Shown piece by piece: positions 1 to 64,000 of a stretch of DNA of 64,000 nucleotides. The notes beneath the pieces were generated by a model, which ran no database searches, was not told the DNA's origin, and saw only the letters and a list, made by a program, of their open reading frames with translations. Made by a program: the position numbers and the translations under genes. How positions within the stretch are numbered: position 1 is the stretch's first letter; each line of letters opens with the position of its first letter. Location of the stretch: positions 79,396 through 143,395 of the forward strand of contig PKXY01000026.1 in assembly GCA_003132505.1 (NCBI GenBank), read 5' to 3'. Origin of the DNA: Solirubrobacterales bacterium (lineage in GTDB: Bacteria > Actinomycetota > Thermoleophilia > Solirubrobacterales > Solirubrobacteraceae).

Positions 1-1
1 A

Positions 2-1654
<1,653 letters not shown>

Positions 1655-1663
1655 TCGTGCCGC

Positions 1664-1696
1664 GGCGACACGCGACGAGTGTCGTCGCGTGTCGCC
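1664..1696 (+). terminator. perfect 15-bp GC hairpin just after glnN stop (no U-tract)
   Basis: GGCGACACGCGACGA-gtg-TCGTCGCGTGTCGCC, read directly. It lies between the glnN stop (1654) and the metH start (1843). Confidence 0.55.
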
Positions 1697-1842
1697 GGCC
1701 GCGAAATGTGGAGCGCACGGTCACCAGGCGCGAGCCGCCGCAGGTCCACGGCCATCGAACGCCGGGGCGCCTGTTCCGTCGGCGCAAACCTTGCCAGGAG
1801 TTTGTCAAGGTTGGTCGGCGGCGCTGGTAGGATTGCTCGACG

Positions 1843-4800
1843 ATGCGCGACTTCCTCCAGGCGCTCCGCACCCGTGTCGTCATCTACGACGGCGGCATGG
1901 GAGCGACGCTCGAGCAGCTCGACCTGACGAGCGCCGACTACGGCGGCCTTGCCGGACGCTGCCACGAGGCCCTCGTCCTGAACCGGCCCGACGTGATCGA
2001 GGGCGTCCACAGCTCGATGCTCGACGCTGGCGCCGAGGTCGTGGAAACGTGCACGTTCCAGGGTTCCCGAATCAAGCTCGATGAGTGGGGCCTCGGTAGC
2101 GAGACGCTCGAGATCAACACACGCGCCGCGCAGATCGCGCGCGAGGCCGCGGGCTCCGAGCGTTTCGTTGCCGGCTCGATCGGCCCGACCGGCTACCTTC
2201 CAGCCTCCGAAGACCCGACACTCGGGCAGATCAGCTTCCGTGAGCTCGTCGAGGTGTTCACCGAGCAGGCGCAAGGGCTCGTCGCCGGTGGTGCCGACCT
2301 GCTGATCATCGAGACGGCGCAGGACATCCTCGAGGTGAAGGCCGCGGTGTTCGGCGCCCGCGCGGCCTTCAAGTTGACCGGTAGCACGCTGCCGATCCAC
2401 ACCTCGGTGTCGCTGCTGCCAAACGGCGGCAAGATGCTGCTCGGCACCGACATCTCCTCGGTGCTCGCGACGCTCGAAGCGCTCAAAGTCGACATCATCG
2501 GCCTGAACTGCTCGACCGGCCCCGAGGACATGCGCGACGCGCTCCGTTTCCTCGGCGAGTTCTCGCCGCTGCCGGTCGCGTGCATCCCAAACGCCGGCCT
2601 GCCGATCCAGGGACCGAACGGCGAGACGATATTTCCGATGACGCCCGAGCCGCTCGCGGAGCTGCTCGGCGAGTTCGTGGAGCGCTACGGCGTCGGCGTG
2701 GTCGGCGGCTGCTGCGGCACGACGCCGGTACACATCGCGGCGCTTGCTGAACGGGTCGGTCGGCCGGCGGTGGCACCGCGACCGGCCCCGCGACCTGCAC
2801 ACGTGTCGTCGATGATCGCCGCGACGCCGCTCGCGCAGCTGCCCGCGCCGACGATCGTCGGGGAACGCGTCAACTCGCAGGGGTCGCGGCGCGCCAAGGA
2901 GTTGCTGCTCGCAGACGGCTACGACGGGCTCGTGCAGATCGCAGAGAACCAGGTCGAGGGCGGCGCACACATCCTCGATCTGTGCGTTGCACTCACCGAG
3001 CGGCAGGACGAGGCCGAGCAGATGCGGCTACTCGCCAAGAAGATCTCGCTGGCACTGCCCGCGCCGCTGCAGATCGACTCGACGGAGCCGGACGTGATGC
3101 GCGCGGCGCTCGAGCAGATCCCGGGCCGGGCGATCGTCAACTCCGTCAATCTCGAAGCCGGCCGGGCAAAGCTCGACACGGTGGTTCCGCTGTGCCTCGA
3201 GCACGGCGCCGCGCTGATCGCCCTGACGATCGACGAGGAGTCGATGGCGAAGACCGCGGGCCGCAAGGTGGAGGTTGCGAAGCGTATCTACGGCTACGTC
3301 GTCGACGAGCACGGAATGAGCCCGGAGGTACTGATCTTCGACGCGCTCACGTTCACGCTGGCGACCGGCTCTGACGAGTTCAAGACGTCGGCGATCGAGA
3401 CGATCGCCGGCATCCGCGATATCAAGGCGGCACTGCCCGGCGTCAAGACATCGCTCGGCGTCTCGAACGTGTCGTTCGGCTTCGGCAAGACCTCGCGCGC
3501 CGTGCTCAACTCGGTGTTCCTGCACCACTGCGTCGCCGCCGGGCTCGACCTCGCGATGGTCCATCCGGCCGACATCACTCCGTATTCTGAGATCAGTGAG
3601 CTCGAGCGCGAGCTCGCCGACGATCTCGTCTTCAACCGGCGCGAGGACGCGACACAGCGGTTTATCGAGCATTTCGAAGAGCGCGGCGAGAGCGACGCTG
3701 TCGAGGTCGCCGACCCGACCGCCGGGATGGAGCCGGAGGAGGCATTGCACTTCCACATCCTGCGCCGGCGCAAGGACGGTGTCGAGGAGTGGATCGATCG
3801 CAGCGTCGAGAAGATCGGAGCTGTACCGACGCTCAACGAGGTGCTGCTGCCGGCGATGAAGGAGGTCGGCGACAAGTTCGGCGCCGGCGAGTTGATCCTC
3901 CCGTTCGTGTTGCAGTCGGCGGAGGTGATGAAGCGCGCGGTGAGCCGCCTCGAGCTCTACCTCGACCGGATCGAGGGCTACACGAAGGGCACCGTCGTCG
4001 TCGCGACGGTCTTCGGCGACGTACACGACATCGGCAAGTCGCTCGTCAACACGATCCTCACCAACAATGGCTACACCGTGGTCGACCTCGGTAAGCAAGT
4101 ACCGATCAGCGCGATCCTCGACGCTGCGCAGGAGCACAACGCGACCGCGATCGGACTCTCGGCACTGCTCGTCTCGACGTCGAAGCAGATGCCGCTATGC
4201 ATCGCCGAGTTGCACGAGCGGGGTCTCGAGTACCCGGTGCTAGTGGGTGGCGCCGCGATCAACCGCGACTTCGGCCTGCGGATTCTCTACCCGAAGGGCG
4301 GGGACTCGGACGAGATCTATGGGCCCGGCGTCTTCTACTGCAAGGACGCGTTCGAGGGACTCGCGCGGATGGACGAGCTCACCGACGCCGAGGCACGCGC
4401 CGAGCTTGTCGCGCGGACGCGCGCAGCCGCCCTCGCGCTGCGCTCGCGCAAGCCCGCGGCGCCCGAACTACCGACCGACGACGCGAGCGTCCGCTCGGCC
4501 GCCGCGGTCGACGTCCGCGTGCCGAAGCCGCCGTTCTGGGGTGCCCGCGAGGTGAACATCGATCTCGCCGACGTCTTCCCCCACCTCGACACGCACGTCC
4601 TGTTCAAGCTTCACTGGGGTGGGCGCGGCGTCAAGGGCGAGGCCTGGCGCGAGCTGGTCGAGGAGAACTTCCAGCCGCGCCTCGAGCGGATGTGGCGCGA
4701 GCAGGACTATTTGCATCCGCGCGCGCTGCTCGGCTACTTCCCGTGTTACGCCGAGGGCAACGAGCTTGTCGTGCTCGATCCTGACGACCGTGAGACGGTG

Positions 4801-5418
4801 CGCGAGCGCCTCGTCTTCCCCCGCCAGCCAGGACACGACCGTATCTGCCTCGCCGACTACTTCCGCCCGCGCGACTCCGGCGAGCTCGATGTCGTGGCAC
4901 TGCAGGCTGTGACCGTCGGTGATGCCGTGACCGAGCTGATCACACAGCTCGAGCAGGAGGGTGAGTTCGCCGAGCAGCTCTTCACGCATGGGCTTGGAGT
5001 CCAGGCTGCGGAGGGGACCGCCGAATGGCTCCACGCTCACGTGCGTCACGACCTCGGACTGACGCCGACGCAAGGGCGCCGCTACTCCTGGGGCTACCCG
5101 GCTTGCCCTGACCAGTCTGAGCACGAGAAGGTCTTCCGTCTGCTCGATGCCCCGCGGATCGGCCTGCGACTCTCGAGCGGCTGGGCGCTCGAGCCGGAAC
5201 AGTCGACGCTCGCGATCGTCGCCCACCATCCGCAGGCCGTCTACTTCGGAATGAAGTCGGGCTTCCTGCCGAAGGGAACCGCGCCGCCGGACGAGGTGAT
5301 CGCGGGCTCCGCGCGCGACCCGACGAGCAAGGCTCCCGCAGATGCGCTGGAGTCAGATGATCCGGACGTCCCGGTGGCCGCCACGCCGGTCTCCGGCGCG
5401 AATCAGGGCCCAGACTGA
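1843..5418 (+). CDS. metH: cobalamin-dependent methionine synthase
   Basis: The 1191-aa ORF has all MetH modules: an Hcy-binding domain (GLNCSTGP, GGCCGTTP), a pterin-binding domain, the B12-binding DxHxxG motif (GDVHDIGKSLV) and a C-terminal AdoMet activation domain. Confidence 0.95.
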   Translation: MRDFLQALRTRVVIYDGGMGATLEQLDLTSADYGGLAGRCHEALVLNRPDVIEGVHSSMLDAGAEVVETCTFQGSRIKLDEWGLGSETLEINTRAAQIAREAAGSERFVAGSIGPTGYLPASEDPTLGQISFRELVEVFTEQAQGLVAGGADLLIIETAQDILEVKAAVFGARAAFKLTGSTLPIHTSVSLLPNGGKMLLGTDISSVLATLEALKVDIIGLNCSTGPEDMRDALRFLGEFSPLPVACIPNAGLPIQGPNGETIFPMTPEPLAELLGEFVERYGVGVVGGCCGTTPVHIAALAERVGRPAVAPRPAPRPAHVSSMIAATPLAQLPAPTIVGERVNSQGSRRAKELLLADGYDGLVQIAENQVEGGAHILDLCVALTERQDEAEQMRLLAKKISLALPAPLQIDSTEPDVMRAALEQIPGRAIVNSVNLEAGRAKLDTVVPLCLEHGAALIALTIDEESMAKTAGRKVEVAKRIYGYVVDEHGMSPEVLIFDALTFTLATGSDEFKTSAIETIAGIRDIKAALPGVKTSLGVSNVSFGFGKTSRAVLNSVFLHHCVAAGLDLAMVHPADITPYSEISELERELADDLVFNRREDATQRFIEHFEERGESDAVEVADPTAGMEPEEALHFHILRRRKDGVEEWIDRSVEKIGAVPTLNEVLLPAMKEVGDKFGAGELILPFVLQSAEVMKRAVSRLELYLDRIEGYTKGTVVVATVFGDVHDIGKSLVNTILTNNGYTVVDLGKQVPISAILDAAQEHNATAIGLSALLVSTSKQMPLCIAELHERGLEYPVLVGGAAINRDFGLRILYPKGGDSDEIYGPGVFYCKDAFEGLARMDELTDAEARAELVARTRAAALALRSRKPAAPELPTDDASVRSAAAVDVRVPKPPFWGAREVNIDLADVFPHLDTHVLFKLHWGGRGVKGEAWRELVEENFQPRLERMWREQDYLHPRALLGYFPCYAEGNELVVLDPDDRETVRERLVFPRQPGHDRICLADYFRPRDSGELDVVALQAVTVGDAVTELITQLEQEGEFAEQLFTHGLGVQAAEGTAEWLHAHVRHDLGLTPTQGRRYSWGYPACPDQSEHEKVFRLLDAPRIGLRLSSGWALEPEQSTLAIVAHHPQAVYFGMKSGFLPKGTAPPDEVIAGSARDPTSKAPADALESDDPDVPVAATPVSGANQGPD

Positions 5419-5687
5419 GCCGCGAGCAGCGCCAGCTTTGCCGCGCGTGGCAGCTGCTTGATCCGCGCCTCCTCGCGCCGCGCGCTCGAGTTGTCCTGCA
5501 TCGGCATCGCGGACAGCAGCTCGATCGGGAGTCGGGAGCGCGTGTAGCGGCCGCCGCGACCCGCCGCGTGAGCTGCAACCCGCCGCTCGATGTCGACGGT
5601 CCAACCCGTGTAGAGCGAGCCGTCGGCGCAGCGCAGCACGTAAACCCAGGCCGCAGCGCCCGCGGCAGCCTCAGGCTTCGGCGGCAC
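5403..5687 (-). CDS. GIY-YIG nuclease-superfamily protein (UPF0213-like)
   Basis: WVYVLRCADGSLYTGWTVDIERRVAAH...RREEARIKQL fits the GIY-YIG pattern. The tracked start at 5783 would overlap the upstream gene by 113 nt, whereas a GTG at 5687 gives a 17-nt overlap. The 3' end overlaps the metH 3' end by 16 nt (convergent). Confidence 0.7.
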   Translation of the reverse strand: MPPKPEAAAGAAAWVYVLRCADGSLYTGWTVDIERRVAAHAAGRGGRYTRSRLPIELLSAMPMQDNSSARREEARIKQLPRAAKLALLAAQSGP

Positions 5688-8016
5688 CGCGTTGCACGAG
5701 CTGCTGCGAGTCGGACACGACCAGGCGGACCGGGGCGGTGTGCATGGTGCGCAGGCGAACGTCGCGCCATGACATTCCCTCACGTAGCAGCGCCGGTAAC
5801 CCCATCACGACCGCGGTGGTGATCTCGACGGCCTGCAGGATGATGCCGTAGGCGATCGCGTCGGCGGCCGATACATGGAAGCCGCCGGAGAGGACGGCGA
5901 CACAGGCGGCCTGGAAGACACCGATGTTCGACGGTGCCGCCGGGAGAACCGCGGTGACGTTCACGGCAAAGAGCACGCCGGCCGCAGCAGCGAGACCGGC
6001 GCGGCCACTGAGCCCGAGCGCCAGCAGCAGGACGTAGCATGAGGCGCACTGCAGCGCCCACGCCCCGAGCTGAGCGCCGACAGCGACGCCAGCAAGACGC
6101 GGCTCGCGGAACACACGCATCCCGGCGCGAACCCGCAATGCCGTCGCGTGCACGCGCGCCAGCAGCGCCGCGCGACGGTCCGAGTCGGATCGCGCTCCCG
6201 GCCGTCGGATGAGCAGCGGCACAATCACGATCGCGGCCACGAGCGCCGCCGGCGCGATCGCGACGGCTATCAACGCGCTGTGATGACCGTTGAAGATGTC
6301 GACGCTCGAGAACATCACCGTGCCGAGGATCGCGAGGGCTAGGAGGTTGAGAAGCGTCTGCGAGACGATCGTGCCGAGGACCACGGGCAGCGTCTCGACC
6401 GGGCGTCCGAGGCGCCGCGCGACGATCAGCGAGCGCGAGGGCTCCCCGAGGCGCGCCGGCAGGGTGGCACTCATCAGCACACCGATGAAAGTGCCCTGCA
6501 TCGCATCCGAGCGTTTGACCCGCGAATGCGGTAGCGCGGCGCGAAGAATCGCGTGCCAGGCGATCGCGCGCGCAGCCATCGCGGCGCACATCAGGGCGAG
6601 GCCGAGGATCACCCACGACGGCTGCGAAGTGACGAGGCTGCTGACGATCTTTCCAGGCCCGATCTGGCGCACGGCGAAGAAGGCGGCAAGCATGCCGGCC
6701 AAGGCAGCTGCGACGATCACGGCGCGGCGCCCGACCGTTTGCAGGGGCGCTCGCGACGTAGTGCGCGCCGGCTCGATGGACGCAAGCCGACGGCCGACGA
6801 GCGTCGCGTGCTGGGCCGGATCGGCCGCACGCAGGCCGATCCGCGCCTGCGTGCGCTGGACCGCGCCCTCTGGCAGCGGCATCGCGACCGCGTCATCGTA
6901 GGCCGCGAGTATCTGCTCGGTGACGAGCGGCCATGCGAAGCGGGCCGCAGCCGCGGCTGCGGCCGACGACATCGCAGCACGACGTGGCACGTCGTAGGCG
7001 AGGTCCAGCAGCGTCGTCGCGAGTGCGGCAGCATCGCCGGGCGCGACGAGGACGCCGTCGACGCCGTCGCTCACGACGCCCGCGTAACCGGGGATGTTCG
7101 AAGCGACGACCGGCGTCCCGGCGGCGAACGCCTCCGTCAGCACCATGCCAAAGCTCTCGCCACCAAGCGACGGCGCGAGCAGCAGGTCGGCGCCACGCAG
7201 CACCTCCTCCTTTGCCGCGTCAGAGAGCTTTCCGTGCGCGGTGACTCCAGCCGGGTCGAGCAGCCGGTGAGCCAGCTCGCCGCGCTCGACGCCAATGATG
7301 TCGAGCGTCACCGGAACGTGCTCGCGGAGCGCCTCGAAGGCAGACAGCGCGAACGGCAGGCCCTTGCGCTCGACCGCTTGGCCAACGAACACGAGACGCA
7401 GCGGCCGTTCGCCACTCGGAGCCACGGCACAAGGGCGCTCGAGCGACTCGGATATCTCAACGCCATTGGGGATCACGCGATATTCGCCGCCGAAGAAGCG
7501 TCGGCCCGTCCAGGCGGCAGCCTCGGAGACGGCAATCCGCACCGCGAGCCGGTTCATCAGCCGACTCGCGCCCGCGAGGTTGCCGAAGCCATTCGTCAGG
7601 CGGTTCGTCGAATAGCAGTGGAAGGTGCCGACGAGCGGCTGACGGCAGGAGGAGAGGACGTCCCAGCTGATCACCGGGGCGATCGGCTCGTGAACGTGGA
7701 CGACGTCGTAGCCGCCGCGCGCCAGCTCTCCGCGAACCGCCCAGATGGCGGACGGCGCGATCGCGAGGTTCGACACTGCGCCGTTGGCGGGGAAGCCGAC
7801 CGTCCGCCCGATGGCGATCACGTTTTCGTCGAGTTGACGCGCCTGGGGAAGGGCGCCACGGTGCAAACGCGCGCTGAGCGAGTCTTGCGGGTCGAACGGC
7901 GTGATGATGCTCGCAGTGTGCCCGGAGGCGCGCAGGTGAACGGCGAGCGCCTCGATGTGGCGCGTCACACCACCGGGATAGCTCCACGAGTATGGCGAGA
8001 CCAGCGCGATGCGCAC
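5671..8016 (-). CDS. fusion protein: GT4-type (GT-B) glycosyltransferase plus C-terminal polytopic LPG-synthase-TM/UPF0104 flippase-like domain
   Basis: The N-terminus reads MRIALVSPYSWSYPGGVTRHIEAL... and contains GGESFGMVLTEAFAAGTPVVASNIPG (GT4 EX7E region). The C-terminal ~350 aa hold many hydrophobic helices (VIVAAALAGMLAAFFAV, WVILGLALMCAAMAA, ...). Confidence 0.8.
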   Translation of the reverse strand: MRIALVSPYSWSYPGGVTRHIEALAVHLRASGHTASIITPFDPQDSLSARLHRGALPQARQLDENVIAIGRTVGFPANGAVSNLAIAPSAIWAVRGELARGGYDVVHVHEPIAPVISWDVLSSCRQPLVGTFHCYSTNRLTNGFGNLAGASRLMNRLAVRIAVSEAAAWTGRRFFGGEYRVIPNGVEISESLERPCAVAPSGERPLRLVFVGQAVERKGLPFALSAFEALREHVPVTLDIIGVERGELAHRLLDPAGVTAHGKLSDAAKEEVLRGADLLLAPSLGGESFGMVLTEAFAAGTPVVASNIPGYAGVVSDGVDGVLVAPGDAAALATTLLDLAYDVPRRAAMSSAAAAAAARFAWPLVTEQILAAYDDAVAMPLPEGAVQRTQARIGLRAADPAQHATLVGRRLASIEPARTTSRAPLQTVGRRAVIVAAALAGMLAAFFAVRQIGPGKIVSSLVTSQPSWVILGLALMCAAMAARAIAWHAILRAALPHSRVKRSDAMQGTFIGVLMSATLPARLGEPSRSLIVARRLGRPVETLPVVLGTIVSQTLLNLLALAILGTVMFSSVDIFNGHHSALIAVAIAPAALVAAIVIVPLLIRRPGARSDSDRRAALLARVHATALRVRAGMRVFREPRLAGVAVGAQLGAWALQCASCYVLLLALGLSGRAGLAAAAGVLFAVNVTAVLPAAPSNIGVFQAACVAVLSGGFHVSAADAIAYGIILQAVEITTAVVMGLPALLREGMSWRDVRLRTMHTAPVRLVVSDSQQLVQRGAAEA

Positions 8017-8127
8017 CCGGCGAATCCTACCGACGGAGCTGGTCGAGCGGGGTTGGCCCGAGGCGCCGGGGCGGCACCGGGGCCCGCGTATAATCGGCCT
8101 CCAACGAGAACCTCGTCAGGATCCGCC

Positions 8128-8829
8128 ATGCCGGCTCGCCACTTCGTCAAGTACACGTTCCTCAAGCTCGACCCCCAGTGGCGCCGACTCGACGCCGATT
8201 TTCGGGCTGAGCACAAGCGGGAGTTCATCGCCGCCTGCGAGGACTTCGCCAGCGACCACCTACTGCGCTCCTTCTCGACCGTAGGCACCCGCGGCGACAC
8301 CGACCTGCTGCTGCTCTCGCAGTCGATCAACCTCGATCGCATCCACGAGTTTCACGTCGTGCTCGCCCAGACCGGGCTGATGAAGTGGGCGAGCATCCCG
8401 TATTCATATCTCGCGATGACGAAGCCCTCGGAATACTCAGAGGAATCCCGCCTCGAGGTGCGGCCGGGCCACTCGAAATACCTCTTCGTCTATCCGTTCG
8501 TCAAGACACGGGATTGGTACTTGCTCGCGCCCGACGAGCGCTACAGGGTCATGCAGGAGCACATCAGGATCGGCCGTGAGTACCCGCAGATCGACCTCAA
8601 CACCTCCTACTCGTTTGGGCTCGACGATCAGGAGTTCGTCGTGGCGTTCGAGACCGACGAGCCCGGCGACTTCCTCGACCTCGTCCAGCGCCTGCGCACC
8701 ACGGAGTCGTCGTTGTACACGAAGCGCGACACCCCGACCTTCAGCTGCATCGCGATGTCGGTACCGCGCACGCTTGCCGCACTCGACGGCGAGGCTGTCG
8801 GCGCCGAGGCGCTCACTTCACTGACATGA
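8128..8829 (+). CDS. hemQ: coproheme decarboxylase (chlorite-dismutase family HemQ/ChdC)
   Basis: Only the last 233 codons of tracked ORF 6553..8829 look real; the upstream part is antisense to the GT gene. The gene starts at the ATG at 8128 (MPARHFVKYTFLKLDP...). YLFVYPFVKTRDWYLL...FVVAFETDEPGDFLDLVQRLR resembles actinobacterial HemQ. Confidence 0.85.
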   Translation: MPARHFVKYTFLKLDPQWRRLDADFRAEHKREFIAACEDFASDHLLRSFSTVGTRGDTDLLLLSQSINLDRIHEFHVVLAQTGLMKWASIPYSYLAMTKPSEYSEESRLEVRPGHSKYLFVYPFVKTRDWYLLAPDERYRVMQEHIRIGREYPQIDLNTSYSFGLDDQEFVVAFETDEPGDFLDLVQRLRTTESSLYTKRDTPTFSCIAMSVPRTLAALDGEAVGAEALTSLT

Positions 8830-10208
8830 CCGAGGTGGACACGGGCGACGCCCGGGTCCGTGTCGCGATCATCGGCTCCGGTCCCGCCGGCAGCTACGCG
8901 GCGGGGCAGCTGCTGAGCCACAGCGCGACCGAGCTGCACGTCGACCTGTTCGAGCGGCTCCCGACACCGTGGGGCCTCGTCCGGGCCGGGGTCGCACCGG
9001 ACCACCCGAAGATCAAGTCTGTGACGCGCATCTATGAGCGGACCGCCGAGCATGCGCGGCTGCGCTACTACGGCAACGTCGAGTTCGGCAGCGACCTGAC
9101 GCTCGCCGACCTACGCGCGCACTACAACGCGATCATCTACGCCGTCGGGACGCCGGTTGACCGCGAGCTCGGCATTCCGGGCGAGGACCTCGCGCGAAGC
9201 TACGCCGCGACGGACTTCGTCGGCTGGTACAACGGCCACCCCGACTTCAGCGATCACGAGTTCGACCTGCGCGGCGAACGAGCTGTCGTGATCGGCGCCG
9301 GGAACGTCGCGCTCGACGTGGCTCGGATGCTCGTGCTCACGCACCAAGAGCTCGCCAGGACGGACGTCGCTGACCACGCGCTCGAGGCGCTGGCGCGGAG
9401 CAAGATCTCGGAGGTGCTCGTGATTGCGCGGCGCGGGCCGGCGCAGGCCGCGTTCACCAACCCGGAGCTGCTCGAGCTGAGCGAGCTGAGCGCGGCCGAT
9501 GTGATCGTCGATCCGGATGAGCTCGCAATGGCAGGCGGCACCGGCGACGCGGAAGCCGATACGAAGGCGAGGCGGAACGTTGAGATCCTGCGGGAGTACG
9601 CCATACGTCCGCAGGAAGGCAAGCCGCGGCGGGTCACGCTGCGCTTCATGCTCTCGCCACTCGCGATCGAAGGTCACGGTGGCGTCGATCGCGTCGTGCT
9701 CGCGCGCAACGAACTGGTGCGCGAGCAGGACGGGAGTTTGCGCGCGCAGACGACCGAAGAGCGGATCGTGGTGGCGACGCACGCCGTCTTCCGCGCCATC
9801 GGTTACCGCGGCACCCCACTGACCGACGTGCCATTCGACGAGCGCCGAGGCGTGATCGCGAACACCGGCGGACGCGTGGTCGCTCCGGAAGGCGTGCGCC
9901 ACGGGGAATACGTCGTCGGCTGGGCCAAGCGCGGGCCGAGCGGAGTCATTGGCACCAACAAGAAGGACGCCAACGACACCGTCGCGCGCTTGCTCGAGGA
10001 CTTCGGCGGCGGTCGCCTGCTCGCACCGGCACCGATCAGCGACGCGGCGCTCGACCGGTTCATTCGCGAGCGGGCGCCGAACGTGGTCGACTACGCCGGT
10101 TGGGCGCGGATCGACCGCCACGAACGCGAGCGCGGCGCCTCGCAAGGACGCCCGCGGATCAAGCTGACGCGCGTGCAGGAGATGCTCGCGGCGGCGAAGC
10201 GCCGGTGA
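8826..10208 (+). CDS. fprA: NADPH:ferredoxin (adrenodoxin-type) reductase FprA
   Basis: VAIIGSGPAGSYAAGQLL, LPTPWGLVRAGVAPDHPKIKS, AVVIGAGNVALDVARML and GWAKRGPSGVIGTNK are collinear with mycobacterial FprA. The ATG overlaps the hemQ stop (ATGA). Confidence 0.85.
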   Translation: MTEVDTGDARVRVAIIGSGPAGSYAAGQLLSHSATELHVDLFERLPTPWGLVRAGVAPDHPKIKSVTRIYERTAEHARLRYYGNVEFGSDLTLADLRAHYNAIIYAVGTPVDRELGIPGEDLARSYAATDFVGWYNGHPDFSDHEFDLRGERAVVIGAGNVALDVARMLVLTHQELARTDVADHALEALARSKISEVLVIARRGPAQAAFTNPELLELSELSAADVIVDPDELAMAGGTGDAEADTKARRNVEILREYAIRPQEGKPRRVTLRFMLSPLAIEGHGGVDRVVLARNELVREQDGSLRAQTTEERIVVATHAVFRAIGYRGTPLTDVPFDERRGVIANTGGRVVAPEGVRHGEYVVGWAKRGPSGVIGTNKKDANDTVARLLEDFGGGRLLAPAPISDAALDRFIRERAPNVVDYAGWARIDRHERERGASQGRPRIKLTRVQEMLAAAKRR

Positions 10209-10837
10209 GCGTGGACGCTGCGACGTCGCACCTGCGCAGCGCCGACCCGGTGCTCGCGCGGCTGATCGAGCGCCTCGCCGCGGATGTTGCGTCACTTGAC
10301 GAGCGGCGCAGCCGCAGGCCGCGCGACCACTACGCCGGCCTCGTGCGGACGATCGTCGGCCAGCAGCTCTCGACGCGCGTTGCCCAGGCCATCTGGCTGC
10401 GACTGCTCGAGTACTTCGACGGTGAGCTGCCAACGCCGCAGGCGATCCTCGCTGCCGATCCCGAGGAGCTACGCGCGGCTGCAGGACTGTCGCGGGCGAA
10501 GGTCGTCTACCTGCGTTCATTGGCGGAGCACGTCACCTCGGGATCGCTCGAGCTGGAGCGGCTCGAGACGCTCGACGACGAGACGGTGATGGCAGAGCTC
10601 GTCGCGGTGAAAGGGCTCGGCGAGTGGAGCGCTCAGATGTTCCTGATGTTCCAGCTCGGCCGGGGCGACGTGCTCGCGCCGGGCGACCTGGGGATCCGCA
10701 AGGGCGTTCAGATCGTGTACGGCCTCGGGGAGCTGCCCAAACCGACCGCTGTAACGGCGCTCGCCGAGCGCTGGCGTCCCTACCGCACGACGGCCTGCCT
10801 CTTCCTCTGGGCGGCGATCGACGCACCGCCGCAGTAA
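10205..10837 (+). CDS. alkA: DNA-3-methyladenine glycosylase II family (HhH-GPD)
   Basis: HhH-GPD signature VAVKGLGEWSAQMFLMFQLGRGDVLAPGDLGIRKG. The start is re-called to the GTG at 10205, which overlaps the fprA stop (GTGA). The tracked start at 10100 would overlap fprA by 109 nt. Confidence 0.75.
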   Translation: MSVDAATSHLRSADPVLARLIERLAADVASLDERRSRRPRDHYAGLVRTIVGQQLSTRVAQAIWLRLLEYFDGELPTPQAILAADPEELRAAAGLSRAKVVYLRSLAEHVTSGSLELERLETLDDETVMAELVAVKGLGEWSAQMFLMFQLGRGDVLAPGDLGIRKGVQIVYGLGELPKPTAVTALAERWRPYRTTACLFLWAAIDAPPQ

Positions 10838-10851
10838 TCCGTCCAGGCCGG

Positions 10852-11205
10852 CTAGACCGGCGAGCAGGACTCCTGGTCGGCAACGCGGAACGAGGAGCCG
10901 CAGCCGCAGGCCGCGACGACGTTCGGGTTCTCCACCTGGAAGCCGGCGCCGGTGAGGGCATCAACGTAGTCGATCTGCGAGCCGTCGACGTATTCGAGCG
11001 CCTGCGAGTCGACCAGCAGCTTCAGGCCGTGATCCTCGAAGATCGAGTCGTCCTGGCGGGGCTCGTCAAAGGCCAGTTGATACTGGAAGCCCGAGCAGCC
11101 ACCGCCGCGAACGCCGACGCGCAGGCCAGCGGCCGCAACGTCGGTGCCCTGAGCCTCGAGGAATTCCCGCACCTTCTCGGCGCCCTTGTCGGTGATCGTA
11201 ACCAT
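10852..11205 (-). CDS. HesB/IscA/ErpA-family iron-sulfur cluster insertion protein
   Basis: The 117-aa protein contains GLRVGVRGGGCSGFQYQLAFD and a C-terminal CGCGSSF, the A-type carrier cysteine pattern. Confidence 0.9.
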   Translation of the reverse strand: MVTITDKGAEKVREFLEAQGTDVAAAGLRVGVRGGGCSGFQYQLAFDEPRQDDSIFEDHGLKLLVDSQALEYVDGSQIDYVDALTGAGFQVENPNVVAACGCGSSFRVADQESCSPV

Positions 11206-11266
11206 CGCTTTCCAAAGTATAGCGAGCAGGCAGAAAGGTTTAGTCGTCTAATCTCTGCGTATACGA

Positions 11267-11494
11267 ATGCCTGACGCGGCGGACATAAAGCTACGCATCG
11301 AGGCTGCGATCCCTGGGGCTCGAGCCGAGGTCGAGGACTGGACGGGCGGCGGTGATCACTTCCGCGCCACGGTTACGGCTCCAGCCTTCGCCGGGCTGTC
11401 GCGGATCGAGCAGCACCGCCTCGTCTACGGGGTATTCGGAGGGGAGATCGGCGGGCCGATCCACGCCCTGTCACTGACGACGATCAGCGAGTGA
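11267..11494 (+). CDS. BolA-family protein
   Basis: The 75-aa protein contains GGGDHFRATVTAPAFAGLSRIEQHRLVY...IHALSLTT, which is BolA-like. Confidence 0.8.
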   Translation: MPDAADIKLRIEAAIPGARAEVEDWTGGGDHFRATVTAPAFAGLSRIEQHRLVYGVFGGEIGGPIHALSLTTISE

Positions 11495-11501
11495 GGAACC
11501 G

Positions 11502-11897
11502 ATGAGTCAACAGCAGGAGAACCCAGTCCGCGAGGCGATCTCGAGCGCGATCGCCAACAACGAAGTGATCCTCTTCATGAAAGGGACGCCCGAAGCGCCG
11601 GCCTGCGGCTTCTCGGCGCGGACAGTCGGCGCTTTGCAGTCGCTCGGCGTCCCGTTCGCCGCAGTCGACGTCCTGCCAGACCCGCGGATCCGTCAGGAGC
11701 TGACGGCGCTGTCGAGGTGGCCGACGATCCCGCAGTTGTTCGCCCGGGGCGAGCTGATCGGTGGTTGCGACATCGTCACCGAGATGTGCGAGACCGGCGA
11801 GCTCGCTGAGGTGCTGGGCGCCGGCGCGAGCGCCGAGTCGCCGGCAAGCCCGGCGGCGGCCGCGGGAGCGCCCCTGCAGATCGAGAATCGGCTCTAA
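11502..11897 (+). CDS. grxD: monothiol (CGFS) glutaredoxin, Grx4 family
   Basis: VILFMKGTPEAPACGFSARTV...WPTIPQLFARGELIGGCDI. The CGFS active site is present, and the gene starts 7 nt after bolA. Confidence 0.9.
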   Translation: MSQQQENPVREAISSAIANNEVILFMKGTPEAPACGFSARTVGALQSLGVPFAAVDVLPDPRIRQELTALSRWPTIPQLFARGELIGGCDIVTEMCETGELAEVLGAGASAESPASPAAAAGAPLQIENRL

Positions 11898-11927
11898 CCG
11901 CTAATCCACTCCTGGAGGGGATCGCAC

Positions 11928-12653
11928 GTGGTGCTAGAGACAGCAGTCGTTGGCGGCGACACGCAGCGGCGGACGGGTGTCGTGCACATCTATGAGGAGG
12001 AGGAGGCGTCGTTTGACGCGGCCCGCCAAAGACCCGACGGCTCCTACCTGTGCGCAACCTTCGCGGGACGTTGGACGCGCCGGCCGCGCGACAGCGACGG
12101 ACCGTCGTTCGGCGCCCTCACGCTCGAGCAGGCACTGATCTGGGCCCGGGCCCGGGCGCCGGAGGTGCAGATTCGCTACGGACGCGGCGGCTACCACAGC
12201 GCCGGCGAGATCAACCCGAGCGGGCTACCGGAATGGCCACCGCGCGACATGCCGGCGCGGCTGCTCCGGCGCCGTCCCCCGGAGCAGGGCTGGCGCGAGC
12301 GCTCCGAAGGCGACCGGCCGATCGAGTGGCGCATCGAGCTGCTGCTGATACCGCCCAACCCGGACCACATGCGAACGACCAAGCGCTGGGAGGCTGAGCG
12401 TCAGGTCGAGGCGGCTGCAGAGGCTGCCGGTGCGACCCACTGGGACCCTGAGCCGCTCGATTCCTTCCTCGACTCGGACGGCCACGCCGAGGCACCCAAC
12501 ATCGGGCTCGCCGGCCTCTACCCGCCCGCCTTCCGCCTGCATCTCGATATCTTCGCCTCGACATCACCACAGGCGGAGGAGCGCGCCCGCGGCCGCCTGC
12601 CAAAGCTGCCGAGCGGCTGGCGCGTGCGTGCGACAGCCTTCCCCCTGGCCTAG
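11928..12653 (+). CDS. hypothetical protein (no recognisable family)
   Basis: The 241-codon ORF has GC3-rich coding-like composition and fills the grxD-degV gap. I recognise no motif, and the start (GTG at 11928) is uncertain. Confidence 0.45.
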   Translation: MVLETAVVGGDTQRRTGVVHIYEEEEASFDAARQRPDGSYLCATFAGRWTRRPRDSDGPSFGALTLEQALIWARARAPEVQIRYGRGGYHSAGEINPSGLPEWPPRDMPARLLRRRPPEQGWRERSEGDRPIEWRIELLLIPPNPDHMRTTKRWEAERQVEAAAEAAGATHWDPEPLDSFLDSDGHAEAPNIGLAGLYPPAFRLHLDIFASTSPQAEERARGRLPKLPSGWRVRATAFPLA

Positions 12654-12738
12654 ACCGGCCACCCCCCGGCCGGGAACCGTCGGCCACGCAATCAACGATC
12701 CAGCCTGCCCATCTACACCGCGGTAGTGTCCGCCGCCG

Positions 12739-13602
12739 ATGCGTCCGGTGGCGATCGTCAGCGATTCGACCCACTACCTCCCCCCTGATCTGGTTCGTGC
12801 GGCCGGGGTCAGCGAGGTCAGCCTGTACGTGCGCAGCGGTGAGCGCCAACAGCGCGAGTGCGACATCACCGACTACGCGGCGTTCTACGGCGCGCTGGCG
12901 GGCCCGGGCGAGCTTCCGAGCACGTCCCAGCCGTCGATCGGTGACTTCGCCGCAGTCTACGAGCCGCTGCTCGAATCGGGCCACGACATCGTCTCGATCC
13001 ACCTCTCGGCGGGCGTGTCAGGAACTCACGGCGCCGCGCTGCAGGCCAAGTCGATGCTCGAGGAGCGCCACCCACTTGGCCGGATCGAGGTCGTCGACTC
13101 GCACAGCGCGGGCGGCGGGCTGGGCTGCGTTGTACTCGCTGCGGCGGCGATCGCAAACGCGGGCCTGGGCAGCGATGAGGTGCTGATCCGGGCCGAGGCA
13201 GCAGCTGACGCAATGCGCCTGTGGTTCTGCGTCGACACGCTCGAGTACCTGCAGCGTGGCGGGCGAATCGGGCGCGCACAGGCGTGGCTCGGCGGCGCGC
13301 TGCAGATCAAGCCGATTCTGTCGATCGAGTCCGAGATAACCCCGGTCGAGCGGGTGCGCACAGCCGGGCGTGCGTTCGAGCGAATGGTCGACTACTTGCG
13401 GACGCTCCGGGACGACGGCGCCGACGCCTGGGTCGTACAGCACATCCAGGCGCCTGAAAGAGCCGATGCGCTGGTCGCCCGCGGCCGCGAACTGTTCGGC
13501 AGCGATCCGATCTGGGTCTCCGAGGTCGGGCCTGTCATCGGTACCTACACCGGTCCGGGACTCGTCGGCGTCGGCGGACTCCCGTCTCACCTTCTCGCTT
13601 GA
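12739..13602 (+). CDS. DegV-family fatty-acid-binding protein
   Basis: VAIVSDSTHYLP..., TSQPSIGDF and LSAGVSGTHGAA are typical DegV motifs. The protein is 287 aa. Confidence 0.85.
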   Translation: MRPVAIVSDSTHYLPPDLVRAAGVSEVSLYVRSGERQQRECDITDYAAFYGALAGPGELPSTSQPSIGDFAAVYEPLLESGHDIVSIHLSAGVSGTHGAALQAKSMLEERHPLGRIEVVDSHSAGGGLGCVVLAAAAIANAGLGSDEVLIRAEAAADAMRLWFCVDTLEYLQRGGRIGRAQAWLGGALQIKPILSIESEITPVERVRTAGRAFERMVDYLRTLRDDGADAWVVQHIQAPERADALVARGRELFGSDPIWVSEVGPVIGTYTGPGLVGVGGLPSHLLA

Positions 13603-13618
13603 GCGGACAGGCGCTGTG

Positions 13619-13834
13619 TCAGCGGCGCTTGCGGCGCCGGCCGAGCAGCCCGCCGCCGGCGAGGAAGCCGGCGACAACGGCGGTGAGCATCGCCGGGCGC
13701 CGGTGCTGAGAGAGCTGCTTGCGCCAGTCGGTGAGCTCGGCGACTTCTCCGCGGAGCCGCTCGATCGAGACCGCCAGCGCCTCGCGGTTCGCCTCTATCG
13801 AGCGGCGGATCTCTTCCGGGCTCCGCTCGGGCAT
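13619..13834 (-). CDS. DUF3618-like small protein with C-terminal membrane anchor
   Basis: MPERSPEEIRRSIEANREALAVSIERLRGEV... followed by AMLTAVVAGFLAGGGLL and RRRKRR. The ATG shares 1 nt with the upstream stop (TGATG). Confidence 0.6.
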   Translation of the reverse strand: MPERSPEEIRRSIEANREALAVSIERLRGEVAELTDWRKQLSQHRRPAMLTAVVAGFLAGGGLLGRRRKRR

Positions 13835-14250
13835 CAGACGGCGGCGTCCTTGGCGCCGACCGTGTCGCGGATCTTTCGCGCCTCGTCGATAGCCATCGTC
13901 GGCGTGGGCGGCGTACCACGGCGCAGCGCACGCGCAGCGAGGAAGCCGGCGAGGACGCCAAACACCAGCAGGCCGCCGGCGACGACGAAGTAGCCCCAGA
14001 AGATCTTGTCATCCCCGAAAAGCTCAAACGCGAACAGCCAGGCGAGGCCATGGAGCGCGAACAACAGCGCGACGATGAAGAAGATCCCGGCGGCCAGCGC
14101 GACGATCGCACCGGTCACGAGTCGCGTCAGCTTGGTCGTGATCTCGGCCTTCGCGAGCTCGATCTCCTCGCGCACCAGCAGCGACGCGCGCTCGGAGATC
14201 TCAGTGATCGCCTGTGCCAGGTTCTGCGGCTCGTCGGCTTCAGCGGCCAA
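13834..14250 (-). CDS. actinobacterial Holin-X (holin superfamily III-like) membrane protein
   Basis: ITEISERASLLVREEIELAKAEITTKLTRL is followed by two long hydrophobic helices. The start is re-called to the TTG at 14250 (11-nt overlap with the upstream gene). The tracked start at 14448 overlaps two upstream genes. Confidence 0.6.
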   Translation of the reverse strand: MAAEADEPQNLAQAITEISERASLLVREEIELAKAEITTKLTRLVTGAIVALAAGIFFIVALLFALHGLAWLFAFELFGDDKIFWGYFVVAGGLLVFGVLAGFLAARALRRGTPPTPTMAIDEARKIRDTVGAKDAAV

Positions 14251-14461
14251 GGCGCCTGGCAAGAATCGCGAGTAGGAGACCGCCAGCGAACGCGGCGGCG
14301 ACGGCGATCTCGGGTCGGTTGGCGACAAGACTCGAGGCGCTTCCGACCACTCCGCCTGGCTGGGCGCTCGCGGGTGGCGGTCCACCGTTTGAGGAAGCCG
14401 CATCCGTACTCTGGTTGGCAGTGCTCGACCCGTCGCCGGACGCTGCAAACGGTTGGCTCAC
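14240..14461 (-). CDS. small Ser/Gly/Pro-rich protein with C-terminal TM helix
   Basis: The GTG at 14461 overlaps the upstream stop (GTGA). The product reads VSQPFAASGDGSS...RPEIAVAAAFAGGLLLAILARRLGR. I recognise no family. Confidence 0.45.
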   Translation of the reverse strand: MSQPFAASGDGSSTANQSTDAASSNGGPPPASAQPGGVVGSASSLVANRPEIAVAAAFAGGLLLAILARRLGR

Positions 14462-14640
14462 TCCGGCGGCTCCTCGTCGAACATGCGACGCCAGACGGCC
14501 GACGCAGCGCGGTTTGCGACGATGCTCACGGCCGCGGTTACCCCGGCGAGCAAGCCTGACCACATCAGCTTCTTCACCGGGTCGGTCTTGCCCTTCACTG
14601 CCTCGCTCTCACCAGCATCCGATTCCATAAACGCAGTCAA
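14458..14640 (-). CDS. DUF4235-like small membrane protein
   Basis: The 60-aa protein contains KKLMWSGLLAGVTAAVSIVANRAASAVWRRMFDEEPPE, which resembles the DUF4235 pattern (recalled from memory). Confidence 0.5.
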   Translation of the reverse strand: MTAFMESDAGESEAVKGKTDPVKKLMWSGLLAGVTAAVSIVANRAASAVWRRMFDEEPPE

Positions 14641-14669
14641 GCAGATTCACGCTGGACGGCTCAGCGACG

Positions 14670-15524
14670 TCAGCCGGTGACCGGCCAGCGGTACGTCTGC
14701 GGACGACGGTTTGCGAGCGAGGGCAGCTCCTCGCGCACCTGCTCCAGCCGCGCCAGGTCGAGGTCCGCGGTGATGTGAGTGACGGCATCGCCGGCCTGAG
14801 CGATCACCACCCCCCACGGATCGACGATCAGTGACCGGCCGCCGCTGCGCCGGCCCGGTGGGTGGGAGCCGATCTGGTTCGCCGCGAGGACGAACGCCTG
14901 GTTCTCGATCGCCCGCGCGCGCAGCAGGACCTCCCAATGCTCGCGGGTGGTCGAGAGCGTAAACGCCGCCGGTACGAGCATCACGCGCGCGCCGCGCAGC
15001 GCCAGGATCCTGTAAAGCTCGGGAAAGCGAACGTCGTAGCAGATCGTCAGGCCGAGCTCCACGCCGCCGGCGCTCGCTGAGACGACGATGTCCTCTCCCG
15101 GCTGCTCGTGTTCTGACTCGTTGTACTCGATCCCGTCCACGGTCACGTCGAACATATGGATCTTGCGGTACGTGGCGGCAATCGCGCCGTCGGCGCCGAC
15201 GTGAAACGAGGTGTTGGCGAGCCGGCCGTTGCCGTTGTCCTCGAGCTCGCAGATCGAACCCGCAACGAGATCGATACCGAGCTCGCTCGCGAGCCCGCGT
15301 GCCCAGGAAATCGCCGGGCCGTCAAGCCGCTGGGCACCGGCGCGTAGCTGCTCGGCGGTGCCGAGCAGGTTCCACTTCTCGGGCAGCAGGACGAGCTTTG
15401 CTCCGTCGGCAACCGCGGCGCGGGTGAGGCGGTCGGCCTGCTCGAGGTTGTCGTCGAAGCGCTGCTGAGAATTGAGCTGGACAGCGGCGACGCGAAGGAC
15501 GCTTGCAGGCGACGGTTCACTCAT
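14670..15524 (-). CDS. carbon-nitrogen hydrolase (nitrilase superfamily) protein
   Basis: LRVAAVQLNS, LVLLPEKW and LTICYDVRFPE give the E-K-C triad context. The start is re-called to the ATG at 15524, which overlaps the plsC stop (ATGAGTGA). Confidence 0.85.
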   Translation of the reverse strand: MSEPSPASVLRVAAVQLNSQQRFDDNLEQADRLTRAAVADGAKLVLLPEKWNLLGTAEQLRAGAQRLDGPAISWARGLASELGIDLVAGSICELEDNGNGRLANTSFHVGADGAIAATYRKIHMFDVTVDGIEYNESEHEQPGEDIVVSASAGGVELGLTICYDVRFPELYRILALRGARVMLVPAAFTLSTTREHWEVLLRARAIENQAFVLAANQIGSHPPGRRSGGRSLIVDPWGVVIAQAGDAVTHITADLDLARLEQVREELPSLANRRPQTYRWPVTG

Positions 15525-16302
15525 CGAGAGACGAGGGCCCGCGGCGCAGCTCACGCGCCTCGCGGCGCCGTACGCGCCAGGTGGCGTGACCCGCGCGAAC
15601 GCGGCGCTCGTACATGGCGCGGATCTCGGCGAAGATCGCGTCGGCCGTCTCCTGCTGGCGCTCGCGGCCGGGACGCTGCTCGGCGTCGAAATGCAGCGGC
15701 GGGCCGTACTCCACGGTCACCGCCGGGAAGCGCAGCCGCTTCCAGTTGCGGATCTTGGCCGAGCCGACGATCGCGACCGGAACCACCGGCACGCCCGTCT
15801 CGAGCGCCAGCCGCCCGATCCCGCGGCGCGCGCGCTCCTGGAGCTCGCCGGTCCGCGAGCGGCCACCCTCGCAGTACATCGCGATCGTGCCACCCCGACC
15901 GAGGATCGTCTCGGCGGTGATGAACGTGTCATCGTCGCGCGCACCGCGGCGCACGGGGAAGACGCCGCCCTGCATGTAGACCCAGGCGGGCGGTCCCTTG
16001 AAGAGCTGCGACTTGCCCATGAAGCGAACCTTGCGCCGCAGAAAGCATCCGAGCAGGAAGTGGTCCATGAACGAGAAGTGGTTCGGCGCGAGGATCATCG
16101 CGCCGGATTCAGGCACGTTATCTGCCGCGACCGCGCGTGCCCGGAGGAAGGCGAAGGCGTATAGCGAGGTGACGAGCCGCACGATCTCGTAGACGAAGCT
16201 AGGCTCGTGAGTGCGCGCGTGCTCATGGAAGCGGTCGAAGTACTCCTTCGGCCGCCGCTCGGCGTAAACCTGTTCCTTCATTGGGGATAGCTCGGCGCTC
16301 AC
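15517..16302 (-). CDS. plsC: 1-acyl-sn-glycerol-3-phosphate (lysophospholipid) acyltransferase
   Basis: HX4D motif (LAPNHFSFMDHF) and FPVRRG/EGGRS blocks. The GTG at 16302 is preceded by GGAGG 7 nt upstream; an ATG at 16281 is an alternative start. Confidence 0.8.
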   Translation of the reverse strand: MSAELSPMKEQVYAERRPKEYFDRFHEHARTHEPSFVYEIVRLVTSLYAFAFLRARAVAADNVPESGAMILAPNHFSFMDHFLLGCFLRRKVRFMGKSQLFKGPPAWVYMQGGVFPVRRGARDDDTFITAETILGRGGTIAMYCEGGRSRTGELQERARRGIGRLALETGVPVVPVAIVGSAKIRNWKRLRFPAVTVEYGPPLHFDAEQRPGRERQQETADAIFAEIRAMYERRVRAGHATWRVRRREARELRRGPSSLDE

Positions 16303-16336
16303 CGCAGCACCTCCGTGCAGGGGGCTTTGGCGGAGC

Positions 16337-17035
16337 TTAGCTCGGCGCTCGTCGCCGCTGCCGTCCGCTGCCGGACGAAGCCGGGCGGCGCCGGCGGTAG
16401 ACAACGACTAGGTCGCCGAGCTGCCGTGCGCGGTGCCAGAAGCCGATGAGGTTGCGGCCGGTCCAGCGATGCTCGAGCGGGAGCCGAAGCTCGACCACGC
16501 GCGCCTGCCGGCGGAGCGCGTCGATCGTCATCGCCAGCTCCAGCCCGAAGCCGCCCGCGAACGGCAGGGCGGCGGCAAGCGCCTCGCCCGTCAGCGCGCG
16601 CTGACCCGAGATCGGGGCGGCCAGCACAACGCCTGTCGTGCGCCGCACCGCCCAGCGCGCGAAGCCAAGCGCGACGCCGAAGCCACCGCCGAGCGGCCGC
16701 TCGAAGGCAGCGATCGCCAGATCGGCGACGCCGCTGGCGACGAGGTCTCCCAGTGGCGCGAGGAACGCCGCGCTCGCTCCGAGGTCTGCGTCGCAAAGCA
16801 CGTAGGTGGATCGCTCGCCGCCGAGCTCGATCGCTCGCGCGCAGGCGAGGCTCGCAGCCTGGCCCTTGCCGCGGCGGCGCCCGGAGGCGACCGTCTCGAC
16901 GCGGCGAGCGGCGGCGAGCGCCGCTGTGGCGTCGCGTGAGCCGTCATCCGCCAGCAGGACGGTGGCCTTTGGAAAGGCGGCTGCGAGAGCGTCGAGCGTC
17001 GTACCGATCCGCTCAGCCTCGTCACGCGCCGTCAC
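16337..17035 (-). CDS. family 2 glycosyltransferase (true start probably upstream at a non-canonical codon)
   Basis: TARDEAERIG...LLADDGSRD...CDADL are GT-A/GT2 motifs. The conserved beta1 strand (AVVVVIV) lies upstream of the first canonical start codon; see findings. Confidence 0.7.
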   Translation of the reverse strand: MTARDEAERIGTTLDALAAAFPKATVLLADDGSRDATAALAAARRVETVASGRRRGKGQAASLACARAIELGGERSTYVLCDADLGASAAFLAPLGDLVASGVADLAIAAFERPLGGGFGVALGFARWAVRRTTGVVLAAPISGQRALTGEALAAALPFAGGFGLELAMTIDALRRQARVVELRLPLEHRWTGRNLIGFWHRARQLGDLVVVYRRRRPASSGSGRQRRRAPS

Positions 17036-17106
17036 GATGACGACAACCGCGTCGCGCGCGGAAGCTATTGTGCGCTCCAGCTACGGCGGCGCGGCGGCAG
17101 AGGACT

Positions 17107-17316
17107 GTGGAGATCGAGGCTCATATAAGCGGGGTCGTGTGGAAGATCGAATGCGCGGTCGGCGATCAGGTCGCGGCGGGCGACACGGTAGCCGTCCTCG
17201 AATCGATGAAGATGGAGATGCCGGTGGAGGCGGACGAGCCTGGACGCGTTAAGGAGATCCTCTGCGCGGAGGGCGAGAAGGTCAACGAAGGCGACGCGCT
17301 GATCATCCTCGAGTAG
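17107..17316 (+). CDS. small biotinyl/lipoyl-domain protein (BCCP-like, about 69 aa)
   Basis: VEIEAHISGVVWKI...VAVLESMKMEMPVEA...GDALIILE carries the canonical (E)SMKM biotinylation motif. The start is either the GTG at 17107 or the TTG at 17068. Confidence 0.75.
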   Translation: MEIEAHISGVVWKIECAVGDQVAAGDTVAVLESMKMEMPVEADEPGRVKEILCAEGEKVNEGDALIILE

Positions 17317-17379
17317 CGCGCGGACGTCCCGCTCGGCGCCGCGTTCCTCGCCCGCAAGCCGTAGGGTGCAGATTCCAGG

Positions 17380-18537
17380 ATGCCGCCACTGATCACACGC
17401 GAGGAGGCGCTGCGCCTCGGCCAGATCTCAGACCATGGCGAGATCGAGGCGCTCGTCGAGCGGGCCTGGGAGGCGCGCGTAGATCGTTTCGGTGACGCGA
17501 CCGACATGTGCTCGCTGGTCAACGCCAAGTCGGGCGGCTGCGCCGAGGACTGTGGCTTCTGCGCCCAGTCAAGCCATGCGGAGGCCGACACGCCGATGCA
17601 CGCGATGATGGAGCCGGAGCAAATGCTCGCCCATGCTTACGCCGCCGAGGCTGCCGGCGCTCACCGCTTCTGCATGGTCGCTCAGGGTCAGGGCCTCTCC
17701 AAGCGCGACTTCGAAAAGGTGCTCGAAGGGGCGCGGCTCGTCGCCGAGCACACAAACCTCAAACGCTGTGCGTCGATCGGGCACATGTCGGTGGCGCGCG
17801 CGACGCAGCTGAAGGAAGCGGGGATCCAGCGCGTCCATCACAACGTCGAGAGCTCATCGACCTTCTATCCCGAGGTGTCACAGACGGTGCGCTACGAGGG
17901 CCGTCTGCGCACGATCGCCGCCGTCAAGGAGGCCGGCCTCGAGACGTGCGTCGGCGGAATCCTCAATCTCGGGGAGACCGAGGAGCAGCGCGTCGAGATG
18001 GCGTTCGAGCTCGCCGCGATAAATCCAACCAGCGTGCCGATCAACCTGCTGATCCCGCGACCCGGCACGAAGTTTGGCGAGCGCATGGTGATGGAGCCGT
18101 GGGAGGCCGTGAAGTGGGTCGCGATCTTCCGCCTGATCCTCCCTGAGGCGCTGTTCCGCCTGTGCGGCGGTCGGATCGAGAACCTCGGCGAGCTGCAGCC
18201 GCTCGCGGTGAAGGCCGGGCTCAACGGGGTGATGATGGGCAATTTCCTCACGGCGCTTGGCGCGACCCCGGAGGAGGACCGCGCGATGTTCGAAGAGCTC
18301 GGCCTCAACGTCGCTCGCCAGCCCGACAACGGCAGCAATCCGCGTCCGGACAACCGCTCCGGCTGGCTCGATGGCGAGACTCCCGACTTGATCGACGAGC
18401 ATCTCGCGCTGAACGCCCCGGCAAGCCTCGACGTACGCCTGTGGGATCCCTCGACGCAGCTGCATTACCGCAGCAAAGGGAAGGGGCGGCGCAAGCGCGC
18501 CTCGGAACATTCACGCGCGACGGAACCGGCACTGTGA
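17380..18537 (+). CDS. bioB: biotin synthase with ~50-aa C-terminal extension
   Basis: Radical-SAM CxxxCxxC motif (GGCAEDCGFCAQS), plus HNVESS, ETCVGGILNLGE and the rest of the BioB pattern. Confidence 0.92.
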   Translation: MPPLITREEALRLGQISDHGEIEALVERAWEARVDRFGDATDMCSLVNAKSGGCAEDCGFCAQSSHAEADTPMHAMMEPEQMLAHAYAAEAAGAHRFCMVAQGQGLSKRDFEKVLEGARLVAEHTNLKRCASIGHMSVARATQLKEAGIQRVHHNVESSSTFYPEVSQTVRYEGRLRTIAAVKEAGLETCVGGILNLGETEEQRVEMAFELAAINPTSVPINLLIPRPGTKFGERMVMEPWEAVKWVAIFRLILPEALFRLCGGRIENLGELQPLAVKAGLNGVMMGNFLTALGATPEEDRAMFEELGLNVARQPDNGSNPRPDNRSGWLDGETPDLIDEHLALNAPASLDVRLWDPSTQLHYRSKGKGRRKRASEHSRATEPAL

Positions 18538-19832
18538 ATGAGATCGAGGTCGCCCTCGAGGAGCTCACGCGGCTCGGTCTGCACCGCTCGACACGGCTGA
18601 TCAGCGGCCCCCAGGGTCCACAGGTACTGCTGGACGGCCGGCCGGTGCTTCTGCTCTGCTCGAACAACTACCTTGGCCTCGCGGAGCATCCGCGGGTGCG
18701 CGAGGCCGCAGCAGATGCGGCGATGCGCTGGGGCGTCGGCGCAGGAGCGTCGCGTCTCGTTTCGGGCACGATGACGATCCACGAGACGCTCGAGCAGGCA
18801 CTCGCCGCGTTCGAGGGGAGCGAGCGCTGTGTGCTGTTCGGCTCGGGCTACCTCGCCAACATCGGGGTGATCGGCGCTCTCACGAGTCTGCCGGCCGGTG
18901 GCACGAACGGCAGCAAAGGGCGCGCTGCCGCTGGCGGCGAGCGGATCGTCTTCTCGGACGCCCGCAACCACGCCTCGATCGTCGACGGCTGCCGTCTCGC
19001 CAGGGCGCGGACGTTCGTCTATAAGCACCGCGACGTCGAGCACCTCGCCTGGGGCTTGCGCGAAGCGCCAGCTGGAAGCGTGATCGTCACCGACTCGGTC
19101 TTCTCGATGGACGGCGACATCGCGCCGCTCGTCGAGATCGTCGAGCTGGCCGAGCGCCACGGCGCACGCCTGGTCGTCGATGAGGCTCACGCGACCGGAA
19201 CGCTCGGCCCTGGCGGTCGCGGCGCTGTCGCAGCTGCCGGCCTCGAGGGACGAGTCGACGTTGTCGTCGGCACCCTTGGCAAGGCGCTTGGCTCTTACGG
19301 CGCCTACGCGTGCGCCTCGAGCGCGACCGTCGAGTACCTCGTGAACTCCGCGCGCACGCTGATCTTCTCGACCGCCCCGCCACCACCGGCGATCGCCGGC
19401 GCGCTGGCAGCGCTGGAATTGCTGAGCGAGCAGCCGCGCCGCGTGGAGAAGCTCCAGGCAAACAGTGCACTGATGCGCTCCGCGTTAGCGCGCGCTGGGA
19501 TTTCGCCACCCGATGGCGAGACGCAGATCATCCCGCTGATCGTCGGCGACGCAGCCCAGGCGGTCGAGCTTTGCGCCGCAGCGCTGAGGCGCGGCGTCTT
19601 TGCCCAGGCGATCCGGCCCCCGACGGTGGCGCCGCGTAGCTCGAGACTGCGCTTGACGCTGATGGCTTCGCACACAGCGAGCGAGATCAGCCGAGCCGCC
19701 GAGGCGATCGCCGCCGCAGCCAGGGACATCGGCACGAGCTTCGAACGCGAAACGCGGGCTGGGGGCGAAGGGCTCGCAGCGGCCATCGGGGCCCGTCGCC
19801 TGGCGAAGCCGGCCGTGGAACCAACCGGCTGA
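18534..19832 (+). CDS. bioF: 8-amino-7-oxononanoate synthase
   Basis: The start is re-called to the GTG at 18534, which overlaps the bioB stop (GTGA). Motifs: LLLCSNNYLGLAEHP, DEAHATG and the PLP-lysine context VGTLGKALGSYG. Confidence 0.88.
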   Translation: MNEIEVALEELTRLGLHRSTRLISGPQGPQVLLDGRPVLLLCSNNYLGLAEHPRVREAAADAAMRWGVGAGASRLVSGTMTIHETLEQALAAFEGSERCVLFGSGYLANIGVIGALTSLPAGGTNGSKGRAAAGGERIVFSDARNHASIVDGCRLARARTFVYKHRDVEHLAWGLREAPAGSVIVTDSVFSMDGDIAPLVEIVELAERHGARLVVDEAHATGTLGPGGRGAVAAAGLEGRVDVVVGTLGKALGSYGAYACASSATVEYLVNSARTLIFSTAPPPPAIAGALAALELLSEQPRRVEKLQANSALMRSALARAGISPPDGETQIIPLIVGDAAQAVELCAAALRRGVFAQAIRPPTVAPRSSRLRLTLMASHTASEISRAAEAIAAAARDIGTSFERETRAGGEGLAAAIGARRLAKPAVEPTG

Positions 19833-19835
19833 CGC

Positions 19836-20534
19836 GTGCCGCGCGGGTGCTTCGTCACAGCGACCGACACGGGCGTCGGCAAGACGATCCTGGCAGCGGC
19901 GATCACGAGCGGTCTGGCGGCAGCGGGCGTCGCGGTCAAGGCGCGCAAACCGATCGCGACCGGGATCAGCCGGCAGGAAAGAGCGGCGGGCGATCGTCTC
20001 GGCGAGCTCGACGATCACGAGTTGCTCGCGATGATCAGCGGCGAGCGGACCGAGCAGGTCGCGTACGCTCAATACGAGCCCGCGGTCTCGCCCCATCTCG
20101 CGGCGCAGATGAGCGGGACGCCGCTCGACGTGCCGGCGATCATCGAAGAGCTGCGCAGCACGGCCGCGAGCGCCGAGGCTCTCGTCGTCGAGGGAATCGG
20201 AGGCCTGCTCGTGCCGCTGGCGCCGGGGTGGGACGTACGCGGATTAGCGGCAGCGCTCGGCTTGCCGGTCTTGATTGCCGCGCGACCCGGGCTCGGCACG
20301 CTCAACCACACGCTGCTGACGCTCGAAGCGGCACGCCGTTCAGCGCTGGACGTGCGCGCGGTCGTGCTGACGCCATGGCCGGACGAGCCGGATGAGATCG
20401 AGCGCTCCAATCGCGCCACGATCGCGCGCCTGGGTGAGGTCGAGGTCGCGACGCTGCCGCGGCTGACTGTCGTGACGCGCGCAAGCCTCGCGGAGGCCGC
20501 GGCTGGTCTTGACTACGAGCGGTGGCTCGCCTGA
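19836..20534 (+). CDS. bioD: dethiobiotin synthetase
   Basis: P-loop FVTATDTGVGKT and VVEGIGGLLVPL. The protein is 232 aa. Confidence 0.88.
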   Translation: MPRGCFVTATDTGVGKTILAAAITSGLAAAGVAVKARKPIATGISRQERAAGDRLGELDDHELLAMISGERTEQVAYAQYEPAVSPHLAAQMSGTPLDVPAIIEELRSTAASAEALVVEGIGGLLVPLAPGWDVRGLAAALGLPVLIAARPGLGTLNHTLLTLEAARRSALDVRAVVLTPWPDEPDEIERSNRATIARLGEVEVATLPRLTVVTRASLAEAAAGLDYERWLA

Positions 20535-20535
20535 G

Positions 20536-20715
20536 TCAATCCTCGTAAGGGGAGAAGTCGCGCTTGCGCGCGCCGCACACCGGGCAGAACCAAGTCTCCG
20601 GGATATCCGCGAATACGGTTCCGGGAGGGATGCCGCCATCCGGGTCGCCGTCCGCGGGATCGTAGATGTAGCCGCAGGACTCGCACATCCAGCGGTCGGT
20701 CGCTACCTCGGTCAT
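20536..20715 (-). CDS. rubredoxin (59 aa, below the ORF-track size cut-off)
   Basis: Hand translation gives [59 protein letters not shown]. Both CxxCG knuckles and the conserved aromatic residues are present. Confidence 0.9.
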
Positions 20716-20737
20716 CCGCGGAAAGCTTAGGCTCTAT

Positions 20738-22735
<1,998 letters not shown>

Positions 22736-22790
22736 CGAGCCTCAAAGATTGCACGCGCGGCGTCCGCGTGCAGCAGACGCACGCCACCAT

Positions 22791-24785
22791 TCAGAAACCG
22801 TTTTCGATGACGTGCGTCACGGCGTTGATCAATGCAAGGTGAGTGAAGGCCTGCGGGAAGTTGCCGAGATGGCGGCCGCTTCGCGCGTCGAGCTCCTCGG
22901 CGTAGAGCTGAAGCGGCGAGGCGTGGGCGAGCAGCTGCTCACAGAGCTCACGGGCGCGCTCGGCTTCACCGATCTCTGACAGTGCCGAGACGAGCCAGAA
23001 CGAGCAGATCAGGAACGTGCCCTCCTCACCGTGAAGGCCGTCGTCGGTCTCGTCGACGCGGTAGCGCAGGATCAGCCCGTGGTCGTTCAGCTCGTCAGCG
23101 ATCGCGAGAACTGTGGCGCGCACGCGCTCATCGTCGGGCGGCAGGAAGCGGACCAGCGGGACCAGCAGGGTCGAGGCATCGAGCGCAACCGTGTCGTAGT
23201 GCTGGACGAACACGCCACGCTGATCGACACCCCGTGCGAGGATCTCGGCGCGCACCTCCTCGGCTCCGCTCTGCCAGCGCTGCGCGAGATCCGCCTCGCC
23301 GCGGAGCTCTGCCAAACGCGCACCGCGGTCGAGCGCGACCCAGCACATCAGCTTCGAGGAGACGTAGTGCTGCGGAGCGCCGCGTGCCTCCCAGATCCCC
23401 TGGTCGGGCTTGCGCCAGACCCGCCGCGCCGCCTCGACCTGGTCGCCAAGCACCGGCCACAAGCGATCAGGGATGTGGTCGTGGCGCTTGGTGTGCAGGT
23501 AGACGGAGTCGAGCACCGCGCCATAGACGTCGTTCTGACGCTGGTTGTAGGCGCCATTGCCCTTGCGGACCGGGCGCGCGCCCTCGTAGCCCTTGAGCTG
23601 GCGCAGCGTGGTCTCGCGCAGATTCCGCTCGCCGCCAATCCCGTACATGATTTGCAGCGAGCCATCCTTGTTGCGCGGCAGGTCGGCGACGTACTCCATG
23701 AAGTCGTTCGCTTCCCAGTCGAGGCCGAGCGCGTGCAGGCCCCAGAGTGTGAACGTCGCGTCGCGCATCCAGCAGTAGCGGTAGTCCCAGTTGCGCTCGC
23801 CACCTGGCGTCTCCGGTAGCGACGTGGTCAGCGCTGCGATCATCGCGCCGGTTGGTGCATAGGTCAGCCCCTTCAGGACGAGGGCCGAGCGCTGGAGGTA
23901 GGCGCGCCACGGGTGATCGGGGTAGCTGCCGGCGGCCAGCCACTCGCGCCAGAAGTGAGCGGTGCGAACGATGTGGGCATCGGCCTCGGACCATGTCCAC
24001 GGAGCGCTGAGCTCGTCGTCCCAGGAAAGCGCGCAGTATCGCGTCTCCCCCTCGCGCAGCGTGTGACGCGCGTGCGCGTCGGAACCCTCGATGCCCATCC
24101 GCAGATCGCTGCGCAGCCGCAGCGTCGTCTTGCCGTCACTCGCATCGAGTGAGAACTCCGGCTCATCCGGTCCTGGGGTCCAGACGGCCGGCTCGCGGCC
24201 GTACTCGAAGCGCGGCGCGCAGACGAGCTCGATCGGAACCTCCCCCTGTACGCACTCGACGGTTCGCACCAGCAGGTGGTCGGCGTCGTGATCGGTCGGT
24301 GGACGCGTGTGCAGGCCGGTCTGGACGGTGGCGCGCCAGTCGCCGATAGTCAGCGCGTCGCGCACCACAACCCAGCCGGTTGGTGTCATCCAGGTCGTTT
24401 CGAGCACGTTGGTACCGGGCACGTAGCGACGGCCGGCCGGCACGTCGACGCCGTAGGGAGCGAGACGGAATCCGCCCGCGCTGCGGTCGAGCAGCGACCC
24501 GAAGACGCTTGGGCCGTCGAACCGCGGCAGGCAGAGCCACTCAACCGTCCCGTCGGGAGCTACGAGCGCGCCTGTGTGACAGTCGGACAGAAAGGCGTAC
24601 TCGGCGATCGGCGGGAAAGGTGAGGCTCCGTTCCATGCAGCCTGAGACACCGCGACAGCCGACTGCGTCGTCTGCAAGTCGCGGACGCGGGCCTCGGTGC
24701 GGCGGGACGTCGATCGGCCGGCCGCGGCCGCACGAGCGGCCCCCGCCCTGCCTGGAGATGGCTTTACGCGGCGGACGGGCGGCAT
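22791..24785 (-). CDS. glycoside hydrolase family 15 protein, paralog B (tandem duplicate)
   Basis: The 664-aa protein is collinear with paralog A along its whole length (roughly 70% identical by eye). The exact start is uncertain. Confidence 0.85.
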   Translation of the reverse strand: MPPVRRVKPSPGRAGAARAAAAGRSTSRRTEARVRDLQTTQSAVAVSQAAWNGASPFPPIAEYAFLSDCHTGALVAPDGTVEWLCLPRFDGPSVFGSLLDRSAGGFRLAPYGVDVPAGRRYVPGTNVLETTWMTPTGWVVVRDALTIGDWRATVQTGLHTRPPTDHDADHLLVRTVECVQGEVPIELVCAPRFEYGREPAVWTPGPDEPEFSLDASDGKTTLRLRSDLRMGIEGSDAHARHTLREGETRYCALSWDDELSAPWTWSEADAHIVRTAHFWREWLAAGSYPDHPWRAYLQRSALVLKGLTYAPTGAMIAALTTSLPETPGGERNWDYRYCWMRDATFTLWGLHALGLDWEANDFMEYVADLPRNKDGSLQIMYGIGGERNLRETTLRQLKGYEGARPVRKGNGAYNQRQNDVYGAVLDSVYLHTKRHDHIPDRLWPVLGDQVEAARRVWRKPDQGIWEARGAPQHYVSSKLMCWVALDRGARLAELRGEADLAQRWQSGAEEVRAEILARGVDQRGVFVQHYDTVALDASTLLVPLVRFLPPDDERVRATVLAIADELNDHGLILRYRVDETDDGLHGEEGTFLICSFWLVSALSEIGEAERARELCEQLLAHASPLQLYAEELDARSGRHLGNFPQAFTHLALINAVTHVIENGF

Positions 24786-24874
24786 CGATTGCGAGCCTAT
24801 CGCGGATTCGGCTATCGGAACTTCGCCCAGCTCGAGGCGTTACAGTCGCAGAGGGACCGAAAGCCCAAAGCCCT

Positions 24875-26389
24875 GTGGAAGCATCCGCCGTCCCACAACC
24901 AGCTGTAAACGGTCGAGTACCGATCTCGGCTGCGTTCCTGCGCGTGCGCAGCGACGAGCAGCTCGTGTCGCTGTTCCGCGCCGGCTCGGATGACGCCTTC
25001 AGCGTGATCCACGAGCGCTACCACGCGCGGCTGCTCGCCTACGCGCGCCAGATGCTGCGAAGCAGCGGTGGCGACGCCGAAGACGCGCTACAGGACGTCT
25101 TCGTTCGTGCCTTCAAGTCGCTGCGGGCCAGCAACCGGCCGGTCCTGCTGCGCGCCTGGCTCTACCGGATCGCCCACAACCGCTGTATCGACGAGCTACG
25201 GCGGCCGATCCCCGTGCCGACGCAGCTCGACAGCGACGCTCGTCCGGCACTTTCGTCGGGCGCGACGCAGGACCCCTCCCTCGTCGCCGAGCGCAGCGAG
25301 GCCGTGGCGCGACTTGTCGCCGATGTTCGCACGCTGCCGGCGCCACAGCGCTCCGCGCTTCTTATGCGCGAGCTGCAGGGCCTCAGCTACCAGGAGCTGT
25401 CGATGACGCTCGGCGTCTCGGTGCCGGCAGTCAAGTCGCTGCTGCTGCGCGCCCGCACCGGTCTCGTTGACCTCAAACTCGCCCGCGACACGCCCTGCAC
25501 GGAGATCATGCTCGAGCTCGCCGAAGCCGCGGATCGCGGTGTGCGCATGAACGCGCGCTCGCGCCGGCACGTGCGCGAGTGCGATGACTGCGACGCATTC
25601 CACCGCCGGCAACGCGACCTGCACAAGCACCTCGCGGCACTGTTGCCGGTCGGGCCGCTCGGCAAGCTCCTCGGGCTGTTCAGCTTCGGTGGCAGCGGCG
25701 GAACCGGCGGCGGCGTGGCTGCCGGAGGCGCAACGGCCGGGGGCGGTGCAGCTGGAAGCGGCGTTGGGGGCGCCGGCGTGGTCGGCGGACTGACCGCAGC
25801 GAAGGTCGCGGCGGTCGTCGTGACAGCAGCGGTGATCGGTACCGCGGGCGGCGCGGCGGTCCACGCTGTCAGCGGACCACCGCCGCCACGGCCCTCGGCG
25901 CAGCTGCCGGCGGACGCCAGGCAACTCGCTCAGACCACGGGGGCGGCCGTCGCGCCGGAGGTGCCAACGGCGGGGGCGGCGGGGACTGCGAGCAGCTTGG
26001 CAGCGACGAGTGCCTCCCCGGGCGGGCAGACGCTGCTGGCCGGAGTGGGCGTCACCGGCGAGAGCGGTGTCAGCGGCGCAAGCGGAGCGACCGGCGCGAG
26101 CGGCGCGAGCGGCGCCTCTGGAGATACGGAAAGTTCGGGTGCAACAGGCGAGCTCACTCCGCTCATCAGCAGCTCGCATGCGGGTGCCCCGGCGGCGAAC
26201 CCGTCGACTGCTGCCGAAGGGCCAACTGGACCGACGGCAACGGTCGCAAGCGTGCCCACCGCCGGCTCGAGCGGATCGAGCGGCTCGAGCGGCGTCGGCG
26301 GCATGGGAGACCGCGGTGGCACGAGCGGACCTAGCGGGACGAGCGGCACCAGCGGGACGACCGGCGGCACTGCGAGTCCCGAACGCTAG
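24875..26389 (+). CDS. ECF sigma factor fused to zinc-finger anti-sigma motif, TM segment and Gly-X-Ser/Thr repeat tail
   Basis: Sigma2 region (DALQDVFVRAFKSL, RAWLYRIAHNRCIDELRR), sigma4 region (PAPQRSALLMRELQGLSYQELSMTLGVSVPAVKSLLLRAR) and HxxxCxxC (HVRECDDC, 25568..25591). These are followed by a hydrophobic Ala/Val/Gly stretch and GXS/GXT triplets. The start is the GTG at 24875 or 24944. The upstream part of tracked ORF 24380.. is antisense to GH15. Confidence 0.8.
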   Translation: MEASAVPQPAVNGRVPISAAFLRVRSDEQLVSLFRAGSDDAFSVIHERYHARLLAYARQMLRSSGGDAEDALQDVFVRAFKSLRASNRPVLLRAWLYRIAHNRCIDELRRPIPVPTQLDSDARPALSSGATQDPSLVAERSEAVARLVADVRTLPAPQRSALLMRELQGLSYQELSMTLGVSVPAVKSLLLRARTGLVDLKLARDTPCTEIMLELAEAADRGVRMNARSRRHVRECDDCDAFHRRQRDLHKHLAALLPVGPLGKLLGLFSFGGSGGTGGGVAAGGATAGGGAAGSGVGGAGVVGGLTAAKVAAVVVTAAVIGTAGGAAVHAVSGPPPPRPSAQLPADARQLAQTTGAAVAPEVPTAGAAGTASSLAATSASPGGQTLLAGVGVTGESGVSGASGATGASGASGASGDTESSGATGELTPLISSSHAGAPAANPSTAAEGPTGPTATVASVPTAGSSGSSGSSGVGGMGDRGGTSGPSGTSGTSGTTGGTASPER

Positions 26390-26391
26390 GT

Positions 26392-26434
26392 GGTTGTTTC
26401 CCCTAGCCGGCAGCCGCCGGCCGTGGCAACAACC
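26392..26434. terminator. compound hairpin between convergent sigma and E2 genes
   Basis: An outer stem GGTTGTT...AACAACC encloses an inner GCCGGC-agcc-GCCGGC hairpin. It fills almost the whole 47-nt gap between the two stops. Confidence 0.5.
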
Positions 26435-26436
26435 AT

Positions 26437-27705
26437 CTAGAGCAGGAGAAGGGCCGGCTTTTCGAGGCGCTTGCGCACGGTGCCGAGGAACTCGGCAGCC
26501 TCTGCGCCATAGACGATTCGGTGGTCGGCCGAGATGGTCATCTCCATGACGCGGCGGACGCCGACCGTGCCATCTGCGAGCACCACAGCCTTCGCCGCCG
26601 CCGCTCCGACCGCGAGGATCGCCGCCTGCGGCGGATTGATGACCGCCGTGAAGCGTGCGACGCCGAGCATCCCGAGGTTGGAGACGGTGAACGTGCCGCC
26701 GGCGAGATCCGCGGGGCCGACCGTCCCGTCCCGGACCTGAGTCGCGAGCAGGCGCGTCTGCGCCGCGATCTCGACGAGCGACTTGCTGTCCGCGTCGAAA
26801 ACCGTCGGCACGACGAGCGTGCCCTCACCGGCGACTGCGACGCCGACGTTCACGCGCCCATAGCGCTCGAAGCGCCCGTCGATGTAGGCAGCGTTAACGT
26901 TCGGATGGACGCGCAGCGCGAGCGCGCAGGCCTTGATCACGAGATCATTGACCGAGGGCAGCGGCGAGGCATGGTTGCGCAGCTGCTCGCGCAGCTCGAG
27001 AGCCGCCTCGGCGTCGACCTCGACCGTGACCTGGAACTCGGGGATCGTCGCCTTCGCACTGGCCATGCGCCGCGCGATCAGCTGCTGCGTTCGCGACAGC
27101 TCGACCACCGTGACATCGCCCTTGGCGCCAGACGCACTCCCACTCGCAGCGACCGGCGCAGCGGCAGCACCCTCGGTGGCGGTGCCTGCCGTCACACCGT
27201 CGGCGGCTGCCACGACATCAGCCTTGACGATGCGCCCTTCCGGACCACTGCCGCGGAGCGTCGCGAGGTCAATGCCGAGCTCACCGGCGATCCGGCGAGC
27301 AACCGGTGATGCCTTTAGCCGCTCGCCCGAGCCCGGGCGAGCCGGGTCGCCCGGTCCTGGCAGAGGAGCAGCACTTGTCGGGATAGCCTCGCCGGCGGGT
27401 TCGCGCGGCGCGGCTGGGCTCGGCGACGCCGCGGTCGGTGTCTCGCCGTTGGTGTCCCGCTTCGCCGATTCGGCGTCCGCGAGGAGGCGTGCGATGGTTG
27501 CGCCGATCGCGAGCGTGTCGCCCTCCCGGGCGAGGATCTGGAGGAAGCCCTCGGCGTCCGCCTCGTAAGTGACGGTAGCCTTGTCGGTCTCGATGTCGGC
27601 GAGCGGCTCGCCGGACCGCACCTGGTCGCCGGGCTGCTTGAGCCACTTGATGATCGTCCCCTCCTCCATCGAATCGGAGAGGCGGGGCATGATGACATCG
27701 CTCAC
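26437..27705 (-). CDS. 2-oxoacid dehydrogenase E2 (dihydrolipoamide acyltransferase)
   Basis: Lipoyl domain (IMPRLSDSMEEGTIIKWL...ADIETDKAT), a Pro/Ala linker, a subunit-binding domain (ASPVARRIAGELGIDL) and a catalytic domain (DHRIVYGAEAAEFL). The GTG at 27705 overlaps the E1beta stop (GTGA); an ATG at 27690 is an alternative start. Confidence 0.88.
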   Translation of the reverse strand: MSDVIMPRLSDSMEEGTIIKWLKQPGDQVRSGEPLADIETDKATVTYEADAEGFLQILAREGDTLAIGATIARLLADAESAKRDTNGETPTAASPSPAAPREPAGEAIPTSAAPLPGPGDPARPGSGERLKASPVARRIAGELGIDLATLRGSGPEGRIVKADVVAAADGVTAGTATEGAAAAPVAASGSASGAKGDVTVVELSRTQQLIARRMASAKATIPEFQVTVEVDAEAALELREQLRNHASPLPSVNDLVIKACALALRVHPNVNAAYIDGRFERYGRVNVGVAVAGEGTLVVPTVFDADSKSLVEIAAQTRLLATQVRDGTVGPADLAGGTFTVSNLGMLGVARFTAVINPPQAAILAVGAAAAKAVVLADGTVGVRRVMEMTISADHRIVYGAEAAEFLGTVRKRLEKPALLLL

Positions 27706-28742
27706 GCGCGCAAGCCTAGCGTCGCGAGCACCGCAGCCTCGATCCTGTCTTCGCCGGGCATCGCGGCGAGCTCGAGCTGCTTTGCGTAGGGGAGCGGCAC
27801 TTCGGCCATACCGACCCGTTCGACGGGAGCGTCGAGGTAATCGAAGCAGGCCTTCTGGATCCGAGCGGCGAGCTCGGCGGTCACTCCATAGCTCGGCCAG
27901 CCCTCCTCGATGCAAACCGCGCGGCTGGTCTTCGCAACCGACTCAGCGACCGTATCGACGTCGAGCGGGCGCAGCGAGCGAAGGTCCACGACCTCGGCAT
28001 CGACGCCATGGTCGCGCGCCAGCCGCTCAGCCACATGGAGCGCACGCACAGTCGCGTAGGAATGCGCGACGAGCGTGATGTCGCTGCCGCGACGCGCGAC
28101 GTTGGCAAGGCCGATCGGCGTGAGGAACTCCGGGTCGAGCGGAACCTCGCCGCGCTCCTTGTAGATTGCCAGGTTCTCGACCACGAGAACCGGGTCTTCG
28201 TCGCGGATCGCCGACTTCAGGAGGCCCTTCGCGTCGGCCGGCGTGGCCGGCGCGACGACCTTCAAACCGGGCGTCGAGGCGAACCAGCCCTCAAAGGACT
28301 GCGAGTGCTGGGCTGTCAGCTGGTTGCCGGCGCCGTTAGGGGTGCGGATCACGAGCGGGCAGCGAACCTGACCGCCGAACATCGCGCCGATCTTTGCCGC
28401 GTGGTTGACGACCTGATCCATCGCGACGAGCAGGAAGTTGATCGTCATGATCTCGACGACGGGGCGCTCGCCAAGCATCGCCGCGCCGACGCCGGCACCG
28501 ACGAAGCCCTCCTCGGAGATCGGCGTGTCGCGCACGCGCTCGGCTCCGAACTCGGCCATCAACCCGGCGGTGACCTTGTATGCGCCCTCGAAGACGCCTA
28601 CCTCCTCACCCATGATGAAGACATGCTCGTCGCGTTGCAGTTCCTCGCGGAGCGCGAGACGCAGGGCCTCGCGGTAGGTCATTACCTCGGTGGCTTGTGG
28701 TTCAAGCGACGGCTCGTTTGTCACGGTCTCGACGGTGCTCAT
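27702..28742 (-). CDS. 2-oxoacid dehydrogenase E1 component, beta subunit
   Basis: MTYREALRLALREELQRDEHVFIMGEEVG...RVRDTPISEEGFVG is the typical E1beta (transketolase-like) pattern. Confidence 0.9.
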   Translation of the reverse strand: MSTVETVTNEPSLEPQATEVMTYREALRLALREELQRDEHVFIMGEEVGVFEGAYKVTAGLMAEFGAERVRDTPISEEGFVGAGVGAAMLGERPVVEIMTINFLLVAMDQVVNHAAKIGAMFGGQVRCPLVIRTPNGAGNQLTAQHSQSFEGWFASTPGLKVVAPATPADAKGLLKSAIRDEDPVLVVENLAIYKERGEVPLDPEFLTPIGLANVARRGSDITLVAHSYATVRALHVAERLARDHGVDAEVVDLRSLRPLDVDTVAESVAKTSRAVCIEEGWPSYGVTAELAARIQKACFDYLDAPVERVGMAEVPLPYAKQLELAAMPGEDRIEAAVLATLGLRA

Positions 28743-29785
28743 TGGCCTAGTCCTCCCGCGAATACGAGCTCGCGCTCACCGAACGGTGCGCCGGCGAGCA
28801 TGCCAGCAAATTGCGCTGCGCTTCCGGGCGCGTACATCCCCTTGGCAAGCTCGCTGACCTCGGGCGCGGCGTCAGCTCGCGCCCACTCGACGGCAGCGAG
28901 GACGCGCTGCTCAGCCTCGGCCGCGAGGGCGTTGAGCTCGTCCTCTGAAACGCCGGCAGCGACAAGCGTCGCACGCACCCGCTGCAGCGGATCGTGCTTG
29001 GCGTGCTCTGCGATCTCCTCGGTGGTTCGGTAGCTGAGACCCGGATCGGCAACGGAATGGCCGCGGAAGCGGTAGGTGACGAGCTCCAGCACGGACGGCG
29101 TGCGATCGTCGCGGGCCGCGGCGGTGAGGTCGCTCGTCGCCTCGATTACGGCGGGCAGGTCGTTGCCGTCGATCCGCTCGGACCGCATGCCGTAGGCGGC
29201 GGCTCGCTGATGCAGATCGGTGACCGCCGAGGCGCGCTCGACGCTAGTCCCCATGCCGTACTCGTTGTTCATGACGAGGAAGACGACGGGGAGCTGCCAG
29301 ACCGAAGCGAGGTTCAGTGACTCGTGCCAGGCGCCCATGTTTACCGCCCCGTCGCCAAGCTCGCAGAGCACGCACTGACGACGCTGCTGGCGAACCAGCG
29401 CCAGCGCCAATCCGGTGGCGATCGGGAGCTGGCCGGCGACGATCCCCCAGCCGCCGAAGTATCCGCGACCGACGTCGAGCAGATGCATCGAGCCGCCGCG
29501 GCCGTGGGCGCAGCCACCGGCCCGCCCGAACAGCTCGGCCATCACGGCCTCCGGCGGCACCCCACGCGCCAGTGCGAAGCCATGACAGCGGTAGCCGGTG
29601 ATCAACCGGTCGTCAGCCTCGAGCGCATAGGTACTGCCGACGGTTGCGGCTTCCTGCCCGGAGGAGAGGTGGCAGTAGCCGCCGATCAGCGCCGCCTTGT
29701 ACTCGCGTTCCGACGCGGTCTCGAAGCTGCGAATCAGCAGCATCTGCTCGTAGAGCCGGCTCAGCGTCTGCTTGGAGATCTCCAT
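28739..29785 (-). CDS. 2-oxoacid dehydrogenase E1 component, alpha subunit (TPP-dependent)
   Basis: TPP-binding region (GDGAVNMGAWHESLNLASVWQLPVVFLVMNNEYGMGT) and YRFRGHSVADP. Confidence 0.9.
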   Translation of the reverse strand: MEISKQTLSRLYEQMLLIRSFETASEREYKAALIGGYCHLSSGQEAATVGSTYALEADDRLITGYRCHGFALARGVPPEAVMAELFGRAGGCAHGRGGSMHLLDVGRGYFGGWGIVAGQLPIATGLALALVRQQRRQCVLCELGDGAVNMGAWHESLNLASVWQLPVVFLVMNNEYGMGTSVERASAVTDLHQRAAAYGMRSERIDGNDLPAVIEATSDLTAAARDDRTPSVLELVTYRFRGHSVADPGLSYRTTEEIAEHAKHDPLQRVRATLVAAGVSEDELNALAAEAEQRVLAAVEWARADAAPEVSELAKGMYAPGSAAQFAGMLAGAPFGERELVFAGGLGQ

Positions 29786-30489
29786 CAGAACTCTCCCTCC
29801 TCGAAGTACTCGGGGTGTTGCTCGCGAATCGTCGGAACCGCCGAGAGGACCATGCGGAGGTGGTGGCGCAGTGCCACCTCGGCCTCATCGGGCGCGGCCC
29901 GACGCAGAGCGTCGAGCACGACGTGGTGCTCGACGACCATCTCGCCGAGGTAGTTGGGCTGGGGCAAGCTGAGACGGCGCACCCGACTGAGGTGTCCCTT
30001 TGCGCGCTGGGCTACCTCCCAGGCGAAGCCGTGACCGCTGAGCTCGCAGATCGCGGCGTGAAACTCGTCATCGAGGACCGCGAAGCGCTCGAAGTCGGCG
30101 TGCGCTACCAGCTCCTCCTGGCGGCGGACGAGGCCGCCGAGGGCAGCGATATCGGCGGCGTCCGCGCGAACCGCGGCGACCCGCACAGCGGCGCACTCGA
30201 GCGCCTCGCGCACGAACTGGGCGTCCTCGACAGCGGCGGTGCTGATCCGCGTGACGAACGTCCCCAGCTGCGGCACGACCTGCACGAAACGCTCGTCGCG
30301 GAGGCGCGCAACCGCCTCCCGGATCGGCGTGCGGCTGACCGCGAGGCGCACGCTCAACTCGTTCTCGGAGATCCGCTGGCCTGGAGTGAGATCACCGGCG
30401 ATGATCGCCTCACGAAGCGCCTTGTAGACCTGGCGTCCCGCTGAGCCCGCGCCGACCCGCTGGGAATGCCTGATCCGCATGTCGGCCAC
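29785..30489 (-). CDS. GntR-family (FadR/FCD subfamily) transcriptional regulator
   Basis: The N-terminal winged HTH (LTPGQRISENELSVRLAVSRTPIREAV) is followed by an all-helical FCD-like C-terminal domain. The stop shares 1 nt with the E1alpha ATG (TGATG). Confidence 0.85.
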   Translation of the reverse strand: MADMRIRHSQRVGAGSAGRQVYKALREAIIAGDLTPGQRISENELSVRLAVSRTPIREAVARLRDERFVQVVPQLGTFVTRISTAAVEDAQFVREALECAAVRVAAVRADAADIAALGGLVRRQEELVAHADFERFAVLDDEFHAAICELSGHGFAWEVAQRAKGHLSRVRRLSLPQPNYLGEMVVEHHVVLDALRRAAPDEAEVALRHHLRMVLSAVPTIREQHPEYFEEGEF

Positions 30490-30492
30490 GTC

Positions 30493-30508
30493 TGTATACT
30501 TACATACA
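30493..30508. promoter_or_regulatory. AT-rich inverted repeat TGTAT-ACTTAC-ATACA immediately upstream of gntR (candidate auto-operator)
   Basis: Read directly. It is the only AT-rich patch locally, and it contains the GT...AC half-site cores typical of GntR/FadR operators. Confidence 0.4.
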
Positions 30509-30814
30509 AGTAGCCGGAATGGAGCAAGCTTCCGCTCAGCGCCGTCTCAGAGGTGACGCGCCGAGCAGATCTGTTGGCCCATATCACGCCGACAGAAGTA
30601 GTACCTCTCCTCCCCCTCAGGCCCGCTGCGGGATGGCCGCGTTAGGCGGTCACTCCTCGCGGCGGCGCCTGCTGCTCCGGATCAGCTCGGTTTTGGAAGC
30701 TGTCGACGAAGCTCTTGTCTGATTTGCGGCGTCGTGAAGTTGTCCCCGGTTTGGTGGGTCAGTTGGGGAGCGGTCCGAGGTGGATTTTGACTGCGTGAAG
30801 CGGTGTCGTCGGGT

Positions 30815-31759
30815 TCATGGTCGCATTGGCGTGGCGGCGCGCGCGAGTCTGGCGAAGCGTTCCGACGTGATCTCGATGTCGAGGACTGGCGAGAGGGCTT
30901 GTGTCCAGCCGTGGAGGAAGTAGTCCCAGCCGTCGTGCACCGACACGGCGCGCGCGGTGGCTTGCGTTTGCGCGGTGGCGAGGAACTCGAGCGTGCCGCG
31001 ATAGTTGAAGTCCCACGCGGTGCTGGCTTCGGGGAACATCGCGTGCTGTGTGAGTGGCGAGCCGGGGTGGTCTTTGCCGAGCCCTGTCGCGTTGATCACG
31101 AGCGAGCCGGGCGGCAGCCCGGCGATCATCGCGTCGTTCTCGCGCGCGTCGTGGTGCTGGGCGTAGACGACGCTGGAGTGGACCGCTGGGAGTGCCGCGA
31201 GCAGCGAGCGCAGTGCTGCGAGTCGCGCCGCGTCCGTGTCGACGAATGTCAGTCGGCGTGGCACGTCTTCGACCGCGGCGAAGGCGCGATCTGCTTTGCG
31301 GTAGAGCAGCGCGAGTGCGAGCGCGCTGCCCGCGCCCCCGGCGCCGAAGCAGACCACGTCGGAGCGCCGGGGCATCCAGTCCGCTCCGAGCACGGACGGC
31401 AGCACATGCGCTACAGCGAGCGGATCGCGTGCGTAGCCAGACAGCGTTCCATCCTGCGTTGAGAGCGCGTTGAACTCGCGTAGGAGCGAGGCGAACTCGT
31501 CAGTGTGGGCCAACAGGTCGTGCGCGGCCGCGAATATGCTGAGTTTGTGCGAGGTGACGACGGCGCCGAGCACTTCGGGGTCGTCGCGGAGCGATTGCAC
31601 CACGGCGCGGTAGCGTTCGCTCGGCGCGCCGAGCGGAACGTCGATGCCGTCGAGCACAAGTGGTCGGCCGAGCTCGTGGGCCCACGCCGGAAAGACCCGG
31701 TGGATGCGCGAGCCGGCGGTGCTGACGCCGATGTAGCGGATGCGCTCGACGGCTGCCAA
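30815..31759 (-). CDS. shikimate/quinate dehydrogenase-family protein (divergent AroE-like)
   Basis: IGVSTAGSRIH..., VTSHKL and the Rossmann motif VVCFGAGGAGSALALALL. The substrate is unknown. Confidence 0.6.
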   Translation of the reverse strand: MAAVERIRYIGVSTAGSRIHRVFPAWAHELGRPLVLDGIDVPLGAPSERYRAVVQSLRDDPEVLGAVVTSHKLSIFAAAHDLLAHTDEFASLLREFNALSTQDGTLSGYARDPLAVAHVLPSVLGADWMPRRSDVVCFGAGGAGSALALALLYRKADRAFAAVEDVPRRLTFVDTDAARLAALRSLLAALPAVHSSVVYAQHHDARENDAMIAGLPPGSLVINATGLGKDHPGSPLTQHAMFPEASTAWDFNYRGTLEFLATAQTQATARAVSVHDGWDYFLHGWTQALSPVLDIEITSERFARLARAATPMRP

Positions 31760-31762
31760 TGG

Positions 31763-32449
31763 CTATTGGAGGTTGTCGTGGCGAGCCGCGAGCTCGGCGT
31801 ACGTGCGTCCGAGCGTCGTCTGCAGGCGCCAGCAGAGCGAGTCGAGCAGGATTAGGGCTGCCTGCTCGAACAGCGAGCCAGCGTGCTGGCGGGTCTGTAC
31901 GTCGCGCACTGGCAGGACGACCGCAACGCTCGCCGCGCGCGTCAGCGGTGCGTGCGCGTCCGCGCACAGCGCCGCAACGTGTGCACCGGCGGCGAGTGCG
32001 CGCTGCACTTGGTGCAGCGTGATGCGCTTGGTGCCGGACCTCGAGAGCACAACGACGAGGTCTCCCGGGCCGACGGCGGGAGCGGTCGCCTCACCGACCA
32101 CGTGTGTCTCCTTCCCGAGATGCCCCAGACGGACCGCAAACGCCGCCGCCACCAGGCCAGAGCGCCCCTGCCCGGCAGCGAACACCCGCGCAGCATCGAG
32201 CACGGTGTCCGCGAGTCGCTCGAGGTCCTGCGGGTCGATCCGGTCGAACACGGACGCCAATTCGCCGAGCACGACCCGTGGATCTCCGGCCGCGACCTGC
32301 GTCACAGGGAGGCCTCGACCGCAACCGACGGGGTCCTGTCGGACAACGAGCGAGCTGATGACTGCTTCCTCAACCGCTCCACCGATCCACTGTACAAGCA
32401 GCCTTCGTTGGTGACTGCCGGAGCGTCCGCTCGCGCGGTGACCGGCCAC
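31763..32449 (-). CDS. SIS-domain sugar-phosphate isomerase-like protein (6-phospho-3-hexuloisomerase-like)
   Basis: VFAAGQGRSGLVAAAFAVRLGHLG...VVVLSRSGTKRITL...GSLFEQAALILLD. The true start is probably internal to the tracked ORF. Confidence 0.6.
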   Translation of the reverse strand: MAGHRASGRSGSHQRRLLVQWIGGAVEEAVISSLVVRQDPVGCGRGLPVTQVAAGDPRVVLGELASVFDRIDPQDLERLADTVLDAARVFAAGQGRSGLVAAAFAVRLGHLGKETHVVGEATAPAVGPGDLVVVLSRSGTKRITLHQVQRALAAGAHVAALCADAHAPLTRAASVAVVLPVRDVQTRQHAGSLFEQAALILLDSLCWRLQTTLGRTYAELAARHDNLQ

Positions 32450-32476
32450 CGCGGACAGTGATAATGACTGTGCCCG

Positions 32477-33637
32477 GTGTCCGACGAACTAGAGGAATTT
32501 CGTGTCGAGATCCCAGAGGTTGATCTGCGGGATCTCACGGAGCGCCTCGAACGCACTCGCTGGCCGGACCCCGAGACGGTCTCGGACTGGTCGCAGGGCG
32601 TGCCACTCGACTACATCCGGGAGCTGTGCGGTTACTGGGCGGCCGGGTACGACTGGCGGGCGACCGAGGCCCGGCTGAACGCACTGCCCCAGTTCCGAAC
32701 CGAGATCGATGGGCTCGGGATCCACTTCATCCACGTTCGCTCGCCACACCCGGACGCCCTCCCGCTCGTCATTACCCATGGCTGGCCAGGCTCGATCGTC
32801 GAGTTCCTGAAGGTCATCGGGCCGCTCACCGATCCAACGGCTCACGGCGGGACGGCGGCGGACGCCTTCCACGTGGTGTGCCCTTCGCTTCCGGGCTACG
32901 GGTTCAGCGACAAGCCCGAGCAGCCGGGCTGGGGTGTGGAGCGGATCGCGGCCACCTGGACGGCGCTGATGGCACGGCTCGGTTATCAGCGCTACGGCGC
33001 ACAAGGCAGCGACTGGGGAACCAGTATCAGCGCAAGCATCGGCCAACAAGACCCCGAACACGTCGTCGGGATCCACCTGACCCCGCCGCTTGCGCCGCCG
33101 GACCCCGCGACGTTCGACGATCTCACCGAGCGAGAACGCGCAGCGCTCGCCTCACTGCAGCGCTCCGCCGAGTCCGACTCCGGCTACTACCAAGAGCACG
33201 CCACTCGACCTCAGACGATCGGATACGCGCTCGTTGACTCACCGGCCGCGCTCTGCGCGTGGATCATCGAAAAGTTCTGGGCCTGGACTGACTGTGACGG
33301 CCGCATCGAGAACGTGCTCACTCGCGACGAGCTCCTCGACAACCTGATGCTCTACTGGCTTCCCCGCACGGGCGCATCCTCGGCACGCCTGTACTGGGAG
33401 AGCTTCGGGCAGGTAAGCGAGTTGATCAGCGGGTCAACCGTGGACACAATCACGGTTCCGACCGGCTGTTCCGTCTTCCCCAAAGAGCTCCAGCGACCCT
33501 CACGCCGATGGGCGGAGAAGCGCTTCACCGACATCCGCTACTGGAACGAGCCCGAGAAAGGCGGCCACTTCGCAGCATTCGAACAACCCGAACTCTTTGT
33601 ACACGAGGTCCGCTCGTGCTTCGCGCAACTCCAATGA
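32477..33637 (+). CDS. epoxide hydrolase (microsomal-type, EHN N-terminal domain plus alpha/beta hydrolase)
   Basis: FRVEIPEVDLRDLTERLERTRWPD, GLGIHFIHVRS, ITHGWPGS and GGHFAAFEQPELF. Confidence 0.85.
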   Translation: MSDELEEFRVEIPEVDLRDLTERLERTRWPDPETVSDWSQGVPLDYIRELCGYWAAGYDWRATEARLNALPQFRTEIDGLGIHFIHVRSPHPDALPLVITHGWPGSIVEFLKVIGPLTDPTAHGGTAADAFHVVCPSLPGYGFSDKPEQPGWGVERIAATWTALMARLGYQRYGAQGSDWGTSISASIGQQDPEHVVGIHLTPPLAPPDPATFDDLTERERAALASLQRSAESDSGYYQEHATRPQTIGYALVDSPAALCAWIIEKFWAWTDCDGRIENVLTRDELLDNLMLYWLPRTGASSARLYWESFGQVSELISGSTVDTITVPTGCSVFPKELQRPSRRWAEKRFTDIRYWNEPEKGGHFAAFEQPELFVHEVRSCFAQLQ

Positions 33638-33701
33638 CCACGTAGACAGCGAGGGCGCGGCCGTCGAAGGTTCGCGCGCAGACCAAACATCCCGCGGTTA
33701 G

Positions 33702-33734
33702 GCGAGGACGGCGGCCGAAGGCCGACCGCCTCGC
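33702..33734. terminator. 14-bp bulged GC hairpin between convergent genes
   Basis: GCGAGGaCGGCGGCC-gaa-GGCCGaCCGCCTCGC, read directly. It lies in the 102-nt gap between stops 33637 (+) and 33740 (-). Confidence 0.5.
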
Positions 33735-33739
33735 AGCCC

Positions 33740-34828
33740 CTAGGCCGGGGTCCGAAGCTCTGCCGCCTGCCTCGTCACCGCGCGCTTGCCCCAGTTGGAA
33801 CGCTCGGCGTACTCGATGATGCGCGGGAAGTAGTCGCGGAGCGGCACGGCGCTGATGCCAAGCGGCCCGAGCAGGGCTCGCGCGCGGTCGTCGTCGAGGG
33901 TGGCTTCGATGCCGAAGTAGGGCAGATAGACGCTTGCCTGATCGGGCGTCGAAGAACCGTCAGCGACGAGGCGCGGCGGGGGACGGTCGAACTCGCGGCA
34001 CGCAAGTTCGATCAGCTCGCGGTTGGTGAGAGCGCTCGAGCCGGCGACGAGGTGAAAGTTGCCGCTCGCCCCGTCCAGCTCGAGCAGAGCGATCAACGCG
34101 CTCGCGACGTAGTCGATCGACACGATGTCGGCGACACCCTGCGGGTCGACCGGCACCTCGTCCATCAGCCCGCGCGAGAATGCGCGCAGCGGCCAGTAGA
34201 TGACATTGAAGACGGGCGTCCAACCGGTGCGGCTGTCGCCGACGACGATGCTCGGCCGGGCTACGACCAGCGGCAGATCCCCGGCGGCCTCGACGATTGC
34301 CTTCTCGCCGGCGAACTTCGACTGCTCGTAGGTGTTGCGAAAGCCCTGGCCGAGGTCGAGGTCGGACTCGCGAAAGTGCCCGTGGTAGCGACCAGCGACG
34401 TAGGCGGTCGAGACGTGAATGTGCCGGCGCAGCCGCCCGCGATCGGCCAGGGCGCGGGCCAGTTCGAGCATCCTCAGCGGCCCGACCGAGTTCGTCTCGC
34501 GGGCCGTCTCGATCGGCAGGTCGAAGGAGATCGACGCGGCGCAGTGGACGATGCTCGTAACGCGTGCGAGAACCTCTTCGCGCTCGGCGCCGCCGAGCGC
34601 GAGACCATCGACCGAAACGTCGCCCGTGACCACGCCGACGCGCGCGATACCGGGCGGCGGATCATCGTAGAGTTGGGCGTAGACGCCTCGCAGTCGCTGC
34701 CTCGCGGCGTCGCGCGACGCGGCCCGAACGAGGCAGATCACCTCGATGTCGTCGCGCTCGATCAGGCGAGCGAGGATCTCCATTCCGAGAAAGCCGGTCG
34801 CTCCAGTGAGCAGGACCGTCTCACTCAC
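33740..34828 (-). CDS. SDR-type NAD(P)-dependent reductase of the thioester-reductase / 'male sterility' (NAD_binding_4) kind; possible fatty acyl reductase
   Basis: VLLTGATGFLGMEILARL...VICLVRA...VTGDVS...IVHCAASISF...VSTAYV. The start is re-called to the GTG at 34828, which overlaps the fabI stop (GTGAGTGA). Confidence 0.7.
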   Translation of the reverse strand: MSETVLLTGATGFLGMEILARLIERDDIEVICLVRAASRDAARQRLRGVYAQLYDDPPPGIARVGVVTGDVSVDGLALGGAEREEVLARVTSIVHCAASISFDLPIETARETNSVGPLRMLELARALADRGRLRRHIHVSTAYVAGRYHGHFRESDLDLGQGFRNTYEQSKFAGEKAIVEAAGDLPLVVARPSIVVGDSRTGWTPVFNVIYWPLRAFSRGLMDEVPVDPQGVADIVSIDYVASALIALLELDGASGNFHLVAGSSALTNRELIELACREFDRPPPRLVADGSSTPDQASVYLPYFGIEATLDDDRARALLGPLGISAVPLRDYFPRIIEYAERSNWGKRAVTRQAAELRTPA

Positions 34829-35603
34829 CGAGCGGCGCCCCCATCGCGTGGAAGCCGCCGTCGACATGGATGATCTCACCGGTGATCGCGCGCGCGAAGT
34901 CCGAGAGCAGGAAGCAGACCGTCGCGGCCACCGGCCCGGCGTCACGCGTGTCCCAGCCTAGCGGGGCGCCGGCGCGCCACAGCCCGGCCAACGTGTCGAA
35001 ACCCGGGATCCCTCCGGCGGCGATGGTCTCGATCGGGCCAGCCGAGACGAGGTTCACGCGGATCCCGCGCGGCCCGAGATCGCGCGCGAGGTAGCGGGAC
35101 ACACTCTCGAGCGCCGCCTTCGCGACGCCCATCCAGTCGTAGACCGGCCATGCAACGCTGGCGTCGAAGTCGAGACCGACGACAGAGGCGCCGCCGTCGG
35201 CCGCCGCCAGCTGCGTCGCGAGCGCAGCGGCCAGCGCCTTGAAGGAGTAGGCGCTGGTCTCAAAAGCGGTGATCGCACTCTGCGCCGGCGTGTCGAGGAA
35301 ACCGCCGCCAAGCGCGTCCTCCGGAGCGAAGGCGATGGCGTGCAAGAGGCCGTCGAGCGCTCCCCAGCGGTGCTCGATCTCTCGCGCCACGGCGGCCAGG
35401 TCGTCCGGGCTGTTGACGTCGAGCTCGAGCACGTCGGGCGGGATCGGAAGCGCTTTCGCGGCGCGCTCCGTCAATCGCTTGCCGCGGCCGAACCCCGTGA
35501 GCGTCACCTCGGCGCCAAGCTCCTGGGCTTGGCGCGCGACCTCGAACGCGATCGAGCCGCGCGTCAGGACGCCGGTGACCAAAAGGCGCTTGCCGTCGAG
35601 CAT
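34821..35603 (-). CDS. fabI: enoyl-ACP reductase (NADH), FabI/InhA type
   Basis: MLDGKRLLVTGVLTRGSIAFEVARQAQELGAEV...YDWMGVAKAALES. The catalytic Y...K context is present. Confidence 0.88.
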   Translation of the reverse strand: MLDGKRLLVTGVLTRGSIAFEVARQAQELGAEVTLTGFGRGKRLTERAAKALPIPPDVLELDVNSPDDLAAVAREIEHRWGALDGLLHAIAFAPEDALGGGFLDTPAQSAITAFETSAYSFKALAAALATQLAAADGGASVVGLDFDASVAWPVYDWMGVAKAALESVSRYLARDLGPRGIRVNLVSAGPIETIAAGGIPGFDTLAGLWRAGAPLGWDTRDAGPVAATVCFLLSDFARAITGEIIHVDGGFHAMGAPLGE

Positions 35604-35619
35604 CAGCCACGCTCCGACT

Positions 35620-37074
35620 TCATAGAGGAATGTTGCCGAGCGGGCGGCGGCGCGGCGGCACAGAGTCGAGCGCCAAGAAGGCCGCCGAGACTCGCTCGCG
35701 CGTTTCAGCGGGTTGGATCACGTCGTCCACGTAGCCCTCGGCGCTCGCGGCCCCTGGATGCAGGTGCTCAGCCGCGTAGCTGGCTGCGAGCTCCACGCGG
35801 GCGCTCGCCGGATCATCGGCGGACTGGATCTCACGCCGGTTGATGATGTCAACCGCCTGCAGCGCGCCCATGACGCCGAGCTGCGCGCTCGGCCAGGCGT
35901 AGACGAAATCGGCACCAAGCTCCTTGGCGTTCATCGCGATGAACGCGCCGCCGAAGGCCTTTCGGATCAACACCGTGACGCGCGGGACAGTGCACTCTGC
36001 GAATGCGTGCACGAGCTTCGCTCCGTGACGGATGACGCCGAGCTTCTCCTGCTTGGTTCCCGGCAGGAAGCCAGGCGTGTCGACCAGCACGAGCAGTGGA
36101 ATGCGGAACAGGTTGCAGGTCCGCACGAAGCGTGCCGCCTTTTGCGACGCATCGCTGTCGAGGACACCGCCGAGGTAGCGCGGCTGGTTGGCGACGATTC
36201 CAACCGAGCGCCCCTCGAGGCGACCAAACGCGCAGACAATGTTGCGCGCGTAGCGCGGCGAGATCTCGAGCAGACGGCCGCCGTCGAGCAGCGCACGGGC
36301 GACATCGCGGATGTCGTAGACCTTGCGCTCCTCCGCTGGGACGAATTGATCGGGCGCCACGGCAGGCGGATCCACCACTGGCCACAGCGTCGGCGGCGCC
36401 TCGCTGTTCTGTGGCAGGAAGTCGAGCAGGTCGCGAGCGAGCAGCGCCGCGTCCACGTCGGTCGGTGCCACGAGATGGCAGACCCCGTTGCGCTCATGCA
36501 CGCGCGGACCACCGAGCTCGAGTGCGGTTACGTCCTCGCCCGTGACTGCCGCAACGACGCCCGGACCGGTCAGGAACATGCTCGCGCTCTCGGTCATGAT
36601 CACGAAATCGGTCAGCGCCGGCGCATATGAGCCGCCGCCCGCCGAGGCGCCACAGATCACCGAGATCTGAGGCACGCGACCTGACAGCGCAACGTGGTGG
36701 TTGAAGATCCGCCCGTAGCCGGAGAGCGCGGCGAGGCCCTCCTGCATCCGCGCGCCCGCGGACTCCACGAAGCCGATCACCGGCACGAGCGTGCGCTCGG
36801 CCAACGCCAGGACCGACACGACGGTGTCCGCGTGGGCCTCGCCGAGCGAGCCACCTGCGAACGAGGCGTCCTGCGCGAAGCAGGCGACCGGGCGACCGTC
36901 GACGCGACCAGTCGCGCCGAGCACTCCATCCCCCGGACGCGCCTTGTCGCCCATGCGACGCGAGCGCACGTCGGTACGCAGAAGATGCAGCGAATCGGGA
37001 TCGCAGAGAACCTCGAGCCGCTCGAGCGGGGAGAGCTTCGCTTCGGGACCCCGTAGGGCAGGTGCCATCGTCAT
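35620..37074 (-). CDS. accD: acyl-CoA carboxylase carboxyltransferase (beta) subunit
   Basis: Two crotonase-like CT halves (GGSLGEAHADT..., GPGVVAAVTGEDV, FVRTCNLFRIPLLVLVDTPGFLPG). The ATG at 37074 overlaps the fabF stop (ATGA). Confidence 0.85.
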   Translation of the reverse strand: MTMAPALRGPEAKLSPLERLEVLCDPDSLHLLRTDVRSRRMGDKARPGDGVLGATGRVDGRPVACFAQDASFAGGSLGEAHADTVVSVLALAERTLVPVIGFVESAGARMQEGLAALSGYGRIFNHHVALSGRVPQISVICGASAGGGSYAPALTDFVIMTESASMFLTGPGVVAAVTGEDVTALELGGPRVHERNGVCHLVAPTDVDAALLARDLLDFLPQNSEAPPTLWPVVDPPAVAPDQFVPAEERKVYDIRDVARALLDGGRLLEISPRYARNIVCAFGRLEGRSVGIVANQPRYLGGVLDSDASQKAARFVRTCNLFRIPLLVLVDTPGFLPGTKQEKLGVIRHGAKLVHAFAECTVPRVTVLIRKAFGGAFIAMNAKELGADFVYAWPSAQLGVMGALQAVDIINRREIQSADDPASARVELAASYAAEHLHPGAASAEGYVDDVIQPAETRERVSAAFLALDSVPPRRRPLGNIPL

Positions 37075-38267
37075 GTCGCCTCCAAGCACAGCACGGCGTT
37101 GTGACCGCCGAAGCCGAATGAGTTGGAAATCGCGATGGCCCGCCGGCCGTCAAGGTCCAGCGTCCGCGCGATGTTTGGGATGTAGTCGAGATCGAGCTCG
37201 GGATCGGGCTCTTCGAGTCCGAGCGTCGGCGGCAGCACGCGGGCCCGTAGCGCAAGGATCGTCGCGACCGCCTCAACGGCCCCGGCGGCCCCGAGCAGGT
37301 GCCCGATCGCCGATTTGGTCGACGAGATCGGGATCGTCTTTGCGCGTTCACCGAGCGCCGTCTTGAGCGCCGCGGTCTCCGCGCGGTCGTTGATCGGTGT
37401 CGAGGTACCGTGGGCGTTGACGTAGACGAGGTCGTCGGGCGTCAGCTCGGCGTCCTCGAGCGCACGGGTGATAGCGGCCGCCGCCCCTTCGCCGTTGGCC
37501 GGCGGAGCCGTGATGTGAAAGGCGTCCGACGTCGCGCCGTAGCCGCGGGCGATCGCGAGAACCCGTGCGCCACGCGCCCGCGCCGCCTCGCCGTTCTCGA
37601 GCACGAGCACACCCGCCCCCTCGCCCATCACGAAGCCGTCGCGACGCCGATCGAAGGGACGTGAGATGCCGCTCGGCGACAGCGCGTCGACGGCGGCAAA
37701 CGCAGCCCGCGACAGCGGCGTCAGCGCCGCCTCGGTGCCGCCCGCGACGACGGCGGTCGCATCGCCGTACTGGATCGCGCGCATCGCCGAGCCGATGGCG
37801 TGCGTTCCGGCGGCGCAAGCCGACACGACGCCGTAACTGGGCCCTTTCAAGCCGTGACGCATGCTCACCGCCGCGGCGCCAGCGTTGCCCATCATCAGCG
37901 GGACCGCGAGCGGCGAAACGAGCTTTGGCCCCTGTTCGATGAGCGTGCGGTCGTTGGCCTCGATCGTGCCGATACCGCCGATTCCCGTGCCGATGATCGC
38001 TCCGATGCGCGCGGCTTCGTAGGGCAGCTCGGCGTCCCAGCCGGCGTCGGCCAACGCCTCGCCCGCAGCTACGAGCACGAGCTGAGAGAAGCGATCCGCC
38101 CGGCGCGCCTGCTTGACCGAGAAGTGGTCGGTCACGACCAACTCGTCGCAGCGTCCCTCCCCGTCCTCGATGCCGCAGACGCCCGCAGCCCAGCGCTCGT
38201 GCAGCTTTGCGGCGCCGACGCCGAGCGGCGTCACTGCGCCCACGCCGGTGACGACGACTTCGTTCAC
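37071..38267 (-). CDS. fabF: beta-ketoacyl-ACP synthase II
   Basis: Active-site Cys context (GPSYGVVSACAAGTHAIG), the His-His pair (VNAHGTSTP, GHLLGAAG) and C-terminal NSFGFGGHNA. Confidence 0.92.
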   Translation of the reverse strand: MNEVVVTGVGAVTPLGVGAAKLHERWAAGVCGIEDGEGRCDELVVTDHFSVKQARRADRFSQLVLVAAGEALADAGWDAELPYEAARIGAIIGTGIGGIGTIEANDRTLIEQGPKLVSPLAVPLMMGNAGAAAVSMRHGLKGPSYGVVSACAAGTHAIGSAMRAIQYGDATAVVAGGTEAALTPLSRAAFAAVDALSPSGISRPFDRRRDGFVMGEGAGVLVLENGEAARARGARVLAIARGYGATSDAFHITAPPANGEGAAAAITRALEDAELTPDDLVYVNAHGTSTPINDRAETAALKTALGERAKTIPISSTKSAIGHLLGAAGAVEAVATILALRARVLPPTLGLEEPDPELDLDYIPNIARTLDLDGRRAIAISNSFGFGGHNAVLCLEAT

Positions 38268-38509
38268 TTGGCCCGCTCGGCCACGATGTCGATCGCATCG
38301 CCAACGGTCTTGATCTCCGATACGTCATTCGAGCTCAACTCGACACCGAAGTTCTCTTCGATGATCTGCGACAGCTCGGCAAGGTCGAGCGAGTCCACGT
38401 CGAGCGCGTCCAGCTCCGCGTCGCGCGAGATCGCGTCGCGGTCGGCGCCGAAGGTCACTAGCGAGTCGGTGATTACCTTCTCGATCTGATCGATGCTGGG
38501 CTCTGCCAT
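38264..38509 (-). CDS. acpP: acyl carrier protein
   Basis: The 81-aa protein carries the phosphopantetheine-attachment motif LDVDSLDLAEL. Confidence 0.9.
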   Translation of the reverse strand: MAEPSIDQIEKVITDSLVTFGADRDAISRDAELDALDVDSLDLAELSQIIEENFGVELSSNDVSEIKTVGDAIDIVAERAK

Positions 38510-38528
38510 CTGCGTCCTTTCGTGGTGG

Positions 38529-39281
38529 TCAGGCGGAAAGCCCGCCGTCGACGTACAGGGTTGTAGCGGTGATGTAACTCGCTCGCTCGGAGGCCAGGAA
38601 AGCGACGGCGTCGGCGACCTCCTCGGGACGACCAGTGCGCCGCGCGGGAATCCGCTCGCCGAGGTCCGACGGAATGCCCTCCGTCATCTCGGTCTCGATC
38701 AGGCCCGGGGCGACCGCGTTGATCGTCACCCCCCGCCTCGCGACCTCCACCGCAGCGGTCTTGCTGAACGCGATGACGGCTGCCTTCGAGGCGGCGTAGT
38801 TGGCCTGGCCTGCGTTGGCGCGGGGACCGATCACCGAGGCGATGTTGATCACGCGGCCAAAACGCGCGCGGATCATCTCGCGCAGCACAGCACGCGTCAG
38901 GCGGTACGTCGCTCCGAGGTTCGTGTCGAGCACGCGCTGCCAGTCCTCGTCGCTGAGCGACAGCGCAAGGCCGTCGGCGCGCAGGCCCGCATTGTTGACG
39001 AGCACGGCGAGCGGGCCGAGCTGCTCCCTCACGGCGCCGAGCAGCCGATCCGGGACGGCCGGGTCGGAGACGTCGCCCTGAATCGCAACCGCATGGCCCC
39101 CGGCCGACACGATCGCTTCGACGGTCGCCGTCGCCCCGTCGACGCCGCTGCGGTAATTGACGGCGACCGGCCAGCCGTCGGCAGCGAGCGCGAGCGCAAT
39201 CGCGGCGCCGATACCGCGCGACGCGCCGGTCACGAGCGCACAGGATCCTGCCGGACGCTGCTGGGGTTCACCGCTGGTCAC
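38529..39281 (-). CDS. fabG: 3-oxoacyl-ACP reductase
   Basis: ALVTGASRGIG, NNAG and the YAASKAA catalytic motif. The start is re-called to the GTG at 39281, which overlaps the fabH stop (GTGA). Confidence 0.88.
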   Translation of the reverse strand: MTSGEPQQRPAGSCALVTGASRGIGAAIALALAADGWPVAVNYRSGVDGATATVEAIVSAGGHAVAIQGDVSDPAVPDRLLGAVREQLGPLAVLVNNAGLRADGLALSLSDEDWQRVLDTNLGATYRLTRAVLREMIRARFGRVINIASVIGPRANAGQANYAASKAAVIAFSKTAAVEVARRGVTINAVAPGLIETEMTEGIPSDLGERIPARRTGRPEEVADAVAFLASERASYITATTLYVDGGLSA

Positions 39282-40270
39282 TGCCCACCCCATTCGATGA
39301 CGCAACCACCCCAGGTGAAGCCCGCGCCCGCGGCAGCAAGCAGGATCCGCATACCCGTGCGCAGGCGCCCGTCGGCGCGTGCCTGTGCCAGCGCCAGCGG
39401 GACGCTCGCAGCGGAGGTGTTACCGAGCTCGGCGATGTGGTCGAGCAGTTTGACGAGCGGCACGTCGAGCCGCTCGGCGACCGCACGCAGGATGCGACTG
39501 TTGGCCTGGTGATAGACGAAGAGCTCGATCTCGTCCAGTGCGACGTCCGCGCGCTCGCAGGCGGCGACGGATCCCTCGGCGAGGCGTCGAACCGCCTGCT
39601 TGAACGTCTCGTGGCCGTCCATTGCGAGCAGCCCGGTATCCCGGTCGGCGACGATCAGCCCGCGATGGTTGCCGTCGCTGCCGAGCACGACGGGCCCGAT
39701 CGCGCCCGCCGCGCGTGCCGAGCAGACGACGGCGCCGGCACCGTCGCCGAACAACGCGGCGGTGTTCCGGTCGTGTGGGTCGACATGGCGCGACATGATC
39801 TCGGCGCCGATAACGAGCGCGTGGTCGGCACCTCCGGCGAGGAGGATCCCCCGTGCTGCCGCCAGCGCGGCGATGAAGCCGGTGCAGGCGCTGCCGACGT
39901 CGAACGCTCCGGCCCCGCCCGTGCCGAGCAAGTGCGCGACGACCGGCGCGGCGTTCGGCATCACGGAGTCCTGGCTGCAGGAGGCGACGAGCACGAGGTC
40001 GACCTGCGAGGCGTCGAGACCGGCATCCAGGAGCGCCGCGGCGCCGGCCTGCGCCGCCAGATCAGCGAGCGCCGAGCGCGGATCCGCGTACCGCCGCGCC
40101 CGGATCCCGGTGCGCTTGACGATCCACTCATCGGAGACGCCGATCAGCGGCGTGATCGCGGCGTTCTCGACAACGTCGGGGGGCAGCGCGCCGCCAACCC
40201 CGACGATCCCCGGATTCGTCGTCAGCGGCTCGACCGCTGAAGCGGCCGACCGCGTAGCTGCAGACGCCAC
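39278..40270 (-). CDS. fabH: beta-ketoacyl-ACP synthase III
   Basis: FDVGSACTGFIAAL (active-site Cys), YHQANSRI, GNTSAASVPL and GAGFTWGG. The GTG start is preceded by GGGGGA. Confidence 0.9.
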   Translation of the reverse strand: MASAATRSAASAVEPLTTNPGIVGVGGALPPDVVENAAITPLIGVSDEWIVKRTGIRARRYADPRSALADLAAQAGAAALLDAGLDASQVDLVLVASCSQDSVMPNAAPVVAHLLGTGGAGAFDVGSACTGFIAALAAARGILLAGGADHALVIGAEIMSRHVDPHDRNTAALFGDGAGAVVCSARAAGAIGPVVLGSDGNHRGLIVADRDTGLLAMDGHETFKQAVRRLAEGSVAACERADVALDEIELFVYHQANSRILRAVAERLDVPLVKLLDHIAELGNTSAASVPLALAQARADGRLRTGMRILLAAAGAGFTWGGCVIEWGGQ

Positions 40271-40395
40271 CTATCCCCCAATGCTCGCGTGCACGTAGAG
40301 AACTACGCAGAACAAAGGTGAGCGATACAGCACGCCGGCCCAATCAACCCCCGCTCGAGGGGTGCCAACCACCCGTTTGGGGGGGCCGACGGGAG

Positions 40396-41991
40396 TCAAG
40401 CGCGCCCCGCCGGGGCCTTGACCTCCTCGGCCTCCTCGGCCTGCTTGGTCTCGTGGTACTCCTGCTCGACGTTGACCGCCCAGATGTTGTCCTTCGTCTC
40501 GAGGCCGGCCGCGATGTTCTCCACGGCGACCATCGCCGTCAGCATCGAGTGATCCTGGTTGTTGTAGCGGTGCATGCCGTTGCGTCCAACCAGGAACAGG
40601 TTGGCGAAGCGATCGATGTAGCCGCGGACAATCTCGAACCGCTCGTAGGTACCGAAGTAGGCGGGATAGGCCTTGGGCACGTGGAGCACCGTGTGGTCGA
40701 GCACGTCGGCGCGCTCGACGAGGCCGAGCGCGCAAAGCTCGTCGATCGCGAACTGCGCGAACTCCTGATCGCCAAGCGACCACAGCTCGTCACCCTCGTT
40801 GGCGAAATACTCCATGCCGATCCAGATCGTGTCCGGGTCGGCGACCAGGTAAGGACTCCAGTTGTTGAAGATCTGAAGGCGACCAACCTTGACGTCGGGC
40901 TCCTGAACGTAGATCCAGTTGTCGGTCATGCCCGCGAGGTCGCCGCGCGCGCGCAGCAGCACGCCGACGGTGATGAAGTCGCGGTATTCGAGCCCGGCAG
41001 CAACTACGCGGACCAACTCGGGGACGTCGGCGTCGAGGCCCGCGATCAGCTCGCGGATCGGCATCGTCGAGAAGAAGTAGTCACCCTCAACGCGCGACTC
41101 CCGACCGCTGCCGTCGCGAACCGTGACGGCCGCGATCCGATCGCCCTCGGCATGGAACGCGGTGACGGTGGTGTCGAGGACGACCTGGCCGCCGCGCTCG
41201 ACGATGCGTCGCGTCACCTCCTCCCAGAGCTGGCCCGGACCCCGCTTGGGGTAGAGGAATCGCTCGATCAGGCTGGTCTCCGTGTCGCGCTGGTAGATGT
41301 CGCGGCCGGAGCGCGGACCGGGGAGCAGACCACGCGCGGCGTGCAGGAGGGCTCGCGACACCGAGAGCCCCTTGATCCGCTGGGCGCCCCAGTCCGCCTT
41401 GATCTGCTTCGGCGGGACCCCCCAGACCTTCTCGGTGTAGTCCTCGAAGAACGTGGCGTAGAGCTCCCGCCCGAAGCGGTTGATCATGAAGTCCTCGAGC
41501 GAGACCTCCTCGCGAATCGGCCGCAGTCGCGCGCGCAGGTAGCTCGTACCGATCCGAACCATGCGCGCCGGCCCGAGATTGCGCACGGTGGTCGCGTTGA
41601 TGCTCACCGGGTAGTCGAACATACGCCGCAGGTACATGATCCGCGAGCGCCGTTCGCGCAGCAGCATCACGAGCTCAGCCTCATCGGGATCGGGGCCGGT
41701 CGCGTCGGTATCGCCCAACGCAGGTGACCAGCCGGCCGCGGCCGACGCCCCGAGGCGCTGGAGCGGCAGGATCGTCGCCCACCAGTCCATCACGCGGCTG
41801 CTCTTCGAGAAGAAGCGGTGGCCGCCGATGTCGATCCGGTTCCCCTTGTAGTTGACGGTTTTCGCGAGGCCTCCGACCATCGAGTCCGCCTCGTAGACGA
41901 TCGGCACGACGTCGGTCTTGTCGAGCAGCTCGAGCGCAGCGGTCAGTCCCGCAGGACCACCTCCGGCGATGATGGCGACACGTTTGATCAT
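40396..41991 (-). CDS. FAD-dependent oxidoreductase (amine-oxidase/desaturase-like fold), substrate unknown
   Basis: The start is re-called to the ATG at 41991 ([23 protein letters not shown], a dinucleotide-binding GxGxxG). The remainder is collinear with large NAD(P)/FAD oxidoreductases. Confidence 0.7.
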
Positions 41992-42058
41992 CGATGCCGG
42001 CCCATGTCGGTCTGGACGGTCCCACCCGACCGCCCGCTGATGATAACGGCCAAGGTCA

Positions 42059-42691
42059 CTACGACAGACCGAGGCGCTGGGCTCGCTGCACCGCTTCGGC
42101 GCGGTTGCGCGCGCCAAGCTTGCGATAGAGGCTACTCGTGTGTTCCTTGATCGTGTGCGGCGAGAGGTGCAGCGCCGCCGCGATCTCGCGGTTCGTCGAG
42201 CCGCCGGCGATCAGGTCCAGCACCTCGCGCTCGCGCGACGAGAGCGGGATCGCATCGACGTCCACCTGCGGCTGGAATACGGTCATGCCGAGGCCGACCA
42301 TCCGTACGGCGCGGGCGATGTCTGCCGCGCCCCAGTCCTTGGGGATGAAGCCGGACGCGCCCGCCGCCTTCGCCGCGCCGGGCGAGATGCGCCCGGCGCC
42401 CGAGATCAGCAGGATGTTCGTGCCCGGCGAGCGCTCGCGGAGCTGTGCGCTGATCTCGGGCCCAGACTCCTCGCCGATGAAGAGATCGACCAGCGCGACA
42501 TGTGGTTTGTAGCGCTCGGCCAGGGCATAGGCTTCGGCCGCCGAGCGCGAGCTGATGCACCGCTCGACCCAAGTCTGGTTGCCGAGCATCAGGCGAAAGC
42601 CCCAATGAACGACGTCGTGATCGTCGACGATCAGTACTCGCAGCTTGGTGTCGGCGTCGGCGGTGCCGAGCAGCTCGTCGGCCGTGCTCAC
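42059..42691 (-). CDS. NarL/LuxR-family response regulator
   Basis: REC domain ([12 protein letters not shown]..., VALVDLFIG) plus a LuxR-type HTH ([44 protein letters not shown]). Confidence 0.9.
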
Positions 42692-43917
42692 CGCGGCGCG
42701 TCCTCTTCGCCGTGGGGCACCACGAGCCGCACCTGCCAGTTGCCGCCGTCGCGCGCTCCGAACTCGAGCAAGCCGCCCGCTTGGAGCGCCTCGAAGTTGG
42801 CGAGCCGCAGGCCCATGCCGGCAATCCCGGCCGGTCGGCCGCCTGCGCCGTCGTTCGTGACCTCGAGGACGAACGCGCCGTCGCGCAGCTCTGTGTGCAC
42901 GCCGACCCGTGTCGGATGGGCGTGCTTGAGTGCGTTGCGAATCGCCTCGGCAAGCACCGACTGGGCGAGCGCTTCGAGCCCGCCTGGCACGACGAGGCCA
43001 TCGTCGCCGTCGACGACGATGCCCAGGTCGGGATGCTCGTGGCGTAGACGCGCCACTTCTTCAACCAAGGTCGTGTTCGTCCGGCGCAGCGATCGGCCCA
43101 GGGGCCGCTGGATCGCGTTGCGCAGTTCGCTCAGCGCTTGCTGCAGCTCGTCGGCGCAGCGGCGTCGAGCCTGTTCGTCGAGGGGCTGGTCACCCGACAG
43201 CGCGAGCGAGATGCCGAACAGTCGCTGGATGACGCTCTCGTGCAGCTCGCGCGCGAGGTCGATCCTGGCTTCGAGTTGGACCGCCCGCTCGTACTGGCGC
43301 GTCGCGGCACGCGCCATCGCGGCCAGTGCGGCCATCTTGCCGAGAATCCAAAGCACTTCGCGCTCGCCGTCGCTCAGGGTCGCTTCGTCGCCGCCGCGGT
43401 CCGACAGGATCACGCCCATCCAGCGGCCGCGGGCCGAGATCGGCGTGCAGACGACCGTGCGTGCCCCGAGTCGCTCGACATACTCGGCAGGAAGCTGCTC
43501 GGTCAGATCGCTCGTCAGCTCGAGCACGCGGTCCTCGGCCAGCGCCCGCATCGCGAGCGGCGCGGACTCCGCCGTGAAGTAATAGTCGGCGAAGAGGTCG
43601 ACGTCGACGCCGTAGCTGCCCGCGGCGTAAACGCGCCGCCGAGCCGAGTCGTAGCGGAAGATCACGATCCGCGCCATCGCCGTGCAGCGGGTGATTCCCT
43701 CACAGAGCCGGCTATAGAAGTCGTCGCCGAGCGCTTCCTCCTCGCTCTTGGCCAGCACGTCGGCAAAGATCTCGAGCGCGTCGGCACTTGCGCTCGCGCT
43801 CGCGCTCGCTGCCAAGCGCGCCGTCGTCTCGTCTGTAGAGGAGCTCATCTGCTGTCGCGGCGTCAGGGACCCGCGCCTACATTGTCCACCCTGAGGCTGA
43901 GAAGTGAGCTGCGCCAT
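42688..43917 (-). CDS. cytoplasmic GAF-domain sensor histidine kinase (HisKA_3/NarX type)
   Basis: There is no TM segment. A GAF-like N-terminal half is followed by the H-box ARELHESVIQRLFG and an HATPase_c domain (NALKHAHP..., DDGAG, GMGL). The start is at 43917 or the ATG at 43848. The stop overlaps the regulator's start by 4 nt. Confidence 0.85.
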   Translation of the reverse strand: MAQLTSQPQGGQCRRGSLTPRQQMSSSTDETTARLAASASASASADALEIFADVLAKSEEEALGDDFYSRLCEGITRCTAMARIVIFRYDSARRRVYAAGSYGVDVDLFADYYFTAESAPLAMRALAEDRVLELTSDLTEQLPAEYVERLGARTVVCTPISARGRWMGVILSDRGGDEATLSDGEREVLWILGKMAALAAMARAATRQYERAVQLEARIDLARELHESVIQRLFGISLALSGDQPLDEQARRRCADELQQALSELRNAIQRPLGRSLRRTNTTLVEEVARLRHEHPDLGIVVDGDDGLVVPGGLEALAQSVLAEAIRNALKHAHPTRVGVHTELRDGAFVLEVTNDGAGGRPAGIAGMGLRLANFEALQAGGLLEFGARDGGNWQVRLVVPHGEEDAPR

Positions 43918-43943
43918 CGGCCGTCGCGCGTAGGCTGACGATC

Positions 43944-44846
43944 ATGGAGCTGCGCCACCTACGTTATTTCGTGGCCGTGGCCGAGGAGCTTCATTTCCAC
44001 CGGGCCGCCGAGCGACTGCACATCTCTCAGCCGCCGCTCTCGCAGCAGATCCGCGCGCTCGAGGCGGAGCTCGGCGTGGCGCTGTTTGAACGCAACCGCC
44101 GCCGCGTCGAGCTGACGCCGGCCGGCAAGAGCTTTCTCGCCGATACGCGCGCGATCCTCGAGGCAACTGAGCGTGCGGCCGACCGGGCCCGCCGGGTTGC
44201 CGCCGGCGAGCTGGGATCGCTGTCGGTCGGATTCGTCGGCTCGGCGACCTTTAGCCCGGTGCTCCCAGCAATCCTGCGCGACTTCCGCTCTCGCTTCCCC
44301 GACGTCGGGCTGAGCCTGCGCGAGCTGCAGACCGCCGAGCAGCTCGCCGCACTGATCGCGGGGCGCATAGACGTCGGCGTGATCCGCGGCCCGCTGGCGG
44401 AAGCCGAGCTCGACCCGGGGCTCGAGCTGGTGGTGATCCAGCGCGAGCAACTCGTCGTCGCGCTTCCCGAGACGCACCCGCTGGCCGGCAGCGCGCGTCT
44501 GCGCGCCGCCGATCTTCGCGGCGAGACCTTCGTGATTCTCCGCCGCCACGAGTCGCCGGGCCTCTTCGCCTCGCTGAACAGCGTGATGGGAACAGCCGGC
44601 GGCGTGCCGGAGGACGTACTCGAGGTGGCCGAGATCCAGACGATCCTCGCCCTGGTGGGCAGCGGCTTCGGCGTATCGCTCGTGCCCGCATCCGTCGGCG
44701 ATGCCGAGCGCGTCGGCGTCGCCTTCCGTCCCCTCGCCGACCCTTCGCCAACCACCGAACTCGCGCTCGCCTGGCGAAGCGCAACGAGTTCGCCGGTTCG
44801 GGACGCGTTCCTCGCGGTCGCGGTCACCCATCAGAGCGACGAGTGA
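43944..44846 (+). CDS. LysR-family transcriptional regulator
   Basis: MELRHLRYFVAVAEELHFHRAAERLHISQPPLSQQIRALE followed by a LysR substrate-binding domain. Confidence 0.9.
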   Translation: MELRHLRYFVAVAEELHFHRAAERLHISQPPLSQQIRALEAELGVALFERNRRRVELTPAGKSFLADTRAILEATERAADRARRVAAGELGSLSVGFVGSATFSPVLPAILRDFRSRFPDVGLSLRELQTAEQLAALIAGRIDVGVIRGPLAEAELDPGLELVVIQREQLVVALPETHPLAGSARLRAADLRGETFVILRRHESPGLFASLNSVMGTAGGVPEDVLEVAEIQTILALVGSGFGVSLVPASVGDAERVGVAFRPLADPSPTTELALAWRSATSSPVRDAFLAVAVTHQSDE

Positions 44847-45071
44847 GCTCCGTTCCGAAGCCTTTAAAGTGCAAAGCCCCCGCGGTTTGTCTGCTGCTGC
44901 GGAGGCGTTGCACGGAGGAGAGGGAGAGATGAGAGTACGTTCAAGGCGGTAAAACGTCCAATACATCTTTTCGCTGGCTGTGAGTCGTAGAGCCTTTCAC
45001 AGCCGTTGGCCCGCCGAACGCGTCAGATAACGTGCCGAGGGCAAGGCCTCCCAATCGCGATCGGAGACGAT

Positions 45072-45545
45072 GTGTCCGCAGAAGCAAGCCCAACCCTCCT
45101 TCTCTGCTACGACGGTTCCGCTCCAGCCACGCACGCGATAGCGGTCGCAGGTCATCTCTTCCCGGGCGCAACGGCGAAGGTGGTTCACGTCTGGGAGCCG
45201 GTCGAGCACATCGTCGCTCGCTATGCGGCGCTCGCGCCGTACCTCGGCGAGCAGATCACCGAGGCCGACGCCGGCGCCGAGCGGGAATCGAGCCTCGTCG
45301 CCCAAGAGGGAGCCAAGCACGCCAAAGCGGCCGGCCTCGCCGCCAGCGCCCACAACGTGACCCTCGCGACCACGGTCTGGGAGGCCGTGATCGCAGCGTC
45401 GAGCGAGCTTGGAGCGGACATAATCGTCACCGGCACGCGTAGCCTGCGCGGCGTCAGGGAGATGCTTGCTGGCACGCTCTCGCACGCGCTGGTCCAGCAC
45501 AGCAAGGTGCCCGTGCTTGCGATCCCCTCGCCCGCGCAGGACTGA
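45072..45545 (+). CDS. universal stress protein (UspA family)
   Basis: TLLLCYDGS..., ADIIVTGTRSLRGV and LGSVSH-like LAGTLSHALVQHSKVPVLAIP. The GTG at 45072 is preceded by GGAGA; the tracked start at 45006 is less likely. Confidence 0.8.
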   Translation: MSAEASPTLLLCYDGSAPATHAIAVAGHLFPGATAKVVHVWEPVEHIVARYAALAPYLGEQITEADAGAERESSLVAQEGAKHAKAAGLAASAHNVTLATTVWEAVIAASSELGADIIVTGTRSLRGVREMLAGTLSHALVQHSKVPVLAIPSPAQD

Positions 45546-45671
45546 GAACGCCGGGCACGCGGATCCTCGCCTTGCCTGGGTCCTCGATGTACGGACGGCT
45601 CAGCGACCTGATCGGCCGCCAGCGTGTGCTCTTCGCGCATCGCTGCACCCGGAGCCGAGCCGGCGTTGAGC

Positions 45672-47009
45672 TTAGGTTACGAAGCTCGCGGCGTAGGCGA
45701 TGAACGCGAGCCCAAGCACGGCGGCGCCAGCCAACTCGCGTAGCGATACGAGCTCGTCGCGGCGGACGGTGAAGAACAGCGCAAGCAGCGCAAACGGGTC
45801 GACGTACTTCTGCCAGGGGTAGCGGATCGCGAGCGCGCCGACGAGGAAGGTCGCGAAGAAAGCGAACAGCAGCCAGCGGCGGGGGCCGACGCGCCAGCGC
45901 CAGCCAAGGATCGCCCCCGCCAGCGGCACGAGTACCCAGAACAGGAGCGAGCTGCCGAGCGGGACCGGCAGGCGCTTCGCGGCGTTCCACAGCAAACCGG
46001 CCGCGTGAACGCCGGGCCGCGCCGGGAATGCAAGCAACAGCACAGCGCCGAGGACGAGTCCGACAGCGGGGGCGCGGAGCGCCGCGACAGTCTGGCTGCG
46101 ACTGGTGCCCCGCGAGGCCCAAGCCGCCTCCAGCAGCGTCGGCGCGAACAGCACCACGCCGTAGAGGCCGAACGTGGCCAGCGCCAGCTCGGGCGTCTGG
46201 ACCACGAGCGCACCCTGCGTGGCGCCGGCGTCACGCCCCGGAGCGCAGAGCGCGCAGGAGCTGGGATCACCGCCCGGCGGAACCAGTCCATGCCAGTCCA
46301 GGAAGAGCAAGCCGACGGGTATCGCGCTGATCGCCACACCAACGAGCAGCTCGGCCCGGCGCAGCAACGGCAGCCCGACCCACAACGCGTAGAGGCCGGC
46401 GACCGCGAGCATGAACGCGGCGCTCTGGCGGGTCAGCGTGGCCGCGGCCAGCGCGCAGCAGCCGACGAGAAAAGGGCCCGCCCGCTTGCTCTCGCGGAAG
46501 CGCTCGAAGCGCTCGATGGCAAGCACGATGAACAGCGTGGCGAGGTTGTCGGTGATCGCCCGAAACGAAGTGCCGAAGACATACGGCGACAGCACGAAGA
46601 GCACGCTCAGGGCAAGCGCCTGCAGCCGACGCAGTCCCAGGCGCCGCTCCAGCAGGACGTAGACGGCCAGCGCCAAGAGGTATGAGATCACGACCTCGAC
46701 GAACCGCATCTCCCACAGCGCGTAGCCGATCAGCTTGCCGAGATAGGCCTCGAGCAGCGGGAACAGCGGGGTCTGGGCCGCGACGTAATGGCCGAGGTCC
46801 GGGAAGGGAAGCTGGCGCGCGAACTGCCGGATCGTCGGGTAGATGTAGTTGCCCTCGTCCGTCGAGTGGAAGATCGGCAACGTGACCGTGAGACCACGCA
46901 GCGCGGCGACCATCACGACGAACGGGACCGCGAGCACCACCGGCACCAGCCAGCGGGAGTCCAGCCAGCGGGAGGAGTCCTCGGAAGTGGAGCGCTCAGC
47001 GCTACTCAT
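45672..47009 (-). CDS. polytopic membrane protein, probable GT-C fold glycosyltransferase (PMT/ArnT-like)
   Basis: The protein has more than 10 hydrophobic helices and a first-loop acidic motif (FHSTDEGNYIYP). The start is re-called to the ATG at 47009, because the tracked N-terminal extension is a translation of the tRNA-Pro gene. Confidence 0.55.
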   Translation of the reverse strand: MSSAERSTSEDSSRWLDSRWLVPVVLAVPFVVMVAALRGLTVTLPIFHSTDEGNYIYPTIRQFARQLPFPDLGHYVAAQTPLFPLLEAYLGKLIGYALWEMRFVEVVISYLLALAVYVLLERRLGLRRLQALALSVLFVLSPYVFGTSFRAITDNLATLFIVLAIERFERFRESKRAGPFLVGCCALAAATLTRQSAAFMLAVAGLYALWVGLPLLRRAELLVGVAISAIPVGLLFLDWHGLVPPGGDPSSCALCAPGRDAGATQGALVVQTPELALATFGLYGVVLFAPTLLEAAWASRGTSRSQTVAALRAPAVGLVLGAVLLLAFPARPGVHAAGLLWNAAKRLPVPLGSSLLFWVLVPLAGAILGWRWRVGPRRWLLFAFFATFLVGALAIRYPWQKYVDPFALLALFFTVRRDELVSLRELAGAAVLGLAFIAYAASFVT

Positions 47010-47098
47010 CGCCGGCGCCACGATAGGTGAACTCGGCGCCGAGGAGGTGCGCTCATCGGTGCCTCGAGCCGTCGCGCCGTCGGGGTGAGAATCGGCAG

Positions 47099-47172
47099 TC
47101 GGGGCGCCCGGATTCGAACCGGGGACCTCACCGACCCGAACGGTGCGCGCTACCAGGCTGCGCCACGCCCCG
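47099..47172 (-). tRNA. tRNA-Pro (anticodon CGG)
   Basis: Hand-folded cloverleaf: CGGGGCG-TG-GCGC-AGCCTGGTA-GCGC-G-CACCG-TTCGGGT-CGGTG-AGGTC-CCCGG-TTCGAAT-CCGGG-CGCCCCG-A. It is 74 nt and CCA is not encoded. Confidence 0.92.
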
Positions 47173-47358
47173 ACGCACCTCGGGAGTATTCCACAGGCGC
47201 GTGCTCCGCCGGCCTGCCGCAGCAATGGTGGCGCTGCGCGAGATCATCGTCGAGCTCGAGCAGCTGCTCGAGCCGGCGGTTGCTCGCGCCCCTCCCACGG
47301 CTGGGTCGAGATCCCAAGACCTTCTCAGCCGTTCTGGCCGTACTTTGCGCGACCGGGC

Positions 47359-47387
47359 TTGCACGCATCCGACGCAGGGTATATATG
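47359..47387 (+). promoter_or_regulatory. sigma70-like promoter candidate (TTGCAC ... TATATATG)
   Basis: TTGCAC at 47359..47364 is followed 15-17 nt later by an AT run, tatatatg (47380..47387). This is conspicuous in such GC-rich DNA and lies 35 nt upstream of the small gene's ATG. Confidence 0.45.
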
Positions 47388-47421
47388 TAGCGGCGGTCAC
47401 AAATACGAGGAGGACGCACCG

Positions 47422-47598
47422 ATGGCGAATCACCTGACGCCCACGGAGCTCGCGCGTGAAGCAGGCCTCGAACGCCGCGAAGTGATCTCCAAATGCATGG
47501 AGATGGGCGTCCCTATCTTCCAGGGTCGAATCGACAAGGCATTGTTCCTCGACAACCTTCGTATGTTGTCAATGGGCCGCCAGCCGGCGGAGGCCTAG
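47422..47598 (+). CDS. small (58 aa) helix-turn-helix-like protein, unknown function
   Basis: The ATG is preceded by GAGGAGGA 7 nt upstream. The product is MANHLTPTELAREAGLERREVISKCMEMGVPIFQGRIDKALFLDNLRMLSMGRQPAEA and looks like an IF2_N/excisionase-type HTH. The rest of the tracked ORF (47143..) is non-coding. Confidence 0.6.
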   Translation: MANHLTPTELAREAGLERREVISKCMEMGVPIFQGRIDKALFLDNLRMLSMGRQPAEA

Positions 47599-47614
47599 CG
47601 GCGCCAGGCAGCTG

Positions 47615-47649
47615 CAGCTGGTGTGCCGGCGCCACCGGCACACCAGCTG
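47615..47649 (+). terminator. perfect 15-bp hairpin 16 nt after the small gene's stop
   Basis: CAGCTGGTGTGCCGG-cgcca-CCGGCACACCAGCTG, read directly. Confidence 0.6.
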
Positions 47650-47722
47650 GATTGCGCTACGGGAGTCGCCGCGGAGGGGTTTACCCCGAGCCGTTCGAGG
47701 CATCCGGCCGTTATAGGCGGCG

Positions 47723-51935
<4,213 letters not shown>

Positions 51936-52120
51936 TCATCCCAGGATATTCGGGGACGCGGGCGTGCCGGCTGAGGACGCGGCGGTCCGTCGGCTTGGTC
52001 AAGCGCAACGACGGATGTTTGGCCTGCTGTCCATATCGCGCCGCATCGCGAAGACACAGACTCCGCCGCAGTCGTGCTGGACGCTGGAGGAGATCGATCT
52101 CGAGCACAGGAGCGGGTGCA

Positions 52121-52546
52121 TTGACGGGCAAGGCGAACATCCTGGTGGTGGCGAACCGAACTGCCCTGTCAGTCGGGCTTCAGGCGGCGCTTCGGGCGCG
52201 GCTCGAGAGCGGTCCGGCGAGGTTCACCCTGCTTGTGCCGTTGGGTCGCTCGCCTGACGCCGAGCGCACTGCGCAACACATCGCCTCGAGTCTCTGCGCA
52301 GCGGGCCTGGAGGTTTCCGGTCAGGCGGCGGACATCGACCCTCTCCATGCGGTCCTCGAAGTGTGGAACCCGGCGGAGTTCGACGAGATAATCGTGTCAA
52401 CCCTGCCCGCTGCGACGTCCCGCTGGATGAGGTCCGGTCTGCCCCGACGCGTCGAGCAGAGAACCGGTGCATTGGTCCGCCACGTCGAGGTGCGAGAGGT
52501 TCCCGCATTCGCGTCCAGCCGTCAGCGCGCGCACACCATGGTCTAG
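52121..52546 (+). CDS. hypothetical protein (conserved-looking ANILVVANRTA... N-terminus)
   Basis: The TTG at 52121 is preceded by AGGAG 8 nt upstream. The 141-aa product has an alternating strand/helix pattern, and I cannot name a family. Confidence 0.45.
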   Translation: MTGKANILVVANRTALSVGLQAALRARLESGPARFTLLVPLGRSPDAERTAQHIASSLCAAGLEVSGQAADIDPLHAVLEVWNPAEFDEIIVSTLPAATSRWMRSGLPRRVEQRTGALVRHVEVREVPAFASSRQRAHTMV

Positions 52547-52585
52547 GCCGCGCGGTTGCAGTACGGCGCGCGACGCCGGCGCGCG

Positions 52586-53353
52586 TCAATCAGAGAAGTG
52601 CGTTTGCGGCTGCGCGAGCCGCCTGCCGTCGAGGATCACGTCGACCTTCTCGTTGTAGAAGGCGATCAGGCCTGCGACAGGGGCCAGCTGGCGGGTCGGG
52701 AAGTCGTAGGTCCAGGCCAGGTCCGGGTACAGGCGCTCGCCGCTACGTACTGACCAGTAGCCGGTGGTGCGGCCCTTGTAGGGGCAGGCGGTGGTCGTCT
52801 CGGTGGGCTCGAGATGCTCGAAGTCGACCTCGGTGCGATTCAAGTAGTAGCGCGTCGGAAGACCGGTCTCGAAGACCATCACGGGCGAAACGGACTCGGC
52901 GAGCACCAGTCCATCGAGCTCGATCCGTACTGCGCGCGTCGAGCGGAGCGCGTCAACGCGGACGAAGGGGCTCCGCGGATGGACGAACACCTCCTCGTCC
53001 TCCTCGAACCAGTGATCGAGCGCATCCCACTCGAAGCGCAGGCAGCCGGACACGCCGTCGATCGGCGACTGCGTATAGAGGCGGGCGGCGCCAGTCCGCG
53101 ACAGCTCGCCGACGCGCAGTCCATAGTCCGCGGCCAAGCCGAACCGCAGCTTGTGTTGGTGATCCTCATCGACCAGCAGCGCCTCGTCAACATCGGCGCG
53201 CGGGATGTAGTACTGCGGGTAATACGGCGCCTCCCATACGTAGAGCGCGGCGGTGGTGTCGAGCACCGTCTGGCCGGCGAACGTTGCACGGATCCGGCGC
53301 GGAACCGGCTCGACGTGCAGCGGCGGGGCGATCTGCTGCGGGTAGTCGCTCAC
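52586..53353 (-). CDS. DUF427-domain protein (two tandem DUF427-like halves)
   Basis: Each half has the pattern ...RATFAGQTVLDT...YYPQYYIPRADV... / ...RIELDGLVLAES...PTRYYLNRTEV...CPYKG... Confidence 0.65.
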   Translation of the reverse strand: MSDYPQQIAPPLHVEPVPRRIRATFAGQTVLDTTAALYVWEAPYYPQYYIPRADVDEALLVDEDHQHKLRFGLAADYGLRVGELSRTGAARLYTQSPIDGVSGCLRFEWDALDHWFEEDEEVFVHPRSPFVRVDALRSTRAVRIELDGLVLAESVSPVMVFETGLPTRYYLNRTEVDFEHLEPTETTTACPYKGRTTGYWSVRSGERLYPDLAWTYDFPTRQLAPVAGLIAFYNEKVDVILDGRRLAQPQTHFSD

Positions 53354-53402
53354 AAGCCAAGCCTACGCGGCCGGAGCACGCGACCGAGCGAGTCGCTCGA
53401 GC

Positions 53403-53873
53403 TCAGGCAGCATCCGCGAGCAGCTCCATCAGCAGGCAGTCGTGCCAGCCGTCACCGTCTTGGTCGCGCTCATAGCGGTGGAGGATCCCGACGGGCTTGA
53501 ACCCAACCTTCTCGTAGGTGCGGATCGCCGCCGCGTTGTCAGCGGCGGGGTCGATCGTGATGCGGTGGTGGCCACGCTCCTGCAAGAGGATCTCGACCAC
53601 GCCGCGCAGCGCCTCGGTCCCGAGACCGCGGCCGTGCAATGCCGGGTCGATGAACAGATCGACCATCGCGTGGCGATAATCGGGATCAGCCTCCTCGAAA
53701 TACTGAACCATTCCGACGACGGCGCCGTCCACCTCGATCACCAAGCGCGTCGCGGTCGGGTCCTCGTCTGGGAAGTCGGCACTGAGGACCCCCCACCAGC
53801 GCGCCACCTCGGGCGTTTCGTGGATTCGGCGCAAGTCGGCGGCGTCGCTTGGGGTCAGCCCTCGGTGGATCAT
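53403..53873 (-). CDS. GNAT-family N-acetyltransferase
   Basis: Acetyl-CoA-binding region (LHGRGLGTEALRGVV), HRITIDPAADNAAAIRTYEKVGF. Confidence 0.8.
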   Translation of the reverse strand: MIHRGLTPSDAADLRRIHETPEVARWWGVLSADFPDEDPTATRLVIEVDGAVVGMVQYFEEADPDYRHAMVDLFIDPALHGRGLGTEALRGVVEILLQERGHHRITIDPAADNAAAIRTYEKVGFKPVGILHRYERDQDGDGWHDCLLMELLADAA

Positions 53874-54589
53874 GCGTCGTAGGCTACGCGGGCGAGGTAG
53901 AGGCCGTGGGCCGGCGCCGTGCGCCCGGCGGCGCTGCGCGCCGCGCCCTCGAGCAGACGAGTGAAATCATCGACGCCGCGTGCCCCGGTCGCGACCTCGA
54001 GCATCGTGCCGACAAGGACGCGATTCATCTGGCGCATGAATGAGTCGGCCTCGATCCAGAAACTGAGCGCGTCGTCTCCGCGCCATTCGGCGCGGAGCAC
54101 GTCGCGAACGAATCGCGTGTGGTAGGTCTCGTTGGAGGTGAAGGCGGTGAAGTCATGGCGGCCGACCAGCGCTGCGGCACAGGCGTCGAGCGCGTCGCGA
54201 TCGAGGCGGACGGACACGTGGAGAGCGCGGCCGCGCTCGAACGGTGAGCGGGCGGGGGAATTGTGGATGCGGTAACAGTACGTGCGGCTCGTCGCGCTGC
54301 GGCGAGCGTCGAAGGCGGCGTCCATCGGCTCACTCGCGAGGACCGCGACGTCGTCAGGAAGCAACGAGTTCAGGCGTAGCGGGTCGAGCGCCTCGTGGCC
54401 GTAGCTCGCGACCTGCCCCCACGCATGCACGCCCGCGTCCGTCCTGCCGGCCACGGATGTGGGAACCGGTTCGCCCAGCACAACCCCAAGCGCGCGCTCG
54501 AGCGCGTCCTGCACCGTGCGCTGACCAGGCTGCCGCGCCCACCCGGAGAAACCGGTCCCCTCATAGGCGAGGGCCAGCTTTGTGATCAA
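53870..54589 (-). CDS. truA: tRNA pseudouridine(38-40) synthase
   Basis: YEGTGFSGWARQPG..., catalytic GRTDAGVHAWGQV. The stop overlaps the GNAT start by 4 nt. Confidence 0.9.
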   Translation of the reverse strand: MITKLALAYEGTGFSGWARQPGQRTVQDALERALGVVLGEPVPTSVAGRTDAGVHAWGQVASYGHEALDPLRLNSLLPDDVAVLASEPMDAAFDARRSATSRTYCYRIHNSPARSPFERGRALHVSVRLDRDALDACAAALVGRHDFTAFTSNETYHTRFVRDVLRAEWRGDDALSFWIEADSFMRQMNRVLVGTMLEVATGARGVDDFTRLLEGAARSAAGRTAPAHGLYLARVAYDA

Positions 54590-54665
54590 CGAGCCACCAA
54601 CCTTGCCTCGTCAGATGCGGCGGGCGCAACCGGGCGAGCAGGAATCGCGCCGAGAGCCCGGATCC

Positions 54666-55019
54666 CTAGACGAACTCGAGCAGAACCATTTCGGTCGAGT
54701 CGCTCTGGCGCGGTCCGAGCTTGACGATGCGGGTGTAGCCGCCCGGTCGCTCCGCGTAGCGGGGGGCGACGACCTCGAACAGCTTGTGCACCGCGAACTT
54801 GTCCTGGCCGAGCGCGGAGAGCGCCTGGCGGCGGGCGTGGAGGTCACCGCGCTTGGCGAGCGTGATCAGCTTCTCGATCTCCGGCTTGGCGGCCTTGGCC
54901 TTGGCTTCGGTCGTCGTTATGCGCTCGTGCTCGATGACCTCCTTCGAGAGGTTGCGCAGCAGCGCCTTGCGGTGCGCAGGGTCGCGACTCAGCTTGTGAC
55001 GGGTCTTCTGGTGGCGCAC
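54666..55019 (-). CDS. rplQ: 50S ribosomal protein L17
   Basis: [24 protein letters not shown]...TTEAKAK...[15 protein letters not shown]. Confidence 0.95.
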
Positions 55020-55026
55020 GTCGCCG

Positions 55027-56001
55027 TCAATCCTCGCGCAGATGGAGGCCCCGCGCCTCGAGCGTCTCGATCACTTCGTCGATCGACTTCTTGCCGAAGT
55101 TCGGAATCGCGTTGAGCTCGGCCTCGGATTTCGAGATCAGATCGCCGACGGTCTGGATGCCGGCGCGCTTGAGGCAGTTGTAGGAGCGCACGCCGAGCTC
55201 TAGCTCCTCGATCAGGATGCCCCACTCCTCGCCCTGCATCACTAGCGGAGCTCCCGCACCGACACCGCCGAGAACCCCGTCGAGCTGCCCGGCGGGGCCG
55301 GCGCGAAGCTCCTCGACGCGGTCCTCGTCGGTGAAGATCGCGAGCTGGGAGATCAAGAGCTCGGCAGCCTCCCGAAGCGCCGCCGAGGGCTCGACCGAGC
55401 CGTCGGTCTCGATGTCGAGCGTCAGCTTGTCGAAGTCGGTGCGCTGGCCGACGCGCGCCTGCTCGACTGCGTAGGCGACGCGGCGCACGGGTGAGAAGAT
55501 CGAATCGATCGGGATCACGCCGATCGGCTGGTCGGCGGACTTGTTGTCCTCAGCCGCACGGTAGCCGCGACCGCGGCCGATCGTGAGATAGAACTCGAGT
55601 CGAGCCTTCTTGTCGAGTGCCGCGATGTGAACTTCCGGGTTCAGGATCTCGACGCCGGAGGGAAGGTCGATGTCGGCAGCGGTGATGTCGCCCGGGCCGG
55701 TCGCGACAAGCGCCGCCTCTATCTCCGTCGCGTCGGAATGCATCCGGCAGACGATGCCCTTGAGGTTAAGAACGATGTCGGTGACGTCCTCCTTGACGCC
55801 GGGGATCGTCGAGAACTCGTGCGCAACACCCTCGATGCGAACGCTTGTGACTGCGGCGCCGGCCAACGAGGAGAGCAGCACACGTCGCAACGAGTTGCCG
55901 AACGTGTAGCCGAAGCCGCGGTCGAGGGGCTCGATCACGAACGTGCCGCGGTTCTCATCGCCGGATTCGCTCGTGATGCGGGGGATCTGGAAGTCAAGCA
56001 T
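55027..56001 (-). CDS. rpoA: DNA-directed RNA polymerase alpha subunit
   Basis: [27 protein letters not shown] and a C-terminal domain with [22 protein letters not shown]. Confidence 0.97.
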
Positions 56002-56074
56002 CGGGGTCCTAACGTCGTCGTGTTTCTAACGCTCGCCGGCATCGACGCCGGCGTGCAAGCTTGATCGGCTGCAG

Positions 56075-56695
56075 CTACTTCGAATAGTGCTCGACGATGA
56101 GCTGCTCCTGCACGGGCGCGGCGACCTCGCGCCGCTCCGGCTTGCGCAGGACCTTAGCCGTGAGCCCATCGTGGTCGGCCTGAAGCCAGGCCGGGACCTG
56201 ACCGGTCAGCTCCGTCGCCTCACGGATCACCCGCTGTGCTGTCGTGCCGGCCTTGACGGCGATCACGTCGCCCGGGCGCACCTGATAGCTCGGGATGTCC
56301 ACGCGGCGACCGTTGACCGTCCAGTGACCGTGGCGCACGAGCTGGCGTGCCTGACGGCGCGAGGCTGCGAAACCGAGCCGCACGAGCACGTTGTCGAGAC
56401 GGCATTCGAGCAACGTCAGGAGGTTCTCACCGGTGACTCCAGGCTGGCGCGAGGCCTTCTCGTAATAGTTGCGGAACTGGCGCTCGAGCAGCCCGTAGTA
56501 GCGGCGGGCCTTCTGTTTCTCGCGCAGCTGCAGGCGGTACTCGCTCTGCTTCTGGCGGCCGCGGCCGTGCTCGCCCGGCGGATAGGCGCGACGCTCGACG
56601 CCGCACTTGTCAGTGAGGCAGCGCTCACCCTTGAGGAAGAGCTTCTGGCCTTCGCGACGGCACTGCTTGCACTGGGGTGAAGTATCTCTAGCCAT
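56075..56695 (-). CDS. rpsD: 30S ribosomal protein S4
   Basis: [18 protein letters not shown]..., [12 protein letters not shown] and an S4 RNA-binding domain. Confidence 0.96.
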
Positions 56696-56707
56696 CCGCT
56701 GGCGACC

Positions 56708-57103
56708 TCAGACGCGCCGGCGCTTGCGTGGACGGCAGCCGTTGTGGGCTTGCGGTGTGACGTCCTTGACGCCGGTGACCTCGAGGCCGGCGGCCTGGAG
56801 CGAGCGAATCGCGGTCTCGCGCCCGGAGCCCGGGCCCTTGACGAAGACTTCGACCTTCGAGAGGCCCTGCTCCATGCCCTTGCGCGCAGCGGCGTCGGCC
56901 GTGACCTGAGCGGCGAACGGCGTCGACTTGCGCGAGCCCTTGAAGCCGGCGCCGCCGGCGGACTCCCAAGCGATCACGTTGCCCTGCTGGTCGGTTAGAG
57001 AGACGATCGTGTTGTTGAACGAGGTCTTGATGTGCGCCTGGCCGACGGGGATGTTCTTCTTGACCTTGCGACGGCCGCGCGCCGGGCGCCTCGGTGCCGG
57101 CAT
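56708..57103 (-). CDS. rpsK: 30S ribosomal protein S11
   Basis: [44 protein letters not shown]. Confidence 0.96.
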
Positions 57104-57486
57104 TACTTCTTACCGGCTTTCTTCTTGCCGGCGACCTGCATCCGCTTCGGGCCCTTGCGCGTGCGGGCGTTGGTCTTCGTGTTCTGGCCATGGACGGGGA
57201 GGCCGCGGCGGTGGCGGAGACCCCTGTAACAGCCGATCTCCGTCAGGCGCTTGATGTCCTGGGACACCTCGCGCCGAAGGTCGCCTTCGACCGTGAGGTC
57301 CTGGTCGATCGCGTCACGAAGCTGCGTCACCTCGTCCTCGGTGAGGTCGCGGACGTAGGTGTCAGGCGAGATCCCAAGCTCCGCGAGCAGTTTGTTGGAC
57401 TGCGGCCGACCGACCCCGTATATGTAGGTCAGGCCGATCTCAACGCGCTTGTTGAGCGGAAGGTTGACACCCGAAATACGCGCCAT
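57103..57486 (-). CDS. rpsM: 30S ribosomal protein S13
   Basis: [26 protein letters not shown]...[23 protein letters not shown]. Confidence 0.96.
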
Positions 57487-57489
57487 CGA

Positions 57490-57603
57490 CTAGCCCTGGC
57501 GCTGCTTGTGGCGCGGGTTCTTGCAGATCACGAGCACCGTCCCGTGACGCCGGACGATCTTGCACTTCTCGCACATCGGCTTGACCGACGGTCGAACTTT
57601 CAT
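57490..57603 (-). CDS. rpmJ: 50S ribosomal protein L36 (37 aa, below ORF-track cut-off)
   Basis: Hand translation gives [37 protein letters not shown]. The stop lies 3 nt before the rpsM start. Confidence 0.93.
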
Positions 57604-57691
57604 GGTCCCTTCCGAGTTGGTCCGGAGAGTTGGCTCTGGCCGCCGCTTCGGCCGCCGCTACCACCCTCGGATTACGCACAAAGAGCCCGGG

Positions 57692-58498
57692 TCAGATGGC
57701 CCGAGCGCGACCCACAATGCTAGCAAGCCCACCATCTGCCGCGTCGTCACGGTGCCAGGGGGTAAGGATCCGCGGTCCGTCGAGCGTTATTGCGACGGTG
57801 AACTCGAAGTGTGCGGCCAGTGATCTGTCGGTTGAGTAGATCGCCCACCCGTCCTCGCCGGTTTGCACGTCGATCGTCCCCGTCGTCGTCATCGGCTCGA
57901 TTGCGAGCACCATCCCCTCCTGCAGGCGCGGCCCCTTGCCGGGCTCGCCGAAGTTCGGTATCTGCGGATCCTCGTGCATGCTGCGGCCGACTCCATGGCC
58001 TACGAGCGAGCGCACGACCGCAAGGCCATCGCCCTCCGCGGAGGCCTGGATCGCGTGCGAGACATCGCCGAGCCGGTTGCCGGTAACGCACTGCTCCACC
58101 CCGCGAAATAGCGATCGCTCAGTTGCTTCGAGCAGATGCGATGCGAGCGCGCTGACGGGACCCACGGGCAGGGTACGCGCGGCGTCGGCGACCCAGCCGT
58201 CGAGCGTAACGCCGACGTCGAGCGATATCACGTCGCCGCGCTCGAGCCGGTAAGGACCGGGAATCCCGTGCACGATCATCGAGTTTGGCGAGGCGCAGAT
58301 CGAGCCGGGGAAGCCGCGGTAGCCCTTGAACGTCGGGATTGCACCCTGCGAGCGGATGTAGCGTTCGGCGGCCTGGTCCAGCTCGGCGGTGCTGACGCCC
58401 GGACGCACCTGGCGCTCGAGCAGGCGAAGGGTGCGGACGAGGATCTCGCCTGCAGCGCCAATCGCGTCTATCTCCGCCGGGGATTTGCGGATGATCAA
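57692..58498 (-). CDS. map: type I methionine aminopeptidase
   Basis: The metal ligands are in context (ISLDVGVTLDGWVADAA, VGHGVGRSMHE, LAIEPM, HFEFT). Confidence 0.93.
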   Translation of the reverse strand: MIIRKSPAEIDAIGAAGEILVRTLRLLERQVRPGVSTAELDQAAERYIRSQGAIPTFKGYRGFPGSICASPNSMIVHGIPGPYRLERGDVISLDVGVTLDGWVADAARTLPVGPVSALASHLLEATERSLFRGVEQCVTGNRLGDVSHAIQASAEGDGLAVVRSLVGHGVGRSMHEDPQIPNFGEPGKGPRLQEGMVLAIEPMTTTGTIDVQTGEDGWAIYSTDRSLAAHFEFTVAITLDGPRILTPWHRDDAADGGLASIVGRARAI

Positions 58499-59169
58499 AG
58501 CTCCTCCTCGAGCTTCAAGGTCGAGATCGTCGCCCGGATGTGCGCGTGAACCTCGCTCGGCGAGGCGGTGCCGTCGAAGCGCCGGAGCAACCCGAGCTGC
58601 TCGTAGTAGCCGATCAGCGGCTCGGTCTGCTGGTGGTAGACGACCAGGCGCTTGCGCACCGTTTCCTCCTTGTCGTCGTCGCGCTGGACGAGCTCGCTGC
58701 CATCCTCGTCGTCGCGGTCGGCCTGCTTGGGCGGATCAAAGTCGACGTGGTAGATACGCCCGGTGGTTGGGTTCATGCGTCGCCCGCTGATGCGCTTGAC
58801 GACAACGTCATCGGGGACGTCGATCAACAGAGCGGCGGTCAGCCGCCGACCCAGCTTCTCGATCTCGCTGCCGAGCGAGTTGGCCTGATCGACGGTGCGC
58901 GGAAAGCCGTCCAGGACAAAGCCGTCACGGGCGTCATCTTCGGCGACGCGTTCAAGGATCACGCCGGAGATGACGCTGTCGGGAACGAGCTCCCCGACGT
59001 CCATGTAGCGCTTCGCCTCCTGTCCGAGGGCGGTCTGGGCCGCCACGGCGGCACGCAGGATGTCGCCGGTCGCGATGTGGGGCAAGCCGAAATCCTCCGT
59101 CAGGCGGTTCGCCTGCGTGCCTTTGCCTGCGCCGGGCGGTCCGAGCAGGATGAGGTTCAATTCGGCCAT
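58495..59169 (-). CDS. adk: adenylate kinase
   Basis: The start is re-called to the ATG at 59169 (MAELNLILLGPPGAGKGTQ). The lid region has no Cys, so it is the non-zinc type. The stop overlaps the map start by 4 nt. Confidence 0.92.
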   Translation of the reverse strand: MAELNLILLGPPGAGKGTQANRLTEDFGLPHIATGDILRAAVAAQTALGQEAKRYMDVGELVPDSVISGVILERVAEDDARDGFVLDGFPRTVDQANSLGSEIEKLGRRLTAALLIDVPDDVVVKRISGRRMNPTTGRIYHVDFDPPKQADRDDEDGSELVQRDDDKEETVRKRLVVYHQQTEPLIGYYEQLGLLRRFDGTASPSEVHAHIRATISTLKLEEEL

Positions 59170-59236
59170 CGCGATCTCCCTTCCCCGCCGCACGCGCTCG
59201 GCGTGAGCGGAGACGGCGAAGCGTACCGCGCCAACT

Positions 59237-60511
59237 CTAGGCTTTCAGGAAGCCCTCGTAGTTGCGCATCATCAGCTGCGCCTCGAGTTGCTTCATCGTG
59301 TCGAGCGCGACGCCGATGACGATGATGATCGAAGTTCCGCCGAAGTTGAACGTCACGCCGGTGCGCGCGTAGACGATCGCCGGCAGGACCGCGACGGCAG
59401 CGAGATAAAGCGCTCCCGGGAAGGTCAACCGAGCGAGGATTCGATCGAGGAACTCGGCCGTCGGCCGACCGGGTCTGACTCCCGGAATGAAGCCGCCGTA
59501 CTTCTTCAGGTTGTCGGCCTGGTCGACGGGATTGAAGGTCACGGCCGTATAGAAGTAGGTGAAGACGATGATTAGGAGCGCCTCGCCGAGGATGTAATGC
59601 CAGCCGCTCGGCGAGAAGAAGTCGGCGATCTGCTGCGACCAGTGCGTGTGCAGCAGCTGGCCGACGGTCGGCGGGAACGCCATCAGCGAGGCGGCGAAGA
59701 TCACCGGGATGACACCGGCCATGTTGACGCGCAGCGGCAGGTAGGTCTGACCGCCTGAGGTCATGCGTCGGCCGATCACGCGCTTTGCGTACTGCACCGG
59801 GATCCGCCGCTGGCCCTCCTGCACGAAGACGACGGCCGCTACAACGGCGAGGACGAGGAACGGCAGGACCACCTTGAAGACCTGGTTGTCCGACGTGTAC
59901 CAGGTCTGCGCAGCGCTCGGCAGGCGCGAGACGATCGAGGCGAAGATCATCAGCGAGATGCCGTTGCCGATGCCGCGCTGGGTGATCAGTTCGCCCATCC
60001 ACATGACGAGCACGGTGCCGGCGGTCATCGACATCACGATCAGGAAGATGTGCTGCAGGTCGAACTGGGGAATGATCGGCTGCGAGGCGCTGCTCAGCGA
60101 GCGGAACAGGAAGACATAGCCGATCGACTGGGCGAAGGCGAGTCCAACGGTCAGGTAGCGCGTGTACTGCGTGATGCGGGCCTGCCCGACCTCACCCTCC
60201 TTGGAGAGCTTCTCGAGCGAGGGCACGACGACGGTCAGGAGCTGGAGGATGATCGAGGCCGTGATGTAGGGCATGATCCCGAGCGCAAAAACCGCGACCT
60301 GCAGCAGCGCTCCGCCCGAGAACAGGTTGAGGAAGCTCAGGATCCCGCCCGAAGAACCGGCCTGGTTGGACAGGCTCTTGGCGGCGCTGGAGCTGACTCC
60401 GGGCACCGTAATGTGGGCGCCGAGACGGTACAGCCCAAGCATCAGCGCCGTGAAGCCGATCTTCCTGCGGATCTCCGGCACCGAGAGCGAGCTGAGGATC
60501 GTGCTGATCAT
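59237..60511 (-). CDS. secY: preprotein translocase subunit SecY
   Basis: The 424-aa, 10-TM protein contains GIMPYITASIILQLL and GISLMIFASIV. Confidence 0.96.
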   Translation of the reverse strand: MISTILSSLSVPEIRRKIGFTALMLGLYRLGAHITVPGVSSSAAKSLSNQAGSSGGILSFLNLFSGGALLQVAVFALGIMPYITASIILQLLTVVVPSLEKLSKEGEVGQARITQYTRYLTVGLAFAQSIGYVFLFRSLSSASQPIIPQFDLQHIFLIVMSMTAGTVLVMWMGELITQRGIGNGISLMIFASIVSRLPSAAQTWYTSDNQVFKVVLPFLVLAVVAAVVFVQEGQRRIPVQYAKRVIGRRMTSGGQTYLPLRVNMAGVIPVIFAASLMAFPPTVGQLLHTHWSQQIADFFSPSGWHYILGEALLIIVFTYFYTAVTFNPVDQADNLKKYGGFIPGVRPGRPTAEFLDRILARLTFPGALYLAAVAVLPAIVYARTGVTFNFGGTSIIIVIGVALDTMKQLEAQLMMRNYEGFLKA

Positions 60512-60659
60512 CCAGCGCTCAGTCTAGAGGGGCTTCGGCCCCTTCGGGCCTCCGCCGGACGGGTTTGCCGCGGGGTAGCGCGGAGCCGCGGCGCACGGTG
60601 CCGATGATGCGTTTGCGCGCGCGCTCGCCACCTCTCCGCCTTATCCGGCCGAGGCCCCG

Positions 60660-61232
60660 TTACTGGTCGATCTGGGTGCAACTGCCGCCGGCGGCCTCGA
60701 TGCGCTCACGCGCGGTCTTGCTGAAGGCGTGGGCGTGGACGGTCAAGCCCTTGCTGAGCTCTCCCGTGGCGAGGATCTTGACTGGGATGTTCTTGCGCGT
60801 GCCGAGGCCGGCCGCGCGGAGCGCGTCGAGCGTGACGTCGGCGCCGGCGTCGAAGCGGGCCTCGAGGTCGACAAGGTTGACGGGTTGGGTATGAGTGCGA
60901 AACGGCTCGAACGGCATCGACTGCTTCTTGTGCGGACCGCGTAGCTTGCGCATCCGCATGTGAATTGGCATCTGCCCACCCTCGAAGCGGGCACGGTCCT
61001 TGGCGCCCGAGCGCGAGCCGTAGCCCTTCTGGCCGCGACCCGCTGTCTTGCCGGTGCCCGAGCCTTCGCCGCGCCCGACACGCTTGCGCGGGCGGCGGGA
61101 ACCGGGGGCCGGGCTCAGCGAGTGCAGTCCGATGCGGGGCTCGGCGGCCTGCGCCTTCGGGGCATCCGCCTGCGTCGGCTCTTCAGGGTCGGTCGGCTTC
61201 TTGGCCCTTGTCCTTGGAGCGGGGGGCGTCAC
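60660..61232 (-). CDS. rplO: 50S ribosomal protein L15 with ~33-aa N-terminal extension
   Basis: The core is LHSLSPAPGSRRPRKRVGRGEGSGTGKTAGRGQKG. The GTG start overlaps the rpmD stop (GTGA), and there is no canonical start nearer the core. Confidence 0.9.
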   Translation of the reverse strand: MTPPAPRTRAKKPTDPEEPTQADAPKAQAAEPRIGLHSLSPAPGSRRPRKRVGRGEGSGTGKTAGRGQKGYGSRSGAKDRARFEGGQMPIHMRMRKLRGPHKKQSMPFEPFRTHTQPVNLVDLEARFDAGADVTLDALRAAGLGTRKNIPVKILATGELSKGLTVHAHAFSKTARERIEAAGGSCTQIDQ

Positions 61233-61435
61233 GTCGTTGGCTCTTCGACGTGAACTAGGTGGCGGACACGGTGGAGCATGCCGCGGATCTGCGGACCGTC
61301 GGCGACCCCCACGGTGTGACCGATGCGGCGCAGACCGAGTGAGCGAAGCGTCGCGAGCTGGGCTTTGTCAGCGCCGTTGCGCGAGCGGGTTTGCGTGACG
61401 CGGATGCTCGCGTCGGACTTGGCGCTCGGGCTCAT
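61229..61435 (-). CDS. rpmD: 50S ribosomal protein L30
   Basis: [32 protein letters not shown]. Confidence 0.9.
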
Positions 61436-62013
61436 GTCTTCGCCTCCTCGGCTGGGCGGTCGGCGCCGCCTTTGGCGGCCGTCGCACCGACCCGCTTGTC
61501 TTCGAGGCCGAGCACCTGGGCGACCGACAGGCCGCGAAGCTCGGCAACCTCGAGCGGCGTACGAAGGCTCTTGAGGCCATCGACCGTCGCCTTCACGAGG
61601 TTGATCGGATTCTGTGAGCCGAGGCTCTTGGAGAGGATGTCATGGATCCCGGCCAGCTCGAGCACGGCGCGGACCCCGCCACCGGCGATCACGCCGGCAC
61701 CGGGAGCCGCCGGCTTGAGGAAGACCCTGCCGGCACCGAACACGCCGGTCGTCTCGTGGGTGATCGTCGAGCCGTACTTGGGCACGCGGAAGAGCGACTT
61801 CTTGGCCTGCTCGACGCCCTTCTGGATCGCGAGCGGAACCTCGTTCGCCTTGCCATAGCCGACGCCGACGATCTCCTTCTCATCGCCCACGACCACTAGC
61901 GCCGTGAACGAGAACCGCCGCCCCCCCTTGACGACCTTGGCGACGCGGTTGATCTCGACGACGCGCTCCTGGAGGTCAAGTCCGGCGGCACTGACTGTTC
62001 GATCGATTCGCAT
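61432..62013 (-). CDS. rpsE: 30S ribosomal protein S5
   Basis: [27 protein letters not shown]...[19 protein letters not shown]. Confidence 0.96.
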
Positions 62014-62037
62014 GAGCGGGTTAGCGTAGCAGCGGCC

Positions 62038-62391
62038 CTAGAGCGTCAGGCCGGCTTCCCGCGCCCCCTCCGCGAGCGCCTTGACCTGGCCGTGATAGAG
62101 ATAGCCACCGCGATCGAACACGGCTGTGCTGATGCCGGCGGCCTTAGCACGCTCCGCAAGGAGGGCTCCGGCGCGGGTCGCGCGCTCCGTTGGGGCGAGC
62201 TCGCGCAGCGCGGCCTCGGTCCAGCTCACGGCTGCGAGCGTGCGCGCGGAGACGTCGTCGATCAGCTGTGCAGAGATGCCGCGATTGGAGCGAAAGACGG
62301 AGACGCGCGGACGCGCGGCCGTGCCCGTCACCTTCGCGCGGACGCGCCGACGACGCTTCAATCGACGAGCTTGCTTCGTCAGTACTGACAT
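62038..62391 (-). CDS. rplR: 50S ribosomal protein L18
   Basis: The start is re-called to the ATG at 62391 ([21 protein letters not shown]...[19 protein letters not shown]...[25 protein letters not shown]). Confidence 0.93.
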
Positions 62392-62401
62392 TGCCTGCTC
62401 C

Positions 62402-62935
62402 TCACGCGCGCTTGCCGACCTTGCGGGCGACGACCTCGCCCTCGTAACGGATCCCCTTGCCCTTGTAGGGCTCGGGCGGGCGCTGCTTGCGAATCTTGGC
62501 GGCGACCTCACCGACCTGCTGCTTCGAGATCCCGCGGACGACCACCCGTGTCGGCACCGGCACCTCGAACTCGATGCCTTCCGGCGCTGGGACGTTGACC
62601 GGGTGCGAGAAGCCGAGCGCGAGTTCGAGGTCGCGGCCCTTCAGCTGGGCACGGTAGCCGACGCCCTGGATCTCGAGGCGCTTCTCGTAGCCGTCGGTGA
62701 CGCCGATCACCATGTTGGCGACCAGCGTACGAACCAGTCCGTGTAGCGCACGGTGCTCGCCGCGATCGGTCGGCCGGGTCACGACCAGCCGGTCATCCTC
62801 GCGCGCGACGGTGATGTCGCGCGGGATTCGCTCGGACAGCGCGCCCCTCGGGCCGTTGACCGCGACGAGCTCGGGCTCGATCGTCACCTCGACGCCGCTC
62901 GGAACCGGAATCGGTGCTCTACCGATGCGCGACAT
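62402..62935 (-). CDS. rplF: 50S ribosomal protein L6
   Basis: [17 protein letters not shown]..., [21 protein letters not shown]. Confidence 0.96.
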
Positions 62936-63340
62936 TCACCAGATCTCCGCCACGACCTCGCCGCCGACGCCGGCAGCGCGGGCCTCATGCCCGGTCATCA
63001 CGCCACGCGAAGTCGAAACGATCGTGGTACCGGTCCCGCCGTGGACACGAGGGATGTGCTTTGCGTCGACGTAGGCGCGCCTCCCGGGTCGCGACACACG
63101 GCGCAAGCCGGAGATCGCCGAGCGACGCGAATCGTCGTACTTGAGACGGATCTCGAGCACCTCGCCCGGAGCGCCGGTCGCGGGGGCGACGCTGAAGGCG
63201 TCGATATAGCCCTGCTCGGCGAGGATCCGGGCAAGCTCGGACTTCTGCCTCGAGCCCGGCATCAGCACCGTCTCGTGCGAGGCGTGAATCGCGTTGCGGA
63301 TCCGCGTCAGGAAATCGGCGATCGGGTCGGTCATCGACAT
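62936..63340 (-). CDS. rpsH: 30S ribosomal protein S8
   Basis: MSMTDPIADFLTRIRNA...GTTIVSTSRGVMT...GGEVVAEIW. Confidence 0.96.
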   Translation of the reverse strand: MSMTDPIADFLTRIRNAIHASHETVLMPGSRQKSELARILAEQGYIDAFSVAPATGAPGEVLEIRLKYDDSRRSAISGLRRVSRPGRRAYVDAKHIPRVHGGTGTTIVSTSRGVMTGHEARAAGVGGEVVAEIW

Positions 63341-63353
63341 GCTTGTATCTCCG

Positions 63354-63539
63354 TTACCACGATGACTTCGTCATGCCCGGGATCTGCCCCTGGTGCGCCA
63401 TCTCGCGCAGACAGATCCGGCAGAGGCCGAACTTCTTATACACCGAGCGTGCACGGCCGCAGCGGTTGCAGCGGCTGTACCCGCGTGTCTTGAACTTGGG
63501 GGTGCGCGCCTGTCGCACTCGTTGTGAGGTCTTGGCCAA
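63354..63539 (-). CDS. rpsN: 30S ribosomal protein S14, zinc-binding type Z (TTG start)
   Basis: The 61-aa protein contains [23 protein letters not shown]. The TTG start is preceded by AGGAG, which overlaps the rplE stop codon. Confidence 0.93.
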
Positions 63540-63548
63540 TTTGTTCTC

Positions 63549-64000
63549 CTAATCTGTTTCGTCTGGCGACGAAGCAGATTCGTCGTCCTCTGGCGGAGCA
63601 GCCGCGTCGGCGGGCGCCTCCGTGCTGTCTTCGGGCGGAGGCCCGGTGATCTCCTCGACGAGGATCTCCTCGGCGATCACGTTTCCGGAGAGGTCCTCGA
63701 CAATGATCTCCTCGATCACCGCGGCCGGCGCGCCGGACTCGTCCTCGACGAGCACCTCTTCGACGATCAGCTCGCCGACCGGGTTGCCCGCGTCATCCTC
63801 GAGCACGCTGCCCGAGACGATGCCGACCGGCTCGCCGCTCAGGTCCTCGACGACGAAGTCCACGTTCGGCTCGACTGCTGCTGCCTCCGGCTTCGGCGCG
63901 GTTGCCACCTCGGGCTCGGGTTCGGCCTCGGGATCGCCAGGGAGCTTCGGGCGGCCTTCCTGTGAGAAGGGGAAGCCGAAGGCCTCGAGCAGGGCGAACG
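63549..64000 (-). CDS. rplE: 50S ribosomal protein L5 (3' part; 5' end beyond window) with long acidic repeat C-terminal extension
   Basis: The minus-strand frame entering at nt 64000 reads ...FALLEAFGFPF (the uL5 C-terminus). It then continues without a stop for ~138 codons to the TAG at 63551..63549. The tracked ORF (63549..63908) is only the part after an internal GTG. Confidence 0.8.
   Translation of the reverse strand, partial: FALLEAFGFPFSQEGRPKLPGDPEAEPEPEVATAPKPEAAAVEPNVDFVVEDLSGEPVGIVSGSVLEDDAGNPVGELIVEEVLVEDESGAPAAVIEEIIVEDLSGNVIAEEILVEEITGPPPEDSTEAPADAAAPPEDDESASSPDETD

Follow-up and report, generated by a model that had tools for sequence, protein, structure and literature searches.

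An uncultured Solirubrobacteraceae-type actinobacterium probably carries a sigma/anti-sigma signalling module within one polypeptide, which is the best explanation of the gene at 24875..26389 (+) in the window, i.e., the whole 64,000-nucleotide (64 kb) stretch of DNA that was analysed. The product of this gene is confirmed as an ECF sigma factor joined to a zinc-motif domain, a membrane anchor, and a disordered tail. A covalent ECF sigma/zinc-motif/TM fusion in one chain had been proposed in a sequence-only reading of the same DNA, and it is borne out by the open reading frame, the Pfam matches, the motif, the hydropathy, and the homologues; every element listed by that reading was found in place within 24875..26389. 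The fused sigma/zinc-finger/TM class is already known in related bacteria, and the window protein is confirmed as a real and conserved protein. Its parts are as follows.

24875..26389, plus strand: fused ECF sigma/zinc-motif/TM/disordered-tail coding sequence, 504 aa plus stop, one uninterrupted open reading frame
25013..25204, plus strand: sigma region 2 (aa 47-110), Pfam PF04542 Sigma70_r2, E 2.6e-15
25328..25456, plus strand: sigma region 4 (aa 152-194), Pfam PF08281 Sigma70_r4_2, E 6.6e-12
25481..25660, plus strand: putative zinc-motif (ZAS-like) helical domain (aa 203-262), from invariant ligand candidates and AlphaFold2 helices
25496..25498, plus strand: upstream ligand candidate C208
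25568..25591, plus strand: HVRECDDC, H232xxxC236xxC239 (aa 232-239)
25661..25789, plus strand: Gly-rich linker, presumably cytoplasmic (aa 263-305), from composition, 21 of 43 residues being Gly
25790..25864, plus strand: predicted single TM helix (aa 306-330), from hydropathy, AlphaFold2 helix, and conservation
25865..26386, plus strand: disordered Gly/Ala/Ser/Thr/Pro tail (aa 331-504), from composition, pLDDT, and periodicity
25922..25957, plus strand: conserved extracytoplasmic juxtamembrane motif QLAQTTGAAVAP (aa 350-361), from a pattern count against shuffled tails
26048..26128, plus strand: Gly-X-Ser/Thr run 1, 9 triplets (aa 392-418)
26264..26308, plus strand: Gly-X-Ser/Thr run 2, 5 triplets (aa 464-478)
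26318..26371, plus strand: Gly-X-Ser/Thr run 3, 6 triplets (aa 482-499)

The frame contains no internal stop and encodes one 504-aa polypeptide. Its start at 24875 is backed by the N-terminus MEASALP, which is kept across homologues, including those with ATG starts in loci L004-L006, and the JGI gene call (P0001, 481 aa) begins 23 codons downstream of this supported start. A complete ECF core with sigma2 and sigma4 makes up the N-terminal 200 residues, as had been read from the letters: PF04542 scores 56.4 bits against a cutoff of 24, PF08281 scores 45.3 bits against 25.7, and TIGR02937 (sigma70-ECF) scores 82.2 bits against 42.9, with no profile match to sigma region 3 anywhere in the product. 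With regions 2 and 4 both above curated thresholds, the protein belongs to the ECF (group 4) sigma-70 factors. Among the NCBIfam sigma models, only the general TIGR02937 superfamily passes; the equivalog and subfamily models all fall far below cutoff, none of the named ECF equivalogs (SigM, SigE, SigW, RpoE, etc.) exceeding its threshold and the best, PRK12513, reaching 100 bits against 206. ECF sigma chains in the PDB align to aa 25-202 only. Within sigma region 2, WLYRxAHNRC is invariant in the homologue alignment, as is C104 in the alignment of 108 sequences.

Directly after the sigma core, a small, independently folding helical unit is predicted by AlphaFold2, with pLDDT values of 90-96 within the full-length model; modelled by itself, the domain scores about 90-94. 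Three helices (208-221, 227-235, and 237-256) are predicted, placing Cys208 at the start of helix I, His232 within helix II, and Cys236 and Cys239 at the II/III junction; sigma4 runs into helix I without a linker, as one continuous, conserved, and confidently predicted helix. The HxxxCxxC motif and upstream Cys that had been picked out earlier are confirmed, and the ligand pattern C208-x23-H232-x3-C236-x2-C239 agrees with the ligand spacing of zinc-binding anti-sigma (ZAS) domains, in which a fourth His or Cys lies about 23-27 residues upstream. All four ligand candidates are invariant in the 108 aligned sequences, together with A203/R204, R224/R228/R230, and the L256-x-P258-x-G260 with which the domain closes. 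No match of the C-terminal part to Pfam zf-HC2 (PF13490) or to any NCBIfam model was obtained even at E<=10, nor any Pfam domain in residues 201-504 at that threshold, and PF13490 is absent from the precomputed domain lists of all 120 homologues inspected (120/120). Similarly, the family profile retrieved no anti-sigma chain from the PDB at E<=10, and residues 196-264 gave neither a sequence nor a fold match to RsiW, RsrA, RslA, or ChrR. With the isolated domain model, the best Foldseek hit had an E of 3.5 and MucA-cyto appeared at E 7-9, neither being significant; the full-length model (pTM 0.35) matched only sigma chains, at a TM of about 0.2 and an rmsd of 18-26 Å. Because the domain goes unrecognised by Pfam, NCBIfam, the PDB profile, and Foldseek, its anti-sigma identity rests on motif, position, and predicted helices.

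The Gly-rich linker seen in the first inspection follows; it is Gly/Ala-rich and of variable length in all homologues, and one of them (P0006) carries a 20-residue in-frame deletion within it. The hydrophobic segment that had been proposed at about 25785..25860 is likewise upheld, with a Kyte-Doolittle 19-residue maximum of 2.09 at aa 311-329 (within a peak at aa 303-329, the sole one above 1.7 in the protein), an AlphaFold2 helix at aa 308-322, and an equivalent segment about 70 residues after HxxxCxxC in full-length homologues; Lys310, listed as preceding the helix, is invariant in the 108 sequences. A membrane span of aa 306-330 is predicted from hydropathy, helix, and conservation. The charges on either side of it are nearly balanced, and an N-in, C-out topology would follow from the large N-terminal sigma part, which lacks a signal peptide.

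The tail begins GPPPPRP, and of its 174 residues 36 are Gly (21%), 32 Ala (18%), 30 Ser (17%), 22 Thr (13%), and 17 Pro (10%). No secondary structure is predicted in it by AlphaFold2, and its pLDDT lies below 50 in most 10-residue blocks and at 51-53 in four. The Gly-X-Ser/Thr periodicity noticed at first sight proves to be phase-locked, since among 20,000 composition-preserving shuffles just 3 attained a run of 9 triplets, and period-9 tandem repeats underlie the runs at the DNA level (26056..26115, 26263..26302, and 26321..26365). Across the family the tail is conserved only in composition, and its length is polymorphic, in frame, among homologues that are 84-100% identical. The juxtamembrane motif, whose TGAAVAP occupies aa 355-361, was counted as the pattern [ATS]G[AGS][ATS][IVMLF][AGS]P: 48 of the 239 family members have it, compared with 7 once the tails are shuffled, and most of the copies lie a fixed 114-122 residues or so past CxxC, in two separate clades. 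Membership of the bacterial collagen-like family (Scl1/Scl2, BclA) was considered and rejected, the runs having at most 9 triplets and NF038329 scoring 18.7 bits against a cutoff of 325.

About 250 homologues, at 43-100% identity, share the single-ORF layout, and all those with an organism name are Solirubrobacteraceae bacterium MAGs. HxxxCxxC is present in 119 of the best 120 matches among 90%-identity clusters, and the full C-x(20-27)-HxxxCxxC in 132 of 144 further representatives at 50% identity. A query of the sigma part plus zinc domain returned 1,071 clusters (50% identity) at E<=1e-30, the best 150 of which all align through the zinc domain. No paralogue of the fused gene was found in the window or in the loci examined, and no separate anti-sigma gene lies next to it in nine loci. 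Among the tblastn matches on plasmids, the Nonomuraea and Streptomyces proteins are ECFs that end in a different extension, one with neither the zinc motif nor a TM segment, and are not relatives of the fusion. By eye, that extension looks SnoaL-like.

An ECF-type promoter, for which the intergenic interval 24786..24874 had been singled out as the place to look, was found there and would serve the fused gene itself.

24815..24848, plus strand: putative ECF-type autoregulatory promoter, from a footprint across loci and a PWM
24817..24825, plus strand: -35 element GGAACTTCG
24837..24846, plus strand: -10 element GCGTTACAGT, separated from the -35 element by an 11-nt variable spacer

The two elements, reducible to the core form GGAAC-N16-CGTT, are invariant in the window and L001-L003 while the spacer diverges; the blocks are near-identical in L004, L007, and L008, L005 keeps the -10 only, and L006 is divergent, such that seven of the eight other loci keep the promoter ahead of the orthologue (L005 by the -10 only). 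Since both blocks are conserved upstream of orthologues while the spacer varies, positive autoregulation is argued for, and the conserved promoter of the fused gene is a new observation. The site scores 31.3 bits with a PWM built from the seven autoregulatory sites only, the next best in 64 kb reaching 11.4 bits, which is the shuffle level, and no second site was detected by this PWM in the window or in the eight orthologous loci. Moreover, GGAAC-N15-17-CGTT has a single match in 64 kb, both strands counted, and it faces the sigma gene. A sigma-70 promoter/terminator scan and Rfam found nothing around the gene.

ECF48, ECF52, and ECF53 are groups with fused zinc-finger and TM extensions (PMC8999054, PMC5826349) and are predicted to be activated by proteolysis (PMC8999054); the statement in the sequence-only reading that such actinobacterial groups had been catalogued was thus correct. 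Its companion statement, that their mechanism is uncharacterised, holds only in part, in view of the genetics of SCO4117 (PMC5826349) and the release of IutY by Prc and RseP (PMC8999054). SCO4117 of Streptomyces coelicolor (ECF52), likewise actinobacterial, shows the same order of ECF core, zinc finger, TM region, and long low-complexity extracytoplasmic extension; in a genetic study of 2018, its truncated sigma-only form activated its own promoter, and positive autoregulation and proteolytic release by a protease were proposed (PMC5826349). Two ECF52 traits are found here too, namely a predicted TM helix after the zinc motif (hydropathy 2.09, predicted helix, and family conservation) and, as judged from the named homologues, restriction to actinobacteria. 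SCO4117 differs, however, in that it has a Pfam zf-HC2 (PF13490) hit, its spacer is Pro-rich, and it carries a smart00776 carbohydrate-binding module; counterparts of these three features were not seen in the window protein or the ten longest relatives tested (610-896 aa), where Pfam detected neither zf-HC2 nor the module. The tail of the window protein, despite its GPPPPRP opening, is Gly/Ala/Ser/Thr-rich (Pro 10%) with Gly-X-Ser/Thr repeats, and its GGAAC-N16-CGTT is unlike the CSGYN-17-SRHA promoter proposed for SCO4117 (PMC5826349). ECF48 and ECF53, which are likened to the window protein on layout and by bioinformatic descriptions only, are actinobacterial and bear a C-terminal, likely ZAS zinc finger plus one to two TM helices, according to the account of Huang et al. 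2015 given in PMC8999054.

IutY of Pseudomonas putida (ECF243), a sigma/anti-sigma hybrid, also unites an ECF sigma factor, a TM segment, and an external domain in one polypeptide; its release by Prc and RseP was established experimentally, and its truncated form is constitutively active (PMC8999054). Unlike the window protein, it is proteobacterial and of the FecI/FecR type, works with a TonB-dependent receptor, and has no zinc motif, its periplasmic domain being folded. Outside Actinomycetota, WP_012642865.1 of Thermomicrobium roseum (L017; 437 aa, annotated 'RNA polymerase sigma factor', 30% identity over query residues 26-249 by tblastn) is the only plasmid tblastn match that shares the fusion architecture, its ECF core being followed by C-x26-HVDQCEIC, a single hydrophobic helix, and an external part. 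The differences are that it lacks the Gly-rich linker and the Gly-X-Ser/Thr tail and that its external part, of about 100 residues, is not of low complexity. Among two-protein systems, SigW-RsiW of Bacillus subtilis and SigR-RsrA of Streptomyces have the same H-x3-C-x2-C with a fourth ligand 23-27 residues upstream, and since sigma factor and inhibitor are separate chains in these pairs, the latter can be destroyed while the former stays intact. RsiW, for example, is membrane-anchored, and its removal takes site-1 and site-2 cleavage and then degradation by Clp.

The most likely mechanism, we infer, and a reasonably probable one, is auto-inhibition in which regulated proteolysis sets the sigma part free. 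At rest, the zinc domain would mask sigma2 and sigma4 in cis, and the membrane anchor would keep the protein from reaching RNA polymerase. Some event on the envelope side may then act on the exposed tail, an initial cleavage close to the conserved juxtamembrane motif being in keeping with this, and a site-2 protease would subsequently cleave the Ala/Val/Gly-rich helix within the membrane to free the sigma part. In the two-protein systems, RsiW and RseA go through two such steps, a site-1 protease cutting first and a site-2 protease second, within membrane helices rich in Ala. The freed sigma factor would feed back positively by transcribing its own gene from the conserved promoter, and would also serve a further regulon. 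For a processive protease entering from the cut helix, the Gly-rich tract and the zinc domain would come before the sigma part, so simple degradation of the inhibitor, the route taken in two-protein systems, would not obviously spare the sigma factor.

Alternatively, the Cys3His site could act as a thiol/zinc switch without release, sensing oxidants or electrophiles in the manner of RsrA, with zinc loss opening the inhibitory domain and the tethered sigma factor reaching membrane-side RNA polymerase via the 43-residue Gly-rich linker. The invariant ligand set C-x23-H-x3-C-x2-C, the flexible tether conserved in composition in all homologues, and the further invariant C104 of sigma region 2 are compatible with such a switch; it is nevertheless unlikely, as a redox sensor in the cytoplasm would have no need of a conserved membrane helix or of an external tail of 170 residues, and membrane-bound ZAS proteins such as RsiW are under proteolytic rather than redox control.

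The extension might also be a required, positive module, whether as a pro-sigma device akin to the N-domain of FecR/IutY or as one for localisation or stability, with control being mainly transcriptional. The failure to find homology to known anti-sigma domains (Pfam, NCBIfam, PDB profile, and Foldseek), the linker-free junction of sigma4 and helix I, the strong and conserved autoregulatory promoter, and the retention of part of the anti-sigma domain in the released IutY-type fragment (PMC8999054) speak for this option; the presence of the ZAS-type ligand spacing straight behind an ECF core, the lack of a separate anti-sigma gene nearby, and the ability of the SCO4117 sigma-only truncation to turn on its own promoter (PMC5826349) leave it a minor prospect.

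A distinct, Thermoleophilia-centred ECF group is a slim prospect, in which the disordered, length-polymorphic Gly-X-Ser/Thr tail would be the sole input, the Gly-rich tract a stop signal, and the Cys3His site a gate. The tail, which may be O-glycosylated and pass into the wall, would probe the envelope physically or bait extracellular proteases; following intramembrane cleavage, the cytoplasmic Gly-rich tract would be a 'slippery' stop that halts an AAA+ protease before the sigma factor. A soluble species of sigma factor plus zinc domain would remain, gated by the Cys3His site, and two signals would be integrated. Precedents for stop signals of this kind are NF-kB p105 and the processing of DnaX by ClpXP.

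The suggestion that the divergent tandem GH15 (trehalase-like) genes at 20738..24785 are a direct regulon of the fused sigma factor is unsupported and highly improbable. The pair is divergent from the sigma gene across an 89-bp intergenic region, adjoins it in L001-L003 too, and leaves one GH15 gene at a distance of one gene in L007; however, synteny extends over the entire region (bio genes, rubredoxin), which makes this adjacency a sign of shared ancestry, and it is lost in the more distant L004, L005, and L006, where an SCP2-like or hypothetical gene stands next to the sigma gene and GH15 is absent. The sole GGAAC-N15-17-CGTT in 64 kb points at the sigma gene and not at GH15, and the seven-site PWM gave no second site in the window or the eight orthologous loci. 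The GH15 gene has its own TANNNT element (TAGGCT, minus strand 24799..24794), which lies at leaderless spacing, 8 nt from the ATG, and is conserved in four loci. Finally, a sequencing or assembly frameshift that merged a sigma gene with a separate anti-sigma gene, a caveat raised with the original claim, is effectively refuted, for although high GC and low-complexity repeats are prone to errors and some database homologues have Arg-rich tails resembling frameshifted entries, hundreds of independent assemblies at 43-100% identity show the same continuous ORF, the sigma4/helix I junction is a continuous, conserved, and confidently predicted helix, and indels between close relatives are all in frame.

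The finding overturns nothing already known and bears on the puzzle posed by all fused sigma/anti-sigma proteins, i.e., how an inhibitor in the same chain is removed while the sigma factor is spared. To our knowledge, SCO4117 is the sole actinobacterial fused member that has been touched experimentally. There is also a gain in annotation, since the family starts are often called 23 codons too late, and homologues carry only the label 'sigma-70 family', Pfam zf-HC2 failing to pick up their zinc domain. This protein family is useful for the puzzle in being large and compact and in having no folded sensor domain, and the clear autoregulatory promoter of the fused gene could directly serve as a reporter.

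The sigma gene is open throughout, from a GTG at 24875 to the stop at 26387..26389, and encodes 504 residues, in which the ECF core proposed by the sequence-only reading is matched by Sigma70_r2 (Pfam; residues 47-110, E 2.6e-15), Sigma70_r4_2 (Pfam; residues 152-194, E 6.6e-12) and the general ECF model TIGR02937 (NCBIfam; 82.2 bits against a cutoff of 42.9); no named ECF equivalog of NCBIfam passes its cutoff. The start is placed at 24875 and not at the later GTG of the JGI call, because the N-terminal MEASALP is conserved among homologues, with an ATG start in some loci. The public call of the identical protein (P0001, 481 aa) begins at the codon-24 GTG and thereby omits 24875..24943; MEASALP is missing from it and is retained by homologues of 44-79% identity.

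Features of the sigma gene and its surroundings (window coordinates)
20738..22735, minus strand: GH15 gene 2, in tandem with gene 1
22791..24785, minus strand: GH15 gene 1, divergent from the sigma gene
24817..24825: -35 element GGAACTTCG, upstream of the sigma start
24837..24846: -10 element GCGTTACAGT, 11 nt beyond the -35 element
24875..26389, plus strand: sigma gene
25661..25789 and 26048..26371: Gly linker and triplet repeats with length indels, from homologue comparison

The zinc motif HVRECDDC lies exactly at 25568..25591 (residues 232-239), and the upstream cysteine noted with it is Cys208, 24 positions before His232. C208, H232, C236 and C239 are invariant in an alignment of 108 sequences, together with A203, R204, R224, R228, R230, L256, P258, G260 and K310. 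Cys104 (25184..25186; AHNRC, sigma region 2) is a fifth invariant Cys, present in 108/108 aligned homologues, and could be relevant to a thiol-based mechanism. With the same alignment as AlphaFold2 input, residues 200-260 received the top confidence of the full-length model (pLDDT 90-96): the last sigma4 helix extends to residue 205 and is followed by predicted helices at 208-221, 227-235 and 237-256, plus a short one at 261-268, a fold that recurs when the domain is modelled alone. The predicted ligands sit at the first residue of helix I, within helix II and at the II/III junction, positions that fit the geometry of zinc-binding anti-sigma (ZAS) domains. The full-length model has a pTM of 0.35 and sigma chains superpose on it at a TM of about 0.2, so that its domain arrangement is unreliable. 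The zf-HC2 match anticipated for this domain did not materialize in Pfam, nor did any NCBIfam match, even at E<=10; solved anti-sigma chains searched with the family profile gave no match, and Foldseek with the domain returned nothing significant. Because every homology route is negative, the anti-sigma label is inferred from motif, position and precedent, as opposed to demonstrated membership.

Downstream, the Gly-rich linker, hydrophobic segment and low-complexity tail of the sequence-only reading are all borne out. Residues 263-305 are 49% Gly; the sole strong hydropathy peak of the protein (residues 303-329, value 2.09) coincides with a predicted helix at 308-322, a candidate transmembrane (TM) segment; and residues 331-504, rich in Gly, Ala, Ser, Thr and Pro, have no predicted structure in AlphaFold2. 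The tail carries Gly-X-Ser/Thr runs of 9, 5 and 6 triplets, which are period-9 tandem repeats in the DNA, and the 9-triplet run was reached by only 3/20,000 shuffles, so the periodicity is real. Among relatives of 84-100% identity, indels are in frame and nearly all fall in the Gly linker and triplet repeats, which suggests length polymorphism from slippage, or else assembly collapse; for example, the in-frame indels seen in the near-identical P0002, P0003, P0005 and P0006 measure 1, 3, 6, 18 and 20 residues. A juxtamembrane pattern, [A/T]xx[T/A]G[A/G][A/T][I/V][A/G]P, lies some 25-30 residues beyond the predicted membrane helix, on its outer side (25922..25957, residues 350-361, including TGAAVAP at 355-361); it is present in 48/239 family members against 7 in shuffles, and two separate clades conserve it at a constant distance, whereas the intervening one does not. 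A PMT/PMT_2-family glycosyltransferase (protein O-mannosyltransferase-like) is encoded at 45672..47225 on the minus strand, about 20 kb from the sigma gene; its bearing on the sigma protein is limited to the general point that O-glycosylation is common on Ser/Thr-rich exported tails in Actinobacteria.

The possibility that a frameshift had joined two separate genes is dismissed by a large family with the same single-ORF layout. With residues 1-342 as the query, the matches listed comprise 120 clusters (52-100% identity), nearly all of 450-600 aa and all but one with HxxxCxxC; full-length entries among them have a hydrophobic segment about 70 residues past the motif, followed by a low-complexity tail. 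An exhaustive HMMER search with residues 1-262 against 1.84 billion representatives found 1,071 proteins at E<=1e-30. Among the top 150, at 43-94% identity, almost every alignment extends across the zinc domain; 144 of these 150 were new, with C-x(20-27)-HxxxCxxC in 132 and a downstream hydrophobic peak in 120. Homologues bearing names are Solirubrobacteraceae MAGs without exception. A few entries with Arg-rich C-terminal halves (P0009, P0025, P0046, P0074, P0087, P0133, P0168, P0170 and others) have the appearance of frameshifts introduced into public assemblies at high-GC repeats, because their composition corresponds to the Gly/Ala/Ser tail read in frame +1.

An ECF-type promoter was sought in 24786..24874 and is present at 24817..24846, where the two elements and their 11-nt separation form the classic GGAAC-N16-CGTT. 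Across eight orthologous loci (L001-L008), obtained by exact protein look-up, L001-L003 match the window at every base of both blocks, and L004, L007 and L008 deviate at one to three positions; L005 retains the -10 element alone and L006 is divergent, while spacer and flanks vary freely. A weight matrix (PWM) built on seven sites scores the window promoter at 31.3 bits and the next best site in the 64 kb at 11.4, a value that shuffled sequence also reaches; it finds no second site in the window or in the ~15 kb around eight orthologues. This speaks for positive autoregulation, the usual arrangement among ECFs and the one proposed for SCO4117, an ECF52 member of Streptomyces coelicolor (PMC5826349).

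The GH15 pair, put forward earlier as the candidate regulon, is not supported in that role. These paralogues (70% mutual identity, TREH_N domains in both) are trehalase-like and resemble archaeal TreH, at 357-375 bits far under the NCBIfam cutoff of 820. No ECF motif occurs upstream of the GH15 gene; 8 nt ahead of its ATG (24785) stands a TANNNT hexamer (TAGGCT, minus strand, 24799..24794), kept as TAGGCT in L001 and L002 and as TAACCT in L003, which fits a leaderless housekeeping-type start. The -35 region presumed for this hexamer would share bases with the ECF -35, which lies on the other strand, placing the promoters back to back. The window arrangement, tandem pair included, is kept in L001-L003 (60-79% identity); the neighbours are SCP2-like, Fe-ADH and aldehyde dehydrogenase genes in L004 and L005, a hypothetical gene in L006, and a ZIP transporter with a single GH15 beyond in L007. 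Because distant orthologues differ nearby while biotin genes and rubredoxin recur farther out, the adjacency looks like inherited synteny. A 2-oxoacid dehydrogenase E2/E1beta/E1alpha/GntR cluster is convergent with the sigma gene; its E2 ORF (26437..27915, minus strand) spans 492 aa against 412-423 aa called in orthologues and probably starts about 70 codons past the first TTG, because the lipoyl domain begins at residue 73. Elsewhere, 5671..8016 (minus strand) encodes a 781-aa GT4 glycosyltransferase fused to a lysyl-phosphatidylglycerol-synthase-type TM domain. No separate anti-sigma gene was seen in any locus.

The evidence best fits an ECF that is inhibited in cis, tethered to the membrane, autoregulated and freed by regulated proteolysis; this reading builds on a domain architecture conserved across the family, the predicted zinc-domain fold, the lack of a partner gene and the conserved promoter. 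In the topology that we infer, the zinc domain would inhibit the sigma part in cis and proteolytic steps would free it; the Ala/Val/Gly/Thr-rich helix, which resembles site-2 protease substrates, and the invariant Lys at its cytoplasmic edge would fit such release, and TGAAVAP may serve for site-1 cleavage or docking. Such fusions belong, as the sequence-only reading proposed, to a known actinobacterial class: ECF48, ECF52 and ECF53, all candidate groups for the window protein, have a C-terminal extension with a zinc finger, probably of ZAS type, followed in the description by one or two TM helices, and their activation by proteolysis is expected; in Pseudomonas putida, release of the sigma/anti-sigma hybrid IutY by Prc/RseP is proven (PMC8999054). 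A comparable fusion lies outside Actinomycetota, on the Thermomicrobium roseum DSM 5159 megaplasmid (L017 2956..4266, WP_012642865.1, 437 aa, annotated 'RNA polymerase sigma factor'), in the order ECF core, C-x26-HxxxCxxC, one TM helix and external part. SCO4117 shares the layout of the window protein and combines a sigma domain with zf-HC2, a TM region, a Pro-rich stretch and a carbohydrate-binding module. The SCO4117 promoter is activated by a sigma-only truncation of the protein, and an unknown protease is proposed to excise sigma (PMC5826349). Unlike SCO4117, the window protein has neither a zf-HC2 match nor a folded external domain, and the same is true of the ten longest relatives tested; it is possibly a sensor-less variant of the fused-sigma class.

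Follow-up and report, generated by a model that had tools for sequence, protein, structure and literature searches.

A repeat-driven acidic C-terminal extension of ribosomal protein uL5 in Solirubrobacterales

Ribosomal protein uL5 occupies a highly conserved and crowded site on the large subunit, at the 5S rRNA in the central protuberance, where it contributes to the bridge to the 30S head and lies beside the A-site finger. The extensions that have been described for bacterial ribosomal proteins are mostly basic or of mixed charge, make contacts to rRNA or to adjacent proteins, and remain stable across the members of a genus. Negatively charged termini also occur on the ribosome: bS6 carries a poly-Glu tail added by RimK, and the P-stalk proteins of archaea and eukaryotes have acidic C-termini. 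On uL5 itself, a 31-residue C-terminal extension has been traced in Cutibacterium acnes (C. acnes) between the tips of 23S helices H84 and H38, the latter being the A-site finger (PMC10085706). Lineage-specific extensions are likewise found on other bacterial ribosomal proteins, such as uL4, uL22, bS16 and uS5 in C. acnes or mycobacteria (PMC10085706). The eukaryotic uL5/uL18 chaperone Syo1 offers a further point of comparison, since its acidic loop fills the groove of uL5 that later binds H84; the loop places a short helix into this beta-sheet groove and blocks premature H84 binding (PMC10442235).

Here we describe a much longer uL5 extension encoded at the edge of a 64,000-nt stretch of DNA (the window, in whose numbering all positions are given) from a soil or peat bacterium of the Solirubrobacterales (Thermoleophilia, Actinomycetota). 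A sequence-only reading of this stretch had proposed that uL5 continues without a stop into a tail of about 138 residues, and had considered so long an appendage on this protein unexpected. This description of the sequence proved correct in every element. Solved uL5 chains range from 158 to 258 residues and no bacterial one exceeds the 210 residues of C. acnes; the 31-residue extension of the latter is a precedent, and the sole relevant one in a full-text literature search that returned no description of a long acidic uL5 tail. Like the bacterium studied here, C. acnes belongs to the Actinomycetota, and its extension (PDB 8crx chain f) also starts directly after ...FPF. In the phmmer alignment to 8crx_f, query residues 1-55 are matched, up to ~8 residues past FPF (SQEGRPKL), leaving the other 130 residues without a counterpart. 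When the uL5 core of a related genome (L004) was joined to the window tail as a composite query, 54 solved uL5 chains were matched (E ~1e-52 to 1e-71), and none of these aligned beyond ~8 residues past FPF. We consider the structural description given below to be well supported, and we infer the mechanism.

Reading frame, gene order and homologous contigs

The 3′ part of rplE lies on the minus strand as one open frame (63998..63552) of 149 codons. Its first 11 encode the end of the uL5 C-terminal domain, FALLEAFGFPF (63966..63998, minus strand), and the remaining 138 encode the tail; the translation shows no stop after ...FALLEAFGFPF until a TAG is reached (window:63549-63998, minus strand), and it is identical to the one from which the extension was originally proposed. 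The TAG (63549..63551, minus strand) was also correctly placed within the AGGAG Shine-Dalgarno sequence of the following TTG-initiated gene, the context being GAT-TAG-GAG-AAC-AAA-TTG. This gene is rpsN (63354..63539, minus strand), encoding S14 of the short, 61-residue zinc-ribbon type, and its TTG start at 63539 is found 9 nt past the rplE stop. The same arrangement of TAG and AGGAG is present in contigs L001, L002, L083 and L084, which are introduced below.

As the window includes no more than the final 11 residues of the uL5 domain, the assignment to uL5 comes from gene order and from homologous contigs with an in-frame uL5 core. Downstream of the tail frame, the open reading frame list gives S14, S8, L6, L18, S5, L30, L15, SecY, Adk and Map on the minus strand, and because this is the canonical order of the spc operon, the gene entering at the window edge is rplE. 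The S14 homologues in L001 and L002 match PF00253. Contigs L084 and L085 show the order L14-L24-L5-(S14)-S8-L6-L18, in which uL5 takes its spc operon place between L24 and S14-S8-L6. The FALLEAFGFPF residues are also contained in the full-length rplE of L084 and in P0001, a protein matching PF00673 (Ribosomal_L5_C), and every solved uL5 chain aligns with them at its C-terminus.

Codon usage agrees with translation of the tail: in the repeat core, GC is 0.76/0.30/0.94 at codon positions 1/2/3, as is characteristic of genuine genes in high-GC genomes, and the other two minus-strand frames are interrupted by stops. Frame 0 of the plus strand is open across the tail, but its codon-position GC is that expected from the reverse complement of a GC3-rich gene and so provides no evidence for a plus-strand gene; an antisense gene was rejected on this ground. 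The uS13 gene in the window (57103..57486), considered as a co-extended partner, is of normal length.

A search of the tail fragment against 5.8 billion protein clusters yielded two relatives. In P0001 (contig L001) the uL5 C-terminal domain and the tail form a single frame, while P0002 (contig L002) is the 126-aa tail alone, called as a protein of its own; a second stand-alone tail protein of 77 aa, P0012, was likewise produced by a gene caller, so that the concern that annotation might split the tail off was justified. The uL5 and tail frames of L002 are offset by a 1-nt deletion in a C-run located 70 nt from the contig end. We attribute this indel to error because L083, recovered in a metagenome scan with the tail, carries 106 uL5 core residues in frame with the same tail variant. 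The metagenome scan also gave L084, which contains a complete rplE of 319 residues (183 of core and a 137-residue tail that is 53% identical to that of the window) and repeats the layout of the window, with a ...DETD end, TAGGAG and a TTG-started S14. A profile search added L085, in which an L084-type tail is broken by two frameshifts; the L6 gene on this contig is also split, and breaks of this kind are typical of long-read indel errors.

A homologous tail is therefore found in five other metagenome contigs, in frame with uL5 in three (L001, L083 and L084) and with indels in two, and the indels between intact tail copies are multiples of three, such as the 30-nt one in L001. L001, L002, L083 and L084 come from the JGI samples 3300037145, 3300014201, Ga0181534 and Ga0302325. 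An assembly artefact or missed stop was rejected, as the tail is present in six contigs, three of which have the uL5 core in frame. Taken on sequence evidence, the region encodes a genuine C-terminal extension of uL5 that is part of the same protein.

Composition, predicted structure and constraint

The 138-residue tail has a composition of E27, D13, P18, A17, V16, K2 and R1, in which Asp and Glu account for 29% of residues, and a net charge of -37. Its three Lys and Arg residues all fall within the first 25 positions, as had been claimed. The tail opens with a conserved anchor, SQEGRPKLPGD (63933..63965, minus strand), which is 91% identical to L084 with a dN/dS of 0.08 and holds all of these basic residues except one further Lys (K25); in most of 80 related genomes FPF is followed by an xxGRP motif, also where the tail is short. 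The anchor is followed by an acidic Pro/Ala/Glu linker (PEAEPEPEVATAPKPEAAAVEPNVD; 63858..63932, minus strand) that is 25% identical to L084 and has AlphaFold2 pLDDT values below 50. The linker contains the GTG at 63908 from which the open reading frame track starts, and an in-frame 30-nt linker deletion in L001 removes this codon.

The central part of the tail is a repeat core of 71 residues with a net charge of -20 (63645..63857, minus strand), recognised by motif spacing, a shuffle test and direct repeats in the DNA. Its four to five units are each ~16 residues long and follow the pattern h-h-V-E-D-x-S-G-x-P-V-G / V-I-E-E-I-I. Four copies of the motif [VIL]E[DE]x[SA]G are spaced 16, 18 and 16 residues apart, in agreement with the original count of about four ~15-residue units; among 1000 composition-preserving shuffles, none (0/1000) matched the repeat statistic of the core and none (0/1000) gave four copies of the motif. 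Direct repeats with a period of 48-54 nt are visible in the DNA of the tail. An acidic, Pro/Ser/Thr-rich C-terminal segment (GPPPEDSTEAPADAAAPPEDDESASSPDETD; 63552..63644, minus strand), with pLDDT 44-56 and GC3 of 0.61, completes the protein. The predicted diagnostic tryptic peptides of the fusion are LPGDPEAEPEPEVATAPK and one ending ...FGFPFSQEGR.

With an alignment of three sequences, AlphaFold2 placed six beta strands over fragment residues 48-116 at pLDDT 78-86, with flanks mostly below 50; hairpins appeared again, at lower confidence (pLDDT 52-73), in a run on the single sequence. The core units are thus predicted to form a small beta-hairpin sheet bearing ~20 net negative charges, and since the linker and C-terminal segment have low pLDDT, the tail would be only partly disordered. 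The description of the tail as a polyanionic appendage holds for its acidity and net charge of -37, but the model suggests a repeat core that is probably folded and not simply a featureless chain of negative charge; an anchor, a disordered linker, a probable beta module and a disordered end do not make a uniform polyanion. Domain and fold searches returned no relative of this module: the best Pfam match to the tail, PF21785 (five-fold beta-flower), scored 13.3 bits (E 0.077), below the cut-off of 38, and Foldseek against the PDB gave no significant match to the tail model (best E 0.068, TM <=0.3). A profile search of 1.84 billion representative proteins returned nine giant adhesin-like proteins, sharing a local hairpin-like motif only; these were rejected as homologues.

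Comparison of the window with L084 indicates how strongly these parts are constrained. The whole tail is 53% identical with a dN/dS of 0.59 and a dS of 0.60, the latter similar to that of the neighbouring genes; S14, S8, L6 and L18 are 97%, 93%, 94% and 86% identical, with dN/dS of 0.05-0.10 and dS of 0.45-0.77. Within the tail, dN/dS is 0.6-0.7 in the repeat core and ~0.8 in the C-terminal segment, where dS is low. An alignment of four sequences shows invariant turn Gly and Pro residues (P57/G59, G71, G89/P91 and G105 in fragment numbering), and many hydrophobic and acidic positions of the units are invariant as well. The tail is thus a lineage-specific, repeat-driven extension under weak constraint (dN/dS ~0.6).

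Length and turnover among relatives

An S8 probe applied to one genome per GTDB species returned 80 loci with S8 identities from 92% to 62%, a set that does not include the source genome. Nearly all were labelled Solirubrobacterales, Solirubrobacteraceae or Thermoleophilaceae, a few having broader labels only, and almost all were metagenome-assembled genomes. At each locus uL5 was located by tblastn and read on to its stop, with the tail counted after the GxPF motif. Counted in this way, uL5 tails across these 80 Solirubrobacterales/Thermoleophilia genomes range from 5 to ~230 residues.

A rough neighbour-joining tree of S8+L6+S5, which carries no support values, placed the window in a clade with L002 and L003-L006 that has long tails only (99-169 residues). 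Long (114-231) and short (24-51) tails are mixed in the sister clade, outer clades have tails of 11-25 residues, and two groups carry ~70-residue tails with a common conserved charged motif, AEAEQAALEQLKAENPEAYE. Net charge is negative, at about -11 to -71, in all 17 intact tails of at least 97 residues. Most long tails are rich in Glu, Ala and Pro, and some contain repeats of the (V/I/L)-A-E-E type; the tail of L005 is Ser/Ala/Pro-rich and weakly acidic, so that not every long tail is strongly negative. None of these tails, L084 and L085 excepted, can be aligned to that of the window. Frameshifts inside the repeats occur in L003, L024 and L032, and after each the acidic frame resumes, reaching the conserved C-terminus in L024 and L032. 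The alternative frames of the same repeats would encode Arg/Pro/Ser-rich peptides, and none was seen in intact genes.

The speed of this change is clearest in L031 and L034, whose tails of 114 and 24 residues accompany 98.8% identity over 480 residues of S8+L6+S5. The difference is a 90-residue block of tandem AADPEVPVSVAEP-type units, AADPE(V/A)P(V/A)S(V)AE. This pair, together with the survey, indicates that tails are built by in-frame tandem duplication and are gained and lost very quickly. The expectation that close relatives without a tail would mark it as an artefact consequently failed, because the sister-clade relatives that have no long tail reflect real gain and loss of repeats. The window tail is one case of a clade-wide, hypervariable feature of Solirubrobacterales and not a peculiarity of this genome. 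Every long-tail carrier found is an uncultured metagenome-assembled genome or contig; the two isolates among the genomes have uL5 tails of 15 and 23 residues.

The uS3 protein of the same genomes also bears a low-complexity tail of variable length. Within the S10-spc-alpha cluster such behaviour is confined to uL5 and uS3. Without correction for phylogeny, uL5 tail length or charge and the length of the uS3 RGG tail give a Spearman correlation of -0.56.

These observations have practical consequences. The uL5 tails are regularly mis-annotated, either because they are called as separate hypothetical proteins or because long-read metagenome-assembled genomes contain frameshifts in them, and this matters for annotation and marker-gene pipelines because rplE is a standard phylogenetic marker.

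Origin, possible function and comparison with known systems

We consider it reasonably probable that the tail is a uL5 extension that grew by tandem duplication, lies outside the central protuberance and acts through charge and bulk. Comparison among relatives shows that the 3′ end of rplE grew through in-frame tandem duplication, between the codons of the anchor and those of the S14 start, and in the window lineage the inserted material has developed into disordered acidic linkers on either side of four to five hydrophobic/acidic units. By analogy with C. acnes, the anchor would exit the central protuberance between the tips of H84 and H38, a position extrapolated from this distant actinobacterium over an alignment of ~8 residues, so that the remaining ~125 residues may form a tethered polyanion outside the central protuberance, beside the 30S head. 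An RNA-rich surface of this kind would tolerate negatively charged repeats only, and the tail would work by charge and bulk, with no specific part in catalysis or RNA binding. Two versions of this action are plausible. The tail may cover the basic H84-binding groove of uL5 before assembly, comparable to the loop of Syo1, or it may act on charged partners, by repulsion or attraction, at the interface of the central protuberance and the 30S head. Because sister species either lost the tail or never acquired one, it is not essential.

A serious rival, although one that we hold to be unlikely on balance, is that the tail is a nearly neutral, functionless appendage, in which replication slippage on GC-rich codon repeats continually lengthens and shortens a solvent-exposed terminus. 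Selection would then do no more than remove harmful versions, for example basic ones that stick to rRNA, and acidity would be a filter and not a function. The dN/dS of ~0.6 and the gain and loss between near-identical species are also what such an appendage would be expected to show, as are the tails of 24 and 114 residues at 98.8% identity in neighbouring ribosomal proteins, the scatter of long and short tails through the sister clade, the mutually unalignable tails of close relatives, a linker that is 25% identical to L084, and a uS3 tail that is similarly variable and of low complexity. It accounts less well for the retention of a long tail in seven of seven sampled members of the window's clade, or for a core in which unit architecture, turn Gly and Pro residues and hydrophobic positions have been kept at 53% identity with dN/dS below 1. 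That only uL5 and uS3 of the S10-spc-alpha cluster behave in this manner further points to site-specific tolerance or use rather than to a genome-wide trend.

The nucleic acid itself might instead be the selected entity, with a structured 3′ part of the rplE mRNA setting S14 translation through coupling or masking of the Shine-Dalgarno sequence and the peptide being incidental. The very end of the gene lends itself to this explanation. The rplE stop falls within the Shine-Dalgarno sequence of S14; sister-clade genomes encode their conserved C-terminus, ...EKESxD, with GAGAA(A/G)GAGAGC...GAC-TGATG (GAGAAAGAGAGC...TGATG), a purine-rich Shine-Dalgarno sequence with the stop overlapping the start; and the last few residues are conserved because the 3′ end of rplE doubles as the S14 translation start region. 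The last 31 codons, with their GC3 of 0.61, show 0-1 synonymous differences among the three closest sequences. A predicted mRNA hairpin, AUCUGC-UUCGUC-GCCA-GACGAA-A-CAGAU (63552..63579, minus strand), taken from the minimum free energy fold of 63500..63650 (z-score -2.25), abuts the stop and the Shine-Dalgarno sequence; its sequence is identical in the window, L001 and L002 and so offers no covariation evidence. Four-fold-site divergence among the three closest sequences is also lower in the tail (6-12%) than in S14+S8 (24-29%). This close-range deficit is gone in the comparison with L084, where the dS of the tail equals that of its neighbours, so that long-term synonymous constraint was rejected; recombination or chance are possible sources of the deficit. 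An RNA role would cover the last 10-30 codons at most, and it leaves the bulk of the tail unexplained because the repeat core folds no better than shuffled RNA (z -1.2; S8 control +0.26). Codon periodicity, indels in multiples of three and conservative replacements argue for selection on the peptide, and we regard the RNA explanation as very improbable. Still less credence is due to a separate small acidic protein initiated at GTG 63908, or to a fusion artefact arising from a missed stop or frameshift after GFPF, which would be in keeping with the start of the open reading frame track, the stand-alone P0002 and P0012 calls and the 1-nt deletion between the end of uL5 and the tail in L002. No stop separates uL5 from the tail in the window, L001, L083 or L084, and none lies upstream of the GTG; loss of this codon in L001 and its absence from L084 leave an independent gene unsupported and led us to reject it, while the in-frame L002-type tail of L083 and the split L6 of L085 answer the frameshift argument.

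One further possibility, which we judge very improbable, is that the acidic uL5 tail on the central protuberance of the 50S subunit and the Gly/Arg-rich, RGG-type uS3 tail on the 30S head, two hypervariable tails of opposite charge near the top of the ribosome, interact as an electrostatic switch. If so, contact could be made within one ribosome, or between ribosomes and with RNA; the folded acidic core would be a dedicated docking module for the basic uS3 tail, and the two tails together could provide tunable clustering of ribosomes, hibernation or condensates under desiccation and starvation.

More broadly, an abundant clade of soil actinobacteria evidently tolerates, and in part maintains, 100-230 extra acidic residues on uL5, remodelled on very short time scales. 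Bacterial ribosomal proteins can thus carry fast-evolving "expansion segments", a term usually linked to eukaryotic rRNA and proteins, and the long, short and absent tails of this clade form a natural series for probing what charged appendages do in assembly, subunit joining and dormancy.

Comparison with known systems places the tail among other ribosomal extensions and also sets it apart from them. It resembles the extensions of other bacterial ribosomal proteins in being terminal and lineage-specific, on a conserved protein and on the solvent side, where such segments are often disordered in maps, but it is strongly acidic, built of repeats, and gained or lost between near-identical species. 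The loop of Syo1 is similarly an acidic, flexible segment associated with uL5 and provides a functional model of how a shield could act in cis; Syo1 itself, however, is a separate, eukaryotic HEAT-repeat protein of unrelated sequence that acts in trans. With the tails of bS6 and the P-stalk proteins the uL5 tail has in common a flexible, negatively charged C-terminal segment on the ribosome surface, although those are much shorter and belong to other sites, the 30S platform and the GTPase-associated stalk, and the stalk tails end in a conserved factor-binding motif for which the uL5 tail has no equivalent beyond the residues imposed by the S14 Shine-Dalgarno sequence. The C. acnes extension has 31 residues with neither repeats nor a long polyanionic part, in contrast to the 138 residues, net charge of -37 and repeat core seen here, and to a tail that reaches ~230 residues in relatives and varies greatly between species. 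In conclusion, lineage-specific extensions of ribosomal proteins, and a short one on uL5 in another actinobacterium, were already known; what is new is the combination of a length of 100-230 residues, strong negative charge, turnover of tandem repeats at the level of species, and a conserved, probably folded acidic module.

Reading frames and frameshifts across the uL5 tail

Frameshifts within the repetitive uL5 tail are seen in public metagenome-assembled genomes and contigs, both among the related genomes (L003:9120-9760, L024:9310-9900 and L032:9290-10060) and in two of the metagenome contigs that carry a homologous tail (L085:2740-3460 and L002:1-90). Past each frameshift the acidic frame restarts, and in L024 and L032 it reaches the conserved C-terminus. 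These frameshifts are probably indel errors of long reads or contig ends; they result in truncated uL5, or in Arg-rich false tails and in orphan “hypothetical proteins”.

The opposite strand was also considered as coding. Frame 0 of the + strand is open over the entire tail (63540..63965) and would yield a hypothetical Leu/Asp-rich peptide, because the codons for Val, Ile and Leu are reverse complements of those for Asp and Glu. The codon-position GC pattern gives an antisense gene in this interval no support.

At four-fold sites, the tail (63552..63965) diverges by 6-12% among the window and the metagenome contigs L001 and L002, the three closest sequences, versus 24-29% for the adjacent S14+S8 (Fisher p of 0.0002, 0.08 and 0.03). 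Comparison of the window with a further contig, L084, revealed no synonymous deficit in the tail. The deficit among the three closest sequences could reflect recombination across the tail, or chance.

Neighbouring genes and the S14 start region

An mRNA hairpin is predicted on the - strand at 63552..63579, directly 5′ of the Shine-Dalgarno sequence (TAGGAG) that serves S14, a gene that starts with TTG. Its sequence is the same in the window, L001 and L002, while L084 has one uncompensated mismatch, and the hairpin may have a role in coupling translation of S14 to that of rplE.

Elsewhere in the ribosomal cluster, the L15 ORF (60660..61232, - strand; 190 residues), whose GTG start adjoins the L30 stop, encodes ~35 additional residues ahead of the usual L15 N-terminus, and the S5 ORF (61432..62013) has ~30 additional C-terminal residues past the Pfam domain. 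In many bacteria infA, encoding IF-1, lies between map and rpmJ; here it is absent between map (57692..58498) and rpmJ (57490..57603), within 57490..57700 on the - strand.

Tails of uS3 and a second type of uL5 tail

Of all the genes in the S10-spc-alpha cluster, those for uS3 and uL5 are the only two with variable C-terminal overhangs. Essentially all Solirubrobacterales/Thermoleophilia loci covering rpsC encode a Gly/Arg-rich, RGG-type uS3 tail (GGGRGPGGPGG) of 55-432 residues, as in Paraconexibacter antarcticus (L050:6416-7321). This survey covered rpsC in 66 related loci (e.g. L063, L004 and L007); the source genome’s own uS3 lies outside the window. Longer uS3 tails accompany shorter uL5 tails (Spearman -0.56, p 9e-7, n=66), a raw correlation, uncorrected for phylogeny.

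Thermoleophilaceae-like genomes, and some from Solirubrobacterales, have a different uL5 tail of ~70 residues, at the uL5 3′ ends of L039, L064, L067, L072, L076, L079 and L081. In contrast to the hypervariable uL5 tails, these tails share a charged AEAEQAALEQLKAENPEAYE-type motif that is conserved.
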